A stretch of DNA of 30,885 bases, taken from the IMG/VR virus record IMGVR_UViG_3300026270_000017, positions 1-30,885 of that record, one strand, 5' to 3'. This document shows positions 1 through 30,885 of this stretch, piece after piece. A program made the translations under genes and the position numbers. The notes below the pieces were generated by a model. The model was not told the DNA's origin and did not search any database. It saw nothing but the letters and a program-made list of their open reading frames with translations. The stretch is from a virus. Taxonomy: Duplodnaviria; Caudoviricetes. The stretch's first letter is position 1, and every line of letters begins with the position of its first letter.

Positions 1-100
1 TACGATCTAGAGCATATTGAAACTGAGAACCCTTATTCATTTTACTGAGTAGATAATGTGCTACATCATATCTAAGTTCTTCTAGTTCATTCTCAGTCAT
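1..100 (-). CDS. Hypothetical protein, 3'-truncated by window edge (MTENELEELRYDVAHYLLSKMNKGSQFQYALDR...)
   Basis: ATG at 100 overlaps the TAA of the upstream 52-aa ORF (TAATG); frame is open to position 1. Not in the ORF track. Confidence 0.6.
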   Translation of the reverse strand, partial: MTENELEELRYDVAHYLLSKMNKGSQFQYALDR

Positions 101-258
101 TACATAGTCCTGTAACGAATAATTTCCTCAAAGCATTCACCAATCGAATCACCAAATCCAGTAATGTGGCAATCGTCTTCAATGTAATTCCAAATGAATG
201 TACCTAACTTTTCTTTTGGATAATCAACATCCTTGGAAAACTCAATCTCAATCTTCAT
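100..258 (-). CDS. Small hypothetical protein, 52 aa (MKIEIEFSKDVDYPKEKLGTFIWNYIEDDCHITGFGDSIGECFEEIIRYRTM)
   Basis: ATGA overlap with the gp44 stop and TAATG overlap with the next ORF, implying translational coupling. Below the ORF-track cutoff. Confidence 0.65.
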   Translation of the reverse strand: MKIEIEFSKDVDYPKEKLGTFIWNYIEDDCHITGFGDSIGECFEEIIRYRTM

Positions 259-1196
259 TTGAATTCACACTCCACCATAATTTCAGTAAGACAGGCAAGC
301 ATATTTATTTCTTGATCTGCCACGAATGCACTCTGATACTGATACTTAGCAATAATAAGCACAGCAGCAGGAATAGTAGCGTTTGTAAGGGATGAATAAC
401 AAGCATCGTAAATACGACGAAGAAGTACAGTAGTATCGTTGTCCAAATTAGAAACGATCCACTTACGAACCTCCGCAAAGTTTTTGTCCTTAAGATTTTT
501 GACAAGTTCATTTACAGCAACATCAGAGAACGTAGAAAGAATACCAGAGTCAATCTTCCCACTAACAGAATATCGTTGAATCTCATTAAGAACACGACGC
601 CAATCAGGGAAATGCTTATTGACAAGTTCTACCAGGACCTTGTTATCATATTCAATATCTTCTGTATCCAAGATTTCTTGGAGGCGTTTGAAGAATTGGG
701 CGGCGATGGATTGTCTGTCTTTTCCTTTGATTCCGAATTCGACGACGGCGCATCGCGAGTGGAGAGGTTCAAGGATTTTATTCTTGTAGTTACAGGTGAA
801 GATGAATCTGCAGTTACCAGCAAACTCCTCAATAAACGCCCGTAAGAGGAGTTGTACATCGTTGGACGTGTTATCTGCTTCATCAATAATGATGACTTTG
901 TGTTTCGCAGTTGAAGAAAGTGAGACGGTCGAAGCGAAATTTTTCGCATTGTTTCTGACAGTATCCAAGAATCGTCCTTCATCGGATCCATTGATGACAT
1001 AACAGTCAACTCCTAGTTCGTTACAGAGAGCCTTTGCTACTGTGGTCTTACCAATTCCTGGAGGACCAGAAAGAAGCATATTAGGAATCTCTCCTTTATC
1101 TAGGAAAGATTGAAATGTCTTCTTGGTTTGTTCAGGGAGGATACACTCTTCGATAGTCTTCGGGCGATACTTTTCAACCCAAATAAAATCACTCAT
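255..1196 (-). CDS. gp44: Sliding-clamp loader AAA+ subunit (T4 gp44-like)
   Basis: WVEKYRP N-terminus, Walker A GPPGIGKT, Walker B IIIDEAD, SRC motif; adjacent to gp45. Confidence 0.97.
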   Translation of the reverse strand: MSDFIWVEKYRPKTIEECILPEQTKKTFQSFLDKGEIPNMLLSGPPGIGKTTVAKALCNELGVDCYVINGSDEGRFLDTVRNNAKNFASTVSLSSTAKHKVIIIDEADNTSNDVQLLLRAFIEEFAGNCRFIFTCNYKNKILEPLHSRCAVVEFGIKGKDRQSIAAQFFKRLQEILDTEDIEYDNKVLVELVNKHFPDWRRVLNEIQRYSVSGKIDSGILSTFSDVAVNELVKNLKDKNFAEVRKWIVSNLDNDTTVLLRRIYDACYSSLTNATIPAAVLIIAKYQYQSAFVADQEINMLACLTEIMVECEFK

Positions 1197-1217
1197 AATA
1201 AAAGTTCACTCCAGTTA

Positions 1218-1883
1218 TCAACCAAAGGTTGAATCAGGTTCTAGGGCAATAAAATAGGTCAAATTGTACTTAGTGTTCACAAACTTAGAGAGAAGTTTTG
1301 AGGAAACAACTACATCATAAGCACCAGGAATAATCTTGATGTTTTCTACTTTGAAGTTGAAAGAAAAGTCTTGATCGGTCTCACCAACAACAATAGCGTA
1401 CTGATTAGAAGTATCATTCTTCTTATCATGAACAACCAGTTTAATAACACCTGCTTCACCAACAGCGGAGAAGTCGGGCAGTTGATAAACTTGTGCTGCC
1501 TTGATCAGTTTTTCCAAAGAAGAACTATCAAGTTGGAAACAAACATCTTGAGTAGGGAGGGTAATTTCTTTCTCAGGAGGAGAAACAATAACCGCAGGGT
1601 CAGCATAGAAATACTTGACTCGACGCTTACCTTCTTTGATACTCAGATATGATTCTTCCCTAAAATCAAGATCAGGATCTTGATGAAGACTCAAACCATT
1701 CAAAAATTGGTTTAAATCATAGATAGCGAAATCGCGTGGAAATTCTTCCTTAATATCCGCTTCTGCCAAAATATTCTTAGCAACGGAGATAGTGCGAAGT
1801 TTGTTGCCCTCTTTCACCAAGATAGAATTGTTGATGCCAGCAAAGTTCTTAAGAACGGTGAGAGTGTTATCGGACAGTTTCAT
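1218..1883 (-). CDS. gp45: DNA polymerase sliding clamp (T4 gp45-like)
   Basis: MKLSDNTLTVLKNFAGINNSI N-terminus, FAIYDLNQFL, YFIALE C-terminus typical of gp45. ATG at 1883 preferred over the track's 1907 start. Confidence 0.96.
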   Translation of the reverse strand: MKLSDNTLTVLKNFAGINNSILVKEGNKLRTISVAKNILAEADIKEEFPRDFAIYDLNQFLNGLSLHQDPDLDFREESYLSIKEGKRRVKYFYADPAVIVSPPEKEITLPTQDVCFQLDSSSLEKLIKAAQVYQLPDFSAVGEAGVIKLVVHDKKNDTSNQYAIVVGETDQDFSFNFKVENIKIIPGAYDVVVSSKLLSKFVNTKYNLTYFIALEPDSTFG

Positions 1884-1903
1884 AGTATTGAGATTCAATT
1901 TGA

Positions 1904-2434
1904 TCACTGGGGGTAGGTTTCACGTTTTGCATTCTTGTCGTTAAAATGCATTAGAAGCACAGCATAGTGCAAGATCTTCATAATGTCACGACGTGCAGTG
2001 CCTTTCTTATCATATCGAGAGGCATACTTAAGGATGTTGGATCGACAGAAAGATTCACCATCACCACACGCTTCAATCAGATCAAGTGTCTGAATTTTAT
2101 CATCACCAGCAGAGTAGTGCTGATTGTATGTGCCAGTAATATAATCTTTCAGTTCTTTGAGGATTACATCCTCGCTATACTTGTATTTGTTTAGTTTGTT
2201 CTTTTCATCCATAGTCAAATCAAATGTGATAGTGTCATTACCTACGCTGGAAAAATTGAAAGGGATAGATTGTGCAGCATAAGGAACATAATTATCGGCA
2301 GAACTAGTGAAGAGGATAGTATCATTAGATGTTGCACCAGAGATTGGTGTCCCCAGATTTAGCATATCTGAGTAGTTGTCTTCACCAATAGATTCATTCA
2401 TAGTATCGTAAAGTAAACTCCAAGCATTAGTCAT
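1904..2434 (-). CDS. DUF3310-like protein (T7 gp1.7 nucleotide-kinase-like family) with a low-complexity N-terminal extension
   Basis: C-terminal HYS...QTLDLIEACGDGESFCRSNILKYASRYDKKG...DIMKILHYA fits the DUF3310 pattern. Start uncertain (ATG at 2434, 2401 or 2212). Confidence 0.7.
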   Translation of the reverse strand: MTNAWSLLYDTMNESIGEDNYSDMLNLGTPISGATSNDTILFTSSADNYVPYAAQSIPFNFSSVGNDTITFDLTMDEKNKLNKYKYSEDVILKELKDYITGTYNQHYSAGDDKIQTLDLIEACGDGESFCRSNILKYASRYDKKGTARRDIMKILHYAVLLMHFNDKNAKRETYPQ

Positions 2435-2461
2435 TATATCAGAAAGGGGATTCAATAGCAA
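2433..2461 (-). promoter_or_regulatory. Sigma70-type promoter TTGCTA-N17-TATAAT with extended -10 (TGn)
   Basis: -35 at 2461-2456 and -10 at 2438-2433 on the minus strand; points into the DUF3310/gp45/gp44 genes. Confidence 0.55.
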
Positions 2462-3515
2462 CTGCTTCTTCAGAAGGCATCACGAAATCAGCATCAACCT
2501 TATCATACAGTTCAAGGAATGCTTGCTTGGTTTCATCATCGAAACGATTAACACAAACCTGAATTGCCTTCGCCTTATCTCCAAAGATGCTGTATGCCTT
2601 CACAATATGAACCAGGCGACGGGTAGAGATGATCTCCTCAATACCACCATCATAGAAAGTCTTACGGATGATATCTGCCCAATCAGCGAGTCTCTTACAG
2701 AAGTTTTCATCAGCACAAAGTTTGCCGAGAATCTTAACTTCTGTAGCAGCAGTGGGATATTCTTGCTCAAAAGTTACAGGGAATCGCTCAAGGAAGGCTT
2801 CGTTGAGCACGTTAGTTCCAATGAATCGTCCATCGTCTGAACCTTTACCTTTAGTATTTGCGGTTGCGATGACGTTGAAACCTGCACTGGGTCGGACAAA
2901 CTGTCCAATTTTTTTAAGGAAGACTCCATTTCCTTCAAGAATGCTTTGGAGACAGAGAATTTTATTAGAGGCGAGGTCGATCTCGTCAAGGAGCAGGATA
3001 GCTCCTCGCTGGAGTGCCTCAATGACTGGGCCATTGTGCCAGACGGTTGCACCATTAACAAGGCGGAAACCGCCAATAAGATCATCTTCATCAGTTTCAA
3101 TAGTAATGTTTACACGAATAAGTTCTCTACCCAACTGAGCACACGCTTGCTCAACTGAGAACGTTTTACCGTTTCCAGATAGTCCTGTAATGAACGTAGG
3201 ATAGAATACACGGGACTCAATAATTTTCTTAATATCACCGAAATTGCCAAACTTGACGAAGGAATCATCTTTTTGAGGAGTAAGGTTTTGTTCAATTGCA
3301 GGCATAGCAGGTGGTGCCTGATAGTTTTGTTCCAGTTTTTCCTGGACACTCAAATTCCAGCGACCACGACTAACCTTGTAATCATTCAGTTTGTTGGTGA
3401 CAGTCTGATAATTCATATCATTCATGCTGCACCACCCCTTAATATCACCAGAGGTGATTGATTCACCATAGGTTGCTTGAAGTGATTCGATGATGCTTTG
3501 CCTGGACAGTCCCAT
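2439..3515 (-). CDS. cobS: CobS/MoxR-like AAA+ ATPase (cyanophage 'cobS')
   Basis: Walker A GLSGNGKT, Walker B LLLDEID, ATAN sensor, LERF arginine finger, STRRLV; this gene is typical of T4-like cyanophages. Confidence 0.9.
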   Translation of the reverse strand: MGLSRQSIIESLQATYGESITSGDIKGWCSMNDMNYQTVTNKLNDYKVSRGRWNLSVQEKLEQNYQAPPAMPAIEQNLTPQKDDSFVKFGNFGDIKKIIESRVFYPTFITGLSGNGKTFSVEQACAQLGRELIRVNITIETDEDDLIGGFRLVNGATVWHNGPVIEALQRGAILLLDEIDLASNKILCLQSILEGNGVFLKKIGQFVRPSAGFNVIATANTKGKGSDDGRFIGTNVLNEAFLERFPVTFEQEYPTAATEVKILGKLCADENFCKRLADWADIIRKTFYDGGIEEIISTRRLVHIVKAYSIFGDKAKAIQVCVNRFDDETKQAFLELYDKVDADFVMPSEEAVAIESPF

Positions 3516-3539
3516 TGGGTTGTTTTCTTAACTGAAGTA

Positions 3540-3595
3540 ATTATACAAAAAAAGAGGGCACTTTGGAGTGCCCTCTGTGACAGTTATGTAAGTGG
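3540..3595 (-). promoter_or_regulatory. Composite early-type promoter: CCACTT-N4-AACTGTC upstream motif, 33-nt spacer containing a terminator hairpin, then TATAAT
   Basis: Minus strand reads CCACTTACATAACTGTCACA-GAGGGCACTCCAAAGTGCCCTC-TTTTTTTG-TATAAT; the same architecture recurs at 7594-7647. Confidence 0.65.
3547..3575 (-). terminator. Rho-independent terminator
   Basis: GAGGGCACT-CCAA-AGTGCCCTC 9-bp stem followed by T7, about 20 nt after the stop of the 83-aa gene. Confidence 0.85.
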
Positions 3596-3596
3596 A

Positions 3597-3848
3597 TCAG
3601 TGATCCTCTACTTCTTTCAGTTCATCAATGAGGGCATCTTTACTACGGCGTCTATCGAGTTCAATACCCATTGTTCTGCCATATTCTTCAAGTTCTTTCT
3701 TAGACATATCATACAATGATACATCACTTTCATAAGTCTCTTCTTCAGAAACTTCCACAACTTCTTCTACAACAGGTTCAGGAGCAGGTGCTGCCTCAAC
3801 CTTGGGAGCGGGTGCTCCGCCTCTAAGTAAATCTCCGAACTTGCTCAT
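3597..3848 (-). CDS. Small acidic protein with a C-terminal HeH/Rho-N-like helical module
   Basis: Pro/Glu-rich linker then LYDMSKKELEEYGRTMGIELDRRRSKDALIDEL, matching the Rho-N/HeH/SAP-like pattern. Late promoter upstream. Confidence 0.7.
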   Translation of the reverse strand: MSKFGDLLRGGAPAPKVEAAPAPEPVVEEVVEVSEEETYESDVSLYDMSKKELEEYGRTMGIELDRRRSKDALIDELKEVEDH

Positions 3849-3870
3849 TAGTCTAACAGTAGTTTTCTAT

Positions 3871-3877
3871 TATTTAT
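3871..3877 (-). promoter_or_regulatory. T4-type late promoter (ATAAATA)
   Basis: ATAAATA 23 nt upstream of the ATG at 3848. Confidence 0.65.
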
Positions 3878-5241
3878 CAATCAGGAAGTCCTCTTATTCC
3901 TGACCTCTTATCAGCATTATATCTTCTCAATGCTTCTTTAGATCCTGGATTATTTGGATTATACCAAGAAGGTCTCCCCATTTCTATATTTCTCTGCATG
4001 ATTTGAGTAGCTTCTCTACGCTTATTAGCGTCACTAACAGCACGAGGATCTAGATTATTCAATCTATTTGTTTCCCTCGTTGCAGCGCGAGTAGCATCAT
4101 TTGCCTTTGATGCTGCAGTACTCTTATTGAGTCTATTCACAGCATCTGTTGCTTGACCTTGGCGAAGTCTCATAGCACCAATATCACCAGCAGGAATTCT
4201 GGTTGGTTTAGGTGATCTACCAAACATTCTACCAACTCTCTGCAAACCTTTAGTAACAAGTGGTTTGCTAGCTCGCATAAGAGGATCAATAATTATCTTT
4301 TTCAAAATATTCTCATCAAGATTTGCCATCATATACATAGTGTCTTCTTCACTATATCCCTCATTGATAAATTCACCCTTTACAATATCAAAAAGATCGG
4401 CACTTTGAATATCAAGTGATTTCTTAATTTTGCCAGTTGCAGCAGAAGATCTCCTTTGAGTTACACTTATACTAGAGTCTGGATTAACTTTCGTTTTTAC
4501 AGTATCTCCTACATTAACACCTGCTTTTTGAACACCAGACCTAACTGTATTCTGTACAGAAGACTGTTGATTTGCAGAAATCCTACTCTTAACAGCATCA
4601 ACTTCTTGCTTAACACTTCCTGATGAAGTATTGCTCCTTCCTGCATTTACAGATGCTTTTATAGCAGCTTCTTCACCTTGACCTGCCGATCTTGCTGTTT
4701 GTGCTGCCTTTAGTTCTGCAGCTGTGGGTGTTCTTCTCTCAAATTTTGTTCCACCAGGAGTGGTTGCAGTTGCGGGTTTATTAGTTGCCTTAAATGCCGC
4801 GTTACCGAATGCCTTTGCATCGCCGCCAGATTTTCTCAATCTATCATATTCCTTATTAATTTCAGCTTTGGATGAATATGTCTTACCATCAATTGTATAT
4901 GTTTGCGATGGTTTTACACTCGTCGATGATGATGGTGAAGACGATGGTAAGGCAGTCTGTCCTCTAGATGCCCTTCTTTCATTTTCTGCTTTTATTTTTG
5001 CCGCTTCTTGATCTCTTTTAGCATCAGCAGCAGTATAGTTTGATCTAGAATTTTCTCTAGAAGCAACTTCTCTCTGCTGCATTCTTTTTGCTATAAGACC
5101 TTCTGGATTTCCAGATTTTTTAACAAGTTCAGCAAACTCTGCATCACTCATTGATGCATAATCAGGAACTTGTTCTTGAATATAAACTTTAGCGTAAGCC
5201 TCTTTCAGAGACTTCGCTCCTCTACCAGTTAACCTATCCAT
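3877..5241 (-). CDS. Hypothetical basic low-complexity protein (~454 aa), candidate internal virion protein
   Basis: Long ORF; ATG at 5241 directly follows the 52-aa gene. N-terminal KSLKEAYAKVYIQE leader and internal DLFDIVKGEFINEGYSEE...MANLDE module are shared with neighbours. Confidence 0.75.
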   Translation of the reverse strand: MDRLTGRGAKSLKEAYAKVYIQEQVPDYASMSDAEFAELVKKSGNPEGLIAKRMQQREVASRENSRSNYTAADAKRDQEAAKIKAENERRASRGQTALPSSSPSSSTSVKPSQTYTIDGKTYSSKAEINKEYDRLRKSGGDAKAFGNAAFKATNKPATATTPGGTKFERRTPTAAELKAAQTARSAGQGEEAAIKASVNAGRSNTSSGSVKQEVDAVKSRISANQQSSVQNTVRSGVQKAGVNVGDTVKTKVNPDSSISVTQRRSSAATGKIKKSLDIQSADLFDIVKGEFINEGYSEEDTMYMMANLDENILKKIIIDPLMRASKPLVTKGLQRVGRMFGRSPKPTRIPAGDIGAMRLRQGQATDAVNRLNKSTAASKANDATRAATRETNRLNNLDPRAVSDANKRREATQIMQRNIEMGRPSWYNPNNPGSKEALRRYNADKRSGIRGLPD

Positions 5242-5243
5242 TA

Positions 5244-5402
5244 TCAACCCTCTTGGATTTGTTCAAACCACTGCTCACTCATTCCGCTGATAATGGAATC
5301 CGCAGATTCTACGTCCGTAGCGTAACCTTCCTCAATGAGGTGTGTTACAACCTTTTCATAGATCTCTTTAGTCTCTTTTAATTGCTTGGGGGAAGGTTTC
5401 AT
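5244..5402 (-). CDS. 52-aa protein missed by the ORF track (MKPSPKQLKETKEIYEKVVTHLIEEGYATDVESADSIISGMSEQWFEQIQEG)
   Basis: Has its own late promoter at 5427-5433, fills the gap exactly, and is homologous to the C-terminus of the 201-aa protein (HLIxEG(Y/F)A...MSExW...I.EG). Confidence 0.8.
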   Translation of the reverse strand: MKPSPKQLKETKEIYEKVVTHLIEEGYATDVESADSIISGMSEQWFEQIQEG

Positions 5403-5426
5403 CTCTAGACACTTTTTCTATAAACC

Positions 5427-5433
5427 TATTTAT
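5427..5433 (-). promoter_or_regulatory. T4-type late promoter (ATAAATA)
   Basis: Immediately after the vWA gene stop, 25 nt upstream of the ATG at 5402. Confidence 0.65.
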
Positions 5434-7572
5434 TCAAGCGATAAGTTCAACAAATTCGCCCAAAACTCTCTTATTCATTTTCTTACTTTTCAAACTTTTA
5501 GCAAAAGCAGATTTGATCTTTGCCTTGGTAGCACCCTCATCGACATCAAAATCAGAATCATTAGAAAGTGCAGTTCCAGAAAGTCCAAAGTAGGTGTGAT
5601 ATCCAGATTTATGAATAGCAAATGCCCGTTCTTTTTTCCAAATCTTTTGAATCTTATCAAAGTTTTTACCACCCCAACCAGTGTAGCGACGAATAAAACT
5701 ATTAGCATCACGAGATTCAAGAACACGAATACCAATGAAGTTTACGTCAGTAAAGTTATCACGAAGATTGCGAAGAAGAATATCAGTAAACTCATACCAC
5801 TCACAATCAAGAGAGTAGGTATTACCAGTATTACGATCTCTTAGGAAAGCATTATGATGAATAGTCCCAGTTCCGATGAAAGGTTCGTGTTCCCAGTGAC
5901 GCTGGATTTCACGATGAAGTTTCAAAGGAGGTGCTTCACCATCAGTCATTACGACACATTGAACCTTTTGAAGTTTATTTTCTTTCTTAAATTGAGGCAA
6001 AATCTGATGCAAAGAAATCATTGCTTCATTCAGAGGAGTTCCAGAGAGATTCAATCCTGTAGGAATAGGAAGCATACCATAACGACGGAAAGAAGCTGCT
6101 AAGCGATAAAAGTTTTTCATTTGCTTCTCCATTTCTTTCAAGTTAGTTTTACTAGTGAAGATATTCATCATAGAAAACCACTCAGCAATATAGAGAAGAC
6201 CTTCACGTTTTTCGTAGGGGAGATCACGAACCTCTGGATTACCCTCACTATCATAATTAATAAGAGGATATTCATTAGTGAAAGCATATACTTCAAACGG
6301 AATAGAAACTTTCTTACAGAACCACATTAGATTGTAGAGTTGCTTGATAGTATCAAGCATGACATCACACATAGAACCACTCCAATCAAGGACGAAAACA
6401 AGACCGTGACTCTTACCATCAGCGAGTGTGGTTACTTTCTTAAACAAATCTTCATTGTATTTGTAAGTATGCAGTTTAGTACAGTCAAGAATACCAGTAC
6501 GAGCAGTAGTTGAGCGAGCATAAGAATCTGCTGCTTTTTTACACTCAAACTCTTTCACCAAATAGTTAACTTCTTTCTGAGCATATTTTTTAAATTTCAA
6601 AAACTCTTTATCAACAAGACCAAAAATTTGTTCTTCAGTAAAATCATGTTCTTTAATCAAATCATCCCACTCACAAAAACGTGAGTGAATTTCAGAATTA
6701 GGAACAACAATTTTTCTCAAATCAACTTTAGGCACTTCAACATAAACATTTTCAGTGCCATTATTAGAGATAAGATCCTTAAGAGCTTCCTCTAAAGTAT
6801 TCATAGTGGACACTTCAGGATCATCAGAACTCTGATCACCCCCAGAAGATTGATCATCACTAGATTCCACATCTAAGTCATCACTACTATCTTCACCCTC
6901 TTGAGGTTCTTCATTAGTGGATTGTTCAATACTAGGAGATGGACTCTGATCAATCTGAGATTGATCTTCATTACCTTCTTGACCGCCTTGCATTTCAAGG
7001 TTATCGGTCTTAGTCATCATCTCCTGTTGTTCCTTACAAAACTCATAAAGTTCTTTGGAAACTTGCAGAACGTCATCGAAAGTTTCGGTATCAGAAATTT
7101 TTCTCATCAATTCACTTTCTCTTTCAGTGAAGGTAATATTTACAAAACTACCAATCTTGAACTGAAGATTTGCCTTATCAGCAAGATTCATTGTATTCAG
7201 ATTCTCATTCTCAATCTGAAAGAAATCAACCTCTGCTAGTTCTTGATATCCCCGATAGAATGTCTTGGATATACCTGCATATCGACGCTTCATTAGTTTC
7301 TCAATTCGCACATCTTCAACCACATTCACAAACTGTGGAGGAATTTTTACATCCTTTAACCAGTTACGATCAGGCGTATAGAGTGCGTGTCCAACTTCAT
7401 GTCCAACCAGCATATCGTAAACTTGACTACTTGCCTTTTCCCACATTGGCAAAGTCAGAACACGAGTGTGGACGTTGAAACAAGCAGTTTCACAATTCTT
7501 GTGTTCAACCACAAGATCTTCAGTTGCCAAAAGTTTAGCAAGTTGAGATTTGATTTCGTGTGAAACTGCCAT
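5434..7572 (-). CDS. Zinc-metallopeptidase-like (HExxH) plus vWA (CobT-like) protein
   Basis: GHEVGHALYT and VEDVRIE in the N-terminal domain, acidic linker, MIDAS DWSGS, SGTPL and VMTDGE in the C-terminal vWA domain. ATG at 7572 (MAVSHEIK) lies downstream of the -10 box. Confidence 0.88.
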   Translation of the reverse strand: MAVSHEIKSQLAKLLATEDLVVEHKNCETACFNVHTRVLTLPMWEKASSQVYDMLVGHEVGHALYTPDRNWLKDVKIPPQFVNVVEDVRIEKLMKRRYAGISKTFYRGYQELAEVDFFQIENENLNTMNLADKANLQFKIGSFVNITFTERESELMRKISDTETFDDVLQVSKELYEFCKEQQEMMTKTDNLEMQGGQEGNEDQSQIDQSPSPSIEQSTNEEPQEGEDSSDDLDVESSDDQSSGGDQSSDDPEVSTMNTLEEALKDLISNNGTENVYVEVPKVDLRKIVVPNSEIHSRFCEWDDLIKEHDFTEEQIFGLVDKEFLKFKKYAQKEVNYLVKEFECKKAADSYARSTTARTGILDCTKLHTYKYNEDLFKKVTTLADGKSHGLVFVLDWSGSMCDVMLDTIKQLYNLMWFCKKVSIPFEVYAFTNEYPLINYDSEGNPEVRDLPYEKREGLLYIAEWFSMMNIFTSKTNLKEMEKQMKNFYRLAASFRRYGMLPIPTGLNLSGTPLNEAMISLHQILPQFKKENKLQKVQCVVMTDGEAPPLKLHREIQRHWEHEPFIGTGTIHHNAFLRDRNTGNTYSLDCEWYEFTDILLRNLRDNFTDVNFIGIRVLESRDANSFIRRYTGWGGKNFDKIQKIWKKERAFAIHKSGYHTYFGLSGTALSNDSDFDVDEGATKAKIKSAFAKSLKSKKMNKRVLGEFVELIA

Positions 7573-7593
7573 TGCTTGGTTGCGTATGGATCT

Positions 7594-7647
7594 ATTATAC
7601 AAAAAAAGGAGGTCCGAAGACCTCCCAGTAGACAGTTTATAAACTGG
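7594..7647 (-). promoter_or_regulatory. Composite early-type promoter: CCAGTT-N4-AACTGTC motif, 31-nt spacer with terminator hairpin, then TATAAT
   Basis: Minus strand reads CCAGTTTATAAACTGTCTACTG-GGAGGTCTTCGGACCTCC-TTTTTTTG-TATAAT; contains the perfect 14-bp palindrome CAGTTTATAAACTG (7633-7646). Confidence 0.65.
7601..7625 (-). terminator. Rho-independent terminator with UUCG tetraloop
   Basis: GGAGGTC-TTCG-GACCTCC followed by T7. Confidence 0.9.
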
Positions 7648-7649
7648 AT

Positions 7650-8255
7650 TTATTCAGACTGATTGCCTTCAATGATACGCTGCTTCCAACTTTCACTCAT
7701 ACTTGTCATAATAGAGTGTGCTGCTTCCTCAGTATCAGCAAAACCTTCATCAATCAGGTGACCTTTAATAAGATCATAGAGGTCTGCATCCTCACCCATA
7801 GACTTGGGTTGTTTACCTTGATTAGGTCTGCGCTTACCCTTTCTTGCTGCTTTTGCTTCAGGAGATTGATCTGCAGGTCCAATAACCCTTCTAGTAACTT
7901 CACCAACAGCTTTCATAAAACCACCACCCATTTCACTGATGGTATCTTCCTGATGTTCAACGTGCTCATTGTGTGCTTCCATAGTAAGAACATCAAGTTC
8001 TTCTACAGAGACATCTTCTACAATACCGTGCTCAAACTGAACATTGTAGTGTGAAACAAAACCGTTCTCATCGGGAACAGCATGCTGACCGAAGATAGTT
8101 TCACCCTCACCGTACTCTTCATGGCATACTTTTTTAGCGCAATTGTGATCGCCCTTTTCAGACTTGCTTACACAATCGCCTTTTTTCTTCTTGCCATATC
8201 CCTCATAAACGGAAGCATATGCCTCCATAAGAGATCTTACTTCTTTTGCTTCCAT
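7650..8255 (-). CDS. Hypothetical 201-aa modular protein, candidate internal virion protein
   Basis: RSLMEAYASVYE leader, His/Cys-rich beta module (HNCAKKVCHEEYGEG...YNVQFEHG), ISE|M basic segment, C-terminal DLYDLIKGHLIDEGFA...MSESW module. Confidence 0.8.
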   Translation of the reverse strand: MEAKEVRSLMEAYASVYEGYGKKKKGDCVSKSEKGDHNCAKKVCHEEYGEGETIFGQHAVPDENGFVSHYNVQFEHGIVEDVSVEELDVLTMEAHNEHVEHQEDTISEMGGGFMKAVGEVTRRVIGPADQSPEAKAARKGKRRPNQGKQPKSMGEDADLYDLIKGHLIDEGFADTEEAAHSIMTSMSESWKQRIIEGNQSE

Positions 8256-8269
8256 CGTAATGAAAAAAA

Positions 8270-9211
8270 TTATTCTCCCTTATATTTAGTATTGTATTTC
8301 TTTCCACGCCAAGAAAATTCTGACTGACCCGCTTTTCTAGCAGCAGCAAATGCTTTATCAAATGACTTAGCAGCAGTACTCAATTCACCACTAGATCTTT
8401 TCACTGGTTCTTCTTTTGATGGTTCTGGTTTAGGTTCTGGTTTAGGATCTGCAGGAGGTCTAGGTGGAATGTATGGTGGCAGAGAACCATCAGGTCTACG
8501 TGGATCCTCACCTTCATTAGAAGATTGACCACCACTAAGTGCCAATCCAGTAGCACCCGCGACACCAACTGGGAGTGCAGATTTTTTAACAGCACTGATA
8601 ACTTTATCAAGTTTAGATACAGTGGGTGTTGCTGGAGGTTGGGGAAGGGTGGGTGCAACTCTTTGTGGTTGTGCCTTTAGAGTTGGCATACTTCTTTGAG
8701 ATGCCCTACCACCAGACATTGTAAGACCAGTATTGCTACCTCCAGGTAATCCAGTGTTAGGATTTCTGGTTACGTTTCTCAACTCCTGTGCTCTAGCAGA
8801 AGTTCCAGGGATCTGCATCTGCCCTGGAGATACTGCTGGTTTAGTAGGTGGTTTTGGAAGTGGAGAACTTGCAGCAGGGACAGGATTGGTGCCAGTAAAA
8901 GGAGTTCTACCACCAGTAAAATTTTGTGCTTTACCAGTTTTAGTAAGAAGACTTCCTTGACGTGGTGTTCCTTGAAGAATTTTTTGAGTGGTTGCCTTTA
9001 CTGTTTTTTGTGCAGCAGGATTTTTGAGAAGACCAGTCATCATTCCAACTGATCTGAGCATACTCAGAATTGCTCTACCACGATTTTCGGTAAGCAGTCC
9101 ATACTCATGAATATTTGCCTCATAAAGATAATTTACAACCTCAGTTGCCTCTTCTTCTTCGATATTCTCATCAATAAGATATTGATATACCTCTTCGTAA
9201 AAGTTGCTCAT
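8270..9211 (-). CDS. Hypothetical 313-aa Pro/Gly/basic protein with an acidic N-terminal leader
   Basis: Acidic leader ending LLTE|NRGR, then a basic Pro-rich region, a short hydrophobic stretch and the C-terminal FDKAFAAARKAGQSEFSWRGKKYNT mini-domain. Late promoter upstream. Confidence 0.8.
   Translation of the reverse strand: MSNFYEEVYQYLIDENIEEEEATEVVNYLYEANIHEYGLLTENRGRAILSMLRSVGMMTGLLKNPAAQKTVKATTQKILQGTPRQGSLLTKTGKAQNFTGGRTPFTGTNPVPAASSPLPKPPTKPAVSPGQMQIPGTSARAQELRNVTRNPNTGLPGGSNTGLTMSGGRASQRSMPTLKAQPQRVAPTLPQPPATPTVSKLDKVISAVKKSALPVGVAGATGLALSGGQSSNEGEDPRRPDGSLPPYIPPRPPADPKPEPKPEPSKEEPVKRSSGELSTAAKSFDKAFAAARKAGQSEFSWRGKKYNTKYKGE
8283..8289 (-). promoter_or_regulatory. Possible late promoter variant (CTAAATA)
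   Basis: Lies within the last codons of the 313-aa gene, 28 nt upstream of the ATG at 8255. Confidence 0.45.
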
Positions 9212-9231
9212 CTCTACGGTTACTTTTTAGG

Positions 9232-9238
9232 TATTTAT
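9232..9238 (-). promoter_or_regulatory. T4-type late promoter (ATAAATA)
   Basis: Just after the gp46 stop, 21 nt upstream of the ATG at 9211. Confidence 0.65.
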
Positions 9239-9239
9239 G

Positions 9240-10970
9240 TTATTCTTCTTTAGCTTCTGAAGAAACCTTACGTGAAAATCCTTTTACTTTATCGAACTTG
9301 ATGACATTCTCAAACTTGTCATACATATCCGACTTATGAGAGATAACAAAAATATTTGCGTCGTGAATAACATATCGAATAATTTTTAGGAACTCATCAG
9401 TTCCAAATCCATCAAGTGAAGAATCAAACACTTCATCCATAATCAGCAGGTTGGTGTTTACAGAGTTTTTGACACGCGCTACTTCACGCCAAGTGAAGAG
9501 AAGGGCAAGGTCGATTCTCATCTTTTCACCTTCGCTAAAGGAACTATACGAGAAATCTTCATGTATAGGGGACTTCACAGTTTCCTTAAATTCTTCATCA
9601 AGATGGAAGTTTATATAAAAATCCATCATCTGAAGATAGCGATTAACCTGCTGGTTAATGAAAGGAAGATACTTTCTTATGATCTTCGTTTTTACTCCGT
9701 CGTCTTTGAGTAATGAATATGCAAAATCGTGATGAACGATTTCCTGTTTTTTGTCTGCTAAGTATTCAATTGTCTGTTGGAGATTGGACTTGAATTCGTC
9801 TAACTTTTCATGCTCAGTATTTCGGTTTGCAAGGTTCTCGGTAATTGTTTGAATTTCATGTTCAAGATCTCGGATTTGTCGTTGATTTCCGCTAATCCGA
9901 GTATTGTTCTGAGAAATGCCATGTGTTAGATTTACTATCTCCTGTGAGAGTGAATTAAATTGACGTTCTCTTTCTTGTTCAAACTTAATGGTCAATTCCA
10001 ACTCGTTGAAACCTTCCTTTAGTTCTTTTGCAGTATTTTGAACGTCCTCAATTTTATTTAACCGGAATGACTCTTCAATATTCTGTGTGCAGGTAGGGCA
10101 TACCGTATTTTCCACAAAGAACTTATGCTCTTTAGTAATTGAAGATACTTTTGCGGACAATTTGCCCCTAAGTGTGTTTAGTTTCGCTAATTTTTCTCTT
10201 GCGCCTGTTACTTCTTCCTGATCTTTAGTGAACTTTTGTACATCTTCTTCAAGTTTTACATTTTCTGACATATACTCATCAACTTCATTCATAAGTTTTG
10301 TAATCTTAGTATTGCTAGATTTAATATTCTGCTTACCACGATTTTCCAACTCATCTATAAAGTTCTGTTGCATCTTCATCTTATCTTTGAGAGTTTCTTT
10401 CTTCAAATCAAAAGACTTTACCTGATCTTTTTGAATACGAATTTTATCCTTAAGAATATTATTCATCAAAGAGAAGATACGAATATCCAATAAATCTTCA
10501 ATGACTTCACGACGATTGGAAGTAGTCAACTGCATAAATGGCACAAAGGTACTACTGCCCAAAATCACAATCTGAGTAAAAGATTTGTAATTTACTTTGA
10601 GAATATTATCTTCCAAAACTCTTTGCATAGCACGATCATCTGCTTCACGATGAAGTTCCGTGCCATTTACAACAATGTCAAAAACAGTAGGTTTGATTCC
10701 ACGCCTCACAATATATTTGCGAGTATTGATTTCAAACTCAATCTCAACCAAACAATCACGTTCGTTAGTTGCGTTGATTAGTTGAGGTTTATTAATTTTG
10801 CGGAATGGTTTATTGAAAAGAACAAAAGTTAGTGCATCCAGCATTGTGGATTTACCAGCACCATTTGTTCCAATTACAAGATTAGTATGATGTTTCTGAA
10901 AATCTATCTCGGTAAATTGATTACCACTAGAGAGAAAATTTTTATATCTAATCTTCTGGAAAAGTATCAT
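9240..10970 (-). CDS. gp46: Recombination exonuclease ATPase subunit (gp46, Rad50/SbcC-like)
   Basis: Walker A GTNGAGKS, central CPTC zinc hook in coiled coil, FSEGE signature, MDEVFDSSLD Walker B/D-loop, ISH. Confidence 0.97.
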   Translation of the reverse strand: MILFQKIRYKNFLSSGNQFTEIDFQKHHTNLVIGTNGAGKSTMLDALTFVLFNKPFRKINKPQLINATNERDCLVEIEFEINTRKYIVRRGIKPTVFDIVVNGTELHREADDRAMQRVLEDNILKVNYKSFTQIVILGSSTFVPFMQLTTSNRREVIEDLLDIRIFSLMNNILKDKIRIQKDQVKSFDLKKETLKDKMKMQQNFIDELENRGKQNIKSSNTKITKLMNEVDEYMSENVKLEEDVQKFTKDQEEVTGAREKLAKLNTLRGKLSAKVSSITKEHKFFVENTVCPTCTQNIEESFRLNKIEDVQNTAKELKEGFNELELTIKFEQERERQFNSLSQEIVNLTHGISQNNTRISGNQRQIRDLEHEIQTITENLANRNTEHEKLDEFKSNLQQTIEYLADKKQEIVHHDFAYSLLKDDGVKTKIIRKYLPFINQQVNRYLQMMDFYINFHLDEEFKETVKSPIHEDFSYSSFSEGEKMRIDLALLFTWREVARVKNSVNTNLLIMDEVFDSSLDGFGTDEFLKIIRYVIHDANIFVISHKSDMYDKFENVIKFDKVKGFSRKVSSEAKEE

Positions 10971-11229
10971 CTAAGTCTCTAGGAGGAATCACAATATCGT
11001 TCGGTGTAACCACCGCGTATTTGTAATTATAGCGTTTACAAGTCAAAATTGCAAGTGCATCATCAACTTCAACAACGTCCATTTCAGCATCTTCAGCATC
11101 TTTCAATTGCATAGCATAACGACTTGCATCGTCCTCATCTTCAAAGAGAAATAAAACTTTTTCACCATAAGGGTTTTGGACAGCATATGCACCGTCCTCT
11201 TTACCATCTCTAAGAGTGAGAAGAAACAT
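10948..11229 (-). CDS. DUF3110-like protein (cyanobacterial-type family)
   Basis: EDGAYAV...VLFLFEDEDDASRYAMQL...C....Y.Y.VV....VIPP resembles cyanobacterial DUF3110; lies between gp47 and gp46. Confidence 0.65.
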   Translation of the reverse strand: MFLLTLRDGKEDGAYAVQNPYGEKVLFLFEDEDDASRYAMQLKDAEDAEMDVVEVDDALAILTCKRYNYKYAVVTPNDIVIPPRDLDDTFPED

Positions 11230-12269
11230 TATTCAACCTCGCAAGCTTGTGAATAGACTTTCTGAAGGATTCCTTTAATAATAGTGCTATCACAATCAAA
11301 CTCTGCTTCATCAATATATCGATTTAAAATAGAAATAGTATTTTCACTTTCTTCAATTTCAAACTCTTCGTTTACTTGAACTGAAAAATTTTCTACAATT
11401 TTTAAGTCTTGAATACCACAGGAATATAATTTATCTATAAACTTTTCAAATTTCTTAGGTTCGGTTTTCTTCCTTACAATGACTTTTACTATCTTACCCT
11501 CATACTCACGGGTGTCAAATGTTTGATATGGTGTATCTTCATAGTAAATGTTATAGAATAACTTATATGGATTATTAATATGCTCAAACTCTAAAGTTTT
11601 AGTATCAAATATTGTAAACCCACGAAGATCATTCACATCATTCCAAAACATCTCATAAGGATTTCCTAGGTAGAAGATTTTTCCGTTGTCGCTCCGTGTA
11701 TGGTAGTGTCCTGAAAACACTTTGTCGAACTTCTCAAATTCGTCGATTGCCATACCTTCTTCCATGGTGTGACCGCGATGCGCTCTAAATCCATTGAGCT
11801 CAAGGTGCCCCATCGCACATATGCTATTAGAAACTTTGATAGCGTTGATACTACTTTCAAGGTTTTCTGCATTGATCCAAGGAATAAACAATACTTGTAA
11901 TTTATCTATCATCACCTCAGTACATTCTGAGTATATTTCTACATTCTTATACTGCTTAAGCAATAAATCTACAGAATTAATAGAATTTGTATCTTTATAG
12001 TAAGCAGTATGATTACCAACGATAGTATGAACGGTTATACCCATCTCCTCTAACCGATCATAGTAGTTCTCCTTTGCCCATTCAAGAGACCACAAATCGA
12101 TAGAACGACGGTTGTCAAACGTATCTCCCATATCAATCACTGTAGTGATTCCACTATCTTTTAGATATGGGAAGAACACATCATCATAGAACTTTTTAAA
12201 GTATTCATGAAGAAACTTTGAACCCTTACGAGCCCCAAAGTGCTGATCAGTAATAATGGCAACCTTCAT
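11229..12269 (-). CDS. gp47: Recombination nuclease subunit (gp47, Mre11/SbcD-like)
   Basis: Phosphoesterase motifs TDQH, GDTFD, GNH, GH, GHYH. Confidence 0.97.
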   Translation of the reverse strand: MKVAIITDQHFGARKGSKFLHEYFKKFYDDVFFPYLKDSGITTVIDMGDTFDNRRSIDLWSLEWAKENYYDRLEEMGITVHTIVGNHTAYYKDTNSINSVDLLLKQYKNVEIYSECTEVMIDKLQVLFIPWINAENLESSINAIKVSNSICAMGHLELNGFRAHRGHTMEEGMAIDEFEKFDKVFSGHYHTRSDNGKIFYLGNPYEMFWNDVNDLRGFTIFDTKTLEFEHINNPYKLFYNIYYEDTPYQTFDTREYEGKIVKVIVRKKTEPKKFEKFIDKLYSCGIQDLKIVENFSVQVNEEFEIEESENTISILNRYIDEAEFDCDSTIIKGILQKVYSQACEVE

Positions 12270-12787
12270 TGACGGTTTGTCTTGTAAGTAATATTATCCT
12301 TAATTGTATTATACTCTGAACTGCTGTTAGAAAGCAAGCTATCGTCAACCATCATAACTTCATCGTAACCAGTACGTTCAATGATTTTGGTTTTGATTTC
12401 CAGTTGCTTCTTCTCTTTCTGAATTCGACGTAGAAAAGCGTAGTGAATGATCTGAGTAAAATAAGCGAACGGATTCTTAGATTTCTCAGGATCGAAGTTG
12501 TGAATGTACTGAACACAATTTTCAATACCATCAGAGATCATATCGTCTCTGAACATATAGTTCACAAAGTTTGGTTTATAAGACAAGTGGGTTGCAATCT
12601 TAAGAAAACACTCCCCCAAGTAATTCGTAATCTGTGGTTTACCCTTCCAGTGTTGAGATCTGTCTGCTTTGGTAGGTTCTCTACCGTTGATCTCCATAAA
12701 ACTCTTTTCTACTTTAGACCTATAAACAATCAGTGCCTCAAGCAGTTCTTTGTTATTAACATAGTGTTCTGATTTCTTTTTAGACAT
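12266..12787 (-). CDS. gp55: Late-transcription sigma factor
   Basis: HYVNNKELL, YLGECFLKIATHLS..PNF..Y...DDMISDGIENC, NPFAYFTQI..YAFLRRI.KEKKQ. Confidence 0.96.
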   Translation of the reverse strand: MSKKKSEHYVNNKELLEALIVYRSKVEKSFMEINGREPTKADRSQHWKGKPQITNYLGECFLKIATHLSYKPNFVNYMFRDDMISDGIENCVQYIHNFDPEKSKNPFAYFTQIIHYAFLRRIQKEKKQLEIKTKIIERTGYDEVMMVDDSLLSNSSSEYNTIKDNITYKTNRQ

Positions 12788-12822
12788 AACATTGTTTTGT
12801 TCAATAAACTTTCGTTATCTAT

Positions 12823-12850
12823 ATTATACCATACTATGAGAGCTTGACAA
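12823..12850 (-). promoter_or_regulatory. Sigma70 promoter for gp55: TTGTCA-N16-TATAAT with extended -10 (TGG)
   Basis: -35 at 12850-12845 and -10 at 12828-12823, 35 nt upstream of the gp55 ATG. Confidence 0.75.
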
Positions 12851-12872
12851 CATAGTGAATAATGAGTAGAAT
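12844..12872 (+). promoter_or_regulatory. Antisense sigma70 promoter TTGACA-N17-TAGAAT
   Basis: Perfect -35 at 12844-12849, 17-nt spacer, TAGAAT at 12867-12872; no plus-strand gene downstream. Confidence 0.55.
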
Positions 12873-12899
12873 ACCTTTGTTAGGTTTGAAGAGACAGCT

Positions 12900-13307
12900 T
12901 TAGCTTTCTTTATTATCTTTAAGTTTATAGATATTTTCTAGCATCTTTCTTGCATCATCGACAGAAGAGACATATCCCATTTTATCTGAAATTTTAGTTC
13001 TACCATCTTCTTCCCAATCTAATTCATCTTCATTGAGGTATTTGTTGTAGAACTCGATCATATTATTTTGCTTTACTTCAGTCATAGTAATAATTTTATC
13101 GTATTTGATCACGTACATACTGTCACCTGCCATTTCCATCCAGGGTCTTACCTTGACATATTGACCTACGTGATTACGCATTATTTTCATAATCACTGGG
13201 TTCATCAGTAGAAGTATAGGGTCGCCATCATTCTCGTCTACACAAACTAGTGAGAATATTTCTTCACCTGTAACCAGTTTTATTACTGCATGAAATTCTT
13301 CGCCCAT
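12900..13307 (-). CDS. Conserved hypothetical protein (beta-rich, Sm-like pattern IKLVTGEEI)
   Basis: Abuts the uvsW stop; occupies the usual uvsW-gp55 slot in T4-like cyanophages. Confidence 0.8.
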   Translation of the reverse strand: MGEEFHAVIKLVTGEEIFSLVCVDENDGDPILLLMNPVIMKIMRNHVGQYVKVRPWMEMAGDSMYVIKYDKIITMTEVKQNNMIEFYNKYLNEDELDWEEDGRTKISDKMGYVSSVDDARKMLENIYKLKDNKES

Positions 13308-14771
13308 TTAACTCTTCAGCGGTATGTTTACAATATCATAATTAAAGTTTTCTTCGTTATAAACTTTAATCCTTTCAATCAAATGATTAAGTGTGTAGTT
13401 TCTCCGTGCCTTGTAGGAAATGTCGTCAGCAATGTCATAGAGAGTTGCCTTTGTTTTGTTATTTCCTTTCCTGAGCACACGGCCAATAGATTGGAGATTC
13501 CGAATTCTGGACTTGGATGGAGAAGCAAAAATAACATTATGGAGATTTTTAATGTTAATTCCTGTACTGAATGTTCCGTATGAAGCGACGATAATCGCGT
13601 TGTTTTCCTTCTCTGTAATTTCTCTTACTTTTTCTCTATCTTCGGTTGCCACTCCACCATGGACAAAGAAAACGTGCCTTTCTTCTACACTACCAGTATT
13701 TATTAAATCAAAAAGTGGTTGCCCATGACCCTCAACCCTTGAAAAAAGAATTAAGGTATTACCTTTAAGATCTAAAGCAAGGTTTCTGATAAATCTATTT
13801 CGTTTTTCGTGATTGATGATATATTGAACTTCATCCTCAAAATTTTCAAATTTATGTGCAGGGTGTTTCAATAGAAGCACATTGATATCCAATTTTGCAA
13901 CGTGACCCTTCTTCATCAGTTCTTCTGTCCTGATGATTTTATATGATGGACCGAATAATCCTTCCAATACCCACTTATGTGTTTGCGTGCCGTCTAGCGT
14001 GCCAGTAAATCCGTAACGGAATTTTGCATCCGCAAGTTTTGTCATTATAGATATAAGTGACTTACTTTTGAACTGGTGTGCCTCGTCCCCAACAACTACG
14101 TTAAATCGTTCAAAATACTTTCGGGGGAGTTTGTAGATGGACTGCCAGGTAGTGATGATAACTTGGGAATCAGTTTCCCTTTCTCTACCAGCGTATATCT
14201 TGTGACAAAATGAACCTACATCCCAACCATAATCTGCAAAGTCTTTATACATCTGCTCTACTAGCGAAGTCGTCGGAACAACTATCAGAGTATTTTGTCC
14301 GCGTTCAACGTGATATCTCACAAGAGAGTATATCATCAGAGACTTTCCAGAAGCAGTTGGGGATATCAACAACCTTCTATTATGCTTTAAGGCATCGTAT
14401 ACCCCTTCGACTTGGTAATCTCTAGGAGCATATTTACTAACCGAAGTCATATAATCTTTCACACCCTCTTTAGAGATCATATCATTGGTCTCAAATGGAA
14501 GACCATAATACTTACTCTCTATAAACTCATAGGAGTACTCGTGGTCTTTACAGAACTGTATAACCTTATCCAATAACCCAACATATATCTCTCCATTCTG
14601 AGTATTGAATAGACGTATTTTTCCATCCCAGTACTTGTTACGGTATTGGGGCATAAATTTCGCACCTGGAACATCAAACGTAAACTGATCTGCTAACTCA
14701 TAGTAGACGTGTGGTTCCGCTTTAATTTGAAGAAAAACTTCGTTCTTCTTCGATATAGTCAAGTGTGACAT
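13308..14771 (-). CDS. uvsW: SF2 RNA-DNA/DNA helicase UvsW
   Basis: PRDYQ, SPTASGKS, DEAH, GFTGT, QSIGRVLR; N-terminal WDGKIRLF. Confidence 0.97.
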   Translation of the reverse strand: MSHLTISKKNEVFLQIKAEPHVYYELADQFTFDVPGAKFMPQYRNKYWDGKIRLFNTQNGEIYVGLLDKVIQFCKDHEYSYEFIESKYYGLPFETNDMISKEGVKDYMTSVSKYAPRDYQVEGVYDALKHNRRLLISPTASGKSLMIYSLVRYHVERGQNTLIVVPTTSLVEQMYKDFADYGWDVGSFCHKIYAGRERETDSQVIITTWQSIYKLPRKYFERFNVVVGDEAHQFKSKSLISIMTKLADAKFRYGFTGTLDGTQTHKWVLEGLFGPSYKIIRTEELMKKGHVAKLDINVLLLKHPAHKFENFEDEVQYIINHEKRNRFIRNLALDLKGNTLILFSRVEGHGQPLFDLINTGSVEERHVFFVHGGVATEDREKVREITEKENNAIIVASYGTFSTGINIKNLHNVIFASPSKSRIRNLQSIGRVLRKGNNKTKATLYDIADDISYKARRNYTLNHLIERIKVYNEENFNYDIVNIPLKS

Positions 14772-14794
14772 AATCCATAGGATTCACCTATGAA

Positions 14795-14801
14795 TATTTA
14801 T
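14795..14801 (-). promoter_or_regulatory. T4-type late promoter (ATAAATA) upstream of uvsW
   Basis: 24 nt upstream of the uvsW ATG, adjacent to a stem-loop at 14773-14795. Confidence 0.6.
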
Positions 14802-15022
14802 CAGTGCATATTATACTTGAATTCTAGAACAACTCTATATAAAAAGTTTTTCAAATATTCAAGTCTTTTCTGTTCATCTGGATGACCGCCAGGCCATTTT
14901 TCAAATCTATATTTTACGGCTTCATATACTACATACAGATCTTCAGGTCCGAACTGCAACTCAATATAGGGAGTATTTTCATCAAAATCTTCATTTTGAT
15001 AAGTCCAATCTTCGTCGTCCAT
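14801..15022 (-). CDS. Hypothetical 73-aa protein (MDDEDWTYQ...KWPGGHPDEQKRL...)
   Basis: ATG at 15022 overlaps the uvsY TAA (TAATG); preferred over the track start at 15049. Confidence 0.75.
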   Translation of the reverse strand: MDDEDWTYQNEDFDENTPYIELQFGPEDLYVVYEAVKYRFEKWPGGHPDEQKRLEYLKNFLYRVVLEFKYNMH

Positions 15023-15450
15023 TAGAATCCTGCTTGGAACTTTTGCCACTCAATAGCATTTTTAATTTGGAAGGTTCTGTTTGCCACTGTCTTAATAATT
15101 TCCTCCAAAAACTTTAAAGATGTGTCGTAGTAGCGAATCTTCATATCAATCTTATTTAACCGGTCGTCCGCATCTAGATAACGTTGAATAGCATCTTTCT
15201 CACGAACTTTATATGGAAAGGGTTCTTCTTCATACACAGCAGGGTCTGCTTTACCTGTGTAAAAGTTATGACGTTCAAGTTTTACTTTGTTATATTGTCC
15301 TCTTGCTTTCTCTCTCAATAATGTTATAGTGTTGTATAACATATAATACTTTGAGTGAAGTTGTGGAATCTTCAAAGATTCCTCATGTAGGTTATCAGGA
15401 TCTATGACAGAATCCTTCTGCCACATTTCCTGAATTTTATCAAGATCCAT
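15022..15450 (-). CDS. uvsY: Recombination mediator UvsY
   Basis: WQKDSVID..NL..ESLKIP.LHSKY, YYTGK-like FYTGKA, C-terminal R.FQIKNAIEWQKFQAG. Confidence 0.95.
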   Translation of the reverse strand: MDLDKIQEMWQKDSVIDPDNLHEESLKIPQLHSKYYMLYNTITLLREKARGQYNKVKLERHNFYTGKADPAVYEEEPFPYKVREKDAIQRYLDADDRLNKIDMKIRYYDTSLKFLEEIIKTVANRTFQIKNAIEWQKFQAGF

Positions 15451-16013
15451 TATTTAACAGATGAGTTCAATTGATATACAGTATACTTGAATGTTGCCTG
15501 TGCTGTAAAGTAATTCACATCAGTTGATGTGGCGTCAAAGTCAAGAGAACTTAGAGACACTGGGAACATATCAAGGAATTTTACTTTAGCAACTTCATTA
15601 AAGTTGCTGTTGAGAATGCGGAGTGTTCCATCAGCAAACTGCTCCTTCATATCTCTACTACCTTCATGATCTGTGGTAACATTGATGAATTGCTGTGCTG
15701 TTTCTGGAAATCCCAAACCGTACATCCATTCATGTACGATTCTGTAGTTTTCTAGATTTTCATCAACTAAGAACTGAATTGTCAGATCACCAAAAGTTAA
15801 TTTGGTCTCTGGAATATCAATGTCTTTCAGATATGTTGGTTGCTTTGCAGTTGCTAGAGATATCTCTGGTATCCTAGCAGTGTTGCAAAAAAAGTCAACC
15901 TTAGGATACTTGCCAAGATTGAATTTAAATCCAATCCCAGATAGGAAATTCCTATTGTTGATTTGATTTGCCCAAGTACAAGAGTTGGATGAAGAAGAAC
16001 TATATGATGACAT
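15450..16013 (-). CDS. gp3: Tail tube terminator / head-proximal tail completion protein (gp3-like)
   Basis: NRNFLS..GFKF...KYPKVDFFC....IPEISL, FGDLTIQFLVDENLENY, FPVSLSSLDFDA; usual position before uvsY. Confidence 0.88.
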   Translation of the reverse strand: MSSYSSSSSNSCTWANQINNRNFLSGIGFKFNLGKYPKVDFFCNTARIPEISLATAKQPTYLKDIDIPETKLTFGDLTIQFLVDENLENYRIVHEWMYGLGFPETAQQFINVTTDHEGSRDMKEQFADGTLRILNSNFNEVAKVKFLDMFPVSLSSLDFDATSTDVNYFTAQATFKYTVYQLNSSVK

Positions 16014-16018
16014 TTTAA

Positions 16019-16951
16019 TTATTTAATAACTGGACCTTGGTATTGACTGGTTGGACCAGCATTTCTCCTACGGTCTTTGATACGGGAGTACAAAGTTCTT
16101 TTACCATATTGTGTAGGAGATAGATTTTGATCGCCAGTTACATCTCTAGCAGTCTGTCTCATCAAATCAAAACTAGTACTTCTATTTACTTCACCAGCTG
16201 GACCAAAATTTCCAGTGTCTCTTACTGGTGCATTTGTGATTCTAGTATTAGTACCTTGTGGTTTCTGAGTAAGTTGCACTTGTGTACCAAATCTGACTGA
16301 TGGAGTCCCTGCCCAAGTTCCTTTTGGAACTTCATTTGCCTTATACTTATAAGGAACTGCTAGACCCCTTGTGGAACCAGTAAATGGAGTTCCATCGGCA
16401 GTTCTTTGAACTTTATCTTTACCAGTATTATATCCCTGAGATGTAGTATCTCCAGGACCATAGGAACTTGTGTTTACAGGTTTCCAACCATATCTTGCTG
16501 CTTCATCTGGTGTATGATCACGTTGAGTGAATTCTCCAGTGGTTTTATTTAATACACCTGGTTTATAATTTTTATATGCTAAAACTTTTGTATCTTTAGG
16601 AACTGGTTTTGGAGTTGGTGGAGTTTTTTTAGTGTTGAAGAAATTCAAGAACTCCTTAAGATTTTTCTTCTCAGTCATTCTCGCGGTGGATCTATCAAAA
16701 TGACTCCGATCCCCATCGCGATCATTACTATCAACATTGATGTTGCGAATACTATCATAACTAAGTTGCTCTTTACTCACCTTTTTATTAGGTAGTCCTT
16801 TGTGTTTTGTTCTGGCAAAATCACACGCATCATCTTTACTCATACTAGCAGATGCTTTTGCAACCTCAGGAGATGGATTTTTCATCTTACCCTTTTTGGC
16901 TGCACAGACCATACCCATAAATCTTTGTTGTGATTTAGATACCGCTGGCAT
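16019..16951 (-). CDS. Fusion of an N-terminal DUF3008-like basic domain and a C-terminal RlpA-like double-psi beta-barrel (putative lytic transglycosylase)
   Basis: MPAVSKSQQRFMGMV.AAKKG...MSKDDA.DFARTKHKGLP (DUF3008-like). SSYGPG...RTADGTPF...FGTQVQLT...VRDTGNF...FDLMRQTARDV parallels RlpA ASWYG...TANGE.F...FGT.V.VT...NDRGPF...IDLS..AA..L. Confidence 0.65.
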   Translation of the reverse strand: MPAVSKSQQRFMGMVCAAKKGKMKNPSPEVAKASASMSKDDACDFARTKHKGLPNKKVSKEQLSYDSIRNINVDSNDRDGDRSHFDRSTARMTEKKNLKEFLNFFNTKKTPPTPKPVPKDTKVLAYKNYKPGVLNKTTGEFTQRDHTPDEAARYGWKPVNTSSYGPGDTTSQGYNTGKDKVQRTADGTPFTGSTRGLAVPYKYKANEVPKGTWAGTPSVRFGTQVQLTQKPQGTNTRITNAPVRDTGNFGPAGEVNRSTSFDLMRQTARDVTGDQNLSPTQYGKRTLYSRIKDRRRNAGPTSQYQGPVIK

Positions 16952-16971
16952 TAGACTATATCAGTATACTA

Positions 16972-16978
16972 TATTTAG
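16972..16978 (-). promoter_or_regulatory. Late promoter variant (CTAAATA) directly after the gp23 terminator
   Basis: 21 nt upstream of the ATG at 16951. Confidence 0.6.
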
Positions 16979-16980
16979 AC

Positions 16981-17007
16981 AAAAAAAGAGGGTCCGAAGA
17001 CCCTCTT
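16981..17007 (-). terminator. Rho-independent terminator of gp23 with UUCG tetraloop
   Basis: AAGAGGGTC-TTCG-GACCCTCTT followed by a T run. Confidence 0.92.
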
Positions 17008-17030
17008 GAGAGAAATATGAATCCGATGGA

Positions 17031-18428
17031 TCACATAAGGTTTGCAACCTTGACACGTCTGTAGTAACGGTTGGCGTTCTTGGTGAGTGCGCCAGCGCCG
17101 ACATTGGTGCCTTCTGCGAATGGGTTCGCGACGATGCCGTAGCGAGTCTTGAATCCAATCTTGGGTTGGAAGGTGTCCTGACCAACGGCACGAACCATCT
17201 GGAGAGGAACATATGGGCAGTAGAAGAGACCTGCGTCATATGGGGAAGCACCCTTATAACCTGCAACGTAGTACTGGGAACCAGTGCTGTTAGGCAGGTT
17301 TGCAGAATAAGGATCGATGTATACGCGATACTTACCTGCGAGGACTCCAGCAAAGGTGTTGCCAGTGTCATCAACGTTGAGGTTGCTGTTCAGAGCAGGG
17401 GTGTAATCGAGAACGCCTGCCATGGTCAGTGCGGAAGCAACGTCTGCGGAACACAGAATCATGTTGCCCTTTCCTCTACGAGTTCTTTGTGCGATTGCGT
17501 TTGCATCGCGCTCGATTTGGAAGATAAGACCCTTGAACTTCTCAACAGACCAACGACCGTTGCTGTCAACGTCGAGGTCGAAAGTACCAGCGTTAGCAAC
17601 GTTTTGCTGAGCGCCAGATTCTGCAACGTTATAGATGGTTCTGATAACTTCGCGGTTGATCTCAGCAAGAATCTCAGTAGAGAGAATGTTTGCGAGTTCC
17701 GCTTCAGCGTTCAGACCGTGGATTGCCTTGAGGTCTTGTGCCAGTTCCAAGGAGTACTCTGCTTTCAGAGCTCTGGACTTAGCGGTTACGGTGACCTTCT
17801 CGATTGAGAATGCCATCTCGTTGAATGCGCCAGCGCCGTCGCCAAGATCTTCAGCGTCGTCGGTACGCATACCCTGACCTACGTTGTAGGTGTTATATGC
17901 TTGTGAACCTTCTGGGTTAAGCAGACCTGGGTTGGAACCTGCTTGTGCGTCGGTACCCATACCAACGGCAGCATTAGACATGCCATCGGTGAGAGCGCCT
18001 GTAGCAGCAGACTGACCAGAGAATGCGGTATCTGCTTCGTTGAACAGTGCTTCGGTGCCAGACTGATTGGTGTAACGGGAACGCATCGCGAAGATGAGTC
18101 CAGTAGGACCAGACATAGGCTGAACGCCTGCGAGGTCATATGCGACCAAGTTAGGCATTGCGCGTCTGATCAGGGAGATCAGAACTGGATCGAAACCAGC
18201 AACAGGGGTGGAAGCACCAGCAGAGAAACCTGGGTTTGTTCCACTTTGGGTGTTAACAGTTGGACCTTCGGAAAGGAACTCACGCTCTTCGCGAAGAGTT
18301 TGCTCTTGGTTCTCCAAGAGTACTGCGGTGACAGCTCTACGGTGGGAATCCGCGATTGGATCCATTCCCTCATAATCGAGAACGGGTGCCCACTTTTCCT
18401 GCAGAGCCTCTGTATTAGGCATTTGCAT
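17031..18428 (-). CDS. gp23: Major capsid protein
   Basis: FDPVLISLIRRAMPNL.AYD..GVQPM.GPTGLIFAMRSRY, KSRALKAEYSLELAQDLKAIHGL, YCPYVPLQMVR, GFKTRYG; predicted maturation site FLSE54|G. Confidence 0.99.
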   Translation of the reverse strand: MQMPNTEALQEKWAPVLDYEGMDPIADSHRRAVTAVLLENQEQTLREEREFLSEGPTVNTQSGTNPGFSAGASTPVAGFDPVLISLIRRAMPNLVAYDLAGVQPMSGPTGLIFAMRSRYTNQSGTEALFNEADTAFSGQSAATGALTDGMSNAAVGMGTDAQAGSNPGLLNPEGSQAYNTYNVGQGMRTDDAEDLGDGAGAFNEMAFSIEKVTVTAKSRALKAEYSLELAQDLKAIHGLNAEAELANILSTEILAEINREVIRTIYNVAESGAQQNVANAGTFDLDVDSNGRWSVEKFKGLIFQIERDANAIAQRTRRGKGNMILCSADVASALTMAGVLDYTPALNSNLNVDDTGNTFAGVLAGKYRVYIDPYSANLPNSTGSQYYVAGYKGASPYDAGLFYCPYVPLQMVRAVGQDTFQPKIGFKTRYGIVANPFAEGTNVGAGALTKNANRYYRRVKVANLM

Positions 18429-18468
18429 TTTTCTAAAAAAGTTAGTTTGAACGTTTATGATTTAAAAA

Positions 18469-19563
18469 TCACTTTTTGGCAGCTCTTGAGAGAGTGTCCA
18501 AATAGGCTTGCATCATTGGGGATACTTCCTCGGAAATAACCTCATCGGTAGAAACCTCTTCGGAAAGATTCTCAGAGGTGCTTGGAGTTCCGGCGTGCTC
18601 AGGGAAATAAGATTTTCTCAGAGTTACCAGTTTCTCACGATAGTCTGTCTCACTTTCAAACTCAACATTTTCAGCAAGAGTAGCGAGTTTTTCTTTTTGA
18701 GTGTCTGCAAGACCCTCAGCAACAGTAGCGAAAACGCCATCTGCAGAAGACTCAGCTAATCTACGATTCAGAGCAACGTTTCTATCGATTTGCTCGTTGA
18801 GTTTACCTTCCATTTCATCTAGTTTATCTACCATGCTCTCAAGTACATCATACTTGTCATCAGGGATAGTTACATAATGTTCTTCAAAAAGACTCTTCAT
18901 TCCATCGAGGAATGATTCGCTAATTTCGCTCTTGAGACCAGCTTCAACTGCGAGTGCGTTCTCCTGGAACCACTCATCAGCAACATACTCAAGATACGAA
19001 TCGAGACGCTCAGAGAGTTCTTCTCTGATTGCAACAACTTCTTCTACCAAAGCATTCTGATAGGTTTCGTGCAGAGACTCTTGCATTTCTGCAACTTTAG
19101 TCTTAACTGCCGCCTCAAAGATGGTGCGTGCTTTCTCTTCAAACTCTTCGGAGAGTTCTTCACCCTCAAGAAGTGCTTGCACATCTGCTTCGATGTCAAT
19201 TCCTTCTTCTTCTACGAGTTCTTCTTCAGTTTCTTCCGCTTCGGCAACAACTTCGTCAGCTGCTACTTCCTCTTCGGAAACAACCTCATCAGTGGTTGCC
19301 TCTTCTTCGGAAACTACTTCCTGTGTTTCATCAACTTCAACTTCTTCGGCTGCAGCAGCACGAGAGTTGACCACATCTTTAACTTGCTTAAGAGTAGCGC
19401 CAGGCTCTCTCAATCTGTTAGAGTCATCATCTGGTCTTGAATTTTCGGGAGTAGGACCGCCGAGATCTTCAACTGGAATACCAGCAGAAGTCATTGGCTC
19501 AGCAGGTGCAGCTCCTTTGGTTACTACGTTTTCCATTTCTTGTAAATTGTTACCAACGGACAT
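18469..19563 (-). CDS. gp22: Prohead core scaffold protein
   Basis: Very acidic coiled coil, LSEEFEEKARTIFEAAV, LDSYLEYVADEW, FEEHYV; between gp21 and gp23. Confidence 0.95.
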   Translation of the reverse strand: MSVGNNLQEMENVVTKGAAPAEPMTSAGIPVEDLGGPTPENSRPDDDSNRLREPGATLKQVKDVVNSRAAAAEEVEVDETQEVVSEEEATTDEVVSEEEVAADEVVAEAEETEEELVEEEGIDIEADVQALLEGEELSEEFEEKARTIFEAAVKTKVAEMQESLHETYQNALVEEVVAIREELSERLDSYLEYVADEWFQENALAVEAGLKSEISESFLDGMKSLFEEHYVTIPDDKYDVLESMVDKLDEMEGKLNEQIDRNVALNRRLAESSADGVFATVAEGLADTQKEKLATLAENVEFESETDYREKLVTLRKSYFPEHAGTPSTSENLSEEVSTDEVISEEVSPMMQAYLDTLSRAAKK

Positions 19564-19595
19564 TTGAATTATGCGATTAATTACTTAATTACATG

Positions 19596-19607
19596 TATTT
19601 ATTTATA
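19596..19607 (-). promoter_or_regulatory. T4 late promoter TATAAATA(AATA) for gp22-gp23
   Basis: Perfect T4 late consensus immediately after the gp21 stop. Confidence 0.85.
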
Positions 19608-19609
19608 AT

Positions 19610-20260
19610 TCAAAGATTTGAGAGGAAATTATTGAACAAATCCAATTTTTTCTCTTCAAGTTGTCTTTGACTTACGAGAGTATTAATTCTCTTCTTGGTT
19701 GTTTCGGCAAGGTGTTCACGAAGGATTCCTCCTTCCCAAACCCATTCTCTTCCTTCCATGATTCCGTTAACGAAAGCATCAGGAGCAGAAGGATCAGCAA
19801 CGATATCAGCAGCAGTTGCTAACTGGAAGTCTTCACCAACAATCTTACATCCTTCACTAGTGGTTTGAAGTGAACCAACACCACGAGAAGAAACGCCAAG
19901 CATTACACCTTCATCGAGAAGGGAAGATGCAATTTTACCCATAGGGGTAGAAAGGATTTGCGCCTTTCCTCTAAAGTTATTACCTTCTTTTACCAGAGAA
20001 GTAATTTTGTGAGAAACGCGATCAAGATTGACAGTAGGACCATCGGGATGACCGAGTTCACCAAGAGCACGACCCTTGTTGACAAAAGTTTCGCAATAGC
20101 GATTTACTTCCTTAGAAAGAGTGTTAATAGGATACATTCTCCCATTACGATTCTTGATTTCACCTTGAAGGAATGTTCCTTCAATATACAGTTTTTTATT
20201 AGCACCTTTTCCTTCGGTGATAACCTGTACGTTTGTTACTTCTTCTGTGATAAGTTTCAT
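19610..20260 (-). CDS. gp21: Prohead protease
   Basis: MKLITEE, KNRNGRMYP, ALGELGHP (catalytic His), GVSSRGVGSL (catalytic Ser), DIVADPSAPDAFV. Confidence 0.97.
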   Translation of the reverse strand: MKLITEEVTNVQVITEGKGANKKLYIEGTFLQGEIKNRNGRMYPINTLSKEVNRYCETFVNKGRALGELGHPDGPTVNLDRVSHKITSLVKEGNNFRGKAQILSTPMGKIASSLLDEGVMLGVSSRGVGSLQTTSEGCKIVGEDFQLATAADIVADPSAPDAFVNGIMEGREWVWEGGILREHLAETTKKRINTLVSQRQLEEKKLDLFNNFLSNL

Positions 20261-20289
20261 TATACTATTAATTTTTATCCCTTATTTTT

Positions 20290-20296
20290 TATTTAT
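20290..20296 (-). promoter_or_regulatory. Late promoter (ATAAATA) for gp21
   Basis: 30 nt upstream of the gp21 ATG. Confidence 0.6.
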
Positions 20297-20308
20297 GATA
20301 AATGTGAG

Positions 20309-20341
20309 TTATAATCCTAGTCCTAAAAATGGATGTGCCAT
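20309..20341 (-). CDS. 10-codon micro-ORF MAHPFLGLGL (copy of the N-terminus of the 306-aa protein); functional peptide or gene remnant
   Basis: ATG 1 nt after the upstream TGA, SD-like GAGGAG 4 nt upstream, TAA at 20309-20311. Confidence 0.4.
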   Translation of the reverse strand: MAHPFLGLGL

Positions 20342-20342
20342 C

Positions 20343-20531
20343 TCACTCCTCGTCTCCTTTTGTCTCTATATAACCCAACTCTTTTGCTCTTACCAAACCA
20401 GATGTTTTGTCACTAAATGTTTCTATATTTGGTTGCCCGGATTCAAAAACAGAACCTGGATTTAGTTCAATAAAATGAACTGCACCATTTCCGTGACAGA
20501 CATACCAAGTTATAGTTGTAGGTGATTCCAT
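20343..20531 (-). CDS. Hypothetical 62-aa protein (possible fibre chaperone/partner)
   Basis: Starts 4 nt after the 306-aa gene stop; function inferred from position only. Confidence 0.65.
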   Translation of the reverse strand: MESPTTITWYVCHGNGAVHFIELNPGSVFESGQPNIETFSDKTSGLVRAKELGYIETKGDEE

Positions 20532-20535
20532 AGAA

Positions 20536-21456
20536 TTAAGTATTATAGGAAATTGTCCAACCTCTTGAAACTAATGCGTTATATGCACTATTTGCTGTTA
20601 CACTCCAGGTTGATTTGGCAGCATTTGTGCCTCCATCAATACCTAATGCGATATTACTAGCTCCATTGGTATCCAAAGAAGTAAGGATATTTTCAATGGA
20701 TTGAGCACTCAATGCACAATCTTTAAAAGCATTTTTAAAAGCATTGGATCCAAGAGTTCCAGTAGTATCAAATTGATTTGCAGGGAATGTTGTTAAATTA
20801 TCACAACTTCTCCAACAATTTTGAAAATCTGTACCACTAGTCATAGTGGCACCTGGAAATGAAACTAGACCATCACAACTTCTCCAAGTACCAGAGAAAC
20901 TAGTTCCACTTGACATATCCAAAATTGGAAAATTAACTACACCACTATTTCTCCAAGTATCATCAAAGATTGTGCCACTGGACACATTTATTCTTGGAAA
21001 CGTTGTTAATGCTGCAGTGGATTTCCAGGTGTTATCAAAATTTATTACATCTTTAGTTGCATTGAATCTCTGTCTATAAGTGCTGAGATTTGATGCACCA
21101 TCAAAAGCATTTGTCAGATTTGAACCTAGTTCAGAAGATTTTGCTCTTATTCTAACAAAAGTTAGTTGATCTATATCAGCATCTACACCATTAAAGAATG
21201 GTCGATAGACAGTATCAGGAGTTAAAATAACTTTTATTTTATAATTACCAGCAGAGTAGGTATGAGATAAGGTGTTAGATGTACTAGATTCAGAATCACC
21301 ATCACCCCAACTAACAGTATAATTAGCTGTTCCCATAGATCTTAAATTAAACGCTGCTCCAGTACTAGTTATTCTGTAAATAAAATCTGCTTTTTCTTCA
21401 CGTTCAAATTTCTGTGCCCAAGTGTCTAAACCTATTCCTAAAAATGGATGTGCCAT
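20536..21456 (-). CDS. PKD/Ig-like plus BspA/DUF285-type leucine-rich-repeat protein, candidate head fibre/adhesin
   Basis: YTVSWGDG...SHTY..GNYKI (PKD-like); 23-24-aa repeats F..TW.S...L..FP...SSGT; C-terminal cap ALVSRGWTISY. Confidence 0.7.
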   Translation of the reverse strand: MAHPFLGIGLDTWAQKFEREEKADFIYRITSTGAAFNLRSMGTANYTVSWGDGDSESSTSNTLSHTYSAGNYKIKVILTPDTVYRPFFNGVDADIDQLTFVRIRAKSSELGSNLTNAFDGASNLSTYRQRFNATKDVINFDNTWKSTAALTTFPRINVSSGTIFDDTWRNSGVVNFPILDMSSGTSFSGTWRSCDGLVSFPGATMTSGTDFQNCWRSCDNLTTFPANQFDTTGTLGSNAFKNAFKDCALSAQSIENILTSLDTNGASNIALGIDGGTNAAKSTWSVTANSAYNALVSRGWTISYNT

Positions 21457-21737
21457 TATGCACCCTCGTAAATCACCTTAGCTGTACTTCCTGTCAGTGA
21501 TTTGGCCCAAACATATGCAGCACTAGAAACATGACTCAAATCAGTGACAGTTTTCTTCATCTCTCCCTCATAAGTTTTATAAACCAATCCGGGATCAGTT
21601 GCTGTGGGTGCAGAGTTTGATGCAGTAAAATTCACTACAACAGGATTAGCACTCTGACATTGAAAAGTTATGGTAGTAACATTATTTCCGATAAGAACAT
21701 ATGCACTTGGTGTTACTTCTGTTGATGCTAATGCCAT
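21456..21737 (-). CDS. Small beta-strand-rich protein (93 aa), candidate capsid decoration/spike base
   Basis: Ser/Thr/Ala/Val-rich with all-beta patterning; TAATG coupling on both sides; located in the head module. Confidence 0.7.
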   Translation of the reverse strand: MALASTEVTPSAYVLIGNNVTTITFQCQSANPVVVNFTASNSAPTATDPGLVYKTYEGEMKKTVTDLSHVSSAAYVWAKSLTGSTAKVIYEGA

Positions 21738-22003
21738 TATTCTTGATCCTCTGGTGTTACTTCTGGTTCAGTTTCTGTTTCAATTTCATCGACTACTTCA
21801 TCGGTGAATTCATCACCAACTTCTGTTTCGACTTCACCTTCAACTTCAGGGTATTCAAATTCTTGACCGAACATTGCATTGGCAACATATGGTCTAGCAA
21901 TGTCAATTCTTTCTGCTGCCTTTGCATACATAATTTCTTTCATTTTGTCGCTAATATCTGATGATGATCCATCAGTAGCGATCAAATCGATAACATCTTC
22001 CAT
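21737..22003 (-). CDS. Small acidic prohead-core-like protein (gp67 positional analogue)
   Basis: Directly after the portal with its own TATAAATA; helical N-terminus and Glu-rich tail. Confidence 0.65.
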   Translation of the reverse strand: MEDVIDLIATDGSSSDISDKMKEIMYAKAAERIDIARPYVANAMFGQEFEYPEVEGEVETEVGDEFTDEVVDEIETETEPEVTPEDQE

Positions 22004-22028
22004 AAAAATTCAATATGTTAATATAATA

Positions 22029-22036
22029 TATTTATA
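22029..22036 (-). promoter_or_regulatory. T4 late promoter TATAAATA
   Basis: Perfect consensus overlapping the gp20 stop codon. Confidence 0.85.
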
Positions 22037-23771
22037 ACTCAGACTTTCTGGTGTCTCTATCATACTGTCTGTTGATTCTTGCGGTTTCTGCATCAACATT
22101 TGGATCTGCAGGAACTTGACCCATTGCCATAGGATCTGCTCCCATTCCAGACATACCAGATCCATCTCCACCTTGCATTGATGGATCAACAGGTTGTGGT
22201 AACGGTTGACCAGTTACAGGATCAATTGTTGATGGATCTGGCAAAATACCCTTATTGATCTCATCTTCAATCTGTATATCAAGTTCAATAATTTCTTGAT
22301 CAGTCTGACGAAGAACTCTCTTACGAACGTATTCGGTAGAGTAATACTTACCAATATATGGTTCCATTTGTGCAAGAATGCCAAGTCTGTTTTGAATCAA
22401 CTCAGATTCTTTCAATTCCGCAAACTGATTATCATAAAGGAAATCATATTGGATATGATCCTTCATTGTCTCCCAATCTTCTGGAGTGCAGATATTTTTC
22501 AGAATCAACTGAGTTCTGAGCATATCATTGAACATTTGAGCAAAACGCTTCCTCAAACGACCAACAAATTTAGCAAATTTTAATTCGTCACGAAGGATCT
22601 CTGATGACCTTCCCAAATTAAAACCACCATCTGCAGCGATTCTGGACTCTGGAACACCAAGTGCTCTGTACAATTTCTTTTGGAAATACTCAATATCTGA
22701 AAGTTCTCCCAGATTTTGTCCACCAGGTAGGGTAGTGATTTCAGTACCGCGACCACCTTCTCTACGTGGTAACCAGAAGTCCTCCAACATAGACATAAAC
22801 TTGCGGTCATCACGAACTTCGCCAGTTTGTGCGTTGTAAACTAGTTTATTTCTGTAGCGAGACATAACCTCTTTGAGGTATTGCTCTGCTTTTACCTTAG
22901 GAAGATTACCAACATCAATATAAAAAATACGACGTTCTGGTGCTCTAGATAAACGATAAATGACCAAAGAGTCCTCAATCATTCTCAGTTGATTGAGTGC
23001 CTTGATTGCTTTGTGAAGATATGAAAGAACAGTATTCTTGTTTCTATCTACTAAACCAGAAGTACAGTAAGTTACAGAATCTTTTGCAATTTTTACTGAC
23101 TTTGATCTACCATTTAGAGATCCTGCTGGATAATTTGGTGATGGAGTATATTGGAAAAACTCTTCAAACTCTGGTCCATTAGCAAACTCTTCTTGAGATT
23201 TGCCGTTTATATTAATTGCATTACCAACTCTGGCAAATCCAGTGTCATATGCAGTACCTTTCTTTTCTTGACGAATATATTTGATTTTTAGAGGATCAAT
23301 ATATCTAAGTTCTTTGATACCTTCAAAAGGTGCTTTCTGATCAATAACTTTTAAGTAATATACTCTTCCGTCTACGTACCAGTTTCTAAAGATTTCGTGA
23401 GATTTTCTATCAAAATCTAATATTTCTTTGAGATACTTAAATTCTGCTCTGATTGTCTTCTTAAGATTTTCGCTCGCATTCAGATTAGAAAGTTCTATCT
23501 CCACAGGAGAATCGTAAAGATCGCTAACGATTGCTTCGTTAACTACATCTTCGATAGCACCATCCGCTTCAGGATGGAGAGACATTTCTCTATATCTTCT
23601 AATTAAATCATGCTCTGTTTTATAAACACCCTCAATGTCAACGTATTGACCATAAAATCCACTGCTAATATAGTTATCAACCCCGTCCTGATTAGTTTCA
23701 GGAACGGGGGAAATAACTGAAGGTGACTTATTTTGCTTGTCGTCAATTGAAAAACCAAAAAGTTTGGCCAT
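22032..23771 (-). CDS. gp20: Portal vertex protein
   Basis: MAKLFGFSI, FRNWYVDGR, YLHKAIKALNQLRMIEDSLVIYRLSRAPERRIFYIDVGNLPK, EDFWLPRREGGRGTEITTLPGGQNLG. Confidence 0.99.
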   Translation of the reverse strand: MAKLFGFSIDDKQNKSPSVISPVPETNQDGVDNYISSGFYGQYVDIEGVYKTEHDLIRRYREMSLHPEADGAIEDVVNEAIVSDLYDSPVEIELSNLNASENLKKTIRAEFKYLKEILDFDRKSHEIFRNWYVDGRVYYLKVIDQKAPFEGIKELRYIDPLKIKYIRQEKKGTAYDTGFARVGNAININGKSQEEFANGPEFEEFFQYTPSPNYPAGSLNGRSKSVKIAKDSVTYCTSGLVDRNKNTVLSYLHKAIKALNQLRMIEDSLVIYRLSRAPERRIFYIDVGNLPKVKAEQYLKEVMSRYRNKLVYNAQTGEVRDDRKFMSMLEDFWLPRREGGRGTEITTLPGGQNLGELSDIEYFQKKLYRALGVPESRIAADGGFNLGRSSEILRDELKFAKFVGRLRKRFAQMFNDMLRTQLILKNICTPEDWETMKDHIQYDFLYDNQFAELKESELIQNRLGILAQMEPYIGKYYSTEYVRKRVLRQTDQEIIELDIQIEDEINKGILPDPSTIDPVTGQPLPQPVDPSMQGGDGSGMSGMGADPMAMGQVPADPNVDAETARINRQYDRDTRKSEL

Positions 23772-23800
23772 AATAACTTAAAGTGCCTATTACCTTCTTC

Positions 23801-23807
23801 TATTTAG
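23801..23807 (-). promoter_or_regulatory. Late promoter variant (CTAAATA) for gp20
   Basis: Overlaps the gp19 stop, 30 nt upstream of the gp20 ATG. Confidence 0.6.
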
Positions 23808-24394
23808 TTGATGTCTTCACCACCAGCATTTTCACCAGTGCCCTTAGTAGCTTCCCACCACTGAACTTGAAGTTCAACAGTGAATTCTTGAATACCTTGA
23901 GCATCATAAGAAAGTTCGATTGGTGATACCTGAGTTGGGAACACATCGTAGAAACGATATGATCTCAGAGTAGAACCATCACGATCTAACTGATAAACAT
24001 AAGCATCTGATTGATAATCTGCTGGATTAACCAGACCAGTATTATCAGATACTCTGTTGATGGTGTTCATCCAACGCTCAAAGGCAGAGCGAATTGCAAA
24101 GTCGGTATCGTTCAGGACGGTAACGGTCCAAGAATCGAAGGTTCTATCACCTGCGATTTTCAGAACACGACCTCTGAAAGGTACTTCGATCTGTGCAATG
24201 TTGGATGCTGGCATATTTGCACCTTTGACCAAGAATCTTGATTTCTCAAGAACTACAGAGTCAGGTGCTGCTGCATCAGGGAACTGAAGCACGACTTCAA
24301 AGAGATTGGCGCGAGCGCCACCACCCGTTAACTTACTCTTGAAGTCGGTAATCTTCCTTAATGGGGGTGGATTAATCTGTTGTCTAGATGGCAT
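23804..24394 (-). CDS. gp19: Tail tube protein
   Basis: GGGARANLFEV, VPFRGRVLKIAGDRTFDSWTVTVLNDTDFAIR.AFE.W, FPTQVSPIELSYD. Confidence 0.97.
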   Translation of the reverse strand: MPSRQQINPPPLRKITDFKSKLTGGGARANLFEVVLQFPDAAAPDSVVLEKSRFLVKGANMPASNIAQIEVPFRGRVLKIAGDRTFDSWTVTVLNDTDFAIRSAFERWMNTINRVSDNTGLVNPADYQSDAYVYQLDRDGSTLRSYRFYDVFPTQVSPIELSYDAQGIQEFTVELQVQWWEATKGTGENAGGEDIN

Positions 24395-24415
24395 TTGAGT
24401 TAACCTCTAATTGAA

Positions 24416-26635
24416 TTAAACGGAGCCGATTACTTCTTCAAATGCAACACCAGTTCTGGTGGCGATGAAGGTTAGACCGATGAAGTTGATCGATCTTGCG
24501 GGTTTGATGAAGATGTCCGCGACAAACTCATTGCTATCAATAATTGCAGCAGTGTTGTTTGTTTCATCACAAATGACGACATAATCTTGAATACCTCTCT
24601 TCGACTGAACGTCGCGGAGGAATGGTTCAACAATGTTCACGAAGTTAGTCCTTGTGATTTCATCGTTGAACTCGAACAGGAAGTCCTTAGCAGCAGCGGA
24701 GATTGCATCTTCAAGGAAGATGAACAGGCGGCGGACGTTGATTCTATCGAACGCGGAGGACTTACCAAATCCAGTCTTGTCACCGAACAGGATAATACCT
24801 GCTCCAGGGGAGAAGATAACTGGGTTGATTCTGTTGGAATACAATGCGTCTCTTTGCTTTCTACCTGGATTGTATGCCAGTTTAACAGCGTTGAGGATCG
24901 CACCTCTTGAAGTTCCAGCAGGTGAGAACCAAGGGAACTGTTGAATATCCGTTCTAGCACAAGTACCAGCAATGTCTCCATTCAGAGGAACATAACGGAA
25001 AGTATCATTGAAGCGGTCGTACATATACTTGTAACCACTATCAAATATACCATAAGTTGTAGAACTCAATGGTGCGTAGAAACCAAGAACGTTGTTGGTA
25101 ATCGTGTCAACATCGTTTACAGTTACTGTTCCAACTTGATTATCGGTCAAGAACGATGCTCTATTTGGTGAAATGAATGCAACTGCATCCTTTCTTTCTT
25201 CAGCAACAGCGATACACTTTTGTGCAATACCTTGAGAGGTTTCTCTATCGTACTTAGCAGATCCCATCAGAATGAAGTCTACCTCAAACTCTTCAGTATT
25301 CTCAAACTTAGTGAGACCTGAAATAATATCATCAGCACCACAATCCAAAGAACCTGCGCTAGTCAAGTCGTTTGAACCACCATAGTTCTTACCACCTGCC
25401 ATTGCGAGTGAAAGTGATCCACAACCACCAAAGTTTACGCCGTCTGCATTTTGATCCCAACCAGTGTCGGCATCAAGTTCAGATTGCTCTCTACCATTAT
25501 CAGAGAATGCAATTGAAGTTGTTCCAGAAGGTGCAGAACCACCGAAGATGTAACGAGAGTTAGTGTAAAGATACTTTCTCCAGTAAGAAGGAGAACCTAC
25601 AGAGAACTCAGCGTCCTTTGCCTTGGAAAGATTGAGATGCTTTTCAAGGATGGAACCTGCGTTTCCAGTAATAAGTCCTTTGTCGTCAATAACAACAACA
25701 TGAACTTCATCGAATCTAGAGTTTCTATTTGCAGCAAACTCGGAAGTTCCTGGGCGGTTTGATAACTGATCCCACTCAAGTTTAACTGGATCACCGTTGA
25801 AGTCAGTAGAACTGAGTTCGATGTTCTGATTCTCAAACCAATCTTTTTCAGTAGTGTATGCGCGGGTTGCCATTGGTGCGTCAATAACACCAGTGTCAGT
25901 GGTATGAATACCAATGCTCCCTACATTTGTTAATGCATATACACTATTCTGAGTGTAATCTGCATTACTTACAGTGCCTGCAGCCGAAACGTGTGCAATA
26001 AGTTTCGTCGAGATTTGACCATCACCAACCTCAGTGATAACTCCTTGGAAGTAACCATCAATTGGTCTTGTTCCTCCTGTTGCTGCTGGAACAGTTGCTC
26101 CCGAACGAACTGCTTGTGTAAATCCATAACCAACTAGAACGTTAGCAGTGGAAATTCCAGTCAGAATTTGATCTGCCTTAGCATCAATAATTCCGATTCT
26201 AATTCCGTTCGCCCATGTTCCTGGGTTTCTTGAAACTACAGTTACGTTAGTAATCGCATTATCATCATAAGCAAGTTGCTCATAATGCTCAGTACTTTTA
26301 ATTCTTACACTTGAAGCGGTTCCAACAAATGCGTTCTTAAGTCCAGTTCCATCAGTGGCATTAAAATCATCTGCTCTAGAAACTCTAAGAGTTCCTCCAT
26401 ATGCGAGATAGGATGATGCGACCATCCAACTCTCATAATGCTTATCTGTTGAGTACGGTCTGCCGAAAGTGTTTAAGAGATCATCCTCATTCTCAATAAA
26501 CTGAGGAAGATCTACAGGTCCCTTTGCGAAAGGAGCAACAAGTGCCCCAATCGAACCAGAAACTGGATCGACTCTTCCAATAGTTAAGTCAACTTCTCTT
26601 ACGACAATTCCAGGAGATGCTAAGTTTAGAGGCAT
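24416..26635 (-). CDS. gp18: Tail sheath protein
   Basis: LASPGIVVREVDLT, FPWFSPAG..RG, FGDKT....SAFDRINVRRLF, LFEFNDEITR, IKPARSINFI.L.F.ATRTG. Confidence 0.98.
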   Translation of the reverse strand: MPLNLASPGIVVREVDLTIGRVDPVSGSIGALVAPFAKGPVDLPQFIENEDDLLNTFGRPYSTDKHYESWMVASSYLAYGGTLRVSRADDFNATDGTGLKNAFVGTASSVRIKSTEHYEQLAYDDNAITNVTVVSRNPGTWANGIRIGIIDAKADQILTGISTANVLVGYGFTQAVRSGATVPAATGGTRPIDGYFQGVITEVGDGQISTKLIAHVSAAGTVSNADYTQNSVYALTNVGSIGIHTTDTGVIDAPMATRAYTTEKDWFENQNIELSSTDFNGDPVKLEWDQLSNRPGTSEFAANRNSRFDEVHVVVIDDKGLITGNAGSILEKHLNLSKAKDAEFSVGSPSYWRKYLYTNSRYIFGGSAPSGTTSIAFSDNGREQSELDADTGWDQNADGVNFGGCGSLSLAMAGGKNYGGSNDLTSAGSLDCGADDIISGLTKFENTEEFEVDFILMGSAKYDRETSQGIAQKCIAVAEERKDAVAFISPNRASFLTDNQVGTVTVNDVDTITNNVLGFYAPLSSTTYGIFDSGYKYMYDRFNDTFRYVPLNGDIAGTCARTDIQQFPWFSPAGTSRGAILNAVKLAYNPGRKQRDALYSNRINPVIFSPGAGIILFGDKTGFGKSSAFDRINVRRLFIFLEDAISAAAKDFLFEFNDEITRTNFVNIVEPFLRDVQSKRGIQDYVVICDETNNTAAIIDSNEFVADIFIKPARSINFIGLTFIATRTGVAFEEVIGSV

Positions 26636-26671
26636 CTTTTCGGTCTCCTTGGTCCAGGTTATTTCTGAAAT

Positions 26672-26678
26672 TATTTAT
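26672..26678 (-). promoter_or_regulatory. Late promoter (ATAAATA) for gp18
   Basis: 37 nt upstream of the gp18 ATG; AAGGAG SD-like sequence lies between. Confidence 0.7.
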
Positions 26679-26717
26679 TAAAAAGTCGGTTTTGAATGGG
26701 GAATCTTGACGTGAAAC

Positions 26718-26930
26718 CTACCAATCTGGATATTCCCAAACATTACTACGCTTTTTGACCCTCTTCTTAGTACACTCTTTACACTCATATGAATATGATG
26801 CAGCAACAGGACCTCTATCCTTTCTTGTCCTGTAAAATCCATCAACTAAATTTTTTGTTTCACCACAAATTCTACATTCCCTTTCATAGAGAAGGAGATG
26901 ACCCAATTTTAACTGGTCATCTAAATCCAT
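26718..26930 (-). CDS. Small CxxC...CxxC zinc-binding protein (70 aa)
   Basis: ATG overlaps the gp17 TAA; CRIC...FYR...YECKEC; ends EYPDW. Confidence 0.75.
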   Translation of the reverse strand: MDLDDQLKLGHLLLYERECRICGETKNLVDGFYRTRKDRGPVAASYSYECKECTKKRVKKRSNVWEYPDW

Positions 26931-28579
26931 TAATAGTAATCCCACATATAAGATTTATCTCCATATTCATCAGTATGCCAACGATCACCATTATTATCTG
27001 TAAATGAAACTGCATCATTGATTCCATCATCTAAGAAACCAAATGGTGCCATATCTTGCTCAATCTGATTTTTTTGTTCGTCGTATATTCTTTTGCGAAC
27101 ATCAGTATCTGTCATTTCTTTGAAGTAGTCTTGTGCCACTAACCAAGAGAATATAACCAGACACATAGCAAGGTCATCGTTACAACCTTCCTCTGCCTCA
27201 AACGAATTATGCTTTTGAGCAAATGTTGTAAGTTCAGATATGATATCGTAATCTAGAGTTAATAACTTATCATCTTCTAAAAGAGTTTTTAAGTTAGAAC
27301 AACCAAGTTTTTTTACCTGTGCTGTTGTCCTAACTCCCATTTGAGACTTTTTACCAGAAAAACCGTGACCAACAACTTGACCAGCACGACCTCTCATTGC
27401 TGCCATCAGCATATTTTCATACTCTAAGTCGTAGTGAAGAATATTTGCTACCTGCTCTCCAATATCATTAACTTCAATCAATACCCAAGCGTTGTTGTAT
27501 CCCTTTAAAGTATCTTGAATTACATTTGGGAACAACATCGGTTTGATTTCATTATTTCTATACTTTGCTACAATCTTGTATGGAAACTCTGTAATATCAA
27601 ACACTACAAATGCAGAGTAGTCATTACCCAAACCACGAGCAACGTCTACGGTCATAAGATAGTTATGATCTTTTCTAGGTTTTTCGTAAATATCTAATCC
27701 TGCGTTTCTCTGGATGGGATCCTCATAGACTAGATTCCTGAGTTTTGCTGGATTTATAAGGGTATTGACAGAACCAAGAAACTCACATTCAAACTCAACT
27801 TTGAACTGTGCTTCTGATGTATTAGCAATCGTCTGTTCTTTCCATACTTGATCTCTTCCAGGAACCTCGGACCAATGAACATCAGTTGGAACGTACTCAT
27901 TTTTACCTTTTTCTGAGTCGTGCCACATTCGGTAGAAATGATTCATACCGCGTGGCGTGGATACAATGATTACCTTTGTGCTTTGTCCAGAAGAAATAGT
28001 AGGATAAACAGAGGCAAAGAAGTCATCAGCAATGTGATTCGGGATGAAGGCGAACTCGTCAAGAAAGATGACATTATAGGATCCGCCTCGGACAGCAGAT
28101 GATGAAGTAGAGTTAGACGAAATCTTGGAGCCATTTTCTAATTCCAGTGAACCTTTGTTCCAAGATATAATACCTTGCTGCATCCATTTAGGCAAGTTCT
28201 CATATGCAAGTTGTAATCTTTGAAGTAAATCTCTTGCAGTTGATGCCTTGTTTGCTAGGATTGCGATGTTAACGTTGTCGTTAAAAACGGCGTAGTGTAA
28301 AAGATATGATACACAAGTAGTAGACTTACCAGTCTGACGAGGCATCTTACATATATTAAATCTATTATCATGGAAATTTTGAATTAGTTTTTCCTGAAAA
28401 GGATACATATCAAAATTAACAAGACCGTGATCCAGAGATACGATCTTGATATAATTTCTAGCAAAATAAACAGGATCTTCTTTACATTTAATAAACTCAA
28501 TGACCTGCTCTTCTGTAAATTCGTGAGCAGTATTTGCTTTTTTTAAATTTGGATTACCAAGATAAATGTTATCACTCAT
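26930..28579 (-). CDS. gp17: Terminase large subunit
   Basis: YLGNPNLK, PRQTGKST (Walker A), FLDEFAF (Walker B), VSTP, nuclease TVDVARG..NDYS and NDDLAM. Confidence 0.98.
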   Translation of the reverse strand: MSDNIYLGNPNLKKANTAHEFTEEQVIEFIKCKEDPVYFARNYIKIVSLDHGLVNFDMYPFQEKLIQNFHDNRFNICKMPRQTGKSTTCVSYLLHYAVFNDNVNIAILANKASTARDLLQRLQLAYENLPKWMQQGIISWNKGSLELENGSKISSNSTSSSAVRGGSYNVIFLDEFAFIPNHIADDFFASVYPTISSGQSTKVIIVSTPRGMNHFYRMWHDSEKGKNEYVPTDVHWSEVPGRDQVWKEQTIANTSEAQFKVEFECEFLGSVNTLINPAKLRNLVYEDPIQRNAGLDIYEKPRKDHNYLMTVDVARGLGNDYSAFVVFDITEFPYKIVAKYRNNEIKPMLFPNVIQDTLKGYNNAWVLIEVNDIGEQVANILHYDLEYENMLMAAMRGRAGQVVGHGFSGKKSQMGVRTTAQVKKLGCSNLKTLLEDDKLLTLDYDIISELTTFAQKHNSFEAEEGCNDDLAMCLVIFSWLVAQDYFKEMTDTDVRKRIYDEQKNQIEQDMAPFGFLDDGINDAVSFTDNNGDRWHTDEYGDKSYMWDYY

Positions 28580-28593
28580 AATAAAAACCTAAT

Positions 28594-30885
28594 TCAACAT
28601 CTCCAACGTTTACGTGCCTTACAGATTTTCTTATCTGGGGTTTTAGAACAATCAATATTATGCATATCCTTTTGACCCTTAGAGCGAGAGCAGAAAGACT
28701 TACGTCTCTTTGCATCCTTGCTTCCCTTCTTAACCTTGCCAGTTACAGCAGTTTTCAGTTTAGAACCTGGATTCTCGCGTTTATATGCATTGACGGAACT
28801 CTGACTCATACCATCAACACCGTCTTTGCGATTTGATTTCTGCCAGTCTTCTTTTACCTCCTTTTGTAATTTTGCTTGTTTCACAGGAATATATTGGTAT
28901 GGGTTTTTACCGCCACCTTCCTTGTCACGTCTGTTTTTCAGATACTCTCTCTGTTCTTTTTCACCATCTAAACGACTTCTTTCATCAATTAATTCAACTT
29001 CTTCCTTTCTAGTTTTCTTCTTTTTGACACAGTTTGGATATCTTTTACCAAACATTGTCTTCATACCTTTCTTTTCATAACCTTTCCAACATTTTTCATC
29101 AAGTTGACTTCCTTCTTCAAGTTCATCCGCACATTTAGCAACCGCTTTAGATTGCTTAGCGTGCATTTTAGAAGCACCTGCCAATTGCTTAGAAATCTCT
29201 TTCAATCTTTCTGCTTTTGATTTTGCTTCACCAAGAATATCTTCTCTTACAAATTTACCATTTTTGTAAGTGTAATTTGGCATTGGTACAGGTTCTTTAT
29301 TACCTTCTGATTTGTAATTAGGCATCGGTACAGGTTCTTTATTACCTTCTGATTTGTAATTAGGCATCGGTACAGGTTTTTTAGTACCTCTTGGTTTGTA
29401 TTCGGGCATTGGAACTGCCTTCTCACCAAGCATATCACTTCCAAGACCTTGAGTTGGTTGAAGTGGTTCATTAGAAATCAGATCTACAGACTCATATTCT
29501 GTTGCCTGGAAGTCATCTCTCCAGTTAGAATGATCATAATCTTCCTTGTTGAATGCCTTTTTGATTGCACCAACAACAAAAGGTGCAGCAACTGTTGCTG
29601 CAGTTAATGCAAGACCTAATTTACCACGACCGCGAGGACGAACTCTTGCTGGTTTTACACCACTTGGTTTTGGCATTGGATTGACACCACTGAAGTCGGG
29701 TTTTACGCCAGGACCGGGTCTATATGCAGAAGGATTCCTTTGCGCTTTCTGCCAAGCACTCTTTGGATTATTTCTGTTTGCATAGTCTGCAACACTTATT
29801 TTAGGAAGTTGTGCTCCTTTTCCTTGAGGTTTTGGAGTAGCACTCCTCATTCTTGCGAGAGTTGCTCTAATCTTATCTTCTGCACCCTTATTTGCCTTAA
29901 TAAGGTCCTCTATCTGTGATGCAGTCATTCCTTTGAGTTTATCCTCAAGACCTTCAAGAAGCATATCTTCTCTCCAGTTAGAGAAACTTTCTTTCTTAGT
30001 CTTATTGCCCCAGTTAGCAGCACCAACTTTACGACATTTTACCAGAGCACCTGAAGCATAAGCAGAAGGCCACACAGAATAACGAGACTTGACCTTATGA
30101 TAACAAGCATCTTTCTTTCCTTCATCTACTATCTCAGTTTCTTCAGGTAAAGGTTCATCCGCATAAATTTTTCTGCCTGCTTTTTTACTTGCTCTCCTAT
30201 AGCGATCCATATCCTCAGTTTCTGCCTTATTGTAAGACACTGGTTTGCCTTTACGGTCTAGAATGGGTTTGCCATTGATTGATGGATTGGAGTATCCAAT
30301 ATTTCCTTCATCAACTAATCCACCTTCTGGTTCATATGAGTTTCTAAGTCTCTGCATTTTTGGATCCAAAGTTCCTGGTTTTACACCAGCATTCTTTTCA
30401 ATTGCTCTTTGTCTAGCACCAGCACCAAATGGCTTTCCATTAATAGTAGTATTTTGTCTAGCATTATCTAATGCAGAATGTGCTTTCTTTCCCAGATGTT
30501 GTAGACCCTTATATGCAGCATATCCACCTGCAGCAACAAGAGGAATCGCGAGAGCAGGAGCAATTTCATCTATTTGTGCTAAATCTGATCTCCAGTTTGA
30601 ATAAGATTCTTGAGTCACGTTTTTTGCTCTCCCTCTTCTATTTGGATTTGGATCTTCTTTGCGTTTTTTAGCAGCTCTCTTATTTCTTTCCTCTTTACTC
30701 ATTGCTGCACGATCATCAGCGTCACGACAGTATGGTTTAGTCTTTTGTCCAGGTTGTTTTGCACAAGGTTTTCCGTCGTACTTACCACCAGTCTGTTTCC
30801 AACCACCGCCTTTGAACCAATCGCGAAGAGAGTAACCTTTAGATTTTGCGGATTTACCATCACGTTTTTCAATAATTACTTCTTC
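28594..30885 (-). CDS. Large modular basic protein (>=763 aa, 5'-truncated by the window), candidate virion polyprotein with DUF5872-like and DUF6321-like modules
   Basis: The frame stays open from 30702 to the window edge (EEVIIEKRDGKSAKSKGYSLRDWFKGGGW...), so the track's Met is internal. Contains WPSAYASG, LRDWF..GGW..GKPC, CWKGY...PNCVK and RRKSFC...RKRWRC modules. Confidence 0.8.
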   Translation of the reverse strand, partial: EEVIIEKRDGKSAKSKGYSLRDWFKGGGWKQTGGKYDGKPCAKQPGQKTKPYCRDADDRAAMSKEERNKRAAKKRKEDPNPNRRGRAKNVTQESYSNWRSDLAQIDEIAPALAIPLVAAGGYAAYKGLQHLGKKAHSALDNARQNTTINGKPFGAGARQRAIEKNAGVKPGTLDPKMQRLRNSYEPEGGLVDEGNIGYSNPSINGKPILDRKGKPVSYNKAETEDMDRYRRASKKAGRKIYADEPLPEETEIVDEGKKDACYHKVKSRYSVWPSAYASGALVKCRKVGAANWGNKTKKESFSNWREDMLLEGLEDKLKGMTASQIEDLIKANKGAEDKIRATLARMRSATPKPQGKGAQLPKISVADYANRNNPKSAWQKAQRNPSAYRPGPGVKPDFSGVNPMPKPSGVKPARVRPRGRGKLGLALTAATVAAPFVVGAIKKAFNKEDYDHSNWRDDFQATEYESVDLISNEPLQPTQGLGSDMLGEKAVPMPEYKPRGTKKPVPMPNYKSEGNKEPVPMPNYKSEGNKEPVPMPNYTYKNGKFVREDILGEAKSKAERLKEISKQLAGASKMHAKQSKAVAKCADELEEGSQLDEKCWKGYEKKGMKTMFGKRYPNCVKKKKTRKEEVELIDERSRLDGEKEQREYLKNRRDKEGGGKNPYQYIPVKQAKLQKEVKEDWQKSNRKDGVDGMSQSSVNAYKRENPGSKLKTAVTGKVKKGSKDAKRRKSFCSRSKGQKDMHNIDCSKTPDKKICKARKRWRC
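29271..29420 (-). repeat. Intragenic 42-bp tandem repeat (14-aa unit PVPMPNYKSEGNKE), about 3.5 copies
   Basis: Perfect 42-nt periodicity over 29285-29378, with degenerate flanking copies (AVPMPEYKPRGTKK; PVPMPNYTY). Confidence 0.92.

Follow-up and report, generated by a model that had tools for sequence, protein, structure and literature searches.

The structural region of a T4-like cyanophage carries a two-part cassette in which the gene for a 93-aa jelly-roll protein (hereafter, the base) is nearly always followed by a cargo gene encoding a constant tag of ~19 residues and an exchangeable adhesin- or lectin-like body. We propose, with a probability of about one half for the explanation as a whole, that this is a plug-and-socket display cassette of T4-like cyanophages and that the micro-ORF found beside it is the stump of a cargo gene. 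The window, i.e. the whole stretch of DNA analysed (30,885 nt; IMG/VR record IMGVR_UViG_3300026270_000017), belongs to a T4-like myovirus and covers its structural region, with the genes read on the minus strand. Pfam and PHROGs named the terminase, portal and prohead protease and, after these, UvsY, UvsW and the late sigma factor, and the sheath, tube, scaffold and major capsid genes were assigned from translations and gene order. The base-cargo locus lies between the portal and prohead-protease genes:

22032..23771, minus strand: g20 portal protein (context; PF07230, E = 1e-188)
21737..22003, minus strand: 88-aa acidic protein after the portal (context; phrog_14164, E = 4e-24), with its stop overlapping the base start
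21456..21737, minus strand: 93-aa small jelly-roll protein, the putative socket or 'base' (AlphaFold2 pLDDT 82.9 and fold matches)
20536..21456, minus strand: 306-aa cargo with anchor tag, PKD-like domain and short LRR-like solenoid, TAATG-coupled to the base
21400..21456, minus strand: N-terminal anchor tag, cargo residues 1-19 (profile of 70 distinct N-termini)
20343..20531, minus strand: 62-aa protein, partner of the PKD-LRR cargo (putative cap or chaperone)
20346..20351, minus strand: GAGGAG ribosome-binding site, made up of the terminal Glu codons of the 62-aa gene
20309..20341, minus strand: micro-ORF MAHPFLGLGL-stop, covering the first half of the tag and probably the remnant of a second cargo gene lost by deletion
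20290..20297, minus strand: late-promoter-like ATAAATA box before g21, present also before g21 in relatives
19610..20260, minus strand: g21 prohead protease (context; PF03420, E = 3e-36)

All four reading frames on which the first-pass annotation had been built, i.e. those of the 93-aa protein, the 306-aa protein starting MAHPFLGIGL, the 62-aa protein and the micro-ORF, were recovered at their places. The ATAAATA box resembles the T4 late promoter consensus. Among the annotated phages (50,697 records searched), the 93-aa gene was found only in Synechococcus phage S-SKS1 (2 records), and the window is therefore likely to originate from a marine cyanophage. Locus L001 is 99.8% identical to the window and was counted as the same strain. 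Elsewhere in the window, the gene before the terminase (28594-30885, minus strand) encodes a basic mosaic protein (763+ residues) that contains PVPMPNYK repeats and has DUF6321 at its C-terminus, and a 310-aa protein with an N-terminal DUF3008 directly follows the major capsid gene (16019-16951, minus strand). At position 21760, contigs of read runs X3 and X4 have loose ends; more abundant related phages have another gene after the 88-aa gene, and the slot is thus exchanged as a whole.

The association of base and cargo was assessed in 55 viral loci and the best 80 of 90 metagenome loci. After exclusion of L057 and of partial matches, the 133 loci in which the base gene is complete grouped into 55 clusters at 95% nucleotide identity. 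The downstream ORF bears the tag in 51 of the 55 clusters and has a variant Phe-Gly-rich (aromatic/Gly) start in three others (L047, L130 and L053), while the remaining cluster (L009) has no cargo and its base region runs straight into g21. In both complete genomes searched (2/2), base and tag occur once each and side by side. This coupling supports the reading of the pair as a base plus an anchored cargo. The usual position of the cassette is inside the g20-g21 head operon, and several copies lie outside it (L068, L076, L084). In another phage (L207), a distant base relative is likewise encoded after the portal module, and its gene overlaps a cargo gene of 600+ codons that has a PFGxxFG start. 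Variant starts with Phe at about every fourth residue (FGxxFG; L047:4285, L053:4292, L130:1029, L207:2776) accompany more diverged bases, and it is possible that tag and socket co-vary in these loci.

The tag has the consensus PFLGLG[F/L]xSx[W/F]xxFxR and spans ~19 residues, followed by a Gly/Ala/Ser linker. In the profile of 70 distinct N-termini it reads P4 F5 L6 G7 L8 G9 (F/L)10 x S12 (W/P)13 (F)14 x x F17 x R19. Since positions 4-9 served as the selection pattern, part of their constancy follows from the sampling; positions 12-19 played no part in the selection, and here position 17 is aromatic in 70/70 N-termini and Arg19 is present in 63/70. Anchoring by an N-terminal peptide, as first proposed, agrees with a conserved tag, but the conserved stretch is ~19 residues long rather than 10. 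Across 48 distinct motif sequences, pairwise comparison of the first six motif codons gave 2973 synonymous and 446 non-synonymous differences, i.e. the motif is conserved as protein.

The bodies that follow the tag belong to 12 unrelated families among 53 cargos. Pfam searches with 38 cargo proteins identified LamG/concanavalin, FG-GAP and SBBP propellers, SPRY, PKD and BspA-type LRR domains, and many cargos had no hit. When mapped on the base tree, cargo type changes 32 times (minimum 12, shuffled mean 38.7), and near-identical bases are found with different cargos (L040/L041, L014/L085). Cargo genes are plausibly swapped among cassettes, the tag plausibly being a crossover point. Two clusters have tandem full cargos, 3 of 59 spacers hold C-terminal cargo fragments, or scars (L018, L019, L044), and two loci (L039, L117) have a partial second 62-aa gene after the cargo. 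The window's 306-aa protein, which contains three 23-24-codon repeats, belongs to the PKD-LRR family (9 of the 53 proteins). Its initial description as a PKD/LRR protein is borne out by a relative in L031, which clears both the PKD and the BspA-LRR cut-offs, whereas in the window protein itself the PKD match is weak (PF18911, E = 0.001, under the curated cut-off). Homologs of the 62-aa protein are encoded beside PKD-LRR cargos and, in another phage (L205), downstream of a PKD-LRR protein that has no tag. Judged by these sequence neighbourhoods, the 62-aa protein appears to belong to the PKD-LRR cargo type, perhaps as its cap or chaperone; searches against Pfam and PHROGs returned no named family for it.

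The base has 121 close relatives (76 representatives at 50% clustering). Its AlphaFold2 model is an eight-stranded beta-sandwich predicted to be almost all-beta, which agrees with its initial description as a beta protein. The best match among solved structures is PirA (Z 8.1, rmsd 3.4, 84 aligned residues), and further matches include Ena (Z 7.1) and two viral vertex proteins, STIV turret A223 (Z 6.4, rmsd 3.2, 78 aligned) and PM2 spike P1 (Z 6.1, rmsd 3.2, 77 aligned). These jelly rolls and double-stranded beta-helices score in a middling range (Z 6-8) and may reflect only a common sandwich. In BFVD, many unnamed phage proteins of ~90 residues match the model, 11 of them at E up to 0.001. 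Neither the base sequence nor its profile returned a named family from Pfam, PHROGs or PDB sequences, and three distant base homologs used as queries against annotated phages retrieved only S-SKS1 and one chance-level match. DUF7243 clusters are the nearest named neighbours of the base in the Atlas (score 0.84), a lead that Pfam searches with 88 members did not confirm; a two-repeat DUF7243 protein of 182 aa is encoded between cargo and g21 in one locus (L092:4530-5078). S-SZBM1_195 (L208:20378-20641), an abundant 87-aa virion protein with no assigned function in another cyanomyovirus, was also considered as a relative of the base and proved unrelated by HHalign.

In the Rhodobacter capsulatus gene transfer agent (RcGTA), a jelly-roll pentamer on each vertex grips residues 2-10 of one flexible capsule-binding fibre, according to PMC7296036, with which the facts given about Rcc01079 and Rcc01080 in the first-pass annotation agree. 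For comparison, an Rcc01079-family alignment of 38 rows was built from 55 genome loci; it was seeded by the RcapNL homolog (gp29), a protein named as such in PMC5026251, which matches 6tb9_E3 at E = 3e-30 in a profile search of PDB sequences. HHalign of the 88-row base alignment against this alignment gave a probability of 0.39%, i.e. no sequence homology, and the base-family profile matched none of the Rcc01079-type solved bases, Carin-1 included, among PDB sequences. In fold searches with the base model, 6TB9 and 8CJZ were absent among the matches listed (top 50, down to Z 5.1), which does not by itself prove a different fold; a control model of the Rcc01079 family retrieved them from the same wide library at Z 15.4 and Z 11.1, respectively. 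None of the 26 BFVD hits of the control (E up to 0.01) recurs in the BFVD list of the base. By sequence, then, the base falls outside the Rcc01079 family and appears to represent a separate one. The proposal of a base with an anchored fibre is strongly supported by comparative data, but not by homology to Rcc01079 (HHalign ~0.4%). Gene coupling, tag chemistry and cargo types fit the RcGTA design, and the base probably works by analogy with that head spike.

The micro-ORF repeats the beginning of the 306-aa gene. The two 30-nt copies are equal at 28/30 positions and differ, exactly as first described, by ATA to CTA (Ile to Leu) and the synonymous GGT to GGA; the chance expectation for such a match in the window is ~1e-9. 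The micro-ORF is spanned by contigs of three studies, which among the differences listed deviate at 2 letters over 545 nt (X3), at none over 400 nt (X4) and at 12 over ~1517 nt (X7) (4 of 20 read runs were checked, and X1, the possible source, was left out), and hence the micro-ORF is real and no assembly artefact. Run X8 gave no contig across 20328-20418, and the single RNA run contained 5% of the sequence words, observations that weigh on neither side. Its translation signals are a Shine-Dalgarno (SD) sequence and coupling to the 62-aa stop. GAGGAG is indeed located 4 nt before the ATG, and among 11 genes tested its duplex with a generic anti-SD is the strongest (-10.4 kcal/mol), but the two terminal Glu codons of the 62-aa gene supply it. 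In other locus rows with a 62-aa homolog, a full cargo gene comes directly next in 24 of 26, in L123 with the same spacing of stop, 1 nt and ATG as in the window. The position of the micro-ORF is therefore that of a former cargo gene, and its ribosome-binding site is inherited.

Micro-ORFs are present in 2 of the 44 clusters with a visible cassette end, one of which is the window's own (1/43 besides), and the cargo-less cluster L009 has none; neither conservation among relatives nor retention where the fibre is lacking was thus observed. Pattern scans of viral contigs for a tag plus stop (stop at residue 11 or 12; Y/H/N before Pro) found only the window's strain, the nine other hits being without a start codon. 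The encoded peptide covers half of the conserved tag and is devoid of residues 11-19. The last codons read Leu-Gly-Ser-stop in FG-GAP cargos and Phe-Gly-Leu-stop in LamG cargos, and these ends have up to 8 in-frame bases in common with the Leu-Gly codons of the tag; in L066, whose cargo starts MAHPFLGLGF, 8 in-frame nt are common to its own tag and gene end. GGA-T..-stop is read by 6 of 45 distinct cargo ends, compared to 0.95% per codon. Given this microhomology, a single deletion would yield an anchor plus stop without selection. A search for a parent gene with the exact DNA 3' of the micro-ORF returned one match, the window's own strain.

The second anchor-only ORF, MTYPFLGLGFV-stop, follows a propeller cargo outside the head operon in L068 and L071, which are identical over 7276 nt and thus count as one case. 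A late-promoter-like box precedes it by 8 nt, and a hairpin with a run of T follows it. Its flanks resemble the g21 spacer of relatives, so that duplication and deletion can also explain this ORF. This cassette (L068:3501-4830) is located in an auxiliary-gene island, with psbD upstream and petF (ferredoxin), petE (plastocyanin) and talC (transaldolase) downstream, by ORF reading. A single clade for the two micro-ORF-bearing bases was not rejected by the AU test (p = 0.096), and each micro-ORF differs by 1-2 nt from the start of its own cargo, with starts in other lineages equally close, which gives no sign of concerted evolution. The two ORFs are apparently of separate origin, as judged from their different cargos, contexts and start codons. 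Taken together, the micro-ORF of the window is most likely a deletion stump, or scar, of cargo swapping and not a dedicated plug.

The first-pass annotation had instead proposed a plug or decoy: the socket holds, and the micro-ORF is a selected, translated peptide that fills some sockets and tunes fibre number. Such a role is poorly supported and we consider it quite unlikely. The strength of the ribosome-binding site, the near-identical contigs from three studies and the second case, with its other cargo family and context, own promoter-like box and terminator-like hairpin, would all fit a plug, as would the fact that both anchor-only ORFs end no more than one codon away from residue 10, which is the peptide length resolved in RcGTA (PMC7296036). 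However, the SD is inherited, the stop position follows from the microhomology, half of the conserved tag is missing, L068 and L071 are one case, the ORF is rare and absent from the cargo-less cluster, and a deletion stump readily explains it. A broader version, in which a second, non-homologous head-adhesin socket system is accompanied in at least two lineages by separately acquired free socket-plugging peptides of 10-11 residues that set adhesin number, is somewhat more doubtful still. The conserved 30 nt could also be a DNA-level recombination or regulatory site with an incidental peptide, as suits a plausible crossover point in cargo swapping, but this is largely refuted by the preponderance of synonymous differences and seems highly improbable.

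The remaining alternatives concern where the cassette acts. A socket at another site of the virion (the centre of hexons, the neck or the tail sheath) is unlikely but has some support, since the base is outside the Rcc01079 family by sequence and the longer tag, with aromatics at about every fourth position in the variants (L047, L053, L207), could fit another symmetry; against it, the cassette usually resides inside the head operon and the jelly-roll matches include vertex turrets and spikes. T4 internal proteins bear a capsid-targeting signal, and T4 keeps prohead core genes at the corresponding locus, beside the protease. The tag might accordingly be an internal targeting signal, or the cassette might encode a non-virion product acting on the host, as its occasional presence among auxiliary metabolic genes (L068) would allow. 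We regard both versions as improbable: the cargo bodies are large, with lectin- and adhesin-like folds, the tag lacks a conserved Glu of the kind that gp21 cleavage requires, and there is one tag per genome, always beside the base.

In the favoured display scenario, the base would oligomerise on the outside of the capsid, with the five-fold vertices as the most likely site, and the resulting ring would grip the hydrophobic tag, while the Gly/Ala-rich linker would let the body reach host surface glycans for a first, reversible attachment. The 62-aa protein would serve the PKD-LRR cargo type. The micro-ORF would be what remains at the 5' end of a second cargo gene after a deletion that joined the Leu-Gly codons of the tag to a similar Gly-x-stop end; translation from the inherited ribosome-binding site may occur, but the ORF is probably not under selection.

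If the socket reading is true, abundant marine cyanomyoviruses carry on their heads an overlooked, fast-swapping host-contact module that is distinct from the tail fibres and could influence both initial attachment and host range. The tag is short and carries bodies of 185 to >1300 residues, making it a possible display tool. The micro-ORF suggests that cargo swapping leaves anchor-only stumps, which calls for caution with other 'free plug peptides' and possibly provides raw material for real ones. A literature search found nothing on head spikes or a base-cargo cassette in T4-like cyanophages and no virion proteome or structure of S-SKS1; it reached few subscription journals, and supplementary proteome tables could bear on virion location. 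The cultured S-SKS1, grown on Synechococcus WH7803, makes the socket reading directly testable. In this phage (NC_020851), SWZG_00144, 00143 and 00142, all annotated as hypothetical, encode a base 64.5% identical to that of the window, a 62-aa homolog and a tagged PKD-LRR cargo between portal and protease, in that order and without the micro-ORF.

Among known systems, the closest in design is the RcGTA head spike (Rcc01079 pentamer and Rcc01080 fibre; PDB 6TB9; PMC7296036), in which a small jelly-roll gene directly precedes a gene with a hydrophobic-Gly start and the fibre, like the cyanophage cargos, has a variable carbohydrate-binding-type body. The RcapNL pair shows the same gene overlap, and its fibre starts GLGLGIGLGL; in RcapNL gp30 (L148:20845-21279), the Leu-Gly run is followed by SAVSRP, an echo of the S..SR tail of the cyanophage tag. 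The Carin-1 spike base (PDB 8CJZ chain h, by its PDB title from a marine phage capsid) is similar in size (~90 aa) to the cyanophage base, but groups structurally with the Rcc01079 family (rmsd 3.0, 79 residues aligned to the control model). STIV A223 and PM2 P1 are vertex-borne adhesion parts, as proposed for the base, and a peptide-socket mechanism is attributed to neither; phage 7-7-1 likewise has capsid fibres as vertex-borne adhesion parts, the proteins of which are unidentified (PMC12796354). The cyanophage tag differs from that of RcGTA in its ~19 residues with conserved Pro-Phe and Phe-x-Arg, and has three to four alternating hydrophobic-Gly residues versus five in Rcc01079-type systems; the occurrence in a T4-like myovirus, the 12 cargo families and the anchor-only ORFs are further differences. 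The base-cargo cassette thus appears to be a variant of the peptide-socket head spike that has not been described before, one in which the base belongs to a new family and the cargos are highly diverse.
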